DNA of 62,831 bases from positions 1-62,831 of the forward strand of contig CAMEKS010000003.1 in NCBI GenBank assembly GCA_945921465.1. The letters are read 5' to 3'. The position numbers were made by a program, and so were the translations under genes. This DNA is from an uncultured Clostridia bacterium. GTDB taxonomy: Bacteria; Bacillota; Clostridia; Christensenellales; UBA1242. Shown here piece after piece: positions 1 through 62,831 of this stretch. Each line of letters opens with the position of its first letter. Position 1 is the first letter of the stretch. The notes below the pieces were generated by a model. It did no database searches and was not told the origin of the DNA. It worked only from the letters and a program-made list of their open reading frames with translations.

Positions 1-2
1 CC

Positions 3-1433
3 GTTTCTGTATTTGCTGGCAATGAGAATAGTCCTAGAGATGAAGAAACTTATAACCGTTGGAAAGAATTGGGGATACCAGAAAGAAATATTTATTATCT
101 TGGCAAGAAAGAGAATGGCAAGGAGAATAACTGGTGGGAACTAGGCGAAGTAGGTCCTTGTGGCCCAGATAGCGAGATGTTCTATATTACTGACAAAAAG
201 CCATGTGGGCCAAACTGTTCGCCTGCATGTGACTGTGGCAGATTTCTAGAGATTTGGAATGATGTATTTATGGGCTTTGTTAGACGTAGCGAAGGTGCGC
301 CAATTGAGCCATTGAAGAACAAAAATGTAGATACAGGCTTAGGACTAGAACGAACCGTGTGTGTGCTTAATGGTTATAAGAGTGTATACGAGGTAGATAG
401 TCTAAAACCTGCAATTGAGATATTAGAGGCTCTTAGTGGCAAGGAATACGGCAAATCTGAGGAAGATGACAAAGCAATGCGCGTTATTGCCGATCACTTA
501 AGGACAACTACTATGGTTATAGGTGACGAGGTATCTACTACACCTTCTAATATAGGTAGGGGATATGTGCTTCGCAGATTAATTAGACGTAGCATTAACT
601 TTGCTAGAAGATTGGGCATCGATCCATTTAAGTTAGAGCAAGTAGTTGATTTTTACCTAGATTTCTTCCAAGATTCTTATACTTGCTTGGCCAAGAATAG
701 AGAGTTGGTTAAGAGTGAATTTGTTAAAGAAGTTAAGAAATTTAATAACACTATTGCCCAAGGATTGAAAGAATTTGATAAAGCGATTAGTGATATGACA
801 GATGTGACCATTAATGGTGCAGTAGCATTCAGACTATACGATACGTTTGGTTTCCCTGTAGAATTAACTTGCGAGTTGGCTGCCGAGAAAGGTCTAAAAG
901 TTAATATGGATGAATACAACGAGTGTTATAGGGCGCATCAAGAGAAGAGCCGAACTAGCAGTGCAGGTGTATTTAAGGGTGGCTTGGCAGGGACCGATTA
1001 TGGCTATGCCAAGTATCATACTGCTACACACTTATTGCTTGCAGCACTTAGAAAATATTTGGGAGATGGCGTATATCAGAGAGGTAGTAATATTACACTA
1101 GAGCGTATGAGATTTGACTTCAGTTTTGATAGAAAATTAACGCCAGAAGAATTATTACAGATAGAGAATGAGGTTAATACTCACATCCAGGAAGCAATTC
1201 CTGTTGTTTGCGAAGAGATGAGCTTAGCTGATGCTAAGAAGAGCGGCGCTATGGGAATATTTGATAACAAATATGGTGACAAAGTAACTGTATATACTAT
1301 AGGTAATGTATCTAAAGAAATTTGCGGAGGACCACATGCCCAAAATACAAAAGATTTGGGATATTTTAAGATAACTAAGGAAGAGAGCAGTAGTTCGGGT
1401 GTAAGACGTATCAAGGCGATATTGACAGATTAA
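3..1433 (+). CDS. alaS: Alanine--tRNA ligase, 5'-partial (frame is open from the window edge), short form
   Basis: NWWELGEVGPCGPDSE, EIWNDVF, NVDTGLGLER, ADHLR, LYDTFGFP; editing domain HTATHLL and EICGGPH; ends GVRRIKAILTD. Frame 3 reads VSVFAGNENSPRD... upstream of 69 without a stop. Confidence 0.97.
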   Translation, partial: VSVFAGNENSPRDEETYNRWKELGIPERNIYYLGKKENGKENNWWELGEVGPCGPDSEMFYITDKKPCGPNCSPACDCGRFLEIWNDVFMGFVRRSEGAPIEPLKNKNVDTGLGLERTVCVLNGYKSVYEVDSLKPAIEILEALSGKEYGKSEEDDKAMRVIADHLRTTTMVIGDEVSTTPSNIGRGYVLRRLIRRSINFARRLGIDPFKLEQVVDFYLDFFQDSYTCLAKNRELVKSEFVKEVKKFNNTIAQGLKEFDKAISDMTDVTINGAVAFRLYDTFGFPVELTCELAAEKGLKVNMDEYNECYRAHQEKSRTSSAGVFKGGLAGTDYGYAKYHTATHLLLAALRKYLGDGVYQRGSNITLERMRFDFSFDRKLTPEELLQIENEVNTHIQEAIPVVCEEMSLADAKKSGAMGIFDNKYGDKVTVYTIGNVSKEICGGPHAQNTKDLGYFKITKEESSSSGVRRIKAILTD

Positions 1434-1580
1434 TATCAATAGTTATGCGGGAATTAGTAATTTCTCATAACTTGTGGATTATTATAAGTAAAGGGATATA
1501 TTAGGTCGCCTGTTATAGAACAAATAAGATAAACAAAAAGGCAACTAGTATAAACCATAGATATCAAGGAAAAAAGAAAA

Positions 1581-3785
1581 ATGATAGACAAGACTATAAT
1601 AGAGAATCAAATACAGATTAATAGACTACTGGGTATGGAGTATGATTTTGTAATTGCTCAACTATGTGTACTTAATAACAAGCCATATCAAGATATGAAG
1701 AAAGAATTAGATAGGTTGATAGAATTTGGTGTGTATTCAGTGGATAACAACATATTGGGCAAGGCAAAAACGACAGTAAAATCTGGTAATGAAAATAGCA
1801 GTATTGGTGTAACAGATGAGATGCTAGCAGACGCTTATGAGATGCTGAAGCGTAAAGATCGCAAATCCAGAGCCAAAGTCAATAGGGTTGAGGGTACTAT
1901 AGATATGACTCGAAGTGGATACGCATTTTTGGTGCCATTAGACAAAAATATAGAAGATATATTTATTGCTGAAAAAGATCTAAAAGGTGCTAATAATAAC
2001 GATGTGGTAATTGCAGAATATCGCAACGCAGTCGGCAAAAGGAAAGAGGGCAAGGTAATACATATTTTGCAGCGAGGACAAGAACGAATAGTAGGTAAGA
2101 TTGCTATTAATAAGAATTGCGCATATGTTAGTCCCGATGATGTTAAGTTTGGCAACGACATCTATATTCCTCTTAATAAGACCAAAGGCGCCAACCAAGG
2201 TGATAAGGTATTTGTTAAGATAACCAAGTACTATGCAAACCCAAAACAATGCCCAGACGGCGAGGTTATTGAGGTATTGGGGGCTCCTGACAAGATAGAG
2301 ACAATGATATTAGGAGTTATGCGTAATTATGATTTGTATGAGGATTTTCCTACCAAGGTCAAAGACATTGCGAGATCAATACCACAAGTGCTAGATGTAA
2401 CCAAATATCCTAAGAGATTGGATTTAAGAGACAAAATTTGTTTTACAATAGATGGTGAAGATAGTAGAGATTTGGATGATGCAGTTTCTTTGCATATTAA
2501 CAACAAAGGCAACAGGGTTCTTGGTGTACATATAGCCGATGTAGGAGAGTATGTTAGACTCAATTCAGATTTAGACAAAGAAGCATTTAAGCGTGGCACT
2601 AGTGTGTATTTTCCTAACATAGTTCTACCAATGCTTCCTAGAGAGTTGTCTAATGGTATTTGTTCGCTAAATGAAATGCAGGACAGGTTGGCGCTGACTG
2701 TTTTTATAGAATACGATGACAATGCTAATGTACTAGATTATTCTATTCACGAGAGTATTATTAAATCTAAGAAGCGATTTACATACACAACAGTTCAAGC
2801 AATACTTGAAGGCAACGAAGATGTGTGCGATGCTAACAAAGATTTTGCTAAAATTGTACAAGATATGAATGTATTGGCACTACAGATTCGCAAAAATCGT
2901 GATAAGGCAGGCAATATAGAATTTAATATACCAGAGGTTCAAATCTATCTTAATGATTTGGGTGGTGTAGATCATATCGAGAAGCGAGAGTCTGACGATA
3001 GTCACAAATTAATAGAGGCTTTTATGGTGGCTGCTAATGAGGTGGTAGCAAAACACTATCAGACTCGCAAACTTCCTTTTGTATATCGAATTCACGAGAC
3101 ACCAGATCCTGAGAAGATGAACTCGTTCTTGTCTCTAATTAACAAATTTGGTGTGTCTACTAAGATCAATCCAGAGAAAGTACCGCCTAAGGAATTGCAG
3201 TTATTGCTTAATCAAGTCAAGGGCACTAATGCTGAATATGCGGTTAATAAAATTTGTTTGCGTAGTATGCAAAAAGCAAAATATAGTCCAGAGTGTCTAG
3301 GACATTATGGTTTGGCGTTAACATACTATACACACTTTACTTCTCCAATTCGTAGATATCCTGACCTTACAATTCATAGGATTATCAAGGCAGATTTAAG
3401 AGGTGAATTGGTGGGTAGTACATTGACAGAGGCCAAACGATTTGTTCAAGCAAGTTCACTTAATTCTTCTGCGAGAGAGGTGGTGGCAGAGAAAGCAGAG
3501 CGTGATGTAGATGATATATATAAGGCATATTATATGTCAGACAAGATTGGTGAGGTGTATGACGGTATTATCAGTTCCGTCACCAAGTTTGGTTGCTATG
3601 TAGCACTAGACAATACGGTAGAAGGATTGGTATCTTTGCATGATATTGATGATAATATGGAATATATAGAAGGAGACTATATGCTCCGATCTAATAACAC
3701 TAGTATATATATTGGCAAAAAAGTTACGGTGCAAGTCATATCAGTCAATGTGGCAGAAGGTCAAGTAAATTTCAAGTTTGTATAG
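1581..3785 (+). CDS. rnr: Ribonuclease R (RNB family 3'-5' exoribonuclease)
   Basis: Cold-shock domains, FTIDGEDSRDLDDA catalytic motif, YTHFTSPIRRYPDL, C-terminal S1 domain. Confidence 0.95.
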   Translation: MIDKTIIENQIQINRLLGMEYDFVIAQLCVLNNKPYQDMKKELDRLIEFGVYSVDNNILGKAKTTVKSGNENSSIGVTDEMLADAYEMLKRKDRKSRAKVNRVEGTIDMTRSGYAFLVPLDKNIEDIFIAEKDLKGANNNDVVIAEYRNAVGKRKEGKVIHILQRGQERIVGKIAINKNCAYVSPDDVKFGNDIYIPLNKTKGANQGDKVFVKITKYYANPKQCPDGEVIEVLGAPDKIETMILGVMRNYDLYEDFPTKVKDIARSIPQVLDVTKYPKRLDLRDKICFTIDGEDSRDLDDAVSLHINNKGNRVLGVHIADVGEYVRLNSDLDKEAFKRGTSVYFPNIVLPMLPRELSNGICSLNEMQDRLALTVFIEYDDNANVLDYSIHESIIKSKKRFTYTTVQAILEGNEDVCDANKDFAKIVQDMNVLALQIRKNRDKAGNIEFNIPEVQIYLNDLGGVDHIEKRESDDSHKLIEAFMVAANEVVAKHYQTRKLPFVYRIHETPDPEKMNSFLSLINKFGVSTKINPEKVPPKELQLLLNQVKGTNAEYAVNKICLRSMQKAKYSPECLGHYGLALTYYTHFTSPIRRYPDLTIHRIIKADLRGELVGSTLTEAKRFVQASSLNSSAREVVAEKAERDVDDIYKAYYMSDKIGEVYDGIISSVTKFGCYVALDNTVEGLVSLHDIDDNMEYIEGDYMLRSNNTSIYIGKKVTVQVISVNVAEGQVNFKFV

Positions 3786-4073
3786 TAAATAGAGTTTAGT
3801 ATTATGCAAAACACTAATAACACGCTAGAATTAGAGAATATTTTACTATTTCTAGCGTTTATTGTTAGTATGGTGGCAACTCACAATATATACAATCTGT
3901 CTGTTGCCTTAAGTTATGATATACTGAAAAATTAGTATGGTTAAATAAATATAACCTTTCAACTTATTAAACTTAATTTGTGCATAGTATGAGATATCAA
4001 TGCGATGTCTATAGCACGATGAATATAAGTGTAATTATTACGAAATGCATTTAGTATTTTACACTAGATAATA

Positions 4074-6056
4074 ATGGATATAATAAATACTATGGAAGAA
4101 TTTGATTTGGTGTCGAAGTATCAGCCTACAGGTGATCAACCTCAGGCTATCAATAGCATTACCGAAGGTATTAAGGATGGCCTTAGATACCAGACTCTTT
4201 TGGGCGTTACTGGCAGCGGCAAAACATTTACTATGGCAAATATTATTAAAAATATCAATCGCCCAGTATTGGTTTTGGCACATAATAAGACATTAGCGGG
4301 GCAATTGTGTAATGAGTTTCGTGAATTTTTTCCTAATAATAGGGTAGAATACTTTGTTAGTTATTACGATTATTACCAGCCAGAGGCGTATGTAGTATCT
4401 TCGGATACATATATAGCCAAAGATATGAGTGTTAATGAAGAAATAGACAAGCTTCGCCATTCGGCGACGTGTTCACTATTCGAAAGGCGTGATGTAATAG
4501 TTGTTGCAAGTGTAAGTTGTATATATGGTCTAGGAAATCCAGAGACTTATTCGTCGATGTGCCTATCTCTAAGAGAGGGGCAGAAGATAGACAAATCTGA
4601 TATAATAAAGCAATTAATCAAGTTGCAATATCAGCGTAATGATATTGATTTTAAGCGTGCTACTTTTAGATCAAAAGGCGATACACTAGATATAATTCCA
4701 CCAAATAAAACAGAGGTAGCGATTAGAATATCGTTTTGGGGTGACGAGATAGAAGAAATATCTGAGATTGATGTGTTAACGGGCAAAAAAAATAGTACTC
4801 TTAAGCACTTGTATTTGTTGCCGGCTACCCATTATGCTATTGGCAATGAAGCCAATCTAGATGCTATACTAGATGAGATTAGACACGACTGTTTGGTTAG
4901 AGTGAAAGAGTTCGAGGATGCAGGCAAGTTGATAGAAGCTCAACGCATCAAAGAGCGTGTGTATTATGATTTAGAGATGATTAAAGAAGTGGGTTATTGC
5001 AGTGGGATAGAGAACTATTCTAGATATTTCGATGGGCGCAAGGCGGGTGAGCCACCCTATACATTACTCGATTATTTTCCGAAAGACTTTGTGTTGTTTG
5101 TGGATGAGAGTCATATCACTTTGCCACAAGTAAGGGGTATGTTCCGTGGTGATTATATGCGCAAGACCAGTTTGATTGATTACGGGTTCAGGTTGCCATC
5201 GGCATATGATAACAGACCACTTAATTTTGAAGAGTTTGAGAAGAGGATAGGACAAGCAGTATTCGTATCCGCCACTCCAGGTGAATATGAACTGAACAAT
5301 AGTGACAATGTGGCCGAGCAGATTATTAGGCCAACAGGTCTATTAGATCCTGAGATATTTATCAGACCTATTGAGGGGCAGGTTGATAATCTGATAGGCG
5401 AAATTAATAATACTATCAACAACGACGGCAGGGTATTAGTAACTACGCTAACCAAGAAGATGGCGGAGAATTTGACTTCTTACTTAACTGACAAGGGCAT
5501 TAAGGTCAGATATCTTCATTCCGATATAGATACATTAGAGCGTATGGAAATTATTAATTCGCTTAGAGCCAAAGAGTTTGACGTACTAATAGGTATTAAT
5601 TTGCTTAGAGAGGGAATAGATATACCAGAAGTTAAATTAGTCGCTATACTAGATGCCGACAAAGAGGGATTCCTTAGGAGTGATTGGGCATTAATACAGA
5701 CTATTGGTCGAGCCAGCCGTAATAGCGAATCCAAAGTAATATTATATGCAGATGTTATGACTAAATCTATAACCAAAGCGGTGGAAGAGACTAAACGACG
5801 CCGTAGTATTCAGATGAAGTATAATTCAGAGCATGGTATTATACCCAAGACTATAATTAAACCGATTAAGAATACGTTAGAAATAACCAAGAAAGCAAGT
5901 AGTAAAAAGAAAATTAAAATGTCCAAATCCGAGGCTCTGCACGAAATTGAAACTTTACGTGTTCAGATGAAGATTGTTGCTGATGAGTTTGATTTCGAAA
6001 CAGCAATAAAATTGCGAGATCGTATCAAAGAACTTGAGAAATATACCAACAAATAA
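4074..6056 (+). CDS. uvrB: Excinuclease ABC subunit B
   Basis: [18 protein letters not shown] beta-hairpin, [15 protein letters not shown]-terminal coil. Confidence 0.98.
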
Positions 6057-6068
6057 ATAGGAGTCAAA

Positions 6069-8858
6069 ATGCTAGAAAATATAGTTATTCGAGGAGCAAG
6101 GCAAAATAATTTGAAGAATATTAACTTGACCATTCCTCGTAACAAATTAGTGGTTTTTACAGGGGTTAGTGGTAGTGGCAAGAGTACTTTGGCTTTTGAC
6201 ACTATTTTTGCAGAGGGGCAGCGTAGATATATGGAGAGTCTATCCAGTTATGCAAGGCAATTCTTGGGGCAAATGGAGAAACCGGATGTGGATAGTATCG
6301 ACGGATTGTCGCCTAGTATTGCTATAGATCAGAAGTCGACATCGCACAATCCTCGTAGTACTGTAGGAACAGTGACCGAAATCTATGACTATATGCGTCT
6401 ATTATTTGCACATATTGGCGTGCCATATTGTCCGAATTGCAAAACTAAGATAACATCTTCATCCATAGACGTAATTGTGGATAATATAATGCAATTGCCC
6501 TTGGGTACTAAGATAATGATTGAAGCACCTGTGTACAAGGGTAAGAAAGGTACTTTTGCCAACGAGTTAGGTGTGTTTAAGAAAGATGGCTATCAGCGTG
6601 TAAGGATAGATGGCGAAGTTAGAGATTTGGACGAAGAAATATTACTGGAGAAAAATCTAAAGCATAATATCTCTGTGATTGTAGACAGATTGATTATCAA
6701 GGAAGATATGACTAAGCGTTTGACCGAATCTGTTGAGATTGCGATGAAATTAACTGATGGCATTGTTGAGGTTACTGGTGACGGTATAGACGATGTATAC
6801 AATAGCAAATTAGCTTGCTCGACTTGCGGATATTCTATAGGCGAAATCAGTCCTAGGATATTTAGTTTTAATAATCCATTTGGCGCTTGTCCTGACTGCT
6901 TGGGGTTGGGCTATAAACAAGTTGTCGACATTGACAAGTTAATCAAGGCACCAAATGTTAGTGTGCTAGAGGGGGCTGTTGGCTTGAGTTGGGTGTTTGA
7001 ACCTAGTTTGGTCAATTCGTTTTACAAAGCAGTTTGCGACAAGTTTGGCATAGAATATAGCACAGCGTACAAAGATTTGCCTAAGGATGTAAAGAACACA
7101 TTGCTATATGGCACAAATGGTGAAAAAATCCCAAGTTATTTGCCTTGGCTAAAACGTAACGGAATGTGTGCATTTGAAGGTTTTGTCCCATTGCTAGAAA
7201 AACGATATAGAGAGTCCACCAGCGACTTTATGAAGTCAGAAATTGGAAAATTAATGTTAGATATGCAATGTCCTACCTGCAAAGGTAAGAGATTGAAGCC
7301 AGAAGTATTAAATATTCTAATTAACGGTAAGAGTATTGCCGACTTGTGTAACTATCCGATAGATAAATTATATGAATTTATGGATGGATTAAATCTTAAC
7401 AAAACACAATCTTCTATTGCAGCTCCAATATTAAAAGAGATCAAGGCAAGATTACGATTTTTACTTAATGTTGGGTTAGATTATCTAGAATTGTCTAGAT
7501 ATTCTAATACTTTGTCTGGAGGCGAGTCACAACGTATCAGATTGGCGACCCAGATAGGTAGTGGCTTGACTGGAGTAATATATATTCTAGACGAGCCTAG
7601 TATAGGCCTGCACCAACGAGATAATGAGAAACTACTCTCGACTTTGCAAAACCTACGGGATATAGGCAATACAGTTATAGTGGTCGAACATGACGAGGAT
7701 ACTATGAGGATGGCTGACTACCTGGTTGACGTGGGTCCATATGCTGGTGTTAATGGTGGCAAAATTGTAGCAGAAGGCAGTGTGCAAGATTTAATTAATT
7801 CACCAGACAGTATCACAGGAAAATACTTGAGCGGAGAATGGAAGATAGATGTCCCAACTACTAGGAATGAACCAAAGAATGGGTTTATCAAAATTATCGG
7901 AGCTAAACAAAACAACTTAAAGAATATTGATGTAGAGATTCCTATAGGGGTGATTACAGCTGTAACTGGTGTTAGCGGTAGCGGAAAGAGTAGCCTAGTT
8001 AATGAGATACTATATCCTGCGTTTAACAATTATGTTAATAATAGCAATTTGCCAGAAGGCAAGTATAAGAAGATTGTTGGGCTGGACGCTTTTGACAAAG
8101 TAATTAATATTGACCAGAGCCCAATTGGTAGGACTCCTCGTAGCAATCCAGCCACATACACTAATGTATTCACTGATATTAGAGATTTGTTTGCAAAGAC
8201 TCAAGATGCCAAAGAACGCGGTTATTCAGCAGGTAGATTTTCTTTTAATATCGCTGGAGGTAGATGCGAAGCCTGCGGTGGTGCCGGTATTAATAAGATA
8301 GAGATGTTCTTTATGCCAGATGTCTACGTCCCTTGCGAAGTTTGCCGTGGCAAGCGATATAATAGAGAGACATTAGAGGTAAAATACAAGGGAAAGAATA
8401 TATATAATGTACTAGATATGAGCATAGATGAAGCTAATAAATTTTTTGAGACTATTCCTAGGATCAAAAACAAATTACAGACACTGGTAGATGTAGGGCT
8501 AGGATATATTAAGTTAGGACAGCCAGCAACCGAACTTAGTGGAGGTGAGGCGCAGCGTGTAAAATTGGCGACCGAATTGAGTCGGAAAGGTACTGGCAAA
8601 AGCCTATATATACTAGACGAACCAACCACTGGCTTGCACTTCTACGATGTAGACAAATTAATAAAAATCCTTAGAAGATTGGCAGATGGTGGCAACACTA
8701 TAGTTGTTATAGAGCACAATCTAGATGTTATTAAGTCTGCAGATTATATTATTGACCTCGGACCAGAAGGTGGTGTTAATGGTGGTGAAGTGGTTGTGGC
8801 TGGTACAATAGATGAAGTTAAGAAATCTGGCAAGGGCTATACTAGCAAGTATTTATAA
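6069..8858 (+). CDS. uvrA: Excinuclease ABC subunit A
   Basis: Two ABC cassettes (GVSGSGKS, LSGGE, LDEP), CxxC zinc fingers, 12 nt after uvrB. Confidence 0.98.
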   Translation: MLENIVIRGARQNNLKNINLTIPRNKLVVFTGVSGSGKSTLAFDTIFAEGQRRYMESLSSYARQFLGQMEKPDVDSIDGLSPSIAIDQKSTSHNPRSTVGTVTEIYDYMRLLFAHIGVPYCPNCKTKITSSSIDVIVDNIMQLPLGTKIMIEAPVYKGKKGTFANELGVFKKDGYQRVRIDGEVRDLDEEILLEKNLKHNISVIVDRLIIKEDMTKRLTESVEIAMKLTDGIVEVTGDGIDDVYNSKLACSTCGYSIGEISPRIFSFNNPFGACPDCLGLGYKQVVDIDKLIKAPNVSVLEGAVGLSWVFEPSLVNSFYKAVCDKFGIEYSTAYKDLPKDVKNTLLYGTNGEKIPSYLPWLKRNGMCAFEGFVPLLEKRYRESTSDFMKSEIGKLMLDMQCPTCKGKRLKPEVLNILINGKSIADLCNYPIDKLYEFMDGLNLNKTQSSIAAPILKEIKARLRFLLNVGLDYLELSRYSNTLSGGESQRIRLATQIGSGLTGVIYILDEPSIGLHQRDNEKLLSTLQNLRDIGNTVIVVEHDEDTMRMADYLVDVGPYAGVNGGKIVAEGSVQDLINSPDSITGKYLSGEWKIDVPTTRNEPKNGFIKIIGAKQNNLKNIDVEIPIGVITAVTGVSGSGKSSLVNEILYPAFNNYVNNSNLPEGKYKKIVGLDAFDKVINIDQSPIGRTPRSNPATYTNVFTDIRDLFAKTQDAKERGYSAGRFSFNIAGGRCEACGGAGINKIEMFFMPDVYVPCEVCRGKRYNRETLEVKYKGKNIYNVLDMSIDEANKFFETIPRIKNKLQTLVDVGLGYIKLGQPATELSGGEAQRVKLATELSRKGTGKSLYILDEPTTGLHFYDVDKLIKILRRLADGGNTIVVIEHNLDVIKSADYIIDLGPEGGVNGGEVVVAGTIDEVKKSGKGYTSKYL

Positions 8859-9150
8859 TTTTTAATGATTGTATATAACAAATCATTATAATACTATGCA
8901 AAATTAAAAAATTAGTCTAAATAAACGAATTTTTTAGAGTCTAAGTATTTTGAATTAACTGAGTAATTAACATTGATGTTAATGATAATATTTTTGTTTG
9001 ATTGCAATAGCAAGATTGTGTATGATTTTAATTGAATTACTATTTAGGATATATTTAATAGTGTTAAATCAATAAGACAACATTATATTTATCATTTAAT
9101 ATGAATTAACTATAGCAAAAAACTGAAAATAAAAATACACATAATATAAT

Positions 9151-9885
9151 TTGTCAAAAGCGAATAAATTGTATAAAATAATACTAGGTAAGAATATGAA
9201 CAATAGAGTAAAGATAATTATTTCAATATTATCTGCTATAATAATATTAGCCATTGCTGGTATTAGTGTATTTTTGGTGCTTACTGCCGTCAGTACTACT
9301 ATTACATCTAATAATGTAGTGGTTAGTTATTACGGCGGTGATTTAGCTGTTGATGTTAAGATTACTGCAGAGTATTATGACGCAACTTTTAGTATTGATG
9401 GATCATCTGTTCACAAAGTTGTTGAGACTAAGGCGGAATTTAGCATTAGCCCTTACGCAACTGGAGACAATTTGACCAAATCTATTGATATAGGCAATAT
9501 AGATTTTGAGAAATACGGAGTTTCTTCAGAATACTATACCTTGATTTTTGTATTTACAGTAGACCCTTATATTACGAAGTCAAGTTATAGCGTTACTTTT
9601 GCTTATCAGGACACTGGAGACCTAGATAGTAATGTTTATTTGAGCAATTCTGCTAAATTTACAGGTTATTCAGGGAGTATTCTTAACGCTGGTAGTTTTT
9701 CTGGGTATATTAAGAGTGGTGCAACCGCTTGGTCAGGTAGTAAAACAACTACGACTTCGTCTTTTAATAGTGGGGCTAGTAATTATAGACAATTGACTTA
9801 TACCTTGAATATTAGGCCTCACTCGGATACGGCCAACTCGTCTATGTCTGGTAATTTTCTGATTAGTTTTTCCAAAAAGGCGTAA
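9151..9885 (+). CDS. Secreted/membrane-anchored beta-rich protein, paralogue 1 of 3 (probable start ATG 9196)
   Basis: Basic N-terminus plus ~24 hydrophobic residues; Ser/Thr/Tyr-rich beta-pattern body; shares motifs with 19997 and 20873 ORFs. Confidence 0.8.
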   Translation: MSKANKLYKIILGKNMNNRVKIIISILSAIIILAIAGISVFLVLTAVSTTITSNNVVVSYYGGDLAVDVKITAEYYDATFSIDGSSVHKVVETKAEFSISPYATGDNLTKSIDIGNIDFEKYGVSSEYYTLIFVFTVDPYITKSSYSVTFAYQDTGDLDSNVYLSNSAKFTGYSGSILNAGSFSGYIKSGATAWSGSKTTTTSSFNSGASNYRQLTYTLNIRPHSDTANSSMSGNFLISFSKKA

Positions 9886-10136
9886 TAATTAAGTACAATA
9901 ATAAATAATTGCCAACAGATTATAATTTGTTGGCTTATTTTGTTTGCTATGATGGTATGGCGATACTGGATGATTATGATTAAGCAGTGCAAATTGGTGA
10001 GTATCGCTGCAATAATAGATATTGTAAAATGTTAAATTATAATTTGTGGCAAAATTACAAAATGTTAGTATATAAGCCAAAAATCATTGTATAATATGCT
10101 AGTCTATGATATAATCTAAGAGGTATTTGAGGAGAT

Positions 10137-10688
10137 ATGACGATGGTATTTGATAATGACAATATGGACGAGAAATTAACTCTGTTATTCATATTAGAGC
10201 AAATGGAAATCCCGCTAACCCAGAATAATATTCTTGATATAATTACCCGTAATCAATGGCTTAATTATATGGAATGTATTGATATACTTAATCAGTTATT
10301 AGAAACTAATTTTATTTACAAAGTAGATGAAGACAAAGTAAGTAGTCCTGACGAGGTTAAGTATGCAATTACTTATTCTGGTAGAGAATGCCTTAGCCAT
10401 TTCTATACTCACATTAAGCTAAGCCTAAGAGAGGATATAATTAATTTCGCTAAAGAGAATGGTATTAAGTTTAAGCGAAGTCAAGAGTATCTAAGCGAAT
10501 ATACTAAAAACGAGGATGGTTCGTACAAAGTGACTTTGCGCATCAAGGAGCCTATGGTTAATCTGCCTTTGCTAGAGATTAATATTAAGGCACCTAGTAA
10601 GAGTGCTGCAATTAGTGCTTGTAATAAATGGAGTGACAAGGCGCCAAATGTATTTGAATTTTTATATGATAATATTGTTGATAACTAA
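10137..10688 (+). CDS. DUF4364-family (winged-helix-like) protein
   Basis: KLTLLFILEQMEIPLT...NYME...LLETNFI...ITYSGRECL pattern recognised; GAGGAG RBS. Confidence 0.7.
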   Translation: MTMVFDNDNMDEKLTLLFILEQMEIPLTQNNILDIITRNQWLNYMECIDILNQLLETNFIYKVDEDKVSSPDEVKYAITYSGRECLSHFYTHIKLSLREDIINFAKENGIKFKRSQEYLSEYTKNEDGSYKVTLRIKEPMVNLPLLEINIKAPSKSAAISACNKWSDKAPNVFEFLYDNIVDN

Positions 10689-10830
10689 AATTAGTTAACG
10701 ATTACAAAAATAAATATTCTTAGTGTAATCTAATTATAATAGATGAAATAAGTTTTTAATTAATGAATTATTATTAGTCAATATGTACTACCTTGCCAAT
10801 TAATGTGTAGCAATAATATTGACAACATAA

Positions 10831-11097
10831 ATGATAGGAGAGAATATGGGTATAGTATACAGAACAACAGGTACTTGTTCTAGAAGTATTGATTTTGAAG
10901 TAGATAGCAATAACAAAGTCCATAATGTGCGATTTGCTGGTGGATGTATGGGTAATACTCAAGGTGTGTCAAAACTAGTTGAAGGTATGGATGTGGACGA
11001 AGTGATATCTCGACTGAAAGGAGTGCAATGTCGCAACAACACTTCTTGTCCTGATCAGCTAGCACGAGCGTTAGAGGAATATAAGGATAAGAAATAA
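10831..11097 (+). CDS. Stand-alone TSCPD-domain protein (TIGR03905-like; probable start 10846)
   Basis: YRTTGTCSRSIDFEV, FAGGCMGN, GVQC...TSCPDQLA. Confidence 0.9.
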   Translation: MIGENMGIVYRTTGTCSRSIDFEVDSNNKVHNVRFAGGCMGNTQGVSKLVEGMDVDEVISRLKGVQCRNNTSCPDQLARALEEYKDKK

Positions 11098-11175
11098 TTA
11101 TCATCATATTTGATATAATTCTTTGTTCTATTGTTATATTTTAACTTCCAACAATAATTAATAAGGAGTAATAGT

Positions 11176-11949
11176 TTGCAAAATTTTACTGAATTAGAGA
11201 AAAGTAAAATAATAGAGTGTCTAGACATTATAGACGAGTTGATTGCTGGTAAATTCATTTTGTTTGATGTTAAAGCATCAAAATTACTGAAGTGTATTGC
11301 ATCTAGTGAATACTTGTATGGGTTGTTTGCAAAATGCTTAATGGATTATGAATTCACCAAAGACATACGTCTGGGCGAAGAGTATAGGCGTTTGCAAGGC
11401 AGATTTAAGGTGCCGGATGATGATAATCTGTTGGCATTTGTATTTTGCCTATGTCTAGAAGTCAACAATGGCAAATTTAATTTGCAAAACTTTGTAGACA
11501 ATAATTTCTTTAGCCCAAGTGGCTATAATTATAGTTATCTCAATTTCGCTAGAGAGTTGCTGATCCCATTCAAGTCGACCTTAATGCGTTATTTGGGAGT
11601 AGAAGAGAGTAGTAATATTACAGAAGGGAAAGGGGAACAATTGACTATGGATATAGATAACACGAACAACAATAATGATAACAAAATTTTATTTGCAAAC
11701 TTACTTTTTTCAATTAACGAGTTGCACGCTAAGGTACTAGAAGACAAGAAAATTCGTCAAGATGTTAAGGACGAAGAATATATTGTGACAATGGGATTGA
11801 TAGAGGCTGTAAGGTTAGAGAATATCAAGATTATCAATGCTCTAATTATCCCATTAGAATATATTTTGGGCAAACAGAAGTCTGTAAAAGACGAATATAA
11901 CGAAGTCAAAAATTGTATGCTTGCTATATATGAAAATTATAGAAAATAG
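11176..11949 (+). CDS. Hypothetical helical protein
   Basis: 257-aa ORF, AAGGAG RBS before TTG, no recognisable motif. Confidence 0.75.
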   Translation: MQNFTELEKSKIIECLDIIDELIAGKFILFDVKASKLLKCIASSEYLYGLFAKCLMDYEFTKDIRLGEEYRRLQGRFKVPDDDNLLAFVFCLCLEVNNGKFNLQNFVDNNFFSPSGYNYSYLNFARELLIPFKSTLMRYLGVEESSNITEGKGEQLTMDIDNTNNNNDNKILFANLLFSINELHAKVLEDKKIRQDVKDEEYIVTMGLIEAVRLENIKIINALIIPLEYILGKQKSVKDEYNEVKNCMLAIYENYRK

Positions 11950-11955
11950 TAATAA

Positions 11956-12939
11956 TTAAATAATTAATAAGATAATACTGCAAATGGTTATAGATAGTGT
12001 AGTTTGCAGTATTTTTTGTGCAAAATAGATTTTTAATTTTATCCCGAACTTATTAAGGTAGGTTAGAGCCTGTAAGAATATTGATAGCCCTCCAAAACTG
12101 ATAATGCCTGTGCAAAGTAGTGCATTGGCATTAAAACTTAGTCCTATTTTGCTAATAACTAGTGAACCTTTTGTTATTTCTATCATTCCTTGTAATACTC
12201 CATTCATAATATCAGCATTGGTTCCAAATAATGTCTGTGCCACATTAATAATCGGTAGAAATATATTGTAATGACTGGCTAGTGATAATATCATATAACT
12301 AATTGCAATATAACCTCCAATAATTAATATTCCTCTAATGCTACTAAGCATACAATTCTCTAGAATATTAGGGGTATTAGAATGGTTTGCAGAGTACTTA
12401 ACGATTGTTGGTTGATAGTATAATTTGCGCCAGAATATTCCATTAACAAGGCTACCCAAGAAGTGACTAATTGCAACAACTAATCCTAGTTTGTAGTCGC
12501 CGAACATTCCTATAGCCACAGTCCCTATAATAAATAATGGCCCACTAGTAGAAGAGAATGATGTAATTCTGCACGCCTCTCCATAGTTTATTATGCCATT
12601 TGTATATAATTCGCTAGTTATTTTTGCACCAACAGGATAGCCAGATAGTATGCTCATAACATACACATAACCTGCCACACCACCACAATTAAATAATTTT
12701 TTGGTTATTGGAGAAAATATAATACCTATAGATTGAGCTATACCGCTGCTATTTAGAATACTTGTTATAAATAATATTGGAAATAATGCAGGCATTACAT
12801 ACTTTGCCCATAGCAATATTCCGTCGAAAAAAGAAGTCATATTTAACTTGGGTGTTGCCAAAAACAGTGACATTATTAATAAAACAACAATTAGCTCAAA
12901 AACAATTAAAACATTTTTACTTTTATGTATTTTTATCAT
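11956..12939 (-). CDS. ylbJ: Sporulation integral membrane protein YlbJ family (Gate domains)
   Basis: VMPALFP, SILSGYPVGAK, SGPLFIIGTV, GMIEITKG, ISFGGLSI; divergent from a patatin gene, as ylbJ/ylbK are in Bacillus. Confidence 0.85.
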   Translation of the reverse strand: MIKIHKSKNVLIVFELIVVLLIMSLFLATPKLNMTSFFDGILLWAKYVMPALFPILFITSILNSSGIAQSIGIIFSPITKKLFNCGGVAGYVYVMSILSGYPVGAKITSELYTNGIINYGEACRITSFSSTSGPLFIIGTVAIGMFGDYKLGLVVAISHFLGSLVNGIFWRKLYYQPTIVKYSANHSNTPNILENCMLSSIRGILIIGGYIAISYMILSLASHYNIFLPIINVAQTLFGTNADIMNGVLQGMIEITKGSLVISKIGLSFNANALLCTGIISFGGLSIFLQALTYLNKFGIKLKIYFAQKILQTTLSITICSIILLII

Positions 12940-12970
12940 ATAATATATGTATTGAATTGGGAGTAAAATT

Positions 12971-13768
12971 ATGAGACCAAAGATTGCTTTAGTTTTGTCA
13001 GGCGGCGCTAGCCTTGGATTTGCTCATATTGGTGTGCTAGATGTATTATTAGAGAACGGAATAGAACCAGACATAATAGTTGGGTGTAGTATGGGTGCAA
13101 TAGTAGGTGGTGCATACGCTGCAGGATTAACACCGAAAAATATGATGAAGTATGTTGGCAAGATGAGTTTACTTAAATTTGTTGATATCAATTTCAACAA
13201 TACTGGTGTGTTTGGAGGTAGGCGAATTAATAGGCTATTGGGGCATATTTACGGTGAAGTTGAAGCAAAAGACGCTAAATGTAAATTTGCAACGATTGCC
13301 GTGGACATTGCTAAAGGTAAGCAGATTGTACTAGAAGAGGGGAAATTAGTAGACATTGTTAGAGCTAGTATGAATATCCCAGGACTATTGGTGCCAAAAG
13401 ATATTGATGGACAGTTGCTAGTCGATGGCGGAGTTATGAATAATTATCCTGATGATGTGGCAGTAGAATTGGGTGCCGATATTGTGATAGGTGTGGATGT
13501 ATTACGCAACTCTTATCCAGTTGGCAAGCCCAAAAATATGTTAATGACAGTATTTAATAGTATGCAAATATTGCAATTGCAATTATACAAATATAAGCCA
13601 AGTCATACCGATGTGTTATTAGCACCATCGCTTGGGGAATATACTCAAGATGATTTTAGTAAAGAGACTAGTAATCGGTTGATTCAAATTGGTAGAGATA
13701 TTACTATTGATAATTTGTATCAAATCAAAAATGTAATTAAAAGTTGGAAGAAAAAACATGGAAGATAG
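12971..13768 (+). CDS. Patatin-like phospholipase (YlbK/RssA-like)
   Basis: SGGASLG, GCSMG (GxSxG), DGG motifs. Confidence 0.92.
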   Translation: MRPKIALVLSGGASLGFAHIGVLDVLLENGIEPDIIVGCSMGAIVGGAYAAGLTPKNMMKYVGKMSLLKFVDINFNNTGVFGGRRINRLLGHIYGEVEAKDAKCKFATIAVDIAKGKQIVLEEGKLVDIVRASMNIPGLLVPKDIDGQLLVDGGVMNNYPDDVAVELGADIVIGVDVLRNSYPVGKPKNMLMTVFNSMQILQLQLYKYKPSHTDVLLAPSLGEYTQDDFSKETSNRLIQIGRDITIDNLYQIKNVIKSWKKKHGR

Positions 13769-15032
13769 GGAATTTGGTAGTGTATATTTGCCATTGGCAG
13801 AACGAATGAGACCTAGAACTCTGGACGAGTTCGTGGGGCAAGAGCACTTGATTTACAAAGATAGTTTTCTGGTTAGAGCCATTCGTTCTAGTATGCTAGG
13901 CAGTGTGATATTTTTTGGACCTCCGGGGACTGGCAAGACTACGCTATCCAAGCTTATAGCTAGTACATCTAACGGTATATTTCGCAGACTTAATGCAGTG
14001 TCATCGGGTGTGGCTGATGCTAAGAAGATTATAGAAGAAGCAAAGCAAAATCAACAGTTGTATGGCAAACGAACATATTTGTTACTAGACGAGTGTCACA
14101 GGTGGAGCAAAGCTCAATCGGATTCGGTTCTTGAAGCAATGGAAATGGGCTATATTACATTCATAGGCTCAACCACCGAGAATCCATATATCAGTATGAC
14201 CAGTGCAATTGTTTCAAGATGTAGAGTATTTGAATTTAAGCCATTGAGTATTGCAAACATTAAGCAAGGCATATTGGCAGCATTGAACGATGCTGATAGG
14301 GGATATGGCAACTACAAATTGGATATAACCGAAGAAGCAATTGATTTTATCGCCAAAGAAAGTGTAGGAGATTTGAGGGCTGCTTATAATACCTTAGAAT
14401 TGGCTGTTGGTAGTACCAGTGCAGACTCAGAAGGTGTAACACATATAGATATAGAGATTGCCAAACAGTGTGTTCAGAAAGGTACTCTTTCGTTATCAGA
14501 GAATGAGTCTTATGATGCACTTAGTGCTTTTTGCAAATCATTAAGGGGTAGTGATGCCGATGCAGCATTGTTTTATATGCAGAAATTGGTATTGTCGGGA
14601 TACGACCCTAAGATATTAGCAAGACGTCTAGTTGCGCATGCCAGTGAGGATATAGGTATGGCTGATAGTAATGCTGTGCTAATGGCAATATCTGCATTAA
14701 CTTCTTGCAAAGAATTGGGCTTGCCGGAATGTTTGTTGACATTGTCTCACGCTATCATCTATATATGTGAAGCAGAGAAGAGTAATTCGGTGCTTATTGC
14801 AATGGATAGGGCTAGAGAAGATGCAATTAATTATAAAAATGCTAAGGTGCCTAATCATCTAAAAAATCATCCAACAGGCTATTCTGACGGAACTGGTAAG
14901 TACAAATATCCACACGATTTTGGTGGTTATGTCAAGCAGCAATATTTGCCAACCGAAATCAAAAGTCATATTTACTACGAGCCAAAATCTAATGGTCGTG
15001 AGAAAAATTTAATTAGAAAGAAAATTAGGTAA
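13758..15032 (+). CDS. rarA: Replication-associated recombination protein A (MgsA/RarA AAA+)
   Basis: PLAERMRP, GPPGTGKT, LLDECH, TTENP, KSLRGSD, ASEDIG, YKYPHD. Confidence 0.95.
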   Translation: MEDREFGSVYLPLAERMRPRTLDEFVGQEHLIYKDSFLVRAIRSSMLGSVIFFGPPGTGKTTLSKLIASTSNGIFRRLNAVSSGVADAKKIIEEAKQNQQLYGKRTYLLLDECHRWSKAQSDSVLEAMEMGYITFIGSTTENPYISMTSAIVSRCRVFEFKPLSIANIKQGILAALNDADRGYGNYKLDITEEAIDFIAKESVGDLRAAYNTLELAVGSTSADSEGVTHIDIEIAKQCVQKGTLSLSENESYDALSAFCKSLRGSDADAALFYMQKLVLSGYDPKILARRLVAHASEDIGMADSNAVLMAISALTSCKELGLPECLLTLSHAIIYICEAEKSNSVLIAMDRAREDAINYKNAKVPNHLKNHPTGYSDGTGKYKYPHDFGGYVKQQYLPTEIKSHIYYEPKSNGREKNLIRKKIR

Positions 15033-15177
15033 TAATCTAATTATTTTAATCTAAATATGTTTTGATATAATAATTTTATATTTATATAATCAATTATTAC
15101 ATATACATTATATTACTATAATATCGTTATTGCAGATATATCGGCCAAAATAATGTGGCAATTTTAACAAAGAATAG

Positions 15178-16023
15178 GTGCGCCAGATGAAAGAAAAATA
15201 CATAGAAAAGACAAATGAAATAGATATAGTTGATACAAGTGATTTCAACATAGAACACATATTAGAATGTGGTCAAATATTCCGTTACAAAAAGACATAT
15301 TTTGGCTATATCATATATGCTTTGGACCAAGAAATACAAGTTTATTGTCAGAAACCCCCAATCAAAATTTTTGCTGAAAATACAAATTTCATTAAAAATT
15401 ACTTTGATTTATATAATAATTATGCTAATATAAAGTCAGATTTACAACAAAGTAATCTGATGAATGATGCCTTGTCTTATGGATATGGTATTCGGATACT
15501 TAATCAAGACCCTGTAGAAATGATTATTAGTTTTATTATTAGTGCTAATAATAATATTCCTAGGATTAAGAAAATAATAGAATCTTTGTGTGCTAAATGT
15601 GGCACTAATAAGGGCGATTATTTTGCTTTTCCGACAATTGCGCAGTTATCTGATTTGACAACAGAAGATTATCGAGCCATGGGTTGTGGTTATAGGAGCG
15701 AATATTTGGTTGACACGGTCAAGGCACTAGGTTCTTGGTTCGATGTAAGGTCTTGTTTTGATATGCCAACAACCGAGGCTAGAAAATATTTGATGCGTCT
15801 AAAAGGCGTAGGGCGTAAGGTGGCAGATTGTATCTTGTTATTTGCATATCACAAGACAGATGTGTTTCCTACCGATACATGGATTGTACAGTTGTATGAG
15901 GAATTGTATCACGAGACTAAGTCCGCTGCATTCATAAGTGATTATTTTACAAAAATATTTGGTGTAAATTCGGGATATGCACAACAATATCTGTATTTTG
16001 AGAAAATGAGGAGAAAAAAATGA
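15178..16023 (+). CDS. 8-oxoguanine DNA glycosylase (OGG N-terminal domain + HhH-GPD)
   Basis: LECGQIFR, SFIISANNNIPRI, LKGVGRKVADC, FPTDTW. Confidence 0.9.
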   Translation: MRQMKEKYIEKTNEIDIVDTSDFNIEHILECGQIFRYKKTYFGYIIYALDQEIQVYCQKPPIKIFAENTNFIKNYFDLYNNYANIKSDLQQSNLMNDALSYGYGIRILNQDPVEMIISFIISANNNIPRIKKIIESLCAKCGTNKGDYFAFPTIAQLSDLTTEDYRAMGCGYRSEYLVDTVKALGSWFDVRSCFDMPTTEARKYLMRLKGVGRKVADCILLFAYHKTDVFPTDTWIVQLYEELYHETKSAAFISDYFTKIFGVNSGYAQQYLYFEKMRRKK

Positions 16024-16877
16024 ATAACAGAAAAATTGCATTATTAGTAGATGTAGACAATGTAAAAATTGGTGGTGAGGCGTTTAACGAACTATATTCC
16101 AAATTGAACGATATCGGCGATGTAGTATATTGCAAATTCTATGGCTATAACGATAGAAAACACATCTATCTATCTGACGCTATTGCTCGATATGGTTATG
16201 AGACAGCACCTTTTATGAGGTACAAGAAGAGATATAGCCAACTTGATACTCGTATGATAGTAGATGCTATTAAGTTGAACTATACTAAGACTGAGATTGA
16301 TACATATTGCATTATTGCTGGAGACGGAGACCTAATTCCTCTGCTAGTAGAATTGAAGAGTTGCGGAAGATTCTTGATCGACGTTAATACTCCATATCAA
16401 GAGCAAAACTATCATATGTTTGATGCTCATATCAAATTGACTAGTCTTAATGATAGTAATGTTGAGACATATGTGCCTAAGACTAAGAAGACAAAAGCGA
16501 TCAAGACTATAGTTGCACCTATTTCTAATGAAACCAAGACTACTAAGGTAGTAGAGACCGAAGAAATTGAAGAAGTGTCTAGAAAATTGCACCAAGCTCA
16601 AGAGGCTAAGAGGGCAGAAGAAAAAGCCGCTGAAGAAGATGTAGATGTTAGTGCAGTTCTTAATGATATAGTAGCAAGATACAACGAACTAGATTTCTTA
16701 AGCAATGATGATATTGATAAGAAATTAGCATTAATTAAGGATATTGAGGTATTTGTTAATAAAGAGACTGCTAAGGGTGAAGGCTTGAAGTCTAGCAATC
16801 CAGATGTAAGACAAATATTTGTAGACCTTAAGAATATAGCTACAGATATGAAGAGCGCAATTGCTAATAATAACTAA
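16020..16877 (+). CDS. NYN (LabA/DUF88, PIN-like) domain protein with acidic helical C-terminal extension
   Basis: LLVDVDNV, DTRMIVDA, IIAGDGDLIPL; ATGA overlap with the ogg stop. Confidence 0.85.
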   Translation: MNNRKIALLVDVDNVKIGGEAFNELYSKLNDIGDVVYCKFYGYNDRKHIYLSDAIARYGYETAPFMRYKKRYSQLDTRMIVDAIKLNYTKTEIDTYCIIAGDGDLIPLLVELKSCGRFLIDVNTPYQEQNYHMFDAHIKLTSLNDSNVETYVPKTKKTKAIKTIVAPISNETKTTKVVETEEIEEVSRKLHQAQEAKRAEEKAAEEDVDVSAVLNDIVARYNELDFLSNDDIDKKLALIKDIEVFVNKETAKGEGLKSSNPDVRQIFVDLKNIATDMKSAIANNN

Positions 16878-16890
16878 TTATTTTAATAAC

Positions 16891-16957
16891 AAAAATACTC
16901 AACCAAATTTGAAGTGACCACTACTAAGTTTACTCCAATTAACGATTGAGTATTTTT
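16891..16957. terminator. Inverted repeat with a 43-nt loop after the NYN gene; possible terminator
   Basis: AAAAATACTCAA (16891-16902) / TTGAGTATTTTT (16946-16957). Confidence 0.45.
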
Positions 16958-17326
16958 TATTGACAATAATACTTATTACAATGCCAATCACACACAATAA
17001 ATTTAGATAATTATTGATTATGATAATGCTAACTTTTTATAAATTTGTAGATAATTATTTTTTGATTATACTTGCTTTGTGCTACAATATATAAGGCGAT
17101 TTAATGAATTTTTTATAAGAAAATAATTATATAATCGTCAACAAAGAGTAGCAAGCAAGATTGCTATTTTAATTCTAATTTTTCTAAACATAAGATATGT
17201 ATAAGCGTTATTAGAAATATTATACATAACAAATATAAATGACAATTCTAATAATTATAATTATTAAATATTTTCTAATTATTGGCTTTACATATTTGAT
17301 AAATTATTTCAGATTCAATAAATATT

Positions 17327-18889
17327 TTGCGATTAATTTTACATTTTCGCAATAATCAAGGAGCAAATATGAGTAAGACAACAGCATTAATAATATTAGA
17401 CGGTTATGGATTTTCTACCAAAATAGTAGGGAATGCCGTAAGGAACGCACATACTCCATATATAGATTCTTTATTGCAACAATATCCAAATACACTTATC
17501 AATGCAAGTGGCGAGTATGTTGGTTTGCCTGCAGGGCAAATGGGCAATTCGGAGGTCGGGCATCTTAATATCGGTTCGGGAAGAATAGTATATCAAGATA
17601 TTTCTCGCATTAGTAATGCTATCAAAGATGGCAGTTTTGATACTAATGAGGCATTTAATTCTGCAATAAATAATTGCAAGAAAAACAATAGTGCACTGCA
17701 TATAATGGGACTGCTATCAGATGGCGGTGTTCATTCGGAGATAGAGCACTTGTTCAGTATTATAGAACTTGCGGCAAAATATAAATTACAAAAAGTTTAT
17801 ATTCACTGTTTTCTAGATGGTAGGGATGTGCCACCTACAAGTGCTGTGAAATATATTGCAGAATTGCAATCAAAAATTAACAGTGTAGGTGTAGGGCAAA
17901 TTGCTACAGCAATAGGCAGATTCTACATTATGGATAGAGATAATCGATGGGAGCGAGTAGAACGCGGCTATAATATGTTGATGAATGCAATGGGCACTAA
18001 GGTCGATAACATTTCTGATGCCATTAGGGCATCTTATGACGCTGGTATAACCGACGAATTTGTGGAGCCAATAGTGCATAAGTCATATGAAGGTGTCAAA
18101 GCAAATGATTCAATTATTTTCTATAACTATAGGTCAGATAGAGCCAGAGAGATTACTAGGGCGGTCACATTCTCAACTTTTGACAAATTTGAGAGATTAG
18201 GCGGATATAGACCTGTTAAGTATATATGTATGACTCAATATGATGCAAGCTTCGACAATGTGGAAATTGCTTTTGGACCAAAAAAATTAGCCAATACATT
18301 GGGAGAATATCTTGCAAAACTTGGTAAAACACAAGCAAGGATTGCCGAAACTGAGAAATATGCACACGTCACTTTTTTCTTTAATGGTGGTGTAGAAGAA
18401 CCTAATAGGGGTGAGCATAGATACTTAATTCCTTCACCTAAGGTAGCCACCTATGACTTAAAACCGGAAATGAGTGCCTACGAAGTAGCAGGTAAAGCGG
18501 TAGAAGTATTGGATGAGGGTGTAGATGTACTTATTCTAAACTTTGCTAATTGTGATATGGTGGGGCATACCGGTGTATTCCCAGCAGCTGTGAAGGCTGT
18601 TGAAACTGTTGATGAGTGTCTAAATAGGGTTGTGGATAAAGTGTTATCTCTTGGCGGCAACTTGATAGTAACTGCCGATCATGGCAATGCTGAACAAATG
18701 GTTTTTGAAGATGGTAGTATATGTACATCACACACAACTAATCCTGTTCCTCTAATTGTTGTAGGTGAACAATTTAAGAATAGTAAGTTAAAACAGGGCG
18801 GCAAATTAGCAGATATAGCCCCAACATTGTTGTATATGATGGATTTGCCTATACCTACCGAAATGGATGGAGATGTTCTAATCAAATAA
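17327..18889 (+). CDS. gpmI: 2,3-bisphosphoglycerate-independent phosphoglycerate mutase (probable start ATG 17369)
   Basis: LIILDGYG, GQMGNSEVGH, DGGVHS, FLDGRD, ETEKYAHVTFF, DMVGHTG, TADHGNAE. Confidence 0.97.
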   Translation: MRLILHFRNNQGANMSKTTALIILDGYGFSTKIVGNAVRNAHTPYIDSLLQQYPNTLINASGEYVGLPAGQMGNSEVGHLNIGSGRIVYQDISRISNAIKDGSFDTNEAFNSAINNCKKNNSALHIMGLLSDGGVHSEIEHLFSIIELAAKYKLQKVYIHCFLDGRDVPPTSAVKYIAELQSKINSVGVGQIATAIGRFYIMDRDNRWERVERGYNMLMNAMGTKVDNISDAIRASYDAGITDEFVEPIVHKSYEGVKANDSIIFYNYRSDRAREITRAVTFSTFDKFERLGGYRPVKYICMTQYDASFDNVEIAFGPKKLANTLGEYLAKLGKTQARIAETEKYAHVTFFFNGGVEEPNRGEHRYLIPSPKVATYDLKPEMSAYEVAGKAVEVLDEGVDVLILNFANCDMVGHTGVFPAAVKAVETVDECLNRVVDKVLSLGGNLIVTADHGNAEQMVFEDGSICTSHTTNPVPLIVVGEQFKNSKLKQGGKLADIAPTLLYMMDLPIPTEMDGDVLIK

Positions 18890-19027
18890 ACGAAAGTGAT
18901 TATAAATATGTTTTTTTGCTAAGTATATGCATTTCAAATTACAGTAAAATATTATAATTAATAGTATTTAGATTGTAAGTAGATAAGTAAAGTAATTTAT
19001 TACAAAGTATAATAAAGTTGTGTTACA

Positions 19028-19061
19028 AAAAGTCACGAAATGGCTATATTTCGTGACTTTT
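19028..19061. terminator. Bidirectional intrinsic terminator between gpmI and the convergent gene
   Basis: Perfect 14-bp arms AAAGTCACGAAAT...ATTTCGTGACTTT, 6-nt loop. Confidence 0.8.
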
Positions 19062-19089
19062 ATATTATTTGCATAGTACTTTTTTTTTA

Positions 19090-19539
19090 TTATTGCAGGT
19101 CTGAATTAAGAAACTTTTTGATATTAGTGAAGTTTTTATCTTGTAATTCTTCCAATTCTAATAATGTATTGTATAATTTTTCATCTACTTGCTTATAATC
19201 AAACTTGTCCTTGTAGCACTGTGATAATCCCATTACTGTGCCTATTAGTAATAATTGTGCAATTTTTCTTGTACTGTTGTCTGTCATTGTTGACATTTTG
19301 ATAGATGTCCACAATTTTGCTTTTTCAAAAAAATTGTTGTCTTTGATTTCTAGATTATGTTCTTTAGCGTAATCTTCAACTTTATTTGATATCTTTTCGT
19401 ATTCTAGGTATTCGCTACGTAGTTCTTTCAAGAGTTCTCTATTAGATATTTTATCCTCTATATCATGTATACTTTGCATTCCTACTTTTGCGTTTTGATA
19501 AATTGTATTAGCGAATTCCACAACTTTTTCTTCATTCAT
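19090..19539 (-). CDS. Conserved clostridial four-helix (ferritin-like) hypothetical protein, possibly spore-associated
   Basis: IYQNAKVGMQSI, WTSIKMSTMTDNSTRKIAQLLLIGTVMG pattern recalled from clostridial hypothetical proteins; GGAGG RBS. Confidence 0.7.
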   Translation of the reverse strand: MNEEKVVEFANTIYQNAKVGMQSIHDIEDKISNRELLKELRSEYLEYEKISNKVEDYAKEHNLEIKDNNFFEKAKLWTSIKMSTMTDNSTRKIAQLLLIGTVMGLSQCYKDKFDYKQVDEKLYNTLLELEELQDKNFTNIKKFLNSDLQ

Positions 19540-19558
19540 TATTGTTCCTCCATATTAA

Positions 19559-19588
19559 TATTTTGTCTAATAGTAAATTATTTTATTC
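19559..19588 (-). promoter_or_regulatory. Possible sigmaG/sigmaF-type promoter
   Basis: Minus strand GAATA-N18-CAAAATA fits the Bacillus sigmaG consensus; short motif in AT-rich DNA. Confidence 0.3.
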
Positions 19589-19996
19589 GTTACTAAGTTA
19601 TTGATGTGTACGATAATATGACAAATTATGAAATATAGAATATATTTGACTAACGATATAATATTTTTAACTTGTAGTATTGTCATAATTTAACTATTTC
19701 GTGTTTAATTTGTTATTAATGATTTGGTTATTAAGACAAAAATATTAGTTTGTTTTAACATTTTGAGTGATGTGTAATACATATTGGTTGTATCACAGAA
19801 GTTGGCTTGTAAGTTAAATATAAGTTTTAAGTTATTGTGCAAAATAATTATTTTTTTTGAAAATTTAATTATTTTATAATTAACGTTAATAATACTATCC
19901 AAAAATGTAGAAAATAAAATCAGAGAGTTAATTAGTTGACAATAATCGACTTTACAATGTACAATTGGGATGTAATTATAGTGGAGGAGTATTGAA

Positions 19997-20689
19997 TTGC
20001 AAGATACTAGAGCTAAATTAATAATATCAATATTATCTATTTGCATTGTTCTATCAGTTATCGCTTTTGGGATACTGGTTGTTTTTGCGTCACGTAATTA
20101 TTTTTTAGAGGCCTCCTTTAGTACTATATATAATGCTGATGAGGTAGATATAAGTATTCTTACTTATGGCAAATACTATTCTGATATAAATAATCTAGAT
20201 GACTGGAGTTATGTTCAAGTTAACAATAATGATACAGCAACAATTGTATTCAAAGATTACACTGATACTTTGACTAAGTCCGCTGATTTTGCTGCTGCTC
20301 CTATTACCGATGAGACAGGATTTGTAGAATACACATATGAGATTACTAATCTAAATACCAATATATCAGTTCAGGGTAGTTTTAGTTTTGCTAATTCACC
20401 ACAAAACGTATCTAATGTTTATATTACTGCATACGATTCCTATAATAATCAAAAACGTGTTACTATTAACTATGACTCTGCAATATTTGTATCAGACGAT
20501 ATATCCAGCTGGTCTACTACTCGTGATACCAACTACAATAATGTTAGCCTATCTGACGGAGTATTGTTATTTAATTTCGATATTCCGGCAGGTGGGATAA
20601 GAATCTTTTATATCGCCATAGGCCTATATGACACTAGAGATGACGCTAGTTGTAGCGGAACATTTAATTTTACTTTTACAAAAATCTAA
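19997..20689 (+). CDS. Secreted/membrane-anchored beta-rich protein, paralogue 2 of 3
   Basis: GGAGGAG RBS, TTG start, hydrophobic N-terminus, ends SGTFNFTFTKI. Confidence 0.8.
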   Translation: MQDTRAKLIISILSICIVLSVIAFGILVVFASRNYFLEASFSTIYNADEVDISILTYGKYYSDINNLDDWSYVQVNNNDTATIVFKDYTDTLTKSADFAAAPITDETGFVEYTYEITNLNTNISVQGSFSFANSPQNVSNVYITAYDSYNNQKRVTINYDSAIFVSDDISSWSTTRDTNYNNVSLSDGVLLFNFDIPAGGIRIFYIAIGLYDTRDDASCSGTFNFTFTKI

Positions 20690-20872
20690 GTGGCTACATA
20701 TTTTCACAATGTTAGTAAGTATTCGTTATAAAATTGATATGATTAATCTAGATAGAGTAAATCTTAACTAAATTTTTAATTAATTGAATTAATTTTCAGA
20801 CTATAAACTTAAATATATCAAAACATTGGTGTTATTTAATTAGAACAATTAAATTATTAAGGGAGAAAATAT

Positions 20873-21655
20873 TTGACAACCAAAAATAAAGTAATTATTT
20901 TAATATTATCAAGTGTTTTAGCTATACTATTGATTTGTATGAGCGTCTTTTTGGTTTTTACTGCAATGACTGCCAAGGCTAATTCTTCTTTTTCAATTAC
21001 ATTTACTTCTACTATACCAAATAATTTTAGCATAGAGTGGAGTGCTGTGGCAAACGGAAACTATATGTATTACGTAGTAGACGGTGTAGAATATAAATAT
21101 TTTCAAATGAACGGCGATGTCGCTCATTATTTACCAGGGGCTGGAACAATACTTGGAAGAGGGAAATATAAGTATAGGCAAGGTATGACATCGAAGACTG
21201 TAACTTTATCTAATTCTAATATATATTCGGATTCTGATATATGGATAGGATTTGAAATTACTCCAGATCAGTTAACTCCTATTGATATATCTATGACTTT
21301 TAGTGATACGGGTACCAAGTTATTCAACAATGTGATTTTAGAAATTTATGAGATAGAAGGTGGAATAATCGACGATAGCTTTCGTGATACAGTAGACAAC
21401 TCTTTAGGATATGCAAGTTATTCTTCTGATGGAACAGTAGGTTCTCAAAGCATTGTATGGAATACAACCTCACATCCACTTTTAAGTAATTTAGGTACTG
21501 AGGCTAGATCTGTTACTTTTACTACAAATAATTTTTCTTATACCAAAATTGGTGCTACAACTATAACATCAATTTATTTAAGAATTAAATCCAATGTTAT
21601 TTCTGCAGTCAGTGACTTAATGGGGAATTTGGTTATAAGTATAAGTGGGGTATAA
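20873..21655 (+). CDS. Secreted/membrane-anchored beta-rich protein, paralogue 3 of 3
   Basis: AAGGGAG RBS, TTG start, hydrophobic N-terminus, ends MGNLVISISGV. Confidence 0.8.
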   Translation: MTTKNKVIILILSSVLAILLICMSVFLVFTAMTAKANSSFSITFTSTIPNNFSIEWSAVANGNYMYYVVDGVEYKYFQMNGDVAHYLPGAGTILGRGKYKYRQGMTSKTVTLSNSNIYSDSDIWIGFEITPDQLTPIDISMTFSDTGTKLFNNVILEIYEIEGGIIDDSFRDTVDNSLGYASYSSDGTVGSQSIVWNTTSHPLLSNLGTEARSVTFTTNNFSYTKIGATTITSIYLRIKSNVISAVSDLMGNLVISISGV

Positions 21656-21860
21656 TCTATGTGTAATTGGGCTATTGCCCAATTACACATAGATTATATT
21701 ATCGGAAGTTTTGTCTGAATGCACACGAGCAAAGCGAGTGTATATTCAAGCAAAACTGATGTTAATTCAATCAGGATGCCGCTAGTAATAGCGGTAGGTT
21801 GCGATAGCGACCAGAGTTGCGAACAAAGTGAGCAAATCTACATCACATAGATTATATTAT
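21651..21860. repeat. Structured intergenic repeat / MITE-like element
   Basis: Perfect 22-bp inverted repeat (21651-21698), 17-nt direct repeat CACATAGATTATATTAT at 21686 and 21844, internal hairpins; left end is 32/33 identical to 41346-41378. Confidence 0.75.
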
Positions 21861-22043
21861 ATTTGTAAAATTTTAGTGTATTGTAATGGTATTAATTGGA
21901 TATTATATTATCAACTAACAAATTTATAATACCTTATTGTAATAACAAAAATTTTTAGAAGTCATATAATTTTTTGTGAAAATAACTAAGATGATTTATA
22001 ATTTCGAAAAAAATTTTATAAAAAATTAAAATTTTTCAAAAAA

Positions 22044-22070
22044 TTAGCACTCTTTTGTTGACAGTGCTAA
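22044..22070. promoter_or_regulatory. CIRCE element (HrcA operator)
   Basis: TTAGCACTC-N9-CAGTGCTAA, one mismatch to consensus, upstream of an Hsp20 gene. Confidence 0.92.
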
Positions 22071-22086
22071 TTATTAGCAGTATAAT
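22058..22086 (+). promoter_or_regulatory. SigmaA promoter of hsp20
   Basis: TTGACA (22058-63)-17 bp-TATAAT (22081-86); the -35 lies inside CIRCE. Confidence 0.9.
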
Positions 22087-22126
22087 ATTGGCATAAGTTA
22101 ATTAATTTAACTTATAAATTTGAATA

Positions 22127-22597
22127 ATGATAGGGGGAATAATTATGAGAAAAGATATGAATGAATTGGTTACTAGAGATGGGGGTATGTTTGGTCTATT
22201 TGATCCACTATTTGACGACTTTTTTGATTTTTCTAATTTCCAAGCACCAAGAAAGAGAGATTGGGCAGAGGTTATGAAGACCGATGTTAGAGAAGGAGAA
22301 AATGATTATAAGATAGATATAGATATGCCTGGATTCAACAAAGACGAGGTCAATATGACCCTTGACAATGGCTATTTGACTGTATCTGCCAAGAAAGAAT
22401 CTAAAGTAGATGACAAAGATAAGTCTGGCAACTACATCAGGCGAGAGCGTCATTTTGGTAGTTGTTCGCGTAGTTTCTATATTGGCGATGTTAAGCAAGA
22501 GGATATAAGTGCCAAGATGGAGAATGGGCTGCTAGAAATTATTGTTCCTAAACAGTCTAAGAAGATAGATACCAAGAAGACTATTGAGATAAAATAA
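22127..22597 (+). CDS. Hsp20/alpha-crystallin small heat-shock protein (probable start ATG 22145)
   Basis: MKTDVRE, IDMPGFNKDEV, RRERHFGSCSRSF, AKMENGLLEI. Confidence 0.95.
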   Translation: MIGGIIMRKDMNELVTRDGGMFGLFDPLFDDFFDFSNFQAPRKRDWAEVMKTDVREGENDYKIDIDMPGFNKDEVNMTLDNGYLTVSAKKESKVDDKDKSGNYIRRERHFGSCSRSFYIGDVKQEDISAKMENGLLEIIVPKQSKKIDTKKTIEIK

Positions 22598-22708
22598 TTA
22601 TACTTGCCTTTGAATTAAATACCTAACTAGAATTATTAGATAATCAAATATCCTAAATATTAATATACTTATAGGACTATTGTATTTTTGGGTATTATGC
22701 ATATCTTA

Positions 22709-22736
22709 AAAAAACGCCTAACATTAGGCGTTTTTT
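22709..22736. terminator. Intrinsic terminator after hsp20
   Basis: AAAAAACGCCTA-acat-TAGGCGTTTTTT. Confidence 0.8.
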
Positions 22737-22903
22737 GTTTTTGTGGCAGATTATAATTTGTTTATTTACAGTAAAGAAGTATAGTAATATATTATTAATA
22801 AATCTCGCAATAACATTTAATTATTAATTAGGAATTATTGTGTCTATAAAATAGTTTCTTAAATAAGAATAATTTTGGTATCGTATTTACTACAAATTGG
22901 GTA

Positions 22904-22933
22904 TTGATTTTGATACATATAGTGTGATATAAT
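22904..22933 (+). promoter_or_regulatory. SigmaA-type promoter (extended -10) for hairpin ORFs A-B
   Basis: TTGATT-18-TATAAT with TGn immediately before the -10. Confidence 0.6.
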
Positions 22934-22963
22934 ACTCAAAATAAAATTCTAGATGGGGTATGT

Positions 22964-23539
22964 ATGCAACAAAATGATGAAGATCTTTCAAGAATTAATT
23001 ATGAAATAATAGATAAATTGTGTGTATATAATCAACAGACATTAGAAGAAATCCAAAATGGTATTGATGTCTCTGCTAAGTTAAAAACACAAGGTATAGC
23101 TTGTTTAAGTGCAGCAATGGCCACATTAGGAATGGCAGCATTGGTAGAACAAATCAATCCAGTTGTTGGGTTAGGGATATTTGGCTTAAATGTTGGTGTA
23201 GGAATCGCAAAAGCTGTAGAAATGTATATTACTAAGTCAAATGCTGCTAGCACAACTAGTGATTTTGTGTCTAATAATATTAAAGATTTGCTAGCAATGA
23301 ATACTAATCCTATAACTATTGATTTTAACGATGAAAATGGAGAAATAGTGGATGGAAGCGATCCTGAGTTGTTATACAATATGTATATACAATCCAATGA
23401 AATTCAACCTGATGATACAGATGAAAGTAGATTGGCTAAGAGTATGATTTCAAACGAATTAAATGAAAGATTAAGTAGAAATGTATATCAGTTACTTGAA
23501 GAAAATAAGTCTAGGATAGATATGGAAATTGATAGATAA
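22964..23539 (+). CDS. Hypothetical two-TM hydrophobic-hairpin protein A
   Basis: GIACLSAAMATLGMAALV / VVGLGIFGLNVGVGIAKAV, acidic tail ending IDMEIDR. Confidence 0.8.
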   Translation: MQQNDEDLSRINYEIIDKLCVYNQQTLEEIQNGIDVSAKLKTQGIACLSAAMATLGMAALVEQINPVVGLGIFGLNVGVGIAKAVEMYITKSNAASTTSDFVSNNIKDLLAMNTNPITIDFNDENGEIVDGSDPELLYNMYIQSNEIQPDDTDESRLAKSMISNELNERLSRNVYQLLEENKSRIDMEIDR

Positions 23540-23556
23540 ATAATAGGGATATAAAA

Positions 23557-24033
23557 ATGGAAGAAGATAACAAAAAATTGAATACGCAAGATATTGCTGC
23601 AGTTCAAGATATTTTGGCTAATAATTTCGATGATATTAAGAAATGTATTAGAGCGGCAAAAGTTTGTAAACTATTTGCTATTACAGGTGTTTTAGCATTG
23701 GGTGGACTGGCTGTTACTTCTATATTGTCTACTACAGGTGTACCAATTAATGATAATGTATATGAAGTTATTAAATATTCAGGCTTTGTCAGCTTAACAG
23801 GACTGTTTGCGGCAAGTAGTTCTATAAATAATTTAGAGAAAAAAATTAAAAATATACTAGTAAATAAATTGCCAGAAGACGTAGACTCAACAGATTATGG
23901 CGCAAGAAAAGCAAAAATTGAATCTATTATTTCAACATCTATTAATCTGATTGATAATAACAAAACTATAGATGATTACATTTCTTGTAATGACGACATA
24001 GAGAAAACTAATTCTGACGATATGCAGAAATAA
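23557..24033 (+). CDS. Hypothetical two-TM hydrophobic-hairpin protein B
   Basis: LFAITGVLALGGLAVTSIL / SGFVSLTGLFAASSSI, ends SDDMQK. Confidence 0.8.
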   Translation: MEEDNKKLNTQDIAAVQDILANNFDDIKKCIRAAKVCKLFAITGVLALGGLAVTSILSTTGVPINDNVYEVIKYSGFVSLTGLFAASSSINNLEKKIKNILVNKLPEDVDSTDYGARKAKIESIISTSINLIDNNKTIDDYISCNDDIEKTNSDDMQK

Positions 24034-24055
24034 TGTTAATTTTCAAAATAGCATA

Positions 24056-24085
24056 TTGACTATTGCATTTTTATCTTGATATAAT
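24056..24085 (+). promoter_or_regulatory. SigmaA-type promoter (extended -10) for hairpin ORFs C-D
   Basis: TTGACT-18-TATAAT with TGn. Confidence 0.65.
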
Positions 24086-24102
24086 AATATAACGAAATTA
24101 TT

Positions 24103-24519
24103 TTGATAAGAAGGAGAGGGAAGATGATTTTTACAATTGAGAAAGGAAAAAATAACAAAATAAAAAGTTTAGAAGCAAATGACAAATTTATAGAAAAACA
24201 AGAAGATATGTTTGTAGAGGCTTGTCAAGACAACAAAAAGACTATTAAGCATTACCGAAACAGCAAACTTGCTCAATCTATTGGTGCAATTACTACTTTA
24301 ACTGGTGCATTGATGTTTAATGGCTCCCAAGAGGAGATCGCCGTTGGCGTAGGAGTACTTGTCTTGGGCGCAGCCACAATGGCAGTAGGCACTATTAATA
24401 AATTGGTGGATAGATATATTTTGCTTAATGATGCCAAAGTAGATACTATTTGCAAAAACTATGATAAAGTCGGGGTAGAGTGTTCTCATGACGAAATCGT
24501 AGATGATATGATAAAATAA
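24103..24519 (+). CDS. Hypothetical two-TM hydrophobic-hairpin protein C (probable start ATG 24124)
   Basis: AAGGAGAGG RBS; IGAITTLTGALMF / IAVGVGVLVLGAATMAVGTI; ends VDDMIK. Confidence 0.8.
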   Translation: MIRRRGKMIFTIEKGKNNKIKSLEANDKFIEKQEDMFVEACQDNKKTIKHYRNSKLAQSIGAITTLTGALMFNGSQEEIAVGVGVLVLGAATMAVGTINKLVDRYILLNDAKVDTICKNYDKVGVECSHDEIVDDMIK

Positions 24520-24536
24520 AAGATATAAGGTGAAAA

Positions 24537-25001
24537 ATGAAAGTAGTGTATGATGAATTTAATAATTTAGTTTTCACTGAATATAACAAGTCAGATTTTG
24601 ATAAACACAATCAAGACAATTATTGTAATATTGTCGCAACCGAACGAGACAATCTAAAGAGGTTATATCAATCACATAAAGAAATATTTCAAGGAGTGCC
24701 TATGGCACTAACTCTAGGAATTGCAGCACTATCATTTACTCCAGAGATTATTCCATATGTGTCAACAAATGTACTGTCAGGTATACAAGTTATTAGCGCA
24801 ATTAGTTCAGTCACCTCTGCAGCAGTAAGTGTGTACGAGTCAATAGTTGCAAACAAAATTAGCAAAAAGATAATTAGCAGACAATCTGACAATTTGGAAG
24901 AATATGCCTCTGTGCACGCATTGCCAAATAAGAAAGCGGCCTTAGAGGATATAACTGCCAAGACAGATAAGATTTTTGAAAAAATTGATAAAGAAAGATA
25001 A
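24537..25001 (+). CDS. Hypothetical two-TM hydrophobic-hairpin protein D
   Basis: AAGGTG RBS; VPMALTLGIAALSF / VISAISSVTSAAVSVY; ends KIDKER. Confidence 0.8.
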   Translation: MKVVYDEFNNLVFTEYNKSDFDKHNQDNYCNIVATERDNLKRLYQSHKEIFQGVPMALTLGIAALSFTPEIIPYVSTNVLSGIQVISAISSVTSAAVSVYESIVANKISKKIISRQSDNLEEYASVHALPNKKAALEDITAKTDKIFEKIDKER

Positions 25002-25117
25002 TACAAATTATAACTATCTAATAATAGTTGATTTGTCAGTAAATAACATATTATGCTTAATATAAGGAATTAATATGTTATTTTTTTTGTAATCTATTAT
25101 CAATTTGCTGTAAATAT

Positions 25118-25146
25118 TAGACAATATTTTTTAATTAAGATATAAT
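25118..25146 (+). promoter_or_regulatory. SigmaA-type promoter for hairpin ORF E
   Basis: TAGACA-17-TATAAT. Confidence 0.65.
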
Positions 25147-25169
25147 TATAAAAAATATTGGGGTGAGTT

Positions 25170-25610
25170 ATGATGGACAATAAAGAGAGAAAGTTAAGAC
25201 AACAGTGGGCTAATGATGGCGTAGTGGCAAGTGGCGTCGTAACAGCCGCATCGACGATTGTTTCTTCGGTGCTGGGTTATATGTGTATGACTGGTATGAG
25301 TGAGAGAGTTAGCTTTGAAAGTCTTCCATATATTTTTGCGAGTTCTGCACTTATTACTGGTTCATTATGTTACAATACCGCTAATAATTATCTAATTAGG
25401 CATTATGATAAAAGTATAGCCGAAGTAGGCAAGGAGATAGTAGGAAAAATAACAGGTAAAGAATCAGAACAAGATACTAATGTGCAAGATATAAATAACG
25501 AGTCGGTTCTTTCTAAGCCTTTGCCTAGAGAAGATAAAACTACAGATAATATAGCAAGAATTAAAAATAATAGAGAAAAAATAATGAAAGATATGGAAAG
25601 TGAAAGATAG
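25170..25610 (+). CDS. Hypothetical two-TM hydrophobic-hairpin protein E
   Basis: VVASGVVTAASTIVSSVLGYMCMTG / IFASSALITGSLCY; ends KDMESER. Confidence 0.8.
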   Translation: MMDNKERKLRQQWANDGVVASGVVTAASTIVSSVLGYMCMTGMSERVSFESLPYIFASSALITGSLCYNTANNYLIRHYDKSIAEVGKEIVGKITGKESEQDTNVQDINNESVLSKPLPREDKTTDNIARIKNNREKIMKDMESER

Positions 25611-25877
25611 AATAATTCATTGTAAAGAAAACCACAGTGAAGTTGAGCAAACCATAAAGGGAATGTTTTAACTTATTCTGTGGTTTATTTTATAATAACT
25701 AAAAAGGGCTTGTTGATTTTGATTGGTATTGTTGATTAGAATTAGCTATAATTATATTTTTTAATTCTTAGTAAATTATTATCTATAAATATTAGTTGAT
25801 AAGTTTAATGCAGATAAATGCTATGCAAAAGTGATTTATTTGTTTATAATTAGCCATTTTTTTATAATTATAACTGT

Positions 25878-26342
25878 TTAGTTCAATACAGCAATAACCA
25901 AATTCAAGATACTAGCGAAAGCAATCCATATCAGATATGGGATTTGAAGTAGTGCTGCAGTTTTATTTATTTTCCAGAATACCGTAATCATTCGTATTAC
26001 AAGATAGATTAGTACTAACAGCCACACAAATGCAAGCCAAAACAATTGGTAATTGAAGAATAGTATAGGCCAAACAAAATTAAAAATTAATTGTAGAAAA
26101 AAGATAACAATGTGCTCATTGTTTGTTTTTTGATTATGTAATACAAGATATAATGAGATTCCCATTAGAAAATACAAAATTGGCCATACTATCCCAAATA
26201 CAATGCTGGGAGGTGAAAAAGATGGCTTGTTAATACTAGAATAAATGCCCAAGTTATCTTTTACTATTAATGTAGATATCCCACCAACTATTAGGGGAAT
26301 TAATACACTAGTTACGAATAATTTGAAATTAAATTTTTTCAT
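25878..26342 (-). CDS. tspO: TspO/MBR family tryptophan-rich sensory protein
   Basis: KPSFSPPSIVFGIVWPILY, QLIFNFVWPILFF, LLQIPYLIWIAFAS. Confidence 0.93.
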   Translation of the reverse strand: MKKFNFKLFVTSVLIPLIVGGISTLIVKDNLGIYSSINKPSFSPPSIVFGIVWPILYFLMGISLYLVLHNQKTNNEHIVIFFLQLIFNFVWPILFFNYQLFWLAFVWLLVLIYLVIRMITVFWKINKTAALLQIPYLIWIAFASILNLVIAVLN

Positions 26343-26536
26343 AATATACCTCTATGAGTTGCGAAATGAAACAACCTATTAATAGAGTGTATTATACACT
26401 TAAGAGATTTATTACAATTTTATTTCTATATTAAATATGTATTCCACATCTATAATTCTAATAAACAAGCCGAATTTAGGCAGTTTATCTTGTTTTGCAT
26501 AGTAGTGCAAATATTGATAGATGTGGAGTAAAATAA

Positions 26537-26692
26537 TTATCTTATGTTAAAAAGTAAATTGCCGCACATATCAAATGGACTGCAGCAATGCTGGCAAGAA
26601 AATGCACCATTGCAATTGTTACAACCGCAACCGCAATTATTACTATTATTATTACAACCGCAACTATTTCTATTATTGTTACAACAAGCCAT
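26537..26692 (-). CDS. Small Cys/Asn-rich peptide (51 aa; absent from the ORF track)
   Basis: AAGGAGG 7 nt before ATG; MACCNNNRNSCGCNNNSNNCGCGCNNCNGAFSCQHCCSPFDMCGNLLFNIR*. Confidence 0.8.
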   Translation of the reverse strand: MACCNNNRNSCGCNNNSNNCGCGCNNCNGAFSCQHCCSPFDMCGNLLFNIR

Positions 26693-26893
26693 TTTCGCCC
26701 TCCTTAAATCTATTAATAGCGTTGTGTGTAGCTATCAATACATAATATTGTTGCAAGCACTATTTTGTTAACTAGCATATATCTTTATTGTGCAAAATTG
26801 CTACAGAATATAAATTGTTGCAAAACTTTTGTCTATTTTATAGACAATATCAGCGATATTTGGTATTATATGTGAATAAAGAGAGGTGGGCAA

Positions 26894-27592
26894 ATGGATA
26901 TTTTTGCTAAATTAGGGATAATTGATTGGAATATTGAAGTTTGGCATTTTATTGTCAGATTACTTTTGGCTGCGTTGGCTGGTTATTTGATTGGCTTAGA
27001 ACGTATGTATCGTGCCAAAGAAGCTGGTGTCAGAACTCAAACTATTCTTTGTGTCACTTCGTGTTTATTAATGATTATTTCAAAATACGCATTTTATGAA
27101 TTACTGCCAGAGGGAATAAGTTATGATTCTTCACGTGTAGCAAGTACGGTTATTTCTGGTCTTAGTTTCTTGGGTGCTGGTATGTTATTTTTTAAGAGAG
27201 AGAGCTTGCGTGGATTGACCACAGCAGCAGGTATATGTTTGACTGCATCCATAGGTATGGCATTTGGAGCAGGTATGATAGTAACTGGTGCTGTTGCAAC
27301 TGTGTTAACTCTACTTATACAACTATTTATGCATGCACCACTTAAGGCTTTTACTTCTAAGCATATGGTTGAGATAAGAGTTCAATTTGAGATAACCGAT
27401 GGTTATATCGAGACATTTAAGAGTAGTTATCACGTGGATCATTTTACGAAATTTAAGACAACTAGAGAGGGGGATAAGATGATTGCTGATGTATTATTTT
27501 ATACTGCCAATCGTGTTAGGAGTGAAGAATTATTTGATAAAATGTCAAAAGACAGCAATATAACATATTTCGAAAAGGTTGAAGAGAATTAA
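26894..27592 (+). CDS. MgtC/SapB family membrane protein
   Basis: IGLER...KEAGVRT, SRVASTVISGLSFLGAG, GLTTAAGI...IGMAFGAG. Confidence 0.92.
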   Translation: MDIFAKLGIIDWNIEVWHFIVRLLLAALAGYLIGLERMYRAKEAGVRTQTILCVTSCLLMIISKYAFYELLPEGISYDSSRVASTVISGLSFLGAGMLFFKRESLRGLTTAAGICLTASIGMAFGAGMIVTGAVATVLTLLIQLFMHAPLKAFTSKHMVEIRVQFEITDGYIETFKSSYHVDHFTKFKTTREGDKMIADVLFYTANRVRSEELFDKMSKDSNITYFEKVEEN

Positions 27593-27600
27593 GGAAAATT

Positions 27601-29319
27601 TTGATGGACATAAAGAAATATTTAAGAAAAAAAATTGAATATGTGCTGCAGACGTTAGGTTATGATATTAAATATGCTGCAGTTGCATTTTGCAACAATG
27701 ATTTAGCAGATTTGCAATGCAATGGCGCTTTTGCACTGGCTAAAATTACACACAAGAGCCCAATTGTGCTAGCAGAAGAAATTGTATCAAATTTGCATTT
27801 AGATGGACAATTTGAAATAAGCATTGTTAATGGTTTTATTAACTTTAAGATAACAGACCAATTCTTATCCAAGATTGCTAATGATTGCGCAAAAAGTGAT
27901 AGACTTAACATTGCTAAGGTAGATAAGCCTATGAATCTGTTTATAGACTACGGTGGCGCTAATGTAGCAAAGCCTCTGCATGTAGGTCATATGCGATCGG
28001 CAATTGTTGGTGAAGCGATTAAAAAGTTAAATATCTTTTTAGGTAATAATGTTACATCTGATGTGCATTTGGGGGACTGGGGCTTGCAAATGGGCTTAGT
28101 TATTGCTCAATTAATGGATGATTATGATATGGGGTACTATTTTGGCAAACCTGTTCCTAAAGTTGAGATAACAATGTCTATGTTAGATGTAGCTTATCCT
28201 AAAGCATCTCTAAGGAAAAAAGAAGAGCCGGAATTTTATGAACGTGCATCCGAAATTACGCTAAAACTACAACAAAAGGTTGCAGGTTACTATGATATTT
28301 GGCAAGAAATGAATAAGGTGTGTATAGCAATGGTCAAGGCTAGTTATTTAGCTCTTGGTGTTACTTTTGACCTATGGAATGGTGAGAGTAGTGTAAATGA
28401 TTTAGTGCCATATGTTCTTGATTATTTAGAGAAAAAACATATGGTTAAAGTTAGTGAAGGTGCTCGAATTATAGAGGTCGCCGAAGAGGGCGAGACTCAA
28501 CCAATGCCACCACTATTGTTGTTAAAAAGCAATGGTGCTCAGATGTATCCAATTACGGAGATTGCTACTATAGTAGATAGGGCAAAGGTATATCATCCAG
28601 ATGAGATATTATATATTACAGATAATCGACAAACCCTGCATTTTCAACAAGTTTTTCGTGTGGTAACGAAATCGGGTATTGTGGATGATAGCATTAAGTT
28701 AAAGCATATTACTTTTGGAACAGTTAATGGCAAAGATGGAAAGCCATTCAAGACTCGAGATGGCGGCACATTTAAGTTAGATGATTTAATTGCAATGGTG
28801 ACTGATAAGGCTTTGGAAAAATTGAGAGAAAATAAAGTAGATGTGCCTAACTTAACAGAACTAAGCAAAATGATTGGCATAAGTGCATTGATTTTTGGGG
28901 ATCTATCTAATGTAATCAGCAGAGACTATGTTTTTGACTTAGACAAATTTATGACATTTGAGGGGAAAACAGGTCCTTATCTGCAATACACAGCAGTGCG
29001 AATCAAATCAATACTTAACAAAAGTGATTATGTGCCTATGGATATCACTATCAATTCCGACACTCGTGACATAGTGATACAAATTCTAAAACTAATAGAT
29101 TCGTTTGATCAGGCATACAAAGAAAACTCGCTTCATAGCATCTGCCTAGCGTTATACGAACTATGTAGTACATTCTCTAATTTCTATAATAATGTTAAAA
29201 TATTATCTACCGAAGATTATATCACTCGTCAGAATTATCTTAATTTGCTTAAATTAGTGTACAAGGCAATTGATCTAGGTTGTGGAATTATTGGAATTAA
29301 AATTCCAGAAAAAATGTAA
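27601..29319 (+). CDS. argS: Arginine--tRNA ligase
   Basis: DYGGANVAKPLHVGH (HIGH), HLGDWGLQMG, KPFKTR, EGKTGPYLQY. Confidence 0.97.
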   Translation: MMDIKKYLRKKIEYVLQTLGYDIKYAAVAFCNNDLADLQCNGAFALAKITHKSPIVLAEEIVSNLHLDGQFEISIVNGFINFKITDQFLSKIANDCAKSDRLNIAKVDKPMNLFIDYGGANVAKPLHVGHMRSAIVGEAIKKLNIFLGNNVTSDVHLGDWGLQMGLVIAQLMDDYDMGYYFGKPVPKVEITMSMLDVAYPKASLRKKEEPEFYERASEITLKLQQKVAGYYDIWQEMNKVCIAMVKASYLALGVTFDLWNGESSVNDLVPYVLDYLEKKHMVKVSEGARIIEVAEEGETQPMPPLLLLKSNGAQMYPITEIATIVDRAKVYHPDEILYITDNRQTLHFQQVFRVVTKSGIVDDSIKLKHITFGTVNGKDGKPFKTRDGGTFKLDDLIAMVTDKALEKLRENKVDVPNLTELSKMIGISALIFGDLSNVISRDYVFDLDKFMTFEGKTGPYLQYTAVRIKSILNKSDYVPMDITINSDTRDIVIQILKLIDSFDQAYKENSLHSICLALYELCSTFSNFYNNVKILSTEDYITRQNYLNLLKLVYKAIDLGCGIIGIKIPEKM

Positions 29320-29632
29320 TTATGTAATTAAATAATAATTATTTTGTAAGTAATTATTATTACAATTTGGGACAAAAAATATAATATATGATATTTACAA
29401 AAAAAAGTAGTTTTTTCTAAAAACAAAAGAAAATACTACTTTTTTTCTTAAGAATAAGTTATAAACTATTATTTGACTTACATTTGTAATAGTTTTGCAA
29501 TAATAAATTTAATAACTTATTAACTATGCCATTTAATAGAATTAGACATTTTTTATTAATTTTTTTGTAATTATTCCGAACAAACATAATATTTTTGCAC
29601 AAGAACTATTAAGATTAATCTGTCCTAGATTA

Positions 29633-30160
29633 TTAACGCTGTTGATTATTTTCTGCCATATCTATGTCTGCTTTAGTATTCGTATTGCGTGTTTCTTCCG
29701 TTACATCTCTGCCCAAATTATCAGTGTCGGCTTCGATGCCTTTATTATATGAATTAGAATCAATAGGATTTTGACTTAGGGTAGTGTCTGTATTATGATT
29801 AGATGTGGCGATGTTATCTCTTTCGCCAATATCTTGACCAGCCTCAGTTGTGGGGCGTGGAGATGTATAATACATATCTACGCCTTGACGCTCATATTCC
29901 TTTTTAGCGGGTGTTTTTTTCTTGAAATTAAACTTAATTTTGCCCTTATTTTCTATCAAATTGTATAACAACACCAATGCACCTAATCCCACGGCTATAT
30001 ACACAATCCTAGAAAACATACTACTTTGGCTACCAAATAATCCAGCCACAAAATCATATTGCAATAGCCCAATACAGAACCAGTTAATTGCTCCCACCAT
30101 TACAACAATAAATGATATTAATGCTAACATTGTATCCTCCGATATTTCTCTTTGATACAA
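29633..30160 (-). CDS. DUF378-domain membrane protein with long acidic tail (probable start 30130)
   Basis: VMVGAINWFCIGLLQYDFVAGLFG...RIVYIAVGL; GGAGG before ATG 30130. Confidence 0.85.
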   Translation of the reverse strand: MYQREISEDTMLALISFIVVMVGAINWFCIGLLQYDFVAGLFGSQSSMFSRIVYIAVGLGALVLLYNLIENKGKIKFNFKKKTPAKKEYERQGVDMYYTSPRPTTEAGQDIGERDNIATSNHNTDTTLSQNPIDSNSYNKGIEADTDNLGRDVTEETRNTNTKADIDMAENNQQR

Positions 30161-30317
30161 TTAAGTTGTGTAAAAACAGATATAATATTCATATAAAAAT
30201 AATTTTGGTAAGCAACTTAATGTTTGCATAAATGTCAATTATTTATTGTGGTCTAATTTTTAATTATAACATAGTCATTAATGTTTACTAACAGTAGAAG
30301 TATGTTGTATTGTTTGA

Positions 30318-30638
30318 TTAATTAGTCTCATTGACTAGTTCTAATACATCGAAATATATCTTTTCTACAAAATCTTCTTTGGTATAAATTGTATGATTAA
30401 AAAGCATAAAGTTGCGTATATGTTTTACTAATGTTATGGGGTTAGGGATGTCAAGATTGTAACAAATATCAGCAACATAATGTTCGAATTCGGATATTTC
30501 ATAATTGGCGTCAGTCTCAAATATATATGTGGCCAATATTTTGTCCTTTTTCTTGGTTCGTGCACAAATTTTCAACATTATTTTTTTCCTTTTAATTAAT
30601 AATCGCATCAATTGTAATATTTTTTCATTTATTTTCAA
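30318..30638 (-). CDS. Small conserved clostridial hypothetical protein (probable start 30578)
   Basis: MLKICARTKKKDKI...ICYNLDIPNPI...EDFVEKIYFD pattern recalled from Clostridia. Confidence 0.7.
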   Translation of the reverse strand: MKINEKILQLMRLLIKRKKIMLKICARTKKKDKILATYIFETDANYEISEFEHYVADICYNLDIPNPITLVKHIRNFMLFNHTIYTKEDFVEKIYFDVLELVNETN

Positions 30639-30827
30639 AACTATTTTGCTTATTATCCCAATTATTTTTCTTAAGTGGGTATTGTAATAACTAATATACT
30701 ATGATAAAATATAATTAGAATAATGCTGTAAATATATGATAGTAACTAATGAAATAGAGTAATGTTATTATAAATTTTTATATGGCATAGTACAATCAGT
30801 ATAAAAATTTATTATTCAAAACGATAA

Positions 30828-31793
30828 GTGCAGTATTTGCTTTATTATTCAAAATTAGTTGCAGGGGTATATATGAGTAAAATAATTGATGGATACAAGA
30901 TAGATAACTTCGGATACATTATTGTTCCAACCAATTCTAAAATATTTGTTGATAGTAGAAGAACGGTAACTTTTAAGAGTCGCAAAATTAAACAATATTT
31001 CAAAGCAATTTACAAAAAATATGACTTTCTTGGTAATGGTTCGGATCAGCCAATAGATAACTTTGAATTGTTGAGTGAATTATATTTAAGCAGATTGGCA
31101 AATCTTGATTTTGGGTTAACAACACCAATTTACTATCCTGCCAAATATTTAACTAGTACTGGCAGTGAATATATTGGGGTTGTTTGTTCAGACTACACAC
31201 AAGGATATAGTCAGGTAGATAAGTCTATTACCATTAACAAAATGCTAAGCCCAACTATTAGGAATCTAAAACAATCTAAGACTTATTCATTATTGACAAA
31301 CAAGGCAAAACAAGACCTTAATACAACTATGTTTTTTGATTATATAACAGCACAAGGCGATAGATCTGGAGCAAACCTGGCTTTTGCCAAGAAAGATAAA
31401 AATCAAGAAAAATATGATACCACTATAGTCTTTGATTATGGCAACACATATCTTAGTTTGCTTAGGAATTATGACACTCATGACCTTCATAGACATCTAG
31501 ACGAGAATGGCAAATTATTCTTAGGTATAGATACTCCTATGGCAAGTTATGAGACTTTTCTAGATGAAGTGGAAACATCTACAATAATTAAATCAAAAGA
31601 CGTAAATCATTTTTTAGATAAAGCGATTAAATCGATTAAGTCTGGCACAGTAAAACTGATAGGTGAGGAACTAGAAGATAAATTTAACATTCCACAAAAT
31701 CCAAAGTATGAATTAATGCTTACGGAATGTATGAAATATCAGGCCGAAAGATTAGACAAGAGTCTTGAACAAAGAGAAAAAGAATTGTGTTAA
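30828..31793 (+). CDS. HipA/CtkA-like (PI3/4-kinase-like fold) kinase 1 (probable start ATG 30873)
   Basis: YFK, SELYLSRLA...LTTPIY, FDYITAQGDRSGANL, FDYGN. Confidence 0.8.
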   Translation: MQYLLYYSKLVAGVYMSKIIDGYKIDNFGYIIVPTNSKIFVDSRRTVTFKSRKIKQYFKAIYKKYDFLGNGSDQPIDNFELLSELYLSRLANLDFGLTTPIYYPAKYLTSTGSEYIGVVCSDYTQGYSQVDKSITINKMLSPTIRNLKQSKTYSLLTNKAKQDLNTTMFFDYITAQGDRSGANLAFAKKDKNQEKYDTTIVFDYGNTYLSLLRNYDTHDLHRHLDENGKLFLGIDTPMASYETFLDEVETSTIIKSKDVNHFLDKAIKSIKSGTVKLIGEELEDKFNIPQNPKYELMLTECMKYQAERLDKSLEQREKELC

Positions 31794-31940
31794 ATTGCTA
31801 CTTTTTGGTTATTAAAACGTAGCGAAAATAGATTTAATGCAATGTTGGTGACGAATGTGCCAGAAGGACTGATTATATATAACAAATTTTAATACAATTA
31901 AGATGTCACTTTGTAGCGGAATTGTGATAGTCCAAAAATT

Positions 31941-31976
31941 TTGCGAACGAAATCGAAGCAAATCAATTGTACATAG
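31941..31976. repeat. Fragment related to the right end of the 21651 element
   Basis: TTGCGAAC..AGCAAATC..ACATAG shared with 21817-21850. Confidence 0.5.
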
Positions 31977-32116
31977 AATATATATAATTTCTTTGCGCTA
32001 ATTGAAAAGTTTCTCAATACGTAGTATTCTATCTAACTAACAATCGTTGTCTGATTACTGGTGATGAATTGCAACTATTATTACATTATTGGATTAATTA
32101 TTTAGGAGAAATATAA

Positions 32117-33028
32117 ATGACTGAAATAAATAAATTAACGAGGGTTGGTGATAGTATTATTTTGCCTAGAAAGGCAGAATTTATTCCGTTTGTAGGTCGC
32201 ATCAAGCGATTTAAGTCAGATGGCGAAATGTATTATTACAAATCTGTTGATGAGAGCAGTTCGCCTGCAGATCTGAAGGTTAATGGCGAAATATTATGTG
32301 AATTATATCTTAGTCGATTGGCAAAAAATGATTTTGACTTGACAACACCTATATATTTTGTGGCAAAAGATATGGAATATTATGACAATTATTCAAGCAT
32401 AGGAGTACTTAACAAAGATTTTATGGCAGGCTATGGCCAAGTATCTCATTTGCAAATGGTGGGTGGGTCTAAAGATTTTTATAATCCAACTATTAAGATG
32501 ATTGTAGACAAAGGTATTGCCCAAAAGATGACTCCTGGAGCATTCAATGATATTAAGAAATTAATGTTTTTTGATTATCTTACAGCACAGACTGATAGGC
32601 ATGGGCGTAATATAGCGCTGGCATCAGAAGATACTTTCTGGAGTCCTATATATTCTACAGTAATAGCATATGATTATGGCAACAGTTTCTTGGCTTTTCG
32701 TGATTTAGACAATATTAATGAGATAGCAGTCTATAATCATTTGAACGATGCTGGAATGTTAAAACTTGGCTTAGATACACCTATGTCTACATACAAACAA
32801 TTTATCAATGAGACAATATCTTCAGATTATATATCATATTTTGATAGAATCAATGCTATTAATTCTGCGGCTAGTATTATAGACAAATCTAGAGTTTCAG
32901 AAATTGGCGAGGAACTGGAAAATGATATTAAACTAAACAGGCACAAAGGTTTTGAACATATTTTGGAAGAGTGTATCAAGATACAGGCTGACAAATTGGA
33001 TAATGCTAGTGCAACAATGAAACTATAA
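32117..33028 (+). CDS. HipA/CtkA-like kinase 2
   Basis: YYYK, CELYLSRLA...LTTPIY, FDYLTAQTDRHGRNI, YDYGN; AGGAG RBS. Confidence 0.85.
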   Translation: MTEINKLTRVGDSIILPRKAEFIPFVGRIKRFKSDGEMYYYKSVDESSSPADLKVNGEILCELYLSRLAKNDFDLTTPIYFVAKDMEYYDNYSSIGVLNKDFMAGYGQVSHLQMVGGSKDFYNPTIKMIVDKGIAQKMTPGAFNDIKKLMFFDYLTAQTDRHGRNIALASEDTFWSPIYSTVIAYDYGNSFLAFRDLDNINEIAVYNHLNDAGMLKLGLDTPMSTYKQFINETISSDYISYFDRINAINSAASIIDKSRVSEIGEELENDIKLNRHKGFEHILEECIKIQADKLDNASATMKL

Positions 33029-33041
33029 AAGGCATAAGAGA

Positions 33042-34025
33042 ATGGGGTTTATAGAAGATTTCAAAAAATATAATCGGGATAAAAATGGATTTGTTGTTCT
33101 TGATCCTTTGATCGAGAAGAACAATAGAAAAATATCTGATACTAAAAATCATATGCTGTTTACAAACAAAAATGGCAACAGATATTATTATAAAATTGAG
33201 GGCGCATGTAGCGACTTATACAAAGAACGACTGACTTCTTATAATAATTATAGTGGCCAATTTGCAGATAATGATGCATTTCTTTTGTCTGAAGTGGTTA
33301 ATTCAAGACTTGTTAATATGCTCGGTTTGTATTCACCAAAGTGCTATTTGGCTAGAATTGGCAAATATAAGGGTATAATTTCTCAAGACTATTGCAATCA
33401 ATATCCTGCTGCTTTCTCTTTAGCAGATTATACCCAGCGATATTTACATGGTCTTGATAATTATCTATACGCATCTATAGAAACGTTGACTAATTCTAAA
33501 AACTTGTCAGACAATATACTAAATCAATTAGGTCTTGCATCCCTAGTATATATAGGAACTGCACAGGCAGACAGCAATCAAGAAAATTTGGCAATATATG
33601 AGGGCGAAAAAACTGAAGACGATCAAGTTATTATGATAGACCATGCTAATACAAGGATTGCATTTTCTGGCGAACCTAGATTGGTTCAACGCAGTTATCA
33701 AAAAGGGAATTATAACCCTGTGCTTAATATAACAGACAATACATATGAAATTAGCGATTATTATAATGACCTAGTGACTTCTAAGTATATAAGCAAAGAT
33801 ACGATAGAACGTTATCTTAGTAATCTAGAGAAAGTATTGCATAACAATAATTTTATCTCTGATATTAATGCTGAGGTCAAGGAGTATTGTGGGCTAGTAG
33901 TCCCAAGAGAATTTATGGATATGTCAAAAGAGGTGCTATATTCAACGGGTGAGCATATACAAAATGCATATGATAAGCGGAAATTATTAGAAGAATCAAC
34001 TACTTATGATAATAGCTCAAAGTAG
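33042..34025 (+). CDS. HipA/CtkA-like kinase 3 (divergent)
   Basis: YYYK, SEVVNSRL...LGL, GIISQDY, AQADSNQENL, IDHAN. Confidence 0.7.
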   Translation: MGFIEDFKKYNRDKNGFVVLDPLIEKNNRKISDTKNHMLFTNKNGNRYYYKIEGACSDLYKERLTSYNNYSGQFADNDAFLLSEVVNSRLVNMLGLYSPKCYLARIGKYKGIISQDYCNQYPAAFSLADYTQRYLHGLDNYLYASIETLTNSKNLSDNILNQLGLASLVYIGTAQADSNQENLAIYEGEKTEDDQVIMIDHANTRIAFSGEPRLVQRSYQKGNYNPVLNITDNTYEISDYYNDLVTSKYISKDTIERYLSNLEKVLHNNNFISDINAEVKEYCGLVVPREFMDMSKEVLYSTGEHIQNAYDKRKLLEESTTYDNSSK

Positions 34026-34085
34026 GAGAATAATGGTCAAAAATGAAAAAGAGTAGTTAATTTAGATTAAAACAATGAATTTTTA

Positions 34086-34114
34086 TTGACAAATATACAT
34101 AAATAATATATAAT
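34086..34114 (+). promoter_or_regulatory. SigmaA promoter of greA
   Basis: TTGACA-17-TATAAT perfect consensus. Confidence 0.9.
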
Positions 34115-34126
34115 ACCACGTAAATT

Positions 34127-34651
34127 TTGGGAAAAGTGTTTCCCAAATTATTTTTTAGGAGGCGTAGAGTTATGGCTGAGCAAGTTTATTTGACCAAAGA
34201 GGGTTATAAGGAGCTAGAGGCAAGATTATTATATCTTAAGAGTGAAGGCAGAGTGGCTGTTGCAGAGAAGATAAGTGTAGCTAGGTCTTTTGGTGATATT
34301 AGCGAGAATAGTGAATATGATGCTGCTAGAGAAGAAGAAGCACTTCTAGAGCAAGAAATTGTAGAGATAGAGAATACTTTGCGTAATGCTAAGATTATAT
34401 CCAAGTCAAAAATTAACCAAGACAAAATTAATGTAGGCGCAACCGTTAAGGTATATGACAAAGAGTTTGACGAAGAGTTGACATTTAAGATTATTGGTAG
34501 TTTTGAGTCTGATCCCGCTAAAGGATTGATTAGTAATGAGAGTCCTACAGGCAAAGCTTTGTTAGGTAAATCTGTTGGAGACAAGGCTGTGGTAGAGGTT
34601 GAGGGGACTAATACTAAGATCACTTATGAGATACTTGATATTAAATACTAG
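34127..34651 (+). CDS. greA: Transcription elongation factor GreA (probable start ATG 34172)
   Basis: LTKEGY, ARSFGDISENSEYDAA, ISNESPTGKALLG; AGGAGG RBS. Confidence 0.97.
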   Translation: MGKVFPKLFFRRRRVMAEQVYLTKEGYKELEARLLYLKSEGRVAVAEKISVARSFGDISENSEYDAAREEEALLEQEIVEIENTLRNAKIISKSKINQDKINVGATVKVYDKEFDEELTFKIIGSFESDPAKGLISNESPTGKALLGKSVGDKAVVEVEGTNTKITYEILDIKY

Positions 34652-34669
34652 AAAAGTACAAATAACAAG

Positions 34670-34698
34670 TTGACATATTGTTTAGTTTAGTGTATTAT
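34670..34698 (+). promoter_or_regulatory. SigmaA promoter of the thrS leader
   Basis: TTGACA (34670-75)-17-TATTAT (34693-98). Confidence 0.75.
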
Positions 34699-34852
34699 AA
34701 TTTTCGAGAAGTTGAGTTGTTATCGCTATTGCTCACGACTCTGCTTGCAACCGCAATTCTGCTATAGATTGCGACATTTAGACTATAACTAACAGTTATA
34801 TACTATATAATTAGATTGTGTCTATCATGTTAAACATAGAGACAAGTAGCAC

Positions 34853-35089
34853 CAGATAGTGACTAACAAGAGAGTTAATCCTTTGGCTGGAAGATTAACA
34901 AGGAAGTCTGGCAGTGAAACCGCTTGATTGTAATGGATAGGGTTGGGTCATTACCATATTTGACCAAAATTAAGAGTGGTGACAGATTATAATCTGCACA
35001 ATTAAGGTGGAACCACGGAAAAATTTGTTAATAATTTTTTCGCCCTTAAGAAAAGTATGTTTTTTACTTTTTTTAAGAGCGATTTTTTT
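34853..35089 (+). ncRNA. T-box riboswitch, Thr specifier
   Basis: AGAGA and GGCTGGAAG stem I boxes; GTGAA-ACC-G specifier (ACC = Thr, 34919-21); T-box AATTAAGGTGGAACCACGG (35000-18); terminator 35040-35089 with U-run. Confidence 0.95.
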
Positions 35090-35119
35090 ATAAAAACTTA
35101 GAAGATTAAGGAGATTTAT

Positions 35120-36856
35120 ATGGAAAAAGAAAGTTTTATTATGTCTGCTAGACACACTGCTAGCCATGTATTGGCTGCCGCTATCAAGAGCCTATATGGT
35201 AATGATGTTAAGTTTGGTATCGGACCTGCTATAGATAATGGATTTTACTATGATTTTGATATGCCACAAAATTTAACACCAGAAGATTTTGATGCTATTG
35301 AGAGCAAAATGCATGAGATAATTAATCAAAACCTAGATATGGAGAAAGAAGTAATAACAAGAGCAAAAGCTTTGGAAATGTTTCAAGACCAGCCATATAA
35401 GGTAGAACTGATTAATGATTTGCCAGAAGACGAGGAAATTTCGGTTTATCATTTAGGGGATTTGTTTACCGATTTGTGTCGTGGACCTCATGTAGAGAAT
35501 ACAAAATTTTTGCGTAGTATTGCTTTCAAAGTTAATAGAATAAGTGGTGCTTATTGGCGTGGAAACGAAAATAACAAAATGATGCAAAGGATATACGTAT
35601 ATTGCTTTGAGAAGAAAGATGAATTGAAAGATTATCTTAGGATGTTAGAAGAAGCCGAGAAACGAGACCATAGAAAAATTGGTAAAGAATTGGGCTTGTT
35701 CTTCTTAAGTGAATACGCTCCTGGTATGCCATTCTATATGCCCAATGGCGTAATTGTACGAAATGAGTTAATTAAGTATTGGCGAGAAGTCCATAGACGT
35801 GCTGGTTATGTAGAGATAGAGACTCCAATGGCTATGAATAGGAAATTATGGGAGATATCTGGACACTGGGACCATTACAAAGAAAATATGTACACATTCA
35901 AAGCAGAGGATGAGGATTTTGCAATTAAGCCAATGAATTGCCCAGGTGGAATGTTATATTACAAAGAAAGACTTCATTCTTATAAGGAATTTCCTCTGAG
36001 GGTTGGTGAATTAGGCAAAGTTCATAGACACGAAGCTAGTGGCACAATGCATGGGCTTTTCCGTGTGAGATGCTTTACGCAAGACGATGCACATATTTTT
36101 ATGTTGCCAAGTCAAATTGAGAGTGAAATCAAGAATGTGTTGTCATTAGTTGATGAGATGTACAAGACTTTTGGATTAACTTATCATTTAGAGTTGTCAA
36201 CTATGCCAGAAAATCATATTGGAGATATTGCAGATTGGCAAATGGCAGAAGAGGGCTTGAAAAACGCATTAGAACATATTGGTAAAGGCTATGTAATTAA
36301 TGAAGGAGATGGTGCGTTCTATGGACCAAAGATTGATATTCATATCAAAGATGCTATAGGAAGGACCTGGCAATGTGGCACAATTCAGCTAGATATGCAA
36401 TTACCTAAGAGATTTAACCTAGAATATGTGGCAGAAGATGGGACTAAGAAAGAACCTATTATGATTCATAGAGTAATTTATGGTTCTATTGATAGATTCT
36501 TTGGCATCATTACAGAGAACTTTGCAGGAGCATTCCCTGTATGGTTAGCGCCTGTTCAAGCAAGAGTGTTAAATATTAGCGAAGCACAAAGCGATTATGC
36601 TAAGTCTGTATGTGACAAATTATTACAGGCAGGCATTAGGGCAGAAGTGGAATTGCGTAATGAGACTATTTCTAAGAAGATAAAAGAAGCAACAAAAGAG
36701 AAAATACCTTATGTTCTGATCGTAGGAGACAAAGAAAAAGAGAACAATCAAGTATCAGTACGTGTACGTGGCAAAGGAGATATTGGTGCTGTTAATATTG
36801 ATGAATTTATAGAAAAAGTTACAGAAGAAATCAAGAACAGAACATTAACTGATTAA
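35120..36856 (+). CDS. thrS: Threonine--tRNA ligase (no N-terminal TGS domain)
   Basis: RHTASH, DLCRGPH, RDHRKIG, KPMNCPG, FTQDDAH, WQCGTIQLD, MIHRVIYGS. Confidence 0.98.
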   Translation: MEKESFIMSARHTASHVLAAAIKSLYGNDVKFGIGPAIDNGFYYDFDMPQNLTPEDFDAIESKMHEIINQNLDMEKEVITRAKALEMFQDQPYKVELINDLPEDEEISVYHLGDLFTDLCRGPHVENTKFLRSIAFKVNRISGAYWRGNENNKMMQRIYVYCFEKKDELKDYLRMLEEAEKRDHRKIGKELGLFFLSEYAPGMPFYMPNGVIVRNELIKYWREVHRRAGYVEIETPMAMNRKLWEISGHWDHYKENMYTFKAEDEDFAIKPMNCPGGMLYYKERLHSYKEFPLRVGELGKVHRHEASGTMHGLFRVRCFTQDDAHIFMLPSQIESEIKNVLSLVDEMYKTFGLTYHLELSTMPENHIGDIADWQMAEEGLKNALEHIGKGYVINEGDGAFYGPKIDIHIKDAIGRTWQCGTIQLDMQLPKRFNLEYVAEDGTKKEPIMIHRVIYGSIDRFFGIITENFAGAFPVWLAPVQARVLNISEAQSDYAKSVCDKLLQAGIRAEVELRNETISKKIKEATKEKIPYVLIVGDKEKENNQVSVRVRGKGDIGAVNIDEFIEKVTEEIKNRTLTD

Positions 36857-36871
36857 ATTTGTTTGAAATCA

Positions 36872-36912
36872 AAGAAATAAGGCCGGTAATTAAGTTATCG
36901 GTCTTATTTCTT
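36872..36912. terminator. Terminator between thrS and sbcC
   Basis: 18-bp arms with two G-U pairs. Confidence 0.8.
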
Positions 36913-37143
36913 CATAAAATGGCCATAATAAGTCATTTTTTATTGATTTGCATAGTAATAAAAGCACATATTATGGTAATACTTAATTAGTACCATTATT
37001 TACAATACTAATTGTGTATTAGCAATAATTTAATTAATGGGAGGAACTACAATTATAATAGAAATAAGTATATTATCTTGTGTGATAAACTTAGAATAAT
37101 CAATATATCTCTTAACTTATTTCTTATGTAATATGCAAAAGTA

Positions 37144-39858
37144 TTAATATTCTTCAGTAATAATAGATCCTTGGTCGTTATTGTCTTTCTTAACAATTAC
37201 TTTGTTGGTTATATAATTTTTCATTTTTTCTACGTGTGTAATAAATCCAACAGTAAAGTTCATATTGATTAAAGTATCAAATGATTGTAGTACTTTGTCT
37301 ATATAACTCTCGCTTAGACTGCCAAAACCTTCGTCTATAAAGAAGAAACTGAAATCTTTGTTGTTATTAGTAGCTATTGATTGGGTTATACCTAATGCCA
37401 AACTTAATGAGATTATAAATCTCTCACCACCACTAAGTGTCTTGATTGTACGAGATATTCCGCCATTGAAATTGTCTAGTACATAGAAGTCTTTGTCATA
37501 CTTAAGTAAATATTTACCCTTAGATATTGAGTATACATATTTGTTGGCAAAGTCTGTAATTAGATACATATATTCTTCAGCAATAAATTCCATTAATGCT
37601 CCATTGGCTATTAGTTCTTGCAGTTTCTGAATAGTGTTTAGTTCTTTCATAATTTGCTTGTACTCTAGCTTTAGAGCTTTCACCATATGTAGATTGTCTT
37701 GTTGAATTTTAATGTTATTATTAAGTGCACCAATGTCTGACAATATTTGATTAAGTTGTGCCTGAGTCTGATTAATTTTATTTTCTGATTCTTCGATAAT
37801 TTCTTTTGTGACATTTTTGTTGCGGATACTAGCATCTAGTTCTTGAACTAGCGTATAGTAGTATGCCATATTGGTGTCAAATGTATTTATTTTATCTTGT
37901 ATAGCGTTAATTTCATCTTGATTTGTAAGCAACAAATTACGATTATTCTTAATATCTTGTTCATATTTTTTTAAGTCAAATAGGGCAAGTACATCTTTCA
38001 ATTCTTTTGCCGATTTATTAAGATTATCTATTTCAGCGGATTTTACTTCAATAGTCGTAAATAGTTTTGTTCGCAGATTGTTAATACCATTAATGTTTTC
38101 ATCTTGCATTAATATGTCATGATCGATTTGTTTTATTTTATTACTAATTTCTGCAATATCGGCCTCAGATGGCAAAGACTTCAATTGATTCTGCAACTTT
38201 TCAAATTGTTTTAAGTCCAAATTGTATTGTTTAACAATCTCTTCTTTCAACTTTTTCGTCTCATTGATAATAGTTGTATAGTTAGCCATATCCTTGGCAT
38301 TGTCTTGCAACTTGTTATTTAATGCAATGATATTTTGCATTACTCTGTCTTTTTCATCTTCTAAGTTATGCTTAATTATAGATATATTTTCGTTGCGGAA
38401 TTCAATATCTAACTCATTAGTAATATTGGCAATGGCGATTTCTTGTTCTTGCCTTACGGTTTTTATTGCATTCAATATTGATGTGATAATTGATTTGGAA
38501 TAAGTATCAGATATTTTTGTATCAATATCTCGTGAATATGAATGTTCAATATTATTTAATTGGCCTACTATATCTCGTCGTACATCTATTGTAATGGCGT
38601 TATTTAATTTTTCTAAAACATTATTACATCGTTTATAATCTTGATTAAGCTCATCTAGTTCTATATAAATATTCTGATTATCAGTCTTAATTTTTCTTAT
38701 TAATTTAGAATTATCTTCTATAGTGGCATCATATGAATTGCAAGTATCTACGTATGAATTGATTTGTTTTTCTAAAGCAGATGCTTGATCATTAAGCAAT
38801 TTTACATCAGTCATTTTGGATAACATAAATATTTTTTTATCATCCAACTTCTTCTTGGTACTTGCTAATTCTTCTCTATGTTTTTTCTCTGCTGATATAG
38901 TATTGTCAGTAGATTCTAATTCAGTTCGAATAGATATAATGTCTGAATTCTTGGCTGATATTTCAGCAACGATCCCTTCGTATTTGTCGTTAACACTAAT
39001 GTAATTACCATATTGATTGGTATATTCAATTTGTTTTTTGCCAAAGTCAATTTCTGGCTTTGTTTCTAATAATTTATTAATTTCATCGTTTGCGGCATTT
39101 AATTTCAATATATTATCATAATCATTAATTAGCATTATGTTGTTAGTTTTTTCTACATTTAGTTGAAATTCTACATCAATCTTGTTCTTTTCTTTTTCCA
39201 AGAGCTCCATTTCTAATGCACTTAAGTTAAGGTCGTTAATGTTGTTATAAATTGCCAGTTTCTCTTCTGTACTTATTTTTTTGTTAGAATATAGATTTTT
39301 ACGATTTTTTAATTTTTCTTGCAAATTCACACCAAAATTTTCTAAGTTGAATAATTTAGAAATTGTTTTCTTTCTATTCATTGGCGTATCTGTTAAGAAT
39401 GCATCGAATTCTCCTTGCGGAATGGCAATGCATTTTAAGAATTCTTTTTTGCCTATGCCAATAATTCTAGCGACTGCATTATTAACATCATCTGGTTTTT
39501 CGGCTAAGACGTCATTTGTATCTAGGTCGGTTAGGGTGGCATCAGATTTTACAATACCGCTCTTTAACAATTTGTGTCTACGTTCTATTCTAAATTTTCT
39601 GTTTTCGCCCTCAAAGTAAATCTCGAAATCATATATTATGTATGCTTCATTGGTGTTGACATTAATTACATTCTGAATGGTGTCACGTTCACTTGTTCCA
39701 TATAACGCCATCACTATACAATCTAATATTGTCGTTTTGCCAGAACCAGTTTCACCAAAAATACCAAACAACTTACTTTCTGCCACTTTGTCAAAATGAA
39801 CAACTTGTTCGCTAACATAACTATTAATACCTTTAATTATTATCCGAATCGGTTTCAT
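37144..39858 (-). CDS. sbcC: SbcC/Rad50-like SMC ATPase
   Basis: GETGSGKT, IPQGEF (Q-loop), long coiled coil, LSGGERF, FFFIDEGFGSL, GFITH. Confidence 0.93.
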   Translation of the reverse strand: MKPIRIIIKGINSYVSEQVVHFDKVAESKLFGIFGETGSGKTTILDCIVMALYGTSERDTIQNVINVNTNEAYIIYDFEIYFEGENRKFRIERRHKLLKSGIVKSDATLTDLDTNDVLAEKPDDVNNAVARIIGIGKKEFLKCIAIPQGEFDAFLTDTPMNRKKTISKLFNLENFGVNLQEKLKNRKNLYSNKKISTEEKLAIYNNINDLNLSALEMELLEKEKNKIDVEFQLNVEKTNNIMLINDYDNILKLNAANDEINKLLETKPEIDFGKKQIEYTNQYGNYISVNDKYEGIVAEISAKNSDIISIRTELESTDNTISAEKKHREELASTKKKLDDKKIFMLSKMTDVKLLNDQASALEKQINSYVDTCNSYDATIEDNSKLIRKIKTDNQNIYIELDELNQDYKRCNNVLEKLNNAITIDVRRDIVGQLNNIEHSYSRDIDTKISDTYSKSIITSILNAIKTVRQEQEIAIANITNELDIEFRNENISIIKHNLEDEKDRVMQNIIALNNKLQDNAKDMANYTTIINETKKLKEEIVKQYNLDLKQFEKLQNQLKSLPSEADIAEISNKIKQIDHDILMQDENINGINNLRTKLFTTIEVKSAEIDNLNKSAKELKDVLALFDLKKYEQDIKNNRNLLLTNQDEINAIQDKINTFDTNMAYYYTLVQELDASIRNKNVTKEIIEESENKINQTQAQLNQILSDIGALNNNIKIQQDNLHMVKALKLEYKQIMKELNTIQKLQELIANGALMEFIAEEYMYLITDFANKYVYSISKGKYLLKYDKDFYVLDNFNGGISRTIKTLSGGERFIISLSLALGITQSIATNNNKDFSFFFIDEGFGSLSESYIDKVLQSFDTLINMNFTVGFITHVEKMKNYITNKVIVKKDNNDQGSIITEEY

Positions 39859-41053
39859 ATAATTCCTCCGACATTAGTGATAGGAATAATTCCTTTACAT
39901 CAGGGTCTGGCTCTTGACCAGTCTGACGCATTACAAAATTGTCAAAAATTTCTGCATTAGTTAAATCTTTTTTAGATACAAAGTCTTTTCTTATACTCTT
40001 AGCTTCCTTGGTTATAACGGATAATGTGATTAAGTTAGGATAATCGGTTCGTAATTTCTTAATCTCATCCATCGTTATTTGGTCAGCGTTTTCTATCTCT
40101 ATTTTAATCCAAGAGTCTGGATTGTCTCGACAAATAAGCTGTGCCTGCAATAGAGATGTGACACTGAATTTCTTTAGAGTCTTAACATTTAGTGGTATTT
40201 TTTCTATTCTATTTAGTCCCATATTGTTAATGTCTGCTACTATAACTTTGGTCTGACTAGAACTAGATTGATCAAAGTTTTGGTTGATTAGTGCTCCACT
40301 ATAATAAATATTCCGCTCTCTATTAACTGGCACACATGCGTGTATATGTCCTAGAGCTGTGTAGTGCGCCTTGGTAAATAAAGCATCATTACTAATCAAT
40401 CCCGTAAAATTGTCTATATGTGACATTTTAGAATATGCCTCGGATGAAATCTTGGATGTGTATGTAAGTAGGTGAGTCATTGCTATATTAATAGTATTAT
40501 CCCTAAAGTGTGATGCACCTATATTAAGCCATTCCTTTACTCTGTCAGAGAAAGTTATTCCTTCTATTTTTTTCTCACCAAACCTATAATAAGATGGATA
40601 TGGCATATATGCAATAACCGCTTTTTCGCCATCAACTTTTTCAAGAACTATATATCCACGACCACTCTCAATTGCTCTTATTTTACGATATTCGGTGTAG
40701 TCTGGAGCAGAAATGTTAATTGCATCTAGACTGCCTATCAAAAAAATCCCATAGTTATTAGCAAAAACACTTGCATTACTTAACCTCTTAGGATCGTCGT
40801 GATTGCCTGCGATTGCTATTACTATAGTATTGCCGTCATTATTTAGCTCTTTTACAGTGCGATAAAACAAATCTTCTGCTTCCGAACTTGGCACTAACGA
40901 ATCGTATATATCACCAGCAATTAATACAACATCTACATCCTTATCCCTAACAATTTTGATTAATTGCTTTAATGCTTCTTTCTGTTCTTCTAATCTAGGT
41001 ACATCATCCGTTTTGCATCCAAGATGCCAGTCAGCAGTATGTAATATTCTCAT
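39833..41053 (-). CDS. sbcD: SbcD/Mre11-like nuclease
   Basis: HTADWHLG, AGDIYD, AGNHD, ALGHIH, YYSG. Confidence 0.95.
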   Translation of the reverse strand: MRILHTADWHLGCKTDDVPRLEEQKEALKQLIKIVRDKDVDVVLIAGDIYDSLVPSSEAEDLFYRTVKELNNDGNTIVIAIAGNHDDPKRLSNASVFANNYGIFLIGSLDAINISAPDYTEYRKIRAIESGRGYIVLEKVDGEKAVIAYMPYPSYYRFGEKKIEGITFSDRVKEWLNIGASHFRDNTINIAMTHLLTYTSKISSEAYSKMSHIDNFTGLISNDALFTKAHYTALGHIHACVPVNRERNIYYSGALINQNFDQSSSSQTKVIVADINNMGLNRIEKIPLNVKTLKKFSVTSLLQAQLICRDNPDSWIKIEIENADQITMDEIKKLRTDYPNLITLSVITKEAKSIRKDFVSKKDLTNAEIFDNFVMRQTGQEPDPDVKELFLSLMSEELYETDSDNN

Positions 41054-41322
41054 ACTAATTCTCCAAATCTCATTCTAACATTTTTTATTTATATCATAAA
41101 TAAAATTTATTCTAACGTAGTATATCAAATTTTGCTTCTATTTCAAAATAATAACTATCTAATTTTTAATTACATATTTTTTGTAAATTTATAGAATAAG
41201 AATTTAATAATAATAAATTTTGTATGTATGTGAAGTATATTATAATTAATACAAAATTTCTTACTTTATCTAACATTATAAATAAACAAATTGCTAAAAA
41301 TAAAACATTTGCTTGTAAGTGG

Positions 41323-41351
41323 TTGAAAAAATGTGATAATTCTTGTATAAT
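41323..41351 (+). promoter_or_regulatory. SigmaA promoter whose -10 is the left end of the repeat element
   Basis: TTGAAA (41323-28)-17-TATAAT (41346-51). Confidence 0.6.
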
Positions 41352-41430
41352 CTATGTGTAATTGGGCTATCGCCCAATATGCACTATCGTGCATCTCAGC
41401 CGACTGGCGTCGTCTGACACATAGATTGTT
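41346..41430. repeat. Second copy of the structured repeat
   Basis: 32/33 identity with 21651-21683; 11-bp IR AATCTATGTGT/ACACATAGATT enclosing three small hairpins. Confidence 0.75.
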
Positions 41431-41432
41431 AT

Positions 41433-41529
41433 CTTCGTCGTATTATATCAAGGTCCACTAGCGTGGTACTTTGTATAATACTCCTCGAGCACAATCTACG
41501 ACTAGCTGTAGTGGATATAATTGACGATG
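41433..41529 (+). ncRNA. Candidate structured RNA / leader of the dnaD-dnaC-like operon
   Basis: Closing stem 41433-49/41514-29, two inner hairpins with CTAGC-containing loops, alternative pairing 41440-47/41474-81; no known family recognised. Confidence 0.4.
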
Positions 41530-41686
41530 TTGCTTATTAATTATCAAGACATAAGCGTATTGTCATACACTATAACTAATTTTTTAGGATTAATTAAGTA
41601 TATGTATTAACCAAAATAGTACTATTCAAATATTAATTAAATGGCTGTTTTTAGCCATATAATATACAAATATAGGGGGGTAAATA

Positions 41687-43144
41687 ATGAGTTGTTGCAA
41701 ATATTCTTCGGAATTTATTTCTAGTAATAAAACAAGTATTGATAATGTTTTTATCAATGATTTTATGTTGCAAGCACCAGAGAAGTGTGTAAAAGTATAC
41801 TTGTACGGCCTATACAAATGCAACAATCCAGATAGTCTAGATAACAATATTTTAGATATTGCCAAACAACTTAATTATACGCCAGAAGATATAATTAGTG
41901 CATTTATGTACTGGGAAGACCTTAATTTAATACAAATTTTATCTAGGGAACCGTTAGAAGTTAGATATTTGCCAATCAAGAATGGTTCGCTTCATATTAA
42001 GAAGTTTAATGTAGAGAAGTACAAAGCATTCAACACTAAAGCACAAGAACTAATTACTGGTAGAATGATTAGTCCATCTGAGTATCAAGAGTATTACTAT
42101 TTAATAGAAAACAAGCATGTTGAGTCTGATGCTCTAATTATGATTATAAAATATTGTGTTGACAAGAAGGGTGGTAACATATCTTCAAACTATATTTTGA
42201 CAGTAGCCAAAAATTGGATTTTTGACGGTATTTTGACTTGTGCACAAGTAGAGGAAAGATTGCTAGAATTAGAGCGTAACAGTGAAGATATACAGATGGT
42301 ATTAAAGGCTTTGGGCATTAGAAGAAAAGCATCTGAGGATGAATATAGTATGTATCTTGCATGGAAGAATGATATGGAAATGTCGCAAGAAATAATTTTG
42401 CATATAGCAAGAATTGCAAAATCTAAAGGTGCTGGATTTATTAAGTTAGATAACCTGATTAACAAATGCTATTCGCTGAATCTAACAAGCGTGCTTGAGA
42501 TAGACGATTATTTTAATAATCTAGACAATATGTATGAGTTGGCAAAACAAGTTTGCAAGAATTTGGGTATTAGGTACGACAATTTAGAGATAATAGTTGA
42601 TACTTATATTGTTCCTTGGATTAATTTAGGCTTTGAACCTGACGCTTTAACCAAAATTGCCAATTATTGTCTAAAAGCAGGAACCAAAACGATTGACGGT
42701 ATGGATGGTAGAGTTAATCAAATGTTCAAATTGGGTTTGCTTACTGCAAAAGCAATAGAAGATTATATTATTGACTTAGGTAAAAATGATGAAAAAATAG
42801 AGGCAATATTGCAAGCTCTAGGACTAGATAGATGTGTTAATAGTACAGATAGATATTTCTATAAGACTTGGACACAAGTCTGGGAAATTGATGAAGAGTT
42901 AATGAATTATGCTATTGAATTAAGCATTGGTAAATCAATGCCTATGCAGTATATTAATAAAATATTGTCAACATATCATACTAAGTCTATAACCAATGTA
43001 GACGATGCTAAGAAATTGGATTTTGCTAAGTCTGCACCAAACAAATCTAATAATAAGGGTGACTGCGAGAATGCGAAAGGTAAGGAATATTCTAAGCGGC
43101 AATTAAACAGTTTGATAAGTAACTTGTTTGAGGTTGAAATATAA
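41687..43144 (+). CDS. DnaB/DnaD-like replication initiation protein (repeated DnaD-type domains)
   Basis: IDNVFINDFM..AP...VKVYLYGL N-terminus; repeated NYILTVAKNW / QYINKILSTY units; coupled to a DnaC-like ATPase. Confidence 0.85.
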   Translation: MSCCKYSSEFISSNKTSIDNVFINDFMLQAPEKCVKVYLYGLYKCNNPDSLDNNILDIAKQLNYTPEDIISAFMYWEDLNLIQILSREPLEVRYLPIKNGSLHIKKFNVEKYKAFNTKAQELITGRMISPSEYQEYYYLIENKHVESDALIMIIKYCVDKKGGNISSNYILTVAKNWIFDGILTCAQVEERLLELERNSEDIQMVLKALGIRRKASEDEYSMYLAWKNDMEMSQEIILHIARIAKSKGAGFIKLDNLINKCYSLNLTSVLEIDDYFNNLDNMYELAKQVCKNLGIRYDNLEIIVDTYIVPWINLGFEPDALTKIANYCLKAGTKTIDGMDGRVNQMFKLGLLTAKAIEDYIIDLGKNDEKIEAILQALGLDRCVNSTDRYFYKTWTQVWEIDEELMNYAIELSIGKSMPMQYINKILSTYHTKSITNVDDAKKLDFAKSAPNKSNNKGDCENAKGKEYSKRQLNSLISNLFEVEI

Positions 43145-44079
43145 TGAAATATTATGAATTACAGAATAGCCTAATAGACGAAGCGTTAGAACATAAGCAA
43201 TTGGTAGAGAGGGTGGCTGATGAGACATTAGAACAAGCACTTTTGATACCTAATTTTAAGTCGAAATATATCGAATTAAAAGATAGAAAACGAGCATTAG
43301 CAAATTCAGAAAATCTGGCTAAATATAGCGAAAAAAATGATGTTTGCATAGCATTATTACAACAGCAATTATTTGAGATTGCAAAGGATAATAATATATC
43401 CAAAACTGATTTTGTTCCCAAATATTGGTGCAAGAAGTGCAAAGATACAGGCTTAATTGGTGATAAAGTTTGTGACTGTATTGCACACAGAATAGTAGAT
43501 CGTATGCGTGGAGAAGAGTCTATAAGGAAATTAGCGACTTTTGATAAATGCGATATGAAAGTTTATAATAAGGATCCATATATCATTGCTGCATATGATA
43601 AAGCTAAGGAATTCGTAGACAAAATAGACACTACAAAATATAATAATATTACCATTATAGGAACTGTAGGCTCAGGGAAAACTTATCTTATGGAGTGTAT
43701 GGCATCAAGGGCTATTGAGATGGGAAAAGAAGTAATGCTGCTTAGTGCTTTTAGATTAAACCAAGCTTTTTTAGATTATCATACTAGTCCAATTAGGGAG
43801 AAAAATGCGATAATAGAGCCATTCTTAAAATGCGATATGTTATGTATAGATGATTTGGGTTGTGAACAGTTGCTTAATAATGTAACAATTCCAATGTTAA
43901 CAATGCTGATAAATGAACGAAATCTATCTAATAAGAAAACGGTAATTACTTCCAATCTTAGTATTGACGAGATTAGAGAAAGGTATGATTACAGGCTATG
44001 TAGTAGGTTGGTTGATTCTCAATTATCCTTGATTATGGAGATTAATTATCAAGACCTAAGGCAACATAAAAATATATAA
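43144..44079 (+). CDS. DnaC/DnaI (IstB-like) helicase loader ATPase
   Basis: CKKCKDTG...CDC Zn motif, GTVGSGKT, LCIDDLG, ITSNLS, RLCSRL. Confidence 0.88.
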   Translation: MKYYELQNSLIDEALEHKQLVERVADETLEQALLIPNFKSKYIELKDRKRALANSENLAKYSEKNDVCIALLQQQLFEIAKDNNISKTDFVPKYWCKKCKDTGLIGDKVCDCIAHRIVDRMRGEESIRKLATFDKCDMKVYNKDPYIIAAYDKAKEFVDKIDTTKYNNITIIGTVGSGKTYLMECMASRAIEMGKEVMLLSAFRLNQAFLDYHTSPIREKNAIIEPFLKCDMLCIDDLGCEQLLNNVTIPMLTMLINERNLSNKKTVITSNLSIDEIRERYDYRLCSRLVDSQLSLIMEINYQDLRQHKNI

Positions 44080-44166
44080 TGAATACAAAAACTATAGAAA
44101 AAAGAAACAATTCCATAGAGTTGCTTCTTGTGATTTTCGATAGTTTTTTTATATTTCTATTTCATG

Positions 44167-44988
44167 TTAGACAATATGGAAGATAGGACTCATATCATGT
44201 GCTTGTGCCACATAAATCTTTATATTTGTTTCAGGATTAATACCTATAGCTGTTAAATAATCACATACAGTTTTGTAGCATAGGCTTGGAGTGTTGTTCT
44301 CTTCACTAAGGTGGGCAAGTATTACTTGTTTAACATTATTAACAGCGAGTCTGCTTACTACTTTGCTTGCAACAACATTACTTAAGTGTCCTTGATCGCC
44401 TTTGATACGCTGCTTAAGTGATAGCGAATATTTAGGGTTTGACATTAGCATTGCTTCGTCGTGATTTGATTCTAATACAACCAATTTACTGTCATAAAAT
44501 CTTGATATTATATCTTCCGAAATACACCCAAGATCTGTAGCAAAGGTTATTTTGCGAGCATTGTTGTATATATTAAAACCGCAGCAGCAAGGCACGTCGT
44601 GAGGGATCTTAAATGACTCAATCCTAAAGTCACCAATTGCAAAAGCAGTATTGCTAAAAGTAAAAATACTATTTGGTCTAATTTTGTTTAACTTTGTAAT
44701 TAAACTGGCGTAGGCGTCTATATGACAATAAATACGTGTGCCATATTTCCTATTAAGTGCACCTACGCTTCTAATATGGTCGCCATGCTCGTGTGTTATA
44801 AGTATACCATCAAGTTGTTCTGGCTTTATAGAAAGAGCGTCCAATTTGGCAATAATTTCTGCCAGACTAACTCCAGCATCTATTAATATTTTTGTATTAT
44901 CTGTATATACAACGCTAACATTCCCTTTAGAGGAACTAGCCAACGAACAAAATCTCATTGTAATTTTCCTTTCGCAGTATTTTATCAA
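44167..44988 (-). CDS. MBL-fold metallo-hydrolase (YycJ/WalJ-like; probable start 44958)
   Basis: LASSSKGN, ILIDAG, THEHGDH, IPHD, TDLG, LESNHD, GHLSN, LAHLSEENN. Confidence 0.92.
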   Translation of the reverse strand: MIKYCERKITMRFCSLASSSKGNVSVVYTDNTKILIDAGVSLAEIIAKLDALSIKPEQLDGILITHEHGDHIRSVGALNRKYGTRIYCHIDAYASLITKLNKIRPNSIFTFSNTAFAIGDFRIESFKIPHDVPCCCGFNIYNNARKITFATDLGCISEDIISRFYDSKLVVLESNHDEAMLMSNPKYSLSLKQRIKGDQGHLSNVVASKVVSRLAVNNVKQVILAHLSEENNTPSLCYKTVCDYLTAIGINPETNIKIYVAQAHDMSPIFHIV

Positions 44989-45180
44989 ATTAAGTAAAAA
45001 AATGCAAGAATTTACTTATGTTGATATTAATTCTTATTATTATTTATTGTATAGTTGCTATTAGATTAAGATCAAATTAATATTTGAGAAAAATTAAAAT
45101 TAAGTAATCTAAGTTACTTCTTTTAATTATATACATCTAAACTTTATCAGAAAGAAAACAAATCTATAAGTGATTATAAA

Positions 45181-45232
45181 AAATGTTAATGAGTATAAGT
45201 GTGTTATTAACACTCATCATTCATTAACATTT
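45181..45232. terminator. Hairpin downstream of recA, possible terminator
   Basis: AAATGTTAATGA / TCATTAACATTT 12-bp arms. Confidence 0.55.
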
Positions 45233-45389
45233 ACTTAACGTTGCAACCTAACCGATATTGAGTTGCTTATGCTATCACTCGCTAATTCTTTTTGCTTTCC
45301 AAAATCCGCTAAGTGTCGTCCTGACAGGAGAAACACACATTGCAACTAATAAAATATGAGTAGGGGATGCGTTATTTAGAACCAATTAA

Positions 45390-46406
45390 TTATTCTTCAC
45401 CAAATTCTATTTTTGGTTCAGTTGTATTCATTTTTTCTCTAACTTTAGCATCAATTTCTGCTAAAATTTCAGGATTTGCTTGCAAGTATGCTTTTACATT
45501 TTCTTTGCCTTGACCAATTTTATTACCATTATAGGCATACCAACTTCCGCTCTTCTGAATAATATCTGCATCGATTGCCACATCTATAATGCAACCGACT
45601 TTATCAATTCCTTTGCCATACATTATATCAAATTCTGCCACTTGGAATGGAGGGGCCATTTTATTTTTTACAACCTTAACTTTGGTTCGGTTGCCAATTA
45701 TATTGGCACCATCTTTGATAACATCGGCTTTTCTAACATCGAGTCGGATACTAGAATAGAATTTCAAAGCTTTACCACCAGTTGTAGTCTCTGGGCTGCC
45801 ATACATTACGCCAATTTTGTCACGTAATTGATTGATAAAGATAACACAAGTTTTGCTTTTGTTGGTGATGCCAGTTAATTTCCTTAATGCTTGGCTCATT
45901 AATCTTGCTTGTGTGCCTACGAAATTATCTCCCATCTCGCCATCAATTTCTGCCTTAGGTGTTAGGGCGGCAACGGAGTCGATAACTACTATATCTACAG
46001 CACCACTTCTAACCAAAGACTCACAAATATCTAGTGCTTGTTCTCCTGTGTCTGGTTGGCTGACATATAATTCGTTTGTATCTACACCTAATTTCTGGGC
46101 ATAACTAGGGTCAAGTGCGTGTTCCGCATCTATAAATGCAGCGACGCCGCCTAGTTTCTGAGCTTCTGCCAAAATGTGTAAAGATACAGTGGTTTTACCA
46201 GAAGACTCTGGTCCATATATTTCAATTATTCTGCCTCTAGGTACGCCGCCAATACCCAAAGCACGGTCTAGCGTTAAGCAACCTGTAGGTATTACATCTA
46301 CTTTTTGTGATGCAGAATCACCCAATTTCATTATTGAGCCCTTGCCAAATTGTTTCTCAATTTGTAATAATGCTGATTCTAAAGCTTTTTTCTTATTTTC
46401 GTCCAT
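45390..46406 (-). CDS. recA: Recombinase RecA
   Basis: [40 protein letters not shown]. Confidence 0.99.
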
Positions 46407-46542
46407 AATTATCCTTTTTGCTGATATTTGATTACTCGTTTAACTTATTATATATTTCAACTGCTTTAAATTTCAAATTTTTTTTTGTTGAGATATTAAT
46501 AATTTATACAGTATAATTTTAGCATAATTCTAGATATTAATC

Positions 46543-46554
46543 AAACATTTGTTC
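46543..46554 (-). promoter_or_regulatory. Firmicute-type LexA (SOS) box upstream of recA
   Basis: Minus strand GAAC-AAAT-GTTT abutting TTGATT-17-TAAAAT. Confidence 0.7.
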
Positions 46555-46625
46555 ACGATTTTGTATCATTTTTAATAAATATTAGTTTAGTATACACTTA
46601 ATCGGAAGTGCTAATTTAGTAGGGG

Positions 46626-46961
46626 TTAGTTTTTCTTGTTATCGTTTATTGCTGTAATACCTTCAATTTTGGATACCGGCAAAGAGAAACACATTCCACG
46701 TCCAATTGTATCCAAATTGGTACTTTCACAAATTGCTTTCATTATTTTTGTTTTGTCGTCACTCTTAACCACTGTTAATACTATTTCTTTTTCTGGTTGA
46801 ATTGTAACACCTAAGAATTTTTCAGTTTCTTTTGAGTTAGAACTCAATGCATTAATTATTGTGCCACCAGTCGCTCCTGCTTCACGAGAGGCTTGAACGA
46901 CGTAGTCGCTGTATCCTTTATTAACTATTGTAATTATCAAATCATATTTTTTGTTGTTCAT
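46626..46961 (-). CDS. P-II family protein
   Basis: TIVNKG, AGATGGTII, QPEKEIVL, GRGMCFSLPV. Confidence 0.88.
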   Translation of the reverse strand: MNNKKYDLIITIVNKGYSDYVVQASREAGATGGTIINALSSNSKETEKFLGVTIQPEKEIVLTVVKSDDKTKIMKAICESTNLDTIGRGMCFSLPVSKIEGITAINDNKKN

Positions 46962-46977
46962 ATATAATCTCCCTTAA

Positions 46978-47340
46978 TTAGTAGTTAATTCCAAGAAAAT
47001 CTAACATTATGCTGGATGCCGAAGATGAAGGAATGGTCATTACTATACCTTTGCCAGGTTCTTCTAATTGTAATGCTGCATTAATACTTCCTATTATGCG
47101 GTCAGATTTGATGGGTTCTATTAATGACCAGACAATTTCTCTATCGACAACGCCAAAACCAAATATGTCTGCAGTTGCAGATTTAGCGGTGCCTTCACCC
47201 AGTGTGACTAGACTAAAAACAGCATCATTTTGCTCCAATATATCATATACACGCTTAGCGTTGCCTCTCTCTACAATTGCTATCATTAATTCAAAAGGGG
47301 CGGTTATACTTTTCTTTTTCATACTTTGTCTCCTATTCAA
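46978..47340 (-). CDS. P-II family protein, divergent (probable start 47322)
   Basis: AIVERG, GEGTA, DREIVW, PGKGIVMTIP. Confidence 0.85.
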   Translation of the reverse strand: MNRRQSMKKKSITAPFELMIAIVERGNAKRVYDILEQNDAVFSLVTLGEGTAKSATADIFGFGVVDREIVWSLIEPIKSDRIIGSINAALQLEEPGKGIVMTIPSSSASSIMLDFLGINY

Positions 47341-48850
47341 ATTCGATAATCTCTATATGAGTTGTAGCAGTTTTCTTTTTGCGAGGGTTGTGTCTCTTAT
47401 ATGCAAGCGTATATGCGGATCCAAGAATTTGCAGGCATAATATAGGCATAACGGCAATAATGGCTACTGTACCAAATCCAGTTGCTATTCCTGGTTCTAT
47501 TACGCTTGCAACGCCATTGATAAATGGCAAAATAAATGATACTGCCATAGCACCTGTAGCCGTGCCACCAGCGTCAAATGCAATAGAAGTAAATACTTGA
47601 CTATTATAGAATGATAATGCTATGCAAATAGTATAAATCGGAATTAAAAAAGCCAATAATGGAATATTATACAATGTCTTAAGCATTGCAAAGAATACTG
47701 ATAATGCTACGCCGATAGATACTGTAACTAGTATTGTTTTTTGTTTGATTTTGCCATTAGTTACTTCTTCTACTTGTTTCTTAAGTACGTGTATTGCTGG
47801 TTCGGCTGCGATAATAAAATATCCAAAAACCAAACTTAGTGGAAGTAATATCCAACTAAATTCGCCACTAGCGATTTGTTTACCCAAGATTGATGCAATT
47901 GGCAAAAAGCCTGCATTAACGCCTGTTAAGAAAATTACAACACCTATGTACATATATACCAAACCCATCACAATTTTTTTGATAGTTTGCTTAGACAATT
48001 TTAACATAGTAAATTGGAATATCGTAAATATAAGTGCTATTGGCAAAATTGTAATTGCAACATCCTTAAGATATTTTACCAGTGTCAAAATTAATGTTTT
48101 TGCCACATCGCCACCCATAGTAATTGCTTCAGTTGTAACGACTATGTTGGCCTCTCTAGGTAAAAACAATCCAAATATCATTGTTGCCAGTATTGGACCC
48201 AAAGATGATAGGGCAAGGTAGCCCAAGGCATCTGATGTATTGTCATTACTATGTGTAATAGAAGCAATTCCCAAACCAAATGCTATAAGAAATGGTACTG
48301 ATATTGGCCCTGTGGTCACGCTTCCAGAATCAAATATAATAGGTGTTAAATAATTAGGGACTAAAGGTGTCAGTACAAATAATAGTGCATATCCTATTGC
48401 CAGAATAATAGATAATTTAATGCGGAATACAACCTTAAGTATGGCGACAATCAAAAATAAACCTACGCCTATTGATACAATAGAAATAAATAAAAATTGT
48501 TGACTAAATATACCCATATCAGATATTTGTTCGGCTAGTACTGCTAGGTCAGGTTCTGCAAAAGTAATAATAAATCCTATAAAAGCAGAACAAATTAGCA
48601 TTAATGATAATTTCTTGCTCTTGCACAAACTTTTGCCTATGCTTTCACCCATAATGGTCATAGAGGAGTCTGTACCCAATGTAAATAAGGAAATACCAAA
48701 TAACATAAATATTGCACATATGCCAAACAAAATATATGCACTAAATGACATAGGGGATATGCATATCGACAATATCAATACTATAAAAGTAATTGGTAGT
48801 ATAGCGCCTAATGATTCTTTTAATTTCTTCATCAAATTTTTCCCAATCAT
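47333..48850 (-). CDS. DUF1538 double-domain membrane protein
   Basis: Two repeats with FAEPDL / AAEPAI and FDSGSVTTGP / FDAGGTATGA. Confidence 0.9.
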   Translation of the reverse strand: MIGKNLMKKLKESLGAILPITFIVLILSICISPMSFSAYILFGICAIFMLFGISLFTLGTDSSMTIMGESIGKSLCKSKKLSLMLICSAFIGFIITFAEPDLAVLAEQISDMGIFSQQFLFISIVSIGVGLFLIVAILKVVFRIKLSIILAIGYALLFVLTPLVPNYLTPIIFDSGSVTTGPISVPFLIAFGLGIASITHSNDNTSDALGYLALSSLGPILATMIFGLFLPREANIVVTTEAITMGGDVAKTLILTLVKYLKDVAITILPIALIFTIFQFTMLKLSKQTIKKIVMGLVYMYIGVVIFLTGVNAGFLPIASILGKQIASGEFSWILLPLSLVFGYFIIAAEPAIHVLKKQVEEVTNGKIKQKTILVTVSIGVALSVFFAMLKTLYNIPLLAFLIPIYTICIALSFYNSQVFTSIAFDAGGTATGAMAVSFILPFINGVASVIEPGIATGFGTVAIIAVMPILCLQILGSAYTLAYKRHNPRKKKTATTHIEIIEFE

Positions 48851-49003
48851 TTTATTTCCTCCTATTTATTTTACAAGATTCAGTGCAAATAAGATATAAT
48901 TAAATCATATATTAATGTTGTTTTAGAATTTAATTGCTATTTTGTCTATATTCGTACTATGCAAGGATTATAGTTTTTGAATTATAGGGTAGACCTATCA
49001 GTT

Positions 49004-50158
49004 TTACATATCTCTAAGACTTTCAGGAGCAACATTTATTATTCGTGGTAACAATTCATTTATAATAGCGGTCTTATAAGTTTTGCTAGTGTGTAAAGTG
49101 TCAAAAGCCATTAGTGTTGAATTTTGCCCTGGAGCCACATACTTGCCCAAACTTATAATTCGCTTCATAGTAGTCAGTGTTTCTGGGCTGATATCGTCGG
49201 TTACTTGTCCTTTTATGTTATAATTAATAATCTTAAATATTTCGCTAAATTCGGTGATAATTAATAAAACCTGTTTTTCATAAACCACCATATTTTTTAC
49301 TTTTTCGGTTATTAATTTAAGAGTCTCGTATGATTTACTATATTCATCATCGATATTAAGATCATATATTTCTATTTTGCCGTCAGTAGTAATTCCGCTA
49401 GGCATATTAGAATTGGCATTAATCATTATCATATTTAATTCTGGGTTTTTTAATTCTTTGCAAAAATCTAAAGCGAATTTTCTAATATCGGTAGACTCTG
49501 GACACCAGAAGAAATTAGATGTCCCCTTAAAAATATCATATGGTGCAATATTTTTATATTTATTACAATCTAACTCTATTTTATCAAAATTGTTAGGCAT
49601 GGTTGGTAAGGAAAAGAATAAATTACGATTATATTCTTCGATATTTATGCCATTAATTTTTAATATATTATCTATTTGATATCCGTATGCGTTGACTAAT
49701 GGACGAGCGGATATAGTTAGTATATCGCCACGTTTTATATCATTGTCAGTTATGTCTCTCTTGGTCAATGGAATATTAATCATTTGACCCGACTCTTGTA
49801 TTATACGCAAGATAGGTGGTATATCTGGTTCAATTACTACCGCGCCTTCTAATATTTCTGGTTTGGCATTATAGTCACATATAGGTGCGTTAAGCCAAGA
49901 ATAACTAGAATATGATGTCTCGTAATTGTATTGAAAGTTCTTGCTAAGTGGTTTTCGTCCCATTTTATTCTCAACAGGCGTCTGTTCTCCTTGGCAGACT
50001 TTTAGTATCGATTCCACTAATTCTTGTTTTTTCTTAGTTGTAGGGGATTGTACTCCACAGCCTCTAGCTAGGCATCTTAGGTCATGGATGTCTAAATTGT
50101 TCAATCGATTAGTTACTTGTTCTAGAGTCTCGTTTTGCATATAAGCTCCTTTTCCCAA
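49004..50158 (-). CDS. Degenerate, ATPase-dead Rho-like protein (probable start ATG 50140)
   Basis: Rho_N-like LNNLDIHDLRCLARGCGVQSPTTKKKQELVESIL, OB-fold region, collinear ATPase-domain remnants without GKT or DERPEE. Confidence 0.8.
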   Translation of the reverse strand: MGKGAYMQNETLEQVTNRLNNLDIHDLRCLARGCGVQSPTTKKKQELVESILKVCQGEQTPVENKMGRKPLSKNFQYNYETSYSSYSWLNAPICDYNAKPEILEGAVVIEPDIPPILRIIQESGQMINIPLTKRDITDNDIKRGDILTISARPLVNAYGYQIDNILKINGINIEEYNRNLFFSLPTMPNNFDKIELDCNKYKNIAPYDIFKGTSNFFWCPESTDIRKFALDFCKELKNPELNMIMINANSNMPSGITTDGKIEIYDLNIDDEYSKSYETLKLITEKVKNMVVYEKQVLLIITEFSEIFKIINYNIKGQVTDDISPETLTTMKRIISLGKYVAPGQNSTLMAFDTLHTSKTYKTAIINELLPRIINVAPESLRDM

Positions 50159-50639
50159 AATTTCAACTTTGTTGTAATAATTTTAGCGAAAGTTAACGGT
50201 AAATAAACTCAAATAGCTGTTTCTATAAAAATGATATTAATTAAATTAGAATACGATTATTTATAACATTTTGTTATTAACTGACAAAATTACGAATAGA
50301 AGCGTAATAATATCAATATTGCATAAAATAATGTATTAGCCTATAATATCACCAATCGCATTGCAGCAAAATTGAAAATGCATTATAATAATATTGTAAT
50401 TTGTAAATTGATCTTGTAGAAATATACATACCGTTTTGTATAATATTGATTAATGTACGATATAGTATACCAAAAATATATTAATATAACTAATGTTTTT
50501 AGGCATTTGTAAATTATAATTTTATTTTTATTATGCTTATATCTATAGTTAACTCTTATTATAATTGTTTATACTTATAATAATGAACATAGTGAATTAA
50601 TTACGACACCAAAGATAATGAAGATTCATATATATCAAT

Positions 50640-51725
50640 ATGAGAAGTTTCAGTAATTATAGAATTAATTCCAAAAATCTAAAATACAATATTAGCATGT
50701 TCCGACGTTTACTAAAAGATGGCGTTAAATTATGTGCTGTAGTCAAAGCAAACGCCTATAGTCTTGGGGTAGAAGAAATTATTAAATTAATTGATAAAGA
50801 AGTCGACTACTATGCAGTTTCTAATGTTATTGAGGCAAAACAAATAAGAGATTTGGGGTACAATACTAAGATATTGGTGCTGGGCGCAGTGCCTCTGACC
50901 GCCATAGAGTATTGTGCAATTAATAATATAGACATAGCAATATTTTCTATAGATTATTTGCGTGCTGTTATATGCAATGTCCCACAAGGTTATCAACTTC
51001 ATATTCACCTTAAGGTCAATACTGGCCTTAACCGATATGGATTTAAGGACACAAAAGTTTTTGATAAAGCGCTTAAATTAGCCCAAAATTCAGATAATAT
51101 AATATTAGATGGCGTATTTACACACTTTGCAACTAAGGATAATGATATAGATTATATTAATATCCAAAAAGATATTTTTGACAGATATTGTCAAATGTGT
51201 CCCAAAGATATAATTAGGCACTGTGCTAATAGTTTTGCTACGACTTTGTCTAGTATTTATCAAATGGATATGGTTAGAATTGGTGTTAATATGTATGGCG
51301 ATATCCGAGAAGAAAGATTGTTATTAAAAGATGTCGTATCCATTGATTCGGTAATTGTAAATATCAATGATGTCAAAGCGACTCAAACTGTAGGATACGA
51401 CCGCACATACAAGTCAACAAGAAATAGCAAAGTGGCTGTCGTGCCATTAGGATATGCAGACGGAATATCAAGGCGTGCTAGTAACAAAATGAGAGTTCTA
51501 ATCAATGGACAATTTGCTAAAATTGTAGGGAATGTGTGTATGGATTGTTTTATGGTAGATGTCACAGATATTCCTAATGTATATGTTGGTACCAAAGTGA
51601 CTATAGTTGGCAAAGATGGGGATGAACGTGTTACATTTGGTGATTGGGGCAGATGTGCAGGTACTTCTGCATACGATATTATGGTTGGGTTTAGACATGA
51701 TAGGTATAATTATTTGATAGAATAA
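50640..51725 (+). CDS. alr: Alanine racemase
   Basis: AVVKANAY (PLP Lys), HLKVNTGLNRYG, FTHFA, HCANS, VRIG, VGYD, GYADG, GNVCMD. Confidence 0.93.
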   Translation: MRSFSNYRINSKNLKYNISMFRRLLKDGVKLCAVVKANAYSLGVEEIIKLIDKEVDYYAVSNVIEAKQIRDLGYNTKILVLGAVPLTAIEYCAINNIDIAIFSIDYLRAVICNVPQGYQLHIHLKVNTGLNRYGFKDTKVFDKALKLAQNSDNIILDGVFTHFATKDNDIDYINIQKDIFDRYCQMCPKDIIRHCANSFATTLSSIYQMDMVRIGVNMYGDIREERLLLKDVVSIDSVIVNINDVKATQTVGYDRTYKSTRNSKVAVVPLGYADGISRRASNKMRVLINGQFAKIVGNVCMDCFMVDVTDIPNVYVGTKVTIVGKDGDERVTFGDWGRCAGTSAYDIMVGFRHDRYNYLIE

Positions 51726-52177
51726 TGATTTGATTAGTCGCTATTTGTGATATTTTGCTTATTACTGCATAATTAGTGCATTCATAGGCGATTTAAGAAC
51801 AAATGATGAAGCACAAAGATTTGTTATATAGTCCAACTTTTTCTTAAAAAATGTAAAAAAGGTGGTTATAATTAATAATATATATAACTGAATAATTCAA
51901 ATACAAATAAAGAAATATGTTAAAAGTATAATGATAAATGTCGAGTCAATATATAATTGGCTTGATTTTTTATGCTGCATATTGTACACTAGATTTAGTT
52001 AAATAGATAAGTCACATTATATGATTTTAATTTTTAGATTTTTATTTCCAACAATGTGTTAAAGAATCATTTATTGGTTATATATGTTCGCAAAATAATA
52101 AAAATATTAGTTTTTATGTGATATTAGTGGTGATTAAATTTTTAAGTATTGCTAAATAAAATAAGGGAAAAAATATA

Positions 52178-52726
52178 ATGAGAATAGTAGCAGGTAAGTT
52201 CAAAGGAGTAATATTAAATACATTCCAATTAGATGATGTTAGGCCTACACCAGATAAGGTAAGGGAAGCGGTTTTTAGCAAAATACAATTTGACATACAG
52301 GGCAGCAATTGGCTTGATTTGTTTGGTGGTACAGGTGCAGTGGGATTAGAAGCGTTAAGTCGTGGTGCTAATAGCGTTGTTGTGGCAGATAGCAGTGACG
52401 ATAGCGCTAAGTTGATTATTAGTAACTATGCAAAATGTAAAATTAGACCCGATTTGTACCGATTAAATTTCATCAAGACAATAGAGCGTGTGAGCGGATT
52501 GAATAAACAGTTTGACTATATTTACCTAGATCCGCCATTTGCCAGTAATTATGCAGAAAAAGCAATTAAATTAATTAAAAACTATAATTTATTGTCGCCT
52601 ACTGGTGTGATAATTTGGGAGCATTTAAGGTCTAAGGATGTTAGCTCGTTCCAAGAATATTACAAAATAATTGACCAAAAATATTATGGAACAATTGCTG
52701 TTACTTTCTTAGGATTATGGGAGTAA
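52178..52726 (+). CDS. rsmD: 16S rRNA m2G966 methyltransferase
   Basis: MRIVAGKFKG, RPTPDKVREAVF, DLFGGTG..GLEALSRGA, YLDPPF. Confidence 0.95.
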   Translation: MRIVAGKFKGVILNTFQLDDVRPTPDKVREAVFSKIQFDIQGSNWLDLFGGTGAVGLEALSRGANSVVVADSSDDSAKLIISNYAKCKIRPDLYRLNFIKTIERVSGLNKQFDYIYLDPPFASNYAEKAIKLIKNYNLLSPTGVIIWEHLRSKDVSSFQEYYKIIDQKYYGTIAVTFLGLWE

Positions 52727-53070
52727 ATATGTATAGACTGGTCAATATCAAACAAGGTATGCCGTATTGCGATTATGCAATTTATTTAATGGAAAAAGAG
52801 ATAGAATATGCTAAAGCAGAAGGTAATAGAGTCTTGGTGTTCGTTCATGGATATGGTTCAAAAGGCTATGGCGGTGTTATAAAGCATGAGGTCGAGCATA
52901 GACTAAATCTGCTAAAGAAAAATAATAAAATAGTGACATACGTGTGTGGCGATAAGTGGGGTGAAACAAATGAAGATAAAATTGAAATTTGTAAAGTTGC
53001 ACCCGAATTAAATGTAAGTAATCAAGTGACCAATATCAATAGTGGTGTTACTGTGGTTTTGGTTTATTAA
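52717..53070 (+). CDS. Stand-alone Smr-domain protein (probable start 52729)
   Basis: VFVHGYGS..G.GG.IK and C-terminal NSGVTVV. Confidence 0.8.
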   Translation: MGVNMYRLVNIKQGMPYCDYAIYLMEKEIEYAKAEGNRVLVFVHGYGSKGYGGVIKHEVEHRLNLLKKNNKIVTYVCGDKWGETNEDKIEICKVAPELNVSNQVTNINSGVTVVLVY

Positions 53071-53210
53071 AAAGTATATCTAATAAGGATATGCTTTTTT
53101 TAATCATAAATTGATAAATTTCGACATATTATCTATTAATCGATTTGCTTATATGACTAGAGGCTATATGAGTGAGATTGGTTAATCAATATTAGATTGG
53201 TAGGTAATAT

Positions 53211-53450
53211 ATGGATACAGATTCAAGAGCGGAAATGTTGGCTAGATATATTATAGACAACAAAGCAACGATAAGATATACTGCAAAAATTTTTGGGATA
53301 AGCAAAAGTACCGTGCATAATGATGTATCTAATAGATTGATGGATATTAATCAATCTCTATATAATCAGGCACACAAAATACTAGCAAAAAATTTTGAAG
53401 AAAAACATATTAGAGGAGGTGCTGCGACAAAACGCAAATATGAGAAATAA
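53211..53450 (+). CDS. spoIIID: Stage III sporulation protein D
   Basis: ATIRYTAKIFGISKSTVHNDV..RL, HIRGGAATKRKY. Confidence 0.93.
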   Translation: MDTDSRAEMLARYIIDNKATIRYTAKIFGISKSTVHNDVSNRLMDINQSLYNQAHKILAKNFEEKHIRGGAATKRKYEK

Positions 53451-54489
53451 AACATTCGAACTGGTTAGTATCATTATGGGTGCGTTTATTGGAGCAGGCT
53501 TTATTAGTGGTAGAGAGGTGGCAATATATTTTGCAAAGTTTGGATTTTGGTCAATTTTGTTCTCTTTTATAGTTGTTTTAATATTTTATGTTTTGATTAA
53601 ATATGCGTTACTTATTGGCAAAAAATATAATATAGATGACAAAAATATGTTTATTGTGTACAATAAATATACCAATACTGTCAATATCTTAACTGTGTTT
53701 GCATCACTAATTAATATAGGTGCTATGATAGCGGGGGCATATAGTATAGGCAAAACTTTTGGCTTTGGCAATATTGGATATATATTGGCTGCTTCTCTAA
53801 TTATAATAACATATCTGATTGTAAAAAAACGCTTTGGAGGCTTAAGTTGTATTAATCAGATTTTTGCTTTTACTATCATTGTAATATTGCTATCTATTTC
53901 GATAATTACAATTTTTAAGCACAATGATTTAACATTGCCTTGTACTAACACTCTATTGGGATTTTTTGGTGGATTGAGCAACTCTATAATTTATGTGTTG
54001 TTTAATATGTACCTATTGGGTATATTAATGATTCAAATAGGAGCAAGGTATGACATTAAGACCATTAATCGTTCTAGCATTATTTCTGCTATATTGATAG
54101 GTGTGCTAATTTTATTTATAAGCTTATCTATTACGTTTTCTTCGCCAAACGTTTATAATAGTGATGTGCCAATGTTAGAGGAAAGTATTGTTATTAATAA
54201 TTGGTTTGCCTATGTTTTTGCTTTTTGTCAATTTATAGGAATACTAACTACTATTGTTTGCTCTACATATCTAGCTTCAAATGCTTTTGCACTTCGTATT
54301 AAGTCTTATAAATTTTCAATAATATTGTCATTATTAATTGGTTTGTTAATTTCATTTATTGGCTTTTATAATATAGTCGACTATTTGTATAAGCTAACTG
54401 GTGTATTTGGTTTGGCCTTGCTTGTGATTGTATGGAAAACGCTTCTGAAAGATAAAGGTAAAATAAAGTCTTTGAGATTGGAAACTTAA
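53395..54489 (+). CDS. YkvI-like multi-pass membrane protein (probable start ATG 53440, overlapping the spoIIID stop)
   Basis: GAFIGAGFISGREVAIYF motif; about 10 hydrophobic segments. Confidence 0.8.
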   Translation: MKKNILEEVLRQNANMRNKTFELVSIIMGAFIGAGFISGREVAIYFAKFGFWSILFSFIVVLIFYVLIKYALLIGKKYNIDDKNMFIVYNKYTNTVNILTVFASLINIGAMIAGAYSIGKTFGFGNIGYILAASLIIITYLIVKKRFGGLSCINQIFAFTIIVILLSISIITIFKHNDLTLPCTNTLLGFFGGLSNSIIYVLFNMYLLGILMIQIGARYDIKTINRSSIISAILIGVLILFISLSITFSSPNVYNSDVPMLEESIVINNWFAYVFAFCQFIGILTTIVCSTYLASNAFALRIKSYKFSIILSLLIGLLISFIGFYNIVDYLYKLTGVFGLALLVIVWKTLLKDKGKIKSLRLET

Positions 54490-54791
54490 TATCAAATTGA
54501 TATTGGATATCAAATATAGTTATATAACTTTATTGCAAATTATTCAATATCTTTTTTTTAATATGCTATGTGTTGGTTGCCTGATTATATATTTTTGTGA
54601 AATCTACAATAATGTCTCTATATAATAATTTAGTTACTTGTAGCCAATTAAGTTTTATATTATTTAGAATTAGATAGATAAAGCACTGGGTATTTGTATA
54701 TGACTAATTAATAAATTGCAAAATTAATTATTAATTGTTAATTGTTGTTTGACTAAATGAGTGTATAATAGTACAATAGATTAGTATATAT

Positions 54792-55814
54792 ATGAGGTTA
54801 TATATGAAACGAATATTTAAGATTGTATTAGTAACTATAATAGTTGTTGGCTTAATGCTTGGCGCATATTTTATATTCTTCCATAGAGATAGTAATTTGT
54901 CAGTATATCATAGTGCTAATAATATGATAGAGTATAGGCACAACTATCAATTTGATAGTAGTCTTGGCGGATTGGTTGATCTGGGTTATGGTGAAAATTA
55001 TGCTAATGCGTTTGATGATATTGAACATCGTGATTTAATTATAATTAGAGAAAAACTGTTCGTTGTCGACAGTGCAGACAAGTTAGAGGGCGGCACTGCA
55101 GAGAGTGGATTATTCTATTACTATGGTTATGCCAAGTATGAAGAGGCTATTTTTGAAGGTATCAAGTATTACTCTACATACACTAGCCTGGCTGGTAACG
55201 CAAAATTCCTAGCGGCAAAAGGTCATGAAAGACAAATAGAAATTTATCAGGGATATTTTAGCCAACTTACATCGATGTCTAGAGATATTATGAATAAGCA
55301 AGCAACTCTAGGAATAGAAGGTGGGATAACATATCCGGAATTATTACAAGATTATATTAACCTAAGGAATTCTTATCGTAATGCATTAAAAAGTGGTGCT
55401 GAACTGCTTATAAATCTGCGTGATTATGTTATAGAGTATGCTTATAATAACAATTATGAATTCTCTACATCTAATGTATTGTATGATTCGTTAGCTAGTA
55501 CCATTATCACTGCGACCAAAGCTGACATTAATCAGGAGATAAACTATCTGTATGATGCTTCGGAGTATATTGACAAGCTGCACACATACTATTCTACATC
55601 TAGCATTTCATATGGAACAGTAGATGAGATGCAATATCTTAATGCTTATAAGTTAATGTATTTCCGTGATAGGGAAGATTTTGATAAAATATATACATTT
55701 ACACATTTTCAGAAACAAGATTTGATTACAGGTAACAATATAATAAGCGCACAGATCAAGATAGACTTCTTAAGTTATGCCAGGATAGTAGTAGACCTGT
55801 TAGAGTTAAGATAG
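54792..55814 (+). CDS. Hypothetical membrane-anchored helical extracellular protein
   Basis: Basic N-terminus plus TM segment, Tyr-rich helical body. Confidence 0.75.
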   Translation: MRLYMKRIFKIVLVTIIVVGLMLGAYFIFFHRDSNLSVYHSANNMIEYRHNYQFDSSLGGLVDLGYGENYANAFDDIEHRDLIIIREKLFVVDSADKLEGGTAESGLFYYYGYAKYEEAIFEGIKYYSTYTSLAGNAKFLAAKGHERQIEIYQGYFSQLTSMSRDIMNKQATLGIEGGITYPELLQDYINLRNSYRNALKSGAELLINLRDYVIEYAYNNNYEFSTSNVLYDSLASTIITATKADINQEINYLYDASEYIDKLHTYYSTSSISYGTVDEMQYLNAYKLMYFRDREDFDKIYTFTHFQKQDLITGNNIISAQIKIDFLSYARIVVDLLELR

Positions 55815-55819
55815 GAGGG

Positions 55820-56911
55820 GTGAATATGCGAAAAATATTTGGTTTGATACTAAGCATAATAGCGGTTATTTGCCCAATGATTATAACAGGCTGCACGGTT
55901 GGTAGGTCGGGTGATGATATTAAAAATTTGTATACAATTATTAAAAACAATCATACAGATATAGATACTGGCGACAATGATATATTTGATGACAGTTATA
56001 CAATTAATATCTCTTATATTGATCGGATAGAGAATATTACCTTGGCTACAGCTGATACTTCTAATGCTAAGAATTTGTACACATTGTCTAATTTTTACAA
56101 TTCATTGTTTCAGGCTATCTTTCGATATTTTGAGAATTGGAATGAAAGTTTTTTTAACAATATAGATAAGGTGTCAACAGGCGAATTGGGGGAGTTATAT
56201 GCTAAGTTAAATTCGCTAAATTTATCCTTAATAGACTTATCTGATGCTAAACAAATTTTGGAAGATGCGGTGGTGCTAAATGGCGTAGATAATGTTTCCT
56301 CGCATTATATCACTAGCTATATTTATTTGCTTAATAATGTTGTAGAAGATTCTATTGAATTTGTTCAATATTTTAGAGAATTGCATATGTCTCATATTTT
56401 CAGGGATGACACATTATCATCTAATGCAGTATCTCGTACAATAGACGAAATGAATTTGACAATTGCTAGGATTATATATATAGATAATATTAGGCCATTT
56501 AATTTACAGAATGGCGAGTATAAGATATGTGATCTTAGTGCTTTAGTTAAGGCGTATAATTCTGGCAACCAATACGCAAGACTGGATATGTTGTCTAAGC
56601 TTAATAAGGAATTGTCTGATGCAATGGTCAATGCTTTGACGGAAAATAACGATCCTACTAGGACTGGCCAAGCAACTAAATATATGCATTACTCGGACAT
56701 ATTGAGACAAGATATTTTGGCACTGGATAAAATATATCAAGACATTGATTATTATAAGTTGTCATTATATAGATTTGGATTAATAGAAGGCGGGGTGGAT
56801 AACTACTATATTGGCCTTAGTTATATGGATAAATTATCTTACGAATTCTTAGACAATCTGCTGGACTTTGTGGATAATACTTATATGCCTTCTTATGCTA
56901 ATATTGTCTAA
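55820..56911 (+). CDS. Hypothetical lipoprotein
   Basis: Signal peptide ending in lipobox IITGC; AGGAGG RBS right after the upstream stop. Confidence 0.8.
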   Translation: MNMRKIFGLILSIIAVICPMIITGCTVGRSGDDIKNLYTIIKNNHTDIDTGDNDIFDDSYTINISYIDRIENITLATADTSNAKNLYTLSNFYNSLFQAIFRYFENWNESFFNNIDKVSTGELGELYAKLNSLNLSLIDLSDAKQILEDAVVLNGVDNVSSHYITSYIYLLNNVVEDSIEFVQYFRELHMSHIFRDDTLSSNAVSRTIDEMNLTIARIIYIDNIRPFNLQNGEYKICDLSALVKAYNSGNQYARLDMLSKLNKELSDAMVNALTENNDPTRTGQATKYMHYSDILRQDILALDKIYQDIDYYKLSLYRFGLIEGGVDNYYIGLSYMDKLSYEFLDNLLDFVDNTYMPSYANIV

Positions 56912-57009
56912 ATTTAGGCAAATTATTAAATTTTGCATAGTACTATGAAATTTAACACAATACGGCTATTCAAAGTAGTTTTTTTGTAGCAAGATTTTGC
57001 TAAGATTGT

Positions 57010-58749
57010 ATGTTTCAAATACATATAATTATTTGTACTAATATGTCAGTTATTGCATTTTTGGTACTAAAATTTTTGAAAATAATTTATATTATGGAGA
57101 AAGAAATGAACGATAATCAGAAGATAGCGGAGTTGTTGTTTCCTAACATAACTACAACACCAGAGTATTATTATAAGAAATATCCTAAGAGATATCTGAA
57201 AGACGGTGCGGAGGTCACTCGTATTGCACCTAGCCCAACTGGGTTCTATCATATTGGTGGCCTATATCAAGCAGTTATTGACAAGTTTGTTGCTGCGAAG
57301 TCTGGTGGCGTCTTCTATATGAGATTAGAGGATACTGACCAGAAACGAGAAATTGCTGACGCTGGTAATATTGCTTATGAGGCTTTGAGATATTATGGAG
57401 TAACCACCCAAGAAGGGTATATGGGTTCTTTAGGCGAGTCTGGTGAGTATGGTCCATATATCCAAAGCCACAGAGCAGAAATTTATCAGTCATTTGCTAA
57501 ATATTTGGTATCTATTGGCAGGGCATATCCATGTTTTTGTACTAAAGCAGAAGATAAAGCTGAAATATTAGAGAGGAGAGAAAAAGAACTAGAAGAAGGA
57601 ACTCTAATAATGCACGACAAGTGTCGTGAACTGACTTTATCGGAGATTGAGGATAATCTTAAAGCTGGTAAGCCTTTTGCAATTAGGTTGAAGTCTATGG
57701 GCGACCCTGACAAGACATTTACATTCCGTGATGAAATCAAGGGCGAAAGAGAGATAAGAGAGAATGGCAAGGATATTGTTATTCTAAAAAGTGATGGTAT
57801 TCCTCCATATTGTCTGGCACATCTAGTAGATGATACATTGATGGGTACAACTACTGTTGTTCGTGGTGAAGAATGGTATCAGTCTTTGGCTAGTCATATA
57901 GAGTTATTTGACGCTTTTGGTTTGCCTAGATTAAAATATGCTCACACTCCAGTCATATCTAAATTAGATAATGGCAATAAGCGAAAAATAAGCAAACGTA
58001 AAGATGTAGAAGCTGATTCTAGAAGTTTCCGAATTATGGGCTATCCAAAAGAAGCAGTTGTTGAATATTTAGTGACATTAGCCAACTCTGACTTCGAAGA
58101 CTGGCGTGCGGCTAATCCTGATGCAAAACTGCTAGACTTTCCTTTCTCAGTATCTAAGATTGGTTCTAACAATCCAATATTTGATTGGGCAAAATTGAAT
58201 GATATATCTAAGAACATTATAGCAAGATATTCTGCAGAAGAGATCTATAATAAGTCGTTGGCTTGGGCGAAAGAATACAATATGGATTTTGCTAAGAAAT
58301 TGGAAGATAACAAGGAATATGCTATATCTGTATTCAATATAGATAGGGAAATAGCAAAACCACGAAAAGATATTGCTAAGTGGGAAGATTTACCATCGTA
58401 TTATGACTATATGTTCAATGAATATGCAACTCTTAATGTTGATTTGGCGCAACTAGATATGAATGTTTTGGATATTCGTAACATTGTAGAAGATTATGTC
58501 AATACATTTGATTTTGGTGCAGACAAAGATCAATGGTTTGCTAGGGTTAAAGAATTAGCAGTCAAGCATAATTTCTGTATTGATAACAAACTGTACAAAG
58601 TAGATCCAACTAAATACAACGGAAATTTGGCAAAATTTTGTACTATAATACGGGTTGCACTTACGGGCAAGACTAACACACCTGACCTATATTCAATATG
58701 TATGTCTTTGGGTAAACGAGAATTGAAAAATAGGGCTCAGGCAATTTAA
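57010..58749 (+). CDS. gltX: Glutamate--tRNA ligase (probable start ATG 57106)
   Basis: TRIAPSPTG..HIGG, RLEDTD, YGPYIQS, VVRGEEW, KISKR. Confidence 0.95.
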   Translation: MFQIHIIICTNMSVIAFLVLKFLKIIYIMEKEMNDNQKIAELLFPNITTTPEYYYKKYPKRYLKDGAEVTRIAPSPTGFYHIGGLYQAVIDKFVAAKSGGVFYMRLEDTDQKREIADAGNIAYEALRYYGVTTQEGYMGSLGESGEYGPYIQSHRAEIYQSFAKYLVSIGRAYPCFCTKAEDKAEILERREKELEEGTLIMHDKCRELTLSEIEDNLKAGKPFAIRLKSMGDPDKTFTFRDEIKGEREIRENGKDIVILKSDGIPPYCLAHLVDDTLMGTTTVVRGEEWYQSLASHIELFDAFGLPRLKYAHTPVISKLDNGNKRKISKRKDVEADSRSFRIMGYPKEAVVEYLVTLANSDFEDWRAANPDAKLLDFPFSVSKIGSNNPIFDWAKLNDISKNIIARYSAEEIYNKSLAWAKEYNMDFAKKLEDNKEYAISVFNIDREIAKPRKDIAKWEDLPSYYDYMFNEYATLNVDLAQLDMNVLDIRNIVEDYVNTFDFGADKDQWFARVKELAVKHNFCIDNKLYKVDPTKYNGNLAKFCTIIRVALTGKTNTPDLYSICMSLGKRELKNRAQAI

Positions 58750-59158
58750 TATAATAGTGAATAAATTAATTCAAAGTAAATTAGACGCATTTATTTGAAG
58801 AACAAAAATGTTTTTGATTTCAAAAAGTTTAGTTTCTTATAATTGCGTCTTTTTTGTTGCTTTATTTTTATAATGTTTTATATTGTGTAATAGTTGATGT
58901 ATTTCATTTATAAGATCATGATATGCTACATTTTATTTCGAATTAAATCTAGCCATATCAGAGTGTAAGTAATACTTATTATGCTAATAATTTATGATAA
59001 TTACGTGAATTGTAAAATGCAATTATCCATTACAATGCGTGGTATTCATTTGCCAAAACATATCTAATGTTATATACTAACAAAGTATATATATTTATAA
59101 TCATATTTTAAGGCGAACATATGATTGTATTATTACAAATAACTTCTTAAGAATAATT

Positions 59159-60715
59159 GTGGATATTACAAAAGGAGCAAAAATGTTAGCAATTCTTAAC
59201 ACATTTGGTTTGTCTGGGATAGACGGCTATAAGATTAAGGTAGAGGTTGATATTAATCAAGGTTTGCCAGGATATGAAATAGTCGGACTGGTAGGTACAT
59301 CTATCAAGGAAAGTAAAGAACGAATAAAGAGTGCTATCAAGAATAGTAAATATCAATATCCGATTCTGAAAATCATAGTTAATATGGCACCGGCAGATAC
59401 TAAGAAAGAAGGCCCGATGTATGACTTGCCTATTGCATTAGGAATATTATGTGCTAGTGACCAATTGCCTGTAGATAGAGTAAGGGATTATGTTGTCTTG
59501 GGAGAGCTAGGGCTAAATGGAACGGTTAACAAAGTCAATGGAATTCTTCCAATCTTGATATCTGCTAAGCAAATGGGGCTGACCAAGTTTATTATCCCAA
59601 AGGGGAATGAGAAAGAGGCAAGTTTTATAGGCGGCATAGATATTTATCCTGTATCCACATTAGCAGAAGCTGTAGGCTTTTTGCTAGGTGAAGTAGATGT
59701 ACCTAAGGTAAAAGTACAAGATTTTAAGGATATATTGCACAACACCGAAGTACATAATGATTTTAAGTACGTTAGAGGTCAGTCTATTGCTAAGCGTGCA
59801 TTAGAGATAGCTGCGGCTGGTGGACACAATGTGTTACTCATAGGCCCTCCGGGCAGTGGCAAAACTATGCTAGCAAAAGCTTTTCCTAGTATCTTGCCAG
59901 ATCTTACATTCGATGAGGCATTAGAAATAAGCAAAATTCATAGTATTGCAGGGACTCTAGATTCTCGTATGGGAATATTAACCAAGAGACCATTCCGTTC
60001 GCCGCATCATACAGCCACTGTTATTGCACTTACTGGTGGCGGTAGATTGGCAAAGCCAGGCGAAATATCTTTGGCACATAATGGCGTATTATTTCTAGAC
60101 GAAATGCCGGAATATAATAGGAATTCGTTAGAGACTCTTCGTCAACCACTAGAAGATGGCGTAATTACCATCTCTAGACTAGAAGCTACTGTTGAATATC
60201 CAGCCAATTTTACTTTGATAGCTAGTATGAATCCTTGTCCTTGTGGTAATTATGGCAGCAGCACCAAAGAGTGTAAATGTACACCTCAAGAAATTAGAAA
60301 ATATTTAGGCAAGTTATCTGGGCCATTGATGGATAGGATAGATCTGCATATCGAAGTGGATAATGTCAACTATAACGACCTTAGGATAGAAGCAAATGAG
60401 GAGCCTAGTTGTAAGATAAAAGAGAGAGTGGATAGGGCAAGAGCAATACAATTAGAAAGATTTAAGGATAGTAGCAATTATTCTAATTCTAAGATGGATG
60501 ATAGACAAATTAGAAAGTATTGTAAGATTGACGACGATTGCGAGGAGTTGTTGAGATTTGCTTTTGAGAAAAATAATTTATCCGCAAGAGGTTATAATAG
60601 AATACTGAAAGTTGCTAGAACAATAGCTGACCTTGCTGGAAGTCCTGATATCAAAGATATTCATGTGATGGAAGCAATATCTTATAGGTCGCTAGACAAT
60701 AAATATTGGAGTTAG
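59159..60715 (+). CDS. yifB: YifB/ComM family Mg-chelatase-like AAA+ protease (probable start ATG 59183)
   Basis: NMAPADTKKEG..YDLPIA, GPPGSGKT, PFRSPHH, PGEISLAHNGVLFLDE, MNPCPCG, LSARG. Confidence 0.95.
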   Translation: MDITKGAKMLAILNTFGLSGIDGYKIKVEVDINQGLPGYEIVGLVGTSIKESKERIKSAIKNSKYQYPILKIIVNMAPADTKKEGPMYDLPIALGILCASDQLPVDRVRDYVVLGELGLNGTVNKVNGILPILISAKQMGLTKFIIPKGNEKEASFIGGIDIYPVSTLAEAVGFLLGEVDVPKVKVQDFKDILHNTEVHNDFKYVRGQSIAKRALEIAAAGGHNVLLIGPPGSGKTMLAKAFPSILPDLTFDEALEISKIHSIAGTLDSRMGILTKRPFRSPHHTATVIALTGGGRLAKPGEISLAHNGVLFLDEMPEYNRNSLETLRQPLEDGVITISRLEATVEYPANFTLIASMNPCPCGNYGSSTKECKCTPQEIRKYLGKLSGPLMDRIDLHIEVDNVNYNDLRIEANEEPSCKIKERVDRARAIQLERFKDSSNYSNSKMDDRQIRKYCKIDDDCEELLRFAFEKNNLSARGYNRILKVARTIADLAGSPDIKDIHVMEAISYRSLDNKYWS

Positions 60716-60716
60716 A

Positions 60717-61823
60717 ATGAGGACTTTGAATAATCAAGAACGGGCGATATTGGGTATATGTTCGCAGACATCTCTAAGTTTGGGGAAAATTAAAACACTT
60801 ATATATAATTTACCTGACCTTAGCACTATATTTGCTGGCAATTTATCCAATATTCCTATAGTTCGTCAAACATTGACCGAAAATGATATTATAGAACTAA
60901 ATAATATAGATGAAAGGCGGCTGGATGCTTTTATTCGTCATCTTGCAAAACAAAATATTGAGATTGTTACATTTATATCGGATATATATCCTAAGAATTT
61001 GAAAGAAATACATAGTGCACCGGTGTTGCTATATGCCAAAGGTAATTTGGATTTGTTAAGCAATTCTAGCAATTTGGCAGTTGTAGGCACAAGACGATGT
61101 ACTAACTATGGCAGAGAAGTAACAACTAGTTTTGTCAAAGACTTGGTTAAGCATGATATATGTATTGTTAGTGGACTCGCCGATGGCGTTGACGCAATTG
61201 CTCATGAAGCAGCATTGGCTAATGGCGGCAAGACCATAGCAGTGATAGGTAGTGGATTTAATAACATTTATCCATCTATTAACACAGCATTGTCCGAGCA
61301 GATTATTAAGAAAGGTGGTTTGTTGCTTAGCGAGTATGAGCCTGGCGAAAAGCCAAATTCTTATCACTTTCCTGCTCGCAATAGAATTGTAGCAGCATTA
61401 AGTATGGCTTTGCTACTGGTAGAAGCACCTGAGCGAAGGGGCGCTCTAATAACCAAAGAGTATGCAATGGAATTTAATAGAGAAGTATTTGTTGTGCCTG
61501 GTAGGATAACTGACTATTGTTCTAAGGGTTGTAATGATGTTATACAATTATGTCAGGGTACAATGGTGCTTAGCCCTAAGCAGATTTTGGACTACTATGG
61601 CAAAACAGTGGTTGATTTTGACAAACCTAAGGATGTAGCACAATTATCTCTTGAGGAAGAGATGATACTGCAAATTTTAGGTGTGAATGATTTGCATTAC
61701 GAGGCAATCTTGGTAAGTAGCGGAATGAGTAGCGGAAACTTGAATGCATTGCTTATGAAGATGGAATTAAAGAATTTGATTAAAAAATTACCAGGCAATA
61801 TATATACAAGCGTCAAAATTTAG
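60717..61823 (+). CDS. dprA: DNA-processing protein DprA
   Basis: AVVGTR, VSGLADGVD..AH, FPARNRIVAALS, GALIT, EVFVVPG. Confidence 0.96.
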   Translation: MRTLNNQERAILGICSQTSLSLGKIKTLIYNLPDLSTIFAGNLSNIPIVRQTLTENDIIELNNIDERRLDAFIRHLAKQNIEIVTFISDIYPKNLKEIHSAPVLLYAKGNLDLLSNSSNLAVVGTRRCTNYGREVTTSFVKDLVKHDICIVSGLADGVDAIAHEAALANGGKTIAVIGSGFNNIYPSINTALSEQIIKKGGLLLSEYEPGEKPNSYHFPARNRIVAALSMALLLVEAPERRGALITKEYAMEFNREVFVVPGRITDYCSKGCNDVIQLCQGTMVLSPKQILDYYGKTVVDFDKPKDVAQLSLEEEMILQILGVNDLHYEAILVSSGMSSGNLNALLMKMELKNLIKKLPGNIYTSVKI

Positions 61824-61920
61824 TTTACAATTTGACAGCAATTTTGATACAATGTACTGGTTAATATATGATTGGATAGTAATGTTTATTATTTAATCTA
61901 ACTTAAATTATATAGAGGTT

Positions 61921-62831
61921 ATGATGAACTTAGTAGTAATAGAGGGTGTCGGCAAGAAAGATACAATTAAGAAATATTTAGGTAAAGATTATGATGTAGT
62001 AGCGACTAAGGGACATATTCGTGATTTGCCAGTTAAAACACTTGGCATTAACATCAATGACAATTTCAAACCTCAATACGAGATTATGCCAGACAAAGAT
62101 GCTATTGTTAAGGAATTAAAAACAAAACAGGCAAAAGCCGACAAAGTATATCTGGCGACCGACCCCGATAGAGAGGGAGAGGCAATAAGTTGGCACTTGT
62201 GCTATGTCTTGGGGCTAAACCCAAATGATAATGTTAGAATCGAGTTTAACGAGATTAGTAAAAATGCGGTTACTGAGGCTCTAAAAAAGCCAAGGGCAAT
62301 AGATCAAAATCTGGTTGATGCGCAGCAAGCAAGACGGGTAGTAGATAGATTGGTTGGTTACAAACTAAGTCCAATTTTGTGCAAGAAATTGCAACCAAAA
62401 TTGTCGGCAGGCCGTGTTCAGAGTGTCGCTTTGAAGTTGATTGTAGATAGGGAAAAAGAAATTCAGTCATTTGTGCCAGAAGAGTACTGGACGCTTAATG
62501 CAAATCTATACAAGATGTCTCCTGCTGATACATTTAAGACAACTTTGACCAAGATTAATGGCAAAAAGCAAAATATTAATAGCAAAGAAGAAATGGATAA
62601 GGTGCTTGAAGCATTGAAGTCGGGACAATTTGTTGTTAAATCAATTAAGAAAACTGTAAGCAAAGTGCATCCTTCGGCACCATATACAACAAGTACTATG
62701 CAGCAAGAAGCTACTAGCAAACTAGGTATGACCCTTAAGAAGGTAAGTTCGTGCGCACAAGAATTGTACGAAGGAGTTGCATTGGGTAGCGAAGGAAAGA
62801 CCGCGCTTATCACATATATTCGTACAGACTC
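61921..62831 (+). CDS. topA: Type IA DNA topoisomerase, 3'-partial (absent from the ORF track)
   Basis: My translation: MMNLVVIEGVGKKDTIKKYLG, GHIRDLP, LATDPDREGEAISWH, SAGRVQS, AQELYEG, LITYIRTD at the window edge. Confidence 0.97.
   Translation, partial: MMNLVVIEGVGKKDTIKKYLGKDYDVVATKGHIRDLPVKTLGININDNFKPQYEIMPDKDAIVKELKTKQAKADKVYLATDPDREGEAISWHLCYVLGLNPNDNVRIEFNEISKNAVTEALKKPRAIDQNLVDAQQARRVVDRLVGYKLSPILCKKLQPKLSAGRVQSVALKLIVDREKEIQSFVPEEYWTLNANLYKMSPADTFKTTLTKINGKKQNINSKEEMDKVLEALKSGQFVVKSIKKTVSKVHPSAPYTTSTMQQEATSKLGMTLKKVSSCAQELYEGVALGSEGKTALITYIRTD

Follow-up and report, generated by a model that had tools for sequence, protein, structure and literature searches.

Hip kinases have been studied almost only as toxins restrained by a neighbouring antidote. 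The short core families HipI, HipJ, HipG and HipM, and HipT with them, measure 279–346 aa and lack N-subdomain-1. These families were defined with an adjacent antitoxin of HipS, HipS-HIRAN, Stl-like or resolvase-like type, in a survey that retained only kinases having an antitoxin neighbour (Gerdes et al. 2021, PMC8262856). HipA of Escherichia coli K-12, encoded in hipBA, has besides its kinase core an N-subdomain-1 of ~100 aa and a Gly-rich loop in which Ser150 is autophosphorylated, and it is paired with the HipB antitoxin. HipH/YjjJ of E. coli is a Hip-fold kinase whose gene has no antitoxin gene beside it (PMC8262856, PMC9948734); it is single-copy, about 440 aa long, and has an N-terminal HTH proposed to act in cis. 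CtkA (JHP0940; PDB 3AKJ/3AKK/3AKL) of Helicobacter pylori is a stand-alone kinase of ~300–325 aa without the HipA N-terminal subdomain or an antitoxin. In the literature it figures as an effector that is delivered; its gene travels on the tfs3 conjugative element, its C-terminus is a basic tail tied to type IV secretion, and its reported homologues are ~50% identical (PMC5536186). Lastly, PDC-M03 is a PADLOC candidate system of two genes, comprising a HipA-like kinase (PDC-M03A, to be counted with the short core kinases) and a HIRAN protein (PMC13245101).

The locus described here holds three tandem kinase genes, K1, K2 and K3, from an uncultured gut Clostridia bacterium (UBA1242) with a reduced genome of 1.17 Mb. 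The window, the whole stretch of DNA analysed, comprises positions 1–62,831 of contig CAMEKS010000003.1 (GCA_945921465.1). The array sits in it between argS and thrS, with MgtC, ArgS, DUF378, an 86-aa core gene, GreA and ThrS as neighbours (Table 1). This housekeeping neighbourhood may be little informative, since most genes are housekeeping genes in a genome of 1.17 Mb. The sequence-only reading had called three ORFs here; they lie on the plus strand, and their coordinates stood except for the start of K1. ATG 30873 is most likely the true start, in preference to GTG 30828, because it has a Shine-Dalgarno-like AGGGG upstream, yields the 306-aa call made in a second assembly and better fits the N-termini of the family. 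K3 starts 14 bp after K2, and the two are probably co-transcribed. The promoter-like site upstream of K1 is tentative because such sites are no commoner in the region than in shuffled sequence.

Table 1. Features of the kinase array and its surroundings, in window coordinates.
Feature	Position	Strand	Remarks
86-aa gene	30318..30578	-	Left border of the array; 86-aa call repeated in second assembly
Promoter-like site 5' of K1	30682..30710	+	TTGTAA, 17 nt, TAAAAT, with TG; consensus scan only, tentative
K1, short-core Hip/CtkA-like kinase, 306 aa	30873..31793	+	Clade A of family tree, with K2
K1 catalytic loop, TAQGDRSGAN	31347-31376	+	Followed by FDYGN
K1-K2 spacer, 323 bp	31794..32116		Non-coding; hairpin directly 3' of K1 stop
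Promoter-like site within K1-K2 spacer	32002-32030		Upstream of K2; AGGAG ribosome-binding site also upstream of K2
K2, kinase, 303 aa	32117..33028	+	Clade A; AlphaFold model and Foldseek
K2 catalytic loop, TAQTDRHGRN	32582-32611	+	Most canonical among K1-K3; YDYGN also present
K3, kinase, 327 aa	33042..34025	+	Clade B of family tree; AlphaFold model and Foldseek
K3 catalytic loop, TAQADSNQEN	33558-33587	+	Loop and IDHAN divergent; Lys, Glu, Asp, Asn, Asp kept
greA	34086..34651	+	Right border of the array; coding region 34172-34651
greA own promoter	34086-34114	+	Perfect TTGACA-17-TATAAT, upstream of greA coding region
gltX-type gene	57094-58749		Pfam tRNA-synt_1c; ~23 kb from the kinase array

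Judged by sequence similarity, paralogy among K1, K2 and K3 is far beyond chance. K1 and K2, which the sequence-only reading had named as clear paralogues, are indeed 37% identical over 294 aa (E 4e-51); K3 matches K1 at E 1e-8 and K2 at only E 0.034. The motifs it had quoted (YFK/YYK, SE/CE..SRL, TAQxD...N and D(Y/H)(G/A)N) were all found, and the features it had reported as missing were not seen: neither GxGxxG nor SxxGxQxK is evident as a Gly-rich loop in K1–K3, and by inspection no signal peptide is visible at their N-termini. Five residues, Lys, Glu, Asp, Asn and Asp (K42, E62, D160, N165 and D186 in K2), are invariant in 34 of 34 family members, at an overall identity of about 20–28%. 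These include the D160 and N165 of the Hip catalytic motif D-x-H-x-x-N and the Mg-binding Asp, D186. The His of the D-x-H motif is variable, being present in 74% of members, among them K2 (DRHGRN), and missing from K1 (DRSGAN) and K3 (DSNQEN). An N-terminal D-K-x-G-[FY] turn is conserved, with its Gly in 79% of members, and might be the counterpart of the Hip Gly-rich loop. Since the predicted ATP-anchoring Lys-Glu, catalytic Asp and metal-binding Asn and Asp are kept in each copy, each is most likely an active ATP-dependent Ser/Thr kinase. Some copies may be weak or altered enzymes, as no canonical Gly-rich loop is visible and K1 (DRS) and K3 (DSN) lack the D-x-H His.

The assignment was supported by structure prediction. 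High-confidence AlphaFold models of K2 (pLDDT 90.3, pTM 0.91) and K3 (pLDDT 88.3, pTM 0.90) are kinase-like, in keeping with the earlier description of the trio as stand-alone HipA/CtkA-like kinases, which by its own terms would have fallen had the predicted structures looked otherwise. CtkA was the top Foldseek match for both (E 1e-8 and TM 0.64–0.69 for K2; E 1.6e-8 and TM 0.68 for K3), followed by HipT, HipA, PI4KII and the spore-coat kinase CotH. Overall, the matches to CtkA extend over ~300–320 aligned columns, nearly full length, at TM of 0.58–0.69, and those to HipA, HipT and HipT(Lp) reach E 4e-7 to 1e-4 and TM 0.39–0.61 (K2 to the HipA core: E ~1e-6, TM ~0.5), which places both models in the HipA-like core fold. 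The likeness to CtkA is full-length in structure but does not extend to whole-protein sequence, where structure-based identity is only 11–15%. A profile of the family matches CtkA by sequence at E 5e-5 over the core only (CtkA residues 52–234), with SE...DRHxGN...FDxGS aligned. Pfam HipA_C (PF07804, gathering threshold 30.5 bits) gave K2 a sub-threshold 21.6 bits (E 1.9e-4) and did not match K1 or K3; sub-threshold matches were obtained in 5 of 31 family members. Distant relatives from the same bacterial family, found with the family profile, pass HipA_C at 33–39.6 bits. Because these pass and K1–K3 do not, kinship with the HipA_C superfamily is supported only through intermediates.

The same comparisons bear on whether the trio are protein kinases. 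They could instead be lipid or small-molecule kinases, or pseudokinases binding only nucleotide or a partner: their DRHxxN and DxG motifs are common to PI3/PI4-kinases, which occur among the weak Pfam and Foldseek matches, a Gly-rich loop cannot be made out, and the loop His is missing from K1 and K3. We consider this highly improbable. The TM of K2 and K3 to PI4KII is 0.37–0.46, well below that to CtkA (0.51–0.69). CotH spore-coat kinases and type II PI4-kinases, both atypical kinase folds, are matched at Foldseek E 2e-6 to 1e-4 and lower TM (0.37–0.50), and Pfam CotH and PI3_PI4_kinase gave no match reaching threshold (PI3_PI4_kinase: 2 of 31 members sub-threshold, best E 5e-4). A pseudokinase role is further opposed by the invariance of the five catalytic residues in every paralogue, and the characterised proteins nearest to them, CtkA, HipT and HipA, act as Ser/Thr protein kinases.

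The adjacent antitoxin that characterises Hip toxin-antitoxin modules (hipBA, hipBST, hipJS, hipIN and others) was not found at this locus, where the neighbours carry no HTH or HipS domain, as the sequence-only reading had held, and no HIRAN domain. That reading had singled out the K1-K2 spacer as the place where an antitoxin would overturn it, and no credible one was found there. The largest ORFs of the spacer are a minus-strand one of 49 aa and a plus-strand one of 32 aa, the latter without a ribosome-binding site; an Rfam search gave no significant match (one chance match at E 0.14, below threshold); the fold is not unusual (z -0.6); and the spacer holds no kinase remnant. An antitoxin in the spacer was rejected on these grounds. 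A gap of this type is missing from the other arrays, and the nine-copy array of a related species has no room for partner genes because its spacings run from overlaps to about 20 bp. The divergent 86-aa gene, which has no Pfam match and is 70–81% identical in related species, was also rejected as an antitoxin: it is retained beside greA in kinase-free genomes.

Other genera contain distant relatives of the family, and at 11 of their 19 loci the kinase gene is followed by a conserved gene of ~108 aa. Its product aligns in register with residues 3–66 of HipA (hhalign, E 0.24), that is, with the HipA N-terminal subdomain, as HipS does; the alignment is not significant, the product has no Pfam or PDB match, and its identity as HipS is suggestive only. 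Such a partner, together with the Hip fold and catalytic motif, would fit dormancy toxins of the classic Hip type, kept in check by an unlinked antidote or by their own autophosphorylation. These would phosphorylate aminoacyl-tRNA synthetases or similar proteins and halt growth, with ArgS, ThrS or GltX of the window as possible targets. Monocistronic toxic Hip kinases are known, such as HipH/YjjJ (PMC8262856), and the array lies between argS and thrS. Against this, a profile of the ~108-aa gene found nothing in the window or in the array loci, and nine unneutralised toxins in one 1.3-Mb genome seem implausible. The gltX-type gene is in the window yet unlinked, as had been remarked before, and the closeness of gltX, argS and thrS to the array is best treated as coincidence because related genomes have the same gene order (argS...greA-thrS) without kinases. 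Altogether, we regard dormancy toxins as very unlikely here.

The kinase family is tiny: among 1.84 billion representatives it forms about 30 clusters, and members turned up in this bacterial clade alone. Word-index homologue searches returned the query itself or one other member only, and searches of viral contigs, JGI metagenome contigs, phage records and plasmid records yielded no relatives. The site between the conserved 86-aa gene and greA holds 0, 1, 2, 3 or 9 copies in related species. Close relatives have 1, 2, 2 and 9 copies there, the nine-copy array being in the 1.3-Mb genome, and in three more distant members of the genus the site is empty, with the 86-aa gene directly adjoining greA. 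The family tree splits deeply into two clades, its branches measure ~1 substitution per site, and copies from one genome do not group together. GreA is 82–87% identical across species also having arrays; the very low identity of the kinases between species can be attributed to old paralogues retained differently, not to fast-evolving orthologues. Copy numbers of 0–9 among species and very deep paralogue divergence are also expected of a conflict-driven family. That 0.3–0.7% of a genome of roughly 1.2 Mb is given to the family suggests that it matters to the organism.

Compared with the described systems, K1–K3 fall in the size class of the short core Hip kinases and share with them the catalytic and Mg-binding motifs and the missing N-subdomain-1, but have no antitoxin neighbour, occur in arrays of up to nine and show no recognisable Gly-rich loop. 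None of the three has the N-subdomain-1, a recognisable Ser150-type loop or the HipB partner of HipA. Like HipH they stand without an antitoxin gene, and unlike HipH they have no HTH domain and are arranged in tandem. The closest likeness is to CtkA, in size, in stand-alone architecture and in the SE...DRHxxN...FDxG motifs; the trio differs from it in its chromosomal housekeeping context and as a multi-copy tandem family.

Since CtkA ranks first in structure for K2 and K3 and is the best PDB sequence match for the family profile, K1–K3 might be exported effectors with protein substrates in the host gut epithelium or in neighbouring microbes, the paralogues forming a diversified effector set. 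CtkA homologues have been reported from other gut bacteria (PMC5536186), and this is a gut bacterium with a reduced genome in which the family is expanded. Several family members end in a common ...R-x-x-x-G-E or a terminal Cys that could be a sorting signal. The C-termini of K1, K2 and K3 are ...REKELC, ...ATMKL and ...YDNSSK, however, so that K2 and K3 have no such ending. No signal peptide is visible, the basic tail and the conjugative-element or type IV secretion context of CtkA were not found at the array, no secretion genes flank it, and identity to CtkA is low. An exported role is in our judgement decidedly unlikely.

Selection was assessed in seven strains of one sister species with two kinases each. 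Gene order is identical, and the same two copies are present in all seven. The two kinases have within-species dN/dS values of 0.10 and 0.21, compared to 0.015–0.07 for argS, greA and nuoF, and 0.02 for the 86-aa gene. In this species, amino-acid polymorphisms of the kinases fall outside the catalytic loop and the motif of the metal-binding Asp. Gene-wide positive selection, as in an arms race, is unsupported by these values. The possibility that the array is cargo of a mobile element or prophage was rejected: its base composition is unremarkable, no flanking repeats were found around it, and relatives of the family were looked for in viral contigs, phage records and plasmid records without a find. 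This context weakens both the mobile-defence and the classic toxin-antitoxin readings, because the array is chromosomal, was found in this clade only, is fixed in a species and evolves under purifying selection.

A defensive role could also take the form of an anti-phage abortive-infection repertoire, in which the kinases stay silent until a phage protein activates them or becomes their substrate, and host or phage proteins are then phosphorylated and the infection stopped. Diverged paralogues would recognise different phages, and an antitoxin would be unnecessary. PDC-M03A, a model of the HipA-like kinase of a two-gene phage-defence candidate, matches 20 of 31 family members (best E 1.6e-10; K2 E 5.6e-5, K3 E 5.7e-3, K1 no match), and abortive infection has been proposed for Hip kinases with Stl-like partners (PMC8262856). 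The variable copy number, the depth of the paralogues and the probably cytoplasmic proteins would agree with it. We nevertheless find it unlikely. The second component of PDC-M03, the HIRAN protein, does not adjoin the array; the array lies outside any defence island or mobile element, with no relatives found in phages, plasmids or other phyla; inheritance looks vertical and limited to the clade; and the constant gene content of the seven strains, with dN/dS of 0.1–0.2, is unlike that of strain-variable defence genes.

On balance, then, we think it probable, by a modest measure, that K1–K3 are active, cytoplasmic, partner-less short Hip/CtkA-type kinases that form a stable lineage-specific family. 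The array is not read as a toxin-antitoxin pair or a mobile defence island, because it has no antitoxin beside it and is not mobile. The three genes encode long-diverged paralogues within a short-core subfamily, found in this clade only, that has the HipA_C-superfamily fold minus the N-terminal subdomain of HipA. Tandem duplication at a single fixed place on the chromosome, in the divergent promoter region that separates the 86-aa gene from greA, would have produced them, followed by species-specific gain and loss to 0 to 9 copies, each copy remaining under purifying selection. Cytoplasmic action is expected because no signal peptide is visible, although CtkA, the closest solved structure, is that of a delivered effector and not of a cytoplasmic regulator (PMC5536186). 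Most likely each paralogue would phosphorylate its own cytoplasmic target, a protein of the bacterium itself or possibly of a phage, and thereby modulate growth or translation in the manner of other Hip kinases, with control by expression or autophosphorylation instead of by a bound antidote. The analysis shows the fold, the conserved catalytic residues, the missing partner, the site, the varying copy number and the purifying selection, whereas kinase activity, protein substrates, location in the cytoplasm and the role in physiology are inferred. A more specific history, which we hold to be rather doubtful, is that this small-genome gut Clostridia clade made an everyday cellular kinase out of a toxin kinase of the HipJS type. 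The HipS-like ~108-aa partner, still present beside distant relatives in sister genera, would have been lost, and the kinase would have expanded into antitoxin-free arrays of up to nine old paralogues, a diversified set of Ser/Thr signalling kinases of the clade's own; the paralogues may then replace or supplement Hanks-type kinases.

In this lineage, it seems, a toxin-type enzyme has been retained and has multiplied like any other chromosomal gene family, one that has the Hip fold and catalytic residues, no adjacent partner, a fixed chromosomal site, up to nine diverged copies and purifying selection. If the kinases are active, either they are non-toxic, and the fold has cellular roles other than that of a toxin, or some as yet undescribed mechanism restrains them. 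Both answers would broaden the understanding of HipA/CtkA-like kinases in gut bacteria, and the family would offer harmless relatives for learning what CtkA-type kinases recognise. If the conversion of a toxin into a cellular kinase did take place, the family would document a route from a selfish toxin to a cellular signalling family.

Three co-directional kinase-like reading frames, K1, K2 and K3, were present where the sequence-only reading had placed them, and every kinase motif that it quoted was located in them. Its reading frame for K1 stood and its start at GTG 30828 probably does not: ATG 30873 is most likely the start, because it is preceded by an AGGGG Shine-Dalgarno-like sequence, agrees with the N-termini of the family and was the start called in a second assembly (306 aa). 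The proposed paralogy of K1 and K2 was borne out by 37% identity over 294 residues (E 4e-51), while K3, matching K1 at E 1e-8 and K2 at only E 0.034, is a distant paralogue. No DNA repeats occur in the region apart from the stretches of coding sequence that K1 and K2 share by homology. The genome (~1.17 Mb, 95% complete, low G+C) has K1-K3 as its sole copies of the kinase family. It belongs to uncultured gut Clostridia, assemblies of which go under the label 'Clostridia bacterium' or that of 'uncultured Christensenella sp.'.

Features of the kinase array, its neighbourhood and loci (L-numbers) in related genomes
Feature	Locus	Position	Strand	Remark
MgtC, ArgS	window			array neighbours
DUF378 membrane protein	window	29633-30160	-	array neighbour
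86-aa protein	window	30318-30578	-	left border; no family match
K1	window	30828-31793	+	ORF from GTG 30828; likelier start ATG 30873
K1-K2 gap	window	31794-32116		323 bp
K2	window	32117-33028	+	strong AGGAG ribosome-binding site
K3	window	33042-34025	+	start 14 bp past K2
greA promoter	window	34086-34114		perfect TTGACA-17-TATAAT
Hairpin + U-run	window	34126-34157		terminator-like
greA	window	34172-34651	+	right border
T-box leader	window	34830-35050		54.6 bits, E 3.4e-10
ThrS, SbcCD	window			array neighbours; T-box leader upstream of thrS
~108-aa gene (example)	L011	2337-2660	+	after distant kinase relative
DUF378 protein	L112	3353-3919
Acidic ~200-aa genes	L023	2385-3017, 3052-3669		G166-type species
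Acidic ~200-aa genes	L112	4579-5211, 5270-5863		same genes as in L023
Inverted greA and flank	L023	5929-7259		G166-type species
Inverted greA and flank	L112	8123-13008		G166-type species
Three-gene cassette	L027	6128-8631		empty-site genus member
Three-gene cassette	L028	9496-12156		empty-site genus member

Among the three proteins, K2 alone matched Pfam HipA_C, at 21.6 bits and below the 30.5 cut-off; NCBIfam gave no match for them, and across 5.8 billion proteins a word-index search returned nothing but the query itself. A profile built from K1, K2 and K3, searched exhaustively with HMMER against 1.84 billion cluster representatives, recovered 43 proteins at E <= 1e-3 (29 at E <= 1e-10), nearly all of them ~300 aa and full-length matches. 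An alignment of 31 members found by this search had just five invariant columns, K42, E62, D160, N165 and D186 (K2 numbering), which were again invariant among 34 sequences. They correspond to the classic kinase Lys, the helix-C Glu, the catalytic Asp and the metal-binding Asn and Asp, and the catalytic residues are intact in all copies. The catalytic-loop His is found in K2 and 74% of the family and is missing from K1 (DRS) and K3 (DSN); since both retain the Asp and Asn, any 'gradient' in how far the catalytic loop has diverged falls within the family's normal variation. The most variable segments of the 34-sequence alignment were residues 48-56, 101-139 and 191-225, the last at the position of an activation segment. 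The paralogues differ mainly in surface segments and so probably have different substrates or triggers. At their C-termini, 9 of 31 members in the family alignment (A3) end in R-x-x-x-G-E and 4, K1 included, in Cys, endings that K2 and K3 do not have; such a common extreme C-terminus among paralogues that have otherwise diverged could act as a signal for recognition or sorting.

Confident AlphaFold models built with the family alignment were obtained for K2 (pLDDT 90.3, pTM 0.91) and K3 (pLDDT 88.3, pTM 0.90). The HipA/CtkA-like fold claimed earlier was recovered by Foldseek against the PDB, in which Helicobacter pylori CtkA ranked first for both models (E ~1e-8, TM 0.58-0.69, ~300-320 aligned columns), followed by Legionella and E. 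coli HipT, HipA, type II PI4-kinases and CotH. CtkA was also the best match of the family profile among PDB sequences (E 5e-5), with the SE helix, DRHxGN and FDxGS aligned. The PADLOC model PDC-M03A, a HipA-like kinase, was matched by 20 of 31 members (best E 1.6e-10), and distant relatives from the same bacterial family exceeded the Pfam HipA_C threshold (33-39.6 bits). From these matches, K1-K3 belong to the HipA_C superfamily as divergent members of the short-core type, and their closest characterised relative is CtkA. A fold search among viral proteins returned generic PI3K/PI4K-type kinases and nothing else, and sources attach no names to the family's proteins. We infer that K1-K3 would be active ATP-dependent Ser/Thr kinases; with PI4-kinases ranking below CtkA and the catalytic residues intact, lipid or small-molecule kinases, or pseudokinases, seem highly improbable. 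As no signal peptide is present, they would act in the cytoplasm, and we consider it quite unlikely that they are exported effectors in the manner of CtkA, near as that protein is in fold.

The claim that the trio stands without an adjacent antitoxin also survived closer inspection. None of the array neighbours in the window carries an HTH, HipS or HIRAN domain, and the K1-K2 gap, where a small antitoxin might have been encoded, contains no credible ORF and no kinase remnant; its one RNA-family hit (E 0.14) was not significant and is put down to chance, and its fold z-score was -0.6. PDC-M03A belongs to a two-gene candidate system with a HIRAN protein as partner (PMC13245101); its kinase was matched weakly in the trio, and a HIRAN-domain neighbour was not found. 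The 86-aa gene was ruled out as a dedicated antitoxin because it adjoins greA directly in related genomes that have no kinases. A role as classic dormancy toxins, held in check by an unlinked antidote or by self-inhibition, is considered very unlikely.

More distant kinase relatives, often in tandem, were found in 23 of 151 sampled genomes of the same bacterial family and fall into two size classes, ~310-400 aa and ~495-545 aa. The long class is extended at the C-terminus by ~250 aa that match nothing in Pfam, and it forms tandem arrays of two or three at L004, L007, L008, L013 and L018 (genomes G106, G057, G003, G060 and G100). At 11 of 19 distant-relative loci, in other genera of the family (L004, L007-L012, L014-L016 and L020), a conserved ~108-aa gene comes directly after the kinase in the same orientation; its product begins with the consensus MKIxLxxKxxxLGxLS..Y.Y and has no Pfam or PDB sequence match. 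By hhalign this protein lined up in register, non-significantly (E 0.24), with E. coli HipA at residues 3-66, the N-subdomain-1 homologous to HipS. Possibly it is a partner of the HipS type not yet described, and the register hints at, without proving, a hipJS-like ancestry of the wider family (cf. PMC8262856). A profile search did not find the gene in the window or in the greA-array subfamily.

Same-genus genomes were located via GreA and their flanks compared. The array always lay between the 86-aa gene and greA, with three copies in the window's genome (G000, the GreA reference), one in G151 (GreA 82% identical), two each in G166 (87%) and G167 (84%), nine, contiguous or overlapping, in G171 (84%), and none at the empty site of G161, G115 and G163 (~70%). 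A maximum-likelihood tree split the kinases into two deep clades, one with K1 and K2 and one with K3; terminal branches were ~1 substitution per site long, and paralogues from one genome did not group together. For many of the nine copies in G171 a separate orthologue exists elsewhere (44-68% identity). The pattern is that of old duplications whose copies were then retained differentially. Best cross-matches between arrays of different species reached just 26-30% identity, compared to 66-73% for ArgS and 81-86% for GreA at the same loci, because the old paralogues compared are non-orthologous; the low identity is not a sign of runaway evolution. Separately, empty-site genus members carry between the 86-aa and DUF378 genes a cassette encoding, by eye, a membrane protein and glycosyltransferase-like and acyltransferase-like proteins, so the neighbourhood takes other insertions too.

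Within a species the array was stable. Gene order is the same across seven strains of the G166-type species, and their two kinases are under purifying selection (pooled pairwise dN/dS 0.10 and 0.21; argS, greA, nuoF and hydA 0.015-0.07; nuoE 0.23), with amino-acid polymorphisms sparing both the catalytic loop and the motif of the metal-binding Asp. Searches of viral contigs, JGI metagenome contigs, phage records and plasmid records yielded no relatives. Weighing the PDC-M03A matches and the 0-9 copies between species alongside this stability, we regard a phage-triggered abortive-infection repertoire as unlikely. On balance we favour, with some reserve, a family of partner-less kinases, retained by the lineage, whose targets are cytoplasmic proteins.

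Several other observations concern the surroundings. First, the G166-type species has two acidic genes of ~200 aa that match no family; they lie between the 86-aa gene and the kinases, on the kinase strand. They are real genes, as all seven strains keep them at dN/dS 0.19 and 0.10, and their products could be kinase partners or substrates. The window has no equivalent. Second, greA in this species has an inverted orientation with respect to the array, and nuoE/nuoF-like and Fe-hydrogenase genes come after it in place of thrS, which puts a rearrangement breakpoint exactly at the array edge. Third, in the window the hairpin between the greA promoter and ribosome-binding site suggests leader attenuation of greA, and the T-box leader scores under the Rfam gathering score of 93. 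[quoted passage not shown]

The fold and chemistry were already known from CtkA, HipT and HipA, and the reference Hip kinase phylogeny was restricted to kinases with an adjacent antitoxin (PMC8262856). The literature searched describes no Hip/CtkA-type subfamily arranged in tandem arrays that lack an antitoxin and sit at a fixed housekeeping site. Such arrays raise the question of how a cell lives with as many as nine Hip-type kinases that have no partner.

Follow-up and report, generated by a model that had tools for sequence, protein, structure and literature searches.

A motor-dead orthologue of the termination factor Rho kept under purifying selection in Clostridia

The locus and its gene product

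The window, the whole stretch of DNA analysed here (62,831 nucleotides of contig CAMEKS010000003.1 from an uncultured Clostridia bacterium), carries on its minus strand, between 49004 and 50158, a single intact open reading frame that the ORF list runs from a TTG at 50158 to a stop at 49004-49006. Since a Shine-Dalgarno box lies within this TTG-started frame, 5 nt 5′ of an ATG, translation is assigned to ATG 50140 and not to TTG 50158 (Table 1), and the publicly called product of 378 residues agrees. The original prediction, which had described an intact frame of 384 residues preceded by AAGGAG, is thus right about the frame and the ribosome-binding site and wrong about the length. The protein is acidic overall (pI 5.3), with a net charge of 0 in its N-terminal domain. 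Public records name the proteins of its family "hypothetical protein" or "Rho termination factor N-terminal domain-containing protein".

On its 5′ side, the gene is bordered by a 480-bp AT-rich spacer shared with a divergent alanine racemase gene (alr). On its 3′ side and on the same strand follow a gene for a DUF1538 membrane protein, a pair of small genes (a Pfam P-II match in one, no Pfam family in the other) and recA. No terminator-like hairpin was seen in the 153-bp gap between the gene and the DUF1538 gene. The gene context (alr, DUF1538, P-II) offers no functional hint.

Table 1. Coordinates of the gene, its ribosome-binding site, its domains and its former motor motifs
Feature	Position	Strand	Description and basis
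Motor-dead Rho orthologue, coding sequence	49004..50140	minus	378 aa; ATG 50140, stop TAA 49004-49006; ORF list, called product, re-translation
Shine-Dalgarno box AAGGAG	50146..50151	minus	5 nt 5′ of ATG 50140; sequence read directly
Rho_N helix-extension-helix domain	49997..50104	minus	Residues 13-48; PF07498 match, conservation, three helices in model
GRKPL motif, AT-hook-like	49946..49960	minus	Residues 61-65; conservation; disordered residues 68-78 come after
OB-fold domain, homologous to Rho RNA-binding domain	49646..49864	minus	Residues 93-165; model, Foldseek, residue mapping
Connector	49526..49645	minus	Residues 166-205; conserved F175 corresponds to the Phe of the ILFENLTP segment of E. 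coli Rho
RecA-like domain without catalytic residues	49007..49525	minus	Residues 206-378; model pLDDT above 90, alpha/beta core; top matches to Rho; PDB phmmer
Former Walker A / P-loop	49481..49528	minus	KGTSNFFWCPESTDIR instead of RGQRGLIVAPPKAGKT
Former catalytic Glu / Arg-valve segment	49394..49423	minus	INANSNMPSG instead of LLIDERPEE
Former Walker B strand	49250..49270	minus	VLLIITE instead of VIILLDS; D265 to T296
Former Q-loop	49181..49222	minus	3 residues shorter; T286 to D316; hhalign
Former R-loop	49073..49090	minus	TSKTYK instead of TGSKMD; K326 to T354; hhalign

A Rho fold without its motor

The resemblance of the 378-residue protein to Rho extends far beyond chance. The Pfam Rho_N model (PF07498) matches it at 32.7 bits against a cut-off of 24.9, and the Rho equivalog model TIGR00767 aligns with it end to end, pairing residues 17-368 with model positions 4-331 (E 1.8e-5), at equivalog scores well below the cut-offs (23.8 vs 509.45 bits for TIGR00767; 24.2 vs 315 for NF006886). 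A phmmer search of PDB sequences aligns residues 250-362 with E. coli Rho 213-331, and hhalign, given a profile of the window clade and one of canonical Rho, returns a probability of 99.1% (E 4.4e-19) over 347 columns. A profile of 118 representatives of the family, in turn, matches canonical Rho in related genomes at 1e-60 to 1e-107. The AlphaFold2 model, built from the family alignment without templates, reaches a pLDDT of 90.3 and a pTM of 0.74, its sole disordered stretch being residues 68-78 (pLDDT below 50). When this model is compared with the PDB by Foldseek, the top 50 matches are all Rho (best E 5e-16), with M. tuberculosis Rho superposing at about 5 Å rmsd over about 300 columns. 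The collinearity with Rho that the original prediction had asserted is therefore borne out by hhalign (the HMM alignment that it had named as a check), by TIGR00767 and by Foldseek; and because the C-terminal half proves to be Rho/RecA-like in both the model and the Foldseek comparison, the non-RecA fold that it had named as evidence against itself is not what was found. With full-length homology and the same fold, the protein belongs to the Rho superfamily by descent.

Residue correspondences were taken from MAFFT, with E. coli numbering, and from hhalign profile-profile alignment, both agreeing; the reference is E. coli Rho, its numbering checked against well-known residue numbers and a PDB alignment. 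The P-loop GQRGLIVAPPKAGKT has become GTSNFFWCPESTDIR, with K181 replaced by S216, G183 by D218, K184 by I219 and T185 by R220, and the pattern [AG]xxxxGK[ST] occurs nowhere in the 378 residues. LLIDERPEE now reads MINANSNMPS, in which D210 is N243, the catalytic E211 is N245 and the Arg valve R212 is M246; KAKRLVE..DVIILLDSITRL reads KVKNMVVYEKQVLLIITEFSEI, including the change of D265 to T296; and PKRFFGAAR reads MKRIISLGK. The chain ends at about E. coli position 345-350, leaving out F355, the Arg finger R366 and the C-terminal helices, some 75 residues in total, and the loss of these helices may block ring formation. Walker A and the C-terminal ~75 residues are likewise missing from all 18 genus proteins aligned. 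The lesions listed in the original prediction (a lost P-loop, IDERPEE turned into INANSNM, a rewritten Walker B segment, KRFFGAAR turned into KRIISLGK) are reproduced by both alignment methods, and the end point agrees with its statement that the protein stops near the R-loop and lacks the Arg-finger region. Because the P-loop, the Glu/Arg valve, the Walker B Asp, the Q- and R-loop residues and the Arg-finger C-terminus are gone, neither ATP binding and hydrolysis nor RNA translocation is retained.

The two N-terminal domains have fared differently. In the model, the OB fold is formed by beta strands spanning residues 95-162, and by hhalign six of the seven residues checked at the primary RNA site are changed (F62P, F64I, D78N, Y80P, E108A, Y110G), R66 being kept. 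Accordingly, a Pfam Rho_RNA_bind (PF07497) scan of the 378-residue protein gives no match. Of the "recognisable" Rho_N helices and OB region originally described, Rho_N is confirmed outright, and the OB region is recognisable by its fold only, with its pocket residues replaced. Conservation across the 118 representatives peaks at residues 13-65, with the top residue reaching a mean frequency of 0.64 over residues 21-40 vs about 0.25 elsewhere. The conserved Rho_N residues L21, R22, R26, G29 and P33 are present in 93-99% of the representatives, K37 and K38 in 72-73%, and P55 is kept at 81% across the family; minor conservation peaks fall on structural elements of the OB fold (L-x-x-G-D) and the RecA core. 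The motif that follows Rho_N is similarly preserved (G61 95%, R62 92%, P 86%), with the family consensus K-x-GRPPK. In the window it reads MGRKPLSK, with GRKP in place of the GRP core typical of an AT-hook, and its binding to DNA is only predicted. Since a GRPP motif also comes after Rho_N in the canonical Rho of related families (G034, G036, L039), the Rho_N/GRPP module is ancestral, and it is what survives. A weak Pfam Fan1_SAP match was also recorded in the 378-residue protein.

Distribution, chromosomal position and selection

The source genome (1.17 Mb, 94.75% complete) encodes NusG at G000:C10:22663-23160, and the present gene is its only Rho_N gene. A search of this genome for a canonical rho, as proposed in the original prediction, yielded none, nor was an ATP-synt_ab (PF00006) domain found across it. 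Canonical rho is likewise lacking from the 24 other genomes of the genus, 23 of which carry an intact relative (an open frame of 366-442 residues with no internal stops); the remaining one, a 66%-complete assembly, gave no match. No genome among the sampled members of the window's family (f1) scores above the Rho cut-off, and order-wide 207 of 301 genomes do. By the family profile, exactly one Rho-family locus is present in 107 of 111 genomes of the order, and canonical and degenerate forms never occur together in these 111 genomes. Genomes of a sister genus in the same family (g18; 0.8-1.0 Mb, 99-100% complete) are Rho-free by the Rho model yet hold an intact degenerate copy by the family profile, and a few genomes (f4 g4, G096, G025) lack any Rho-family gene. 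The gene is a single copy, mutually exclusive with canonical rho.

Its chromosomal position points to the same ancestry in part of the genus. In three other families of the order, canonical rho is embedded in the array spoIIR-sleB-ypeB-DUF1934-MBL-pyrG-rho-DUF1385-prmC, and in two sister species (G007, G020) spoIIR, sleB and ypeB stand immediately before the degenerate gene. The gene of these two species thus occupies the ancestral spoIIR-sleB-ypeB-rho slot, which argues that rho was converted in place. The conserved rho position is absent in the window clade (G000, G017, G023, G009, G001, G019), where the gene lies instead between alr and the DUF1538 gene, with perfectly conserved local synteny. 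The gene is thus read as the lineage's own rho, converted in place to a pseudoenzyme; this reading taken together with the role proposed below stands at about an even chance. In most other members of the genus, the gene is convergent with an ORF of ~2,550-2,620 residues. In the window clade, relatives of this giant ORF lie at a distance of about 19 kb or on a different contig, and a functional link to it was rejected for this clade on that ground.

The wider family was delineated by exhaustive HMMER search, which gathered 303 clusters (50% identity) at E < 1e-3; a word-indexed protein search had returned the query itself and one weak match, or three matches with a profile, and a metagenome scan one locus. 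Proteins in the best 150 of the 303 clusters are mostly 330-470 residues long and nearly all without a P-loop. The Rho_N model detects 84 of the 118 full-length representatives, the Rho_RNA_bind model 66 and the ATP-synt_ab model 16. Degeneration is graded across the family and the order: GKGQR, IDKRPEE and LIIDD are still present in one genome of genus g20 (G200), the OB aromatics and "ALPEE" are kept in other members of the window's genus, and family f8 retains GKT and the Arg-finger region with the catalytic Glu and the Q-loop lost. The window clade is the most eroded of the series. A search for a phage or defence connection found none: PADLOC and tblastn against phages gave nothing, and the sole PHROGs match, in the Rho_N region, was to a small family of unknown function.

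Synonymous divergence of the window protein is saturated, its nearest relative being 38-40% identical, and omega was therefore taken from two other comparisons, a pair from another clade of the genus (G005/G016) and, within the window's own clade, two strains of a syntenic sister species (G017). The first pair, with an unsaturated dS of 0.60, gives an omega of 0.106 overall (N-terminal part 0.126, middle 0.144, last 190 codons 0.076). The strain pair gives 0.11 (dS 0.104, dN 0.0115), with 0.07 for the C-terminal part; the two neighbouring genes, compared between the same strains, stand at 0.126 (alr) and 0.07 (DUF1538 gene). Despite saturated synonymous divergence, internal stops were found neither in the genus members recovered nor in about 30 species examined. 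The protein is 31-39% identical between species vs 55-85% for neighbouring genes, and its gene-tree branches are 3-8 times longer than those of canonical Rho, so that constraint looks looser than on a core transcription factor. All degenerate forms group in this tree, with many long branches, and a single or several origins are not decided from it. The gene is, in sum, fast-evolving yet clearly constrained, and no pseudogene. Purifying selection acts on the dead domain itself (catalysis lost, fold kept, omega 0.07-0.076), which makes the protein a pseudoenzyme. The proposal of a retained function and not of decay hence finds support in homology, fold, motif loss and purifying selection. The dN/dS analysis across relatives that it had recommended yields an omega of about 0.1 in two clades, and in place of the frameshifts or neutral evolution that would have spoken for a pseudogene, every orthologue is open.

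Possible roles and relation to known systems

Taken jointly, the retention of the Rho fold, the loss of ATP binding, hydrolysis and translocation, purifying selection, and the lack of a canonical Rho are established with high confidence. As the motor is lost and the gene is nonetheless kept intact by selection, the Rho scaffold appears to perform a job that needs no motor. The leading candidate for this job, proposed tentatively and at somewhat short of an even chance, is that of an ATP-independent factor binding nucleic acid or RNA polymerase. Such a pseudoenzyme would keep the three-part fold of Rho_N helix bundle, OB fold and RecA-like core, and would act without ATP. Its active surface would be the N-terminal module, composed of Rho_N with its conserved Arg and Lys residues and the GR(K/P)PK AT-hook-like motif, and the OB and RecA-like domains would serve as a folded scaffold, possibly an oligomerising one. 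A plausible setting would be transcription, where the protein could modulate passively, and not terminate as a motor, by standing by on RNA polymerase, on nascent RNA or on DNA rich in AT. Precedents exist in canonical Rho: open, inactive hexamers bind RNA polymerase in "stand-by" complexes (PMC12360218), and E. coli Rho no longer binds RNA once its basic N-terminus is deleted (PMC11347177). The acidic pI of 5.3, the destroyed OB pocket and the GRKP motif count against a nucleic-acid binder. The first option of the original prediction, an RNA-binding scaffold, is possible, and it is weakened for the window clade because the pyrimidine-binding pocket of the OB fold is gone. A more sweeping proposal, that whole families of uncultured gut and rumen Christensenellales-type Clostridia have converted Rho in place to an ATP-independent factor whose selected function lies in Rho_N/GRPPK, is for now rather unlikely.

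Among the alternatives, a protein-protein scaffold with no link to nucleic acids, for example in sporulation or the envelope, is improbable but the least so. The acidic protein with its lost RNA pocket, the ancestral slot adjoining spoIIR-sleB-ypeB and the convergent ORF of ~2,550-2,620 residues in most genus members would all suit it; however, the spore-gene neighbourhood is the normal place of canonical rho in related families, the gene of the window clade has moved to alr/DUF1538 with the giant ORF distant, so that neither linkage is required, and it is the basic residues, in a fold of nucleic-acid-binding type, that are conserved. Very fast evolution, the gradation from G200 (IDKRPEE, LIIDD) to the window clade, and the few genomes without a Rho-family gene (f4 g4, G096, G025) are what one might expect of a slowly decaying relic, a functionless rho whose open frame is heading to deletion. 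Against this stand an omega of about 0.1 in two clades with the dead domain included, the lack of internal stops in about 30 species, the retention of the gene in streamlined genomes of 0.8-1.0 Mb and the confident AlphaFold model, so that decay is very improbable and already largely refuted.

Less probable still is an NTPase or translocase that remains active through a non-canonical active site. An acidic residue, E297, does follow the former Walker B strand in five of the six clade members, but there is no Gly-rich loop, no Lys/Thr pair, no catalytic Glu, no Arg finger and no adenine-stacking Phe to accompany it, a condition common to the 18 genus proteins aligned, and the ATPase domain model matches only 16 of the 118 family representatives. 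The original prediction had also raised a dominant-negative subunit of a true Rho. Collinearity could permit such a regulatory subunit to mix into true Rho hexamers, and inhibitors that lock open Rho rings, Psu and Rof, are known (PMC12360218). This reading is refuted, since neither the genome itself, nor the other 24 of its genus, nor any sampled family member holds a canonical rho for it to act upon, and the two forms never co-occur in 111 genomes; a canonical rho hidden in the missing ~5% of the genome is itself very unlikely, given 24 Rho-less genus genomes. Of all readings it carries the faintest chance.

Rho is defined by its ring-shaped ATP motor, and a lineage is usually said either to possess it or to have lost it. 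A third state is documented here, in which the orthologue has persisted for long in evolution, under purifying selection and in very small genomes, with all that ATP use requires lost and, in the window clade, the classical RNA pocket as well. It supplies a natural separation-of-function allele for the dispute over whether a non-translocating Rho does anything useful (stand-by or allosteric models). A large family labelled "hypothetical" or "Rho_N domain-containing" would be counted as Rho loss by genome surveys. If the more sweeping proposal above is true, a motor-independent activity of Rho would be worth keeping even in 0.9-Mb genomes, and the family would represent a new class of transcription or nucleoid factor. 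The claim is kept modest because function is only inferred: what is new here is that an orthologue of Rho with a dead motor has been maintained by selection.

Catalytically dead members of ATPase families are kept as structural subunits elsewhere, as exemplified by clamp-loader delta-prime and F1 alpha. Like them, the present protein has a RecA/AAA-type fold that has stayed under selection after catalysis was lost; unlike them, with their active paralogues in the same complex, it has no active partner in the window genome. Modules that combine a SAP/HeH domain with an AT-hook are nucleic-acid-binding, and the N-terminal region shares their arrangement of a helix-extension-helix domain followed by a basic motif of Gly-Arg-Pro type, although the window motif is GRKP and not RGRP and its binding is only predicted.

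The closest likeness is to canonical Rho (E. coli 1PV4/3ICE/5JJI; M. tuberculosis 7OQH), in descent, domain order and fold. The window gene is likewise the only Rho-family gene of its genome, and the degenerate gene of the sister species occupies the chromosomal slot of rho. In contrast to canonical Rho, the window protein lacks Walker A, E211/R212, Walker B, the Q- and R-loop residues, the C-terminal ~75 residues and the RNA-site aromatics, scores 24 bits against a 509-bit cut-off and evolves 3-8 times faster. A literature search on ATPase-dead or degenerate Rho found nothing relevant beyond one category, the "Rho-like" sequences reported in 421 of 2,730 reference species (Moreira et al., 2024; PMC11347177); a 2025 review does not mention them. 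As defined in that survey, these have one Rho domain only, or Rho_N and the RNA-binding domain without a detectable ATPase domain; they are set aside there as non-functional Rho and taken up in the supplement alone. The present family resembles them in that domain models find Rho_N (and Rho_RNA_bind in relatives) and no ATPase domain. It departs from the view of them taken in the survey in having a folded, selected and catalytically empty RecA-like core, and in being the orthologue and not an extra copy. The 2024 survey also describes Type 4 Rho, in which the motor stays and Rho_N is lost (D'Heygere et al., 2013, as cited there). Type 4 Rho and the window protein are alike as natural variants in which one of the three canonical modules is missing, and they are opposites in their choice, for it is Rho_N that the window protein conserves most and the motor that it has dropped.

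Flanks of the rho-derived gene

The rho-derived gene, a motor-dead rho orthologue, is flanked by a spacer on its 5′ side and a gene cluster on its 3′ side (Table). The 5′ spacer contains several sigma-70-like hexamer pairs on both strands, which are no commoner than in shuffled sequence. The 3′ cluster encodes a DUF1538 membrane protein of 505 aa together with two small proteins, one of 111 aa with a Pfam P-II match and one of 120 aa for which no Pfam family was matched, and may constitute a transporter plus P-II-type regulators. No terminator-like hairpin was found between the rho-derived gene and this cluster, and the two are possibly co-transcribed.

In most members of the genus, a giant ORF of ~2,550-2,620 aa lies convergent with the degenerate rho gene. 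Within the window clade, relatives of this ORF are instead located ~19 kb away in three genomes (G009, G001, and G023) and on a separate contig in the window genome, G000; these positions suggest insertion of a block containing alr-rsmD between the ORF and the degenerate rho gene.

Features near or related to the degenerate rho gene (G, compared genomes, with G000 that of the window; L, compared loci)
Feature	Location	Remarks
Spacer	window 50159-50639	480 bp, very AT-rich; between divergent rho-derived gene and alr
Three-gene cluster	window 46626-48850 (-)	conserved; immediately downstream of rho-derived gene, same strand
Giant ORF	L057/L058 (G020, G007); L055, L059-L065; G000:C30:1979-3937 (relative)	
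Small Rho_N + GRP proteins	G005:C5:27480-27665; G016:C12:16577-16762; G008:C34:9349-9504	
Small Rho_N + GRP protein	L040:5965-6288	~107 aa; Christensenella MAG
387-aa protein	L042:5274-6437	MAG labelled Thermoanaerobacterales
Half-degenerate Rho	L071, L073, L079 (G031, G152, G270)	distinct type; family f8

Reduced and partial Rho forms

Rho_N followed by the basic GRP motif also occurs as stand-alone small proteins, of ~93-102 aa in sister species, with none in the window genome. The 387-aa protein from the putative Thermoanaerobacterales MAG combines Rho_N, a GRGRPSR motif, and a Rho-like C-terminal half devoid of the P-loop; either the degenerate Rho family may extend past Christensenellales, or the taxonomic label of this MAG may be loose.

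A different pattern of degeneration is observed in family f8, where half-degenerate Rho proteins retain GKT and the RVFPAID/Arg-finger region but have lost the Q-loop and carry NAR or CGK in place of DER; the protein of G270 has additionally lost its OB domain. Near-canonical Rho persists in other genomes of this family, some belonging to the same genus.

Apparent loss of Rho and related ATPase domains

Across the whole 94.75%-complete window genome, the Pfam ATP-synt_ab domain (PF00006) yielded 0 matches, with all 14 of the 14 control genomes matching in the same search. The organism appears to have neither a Rho motor nor FliI, nor the catalytic subunits of an F- or V-type ATP synthase. In genus g4 of family f4, six well-assembled genomes (G068, G126, G170, G221, G253, and G298) gave zero Rho-family matches, and other genomes of the genus carry canonical Rho. 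This distribution looks like a recent, outright loss of Rho, as opposed to the retention of a degenerate form seen elsewhere.
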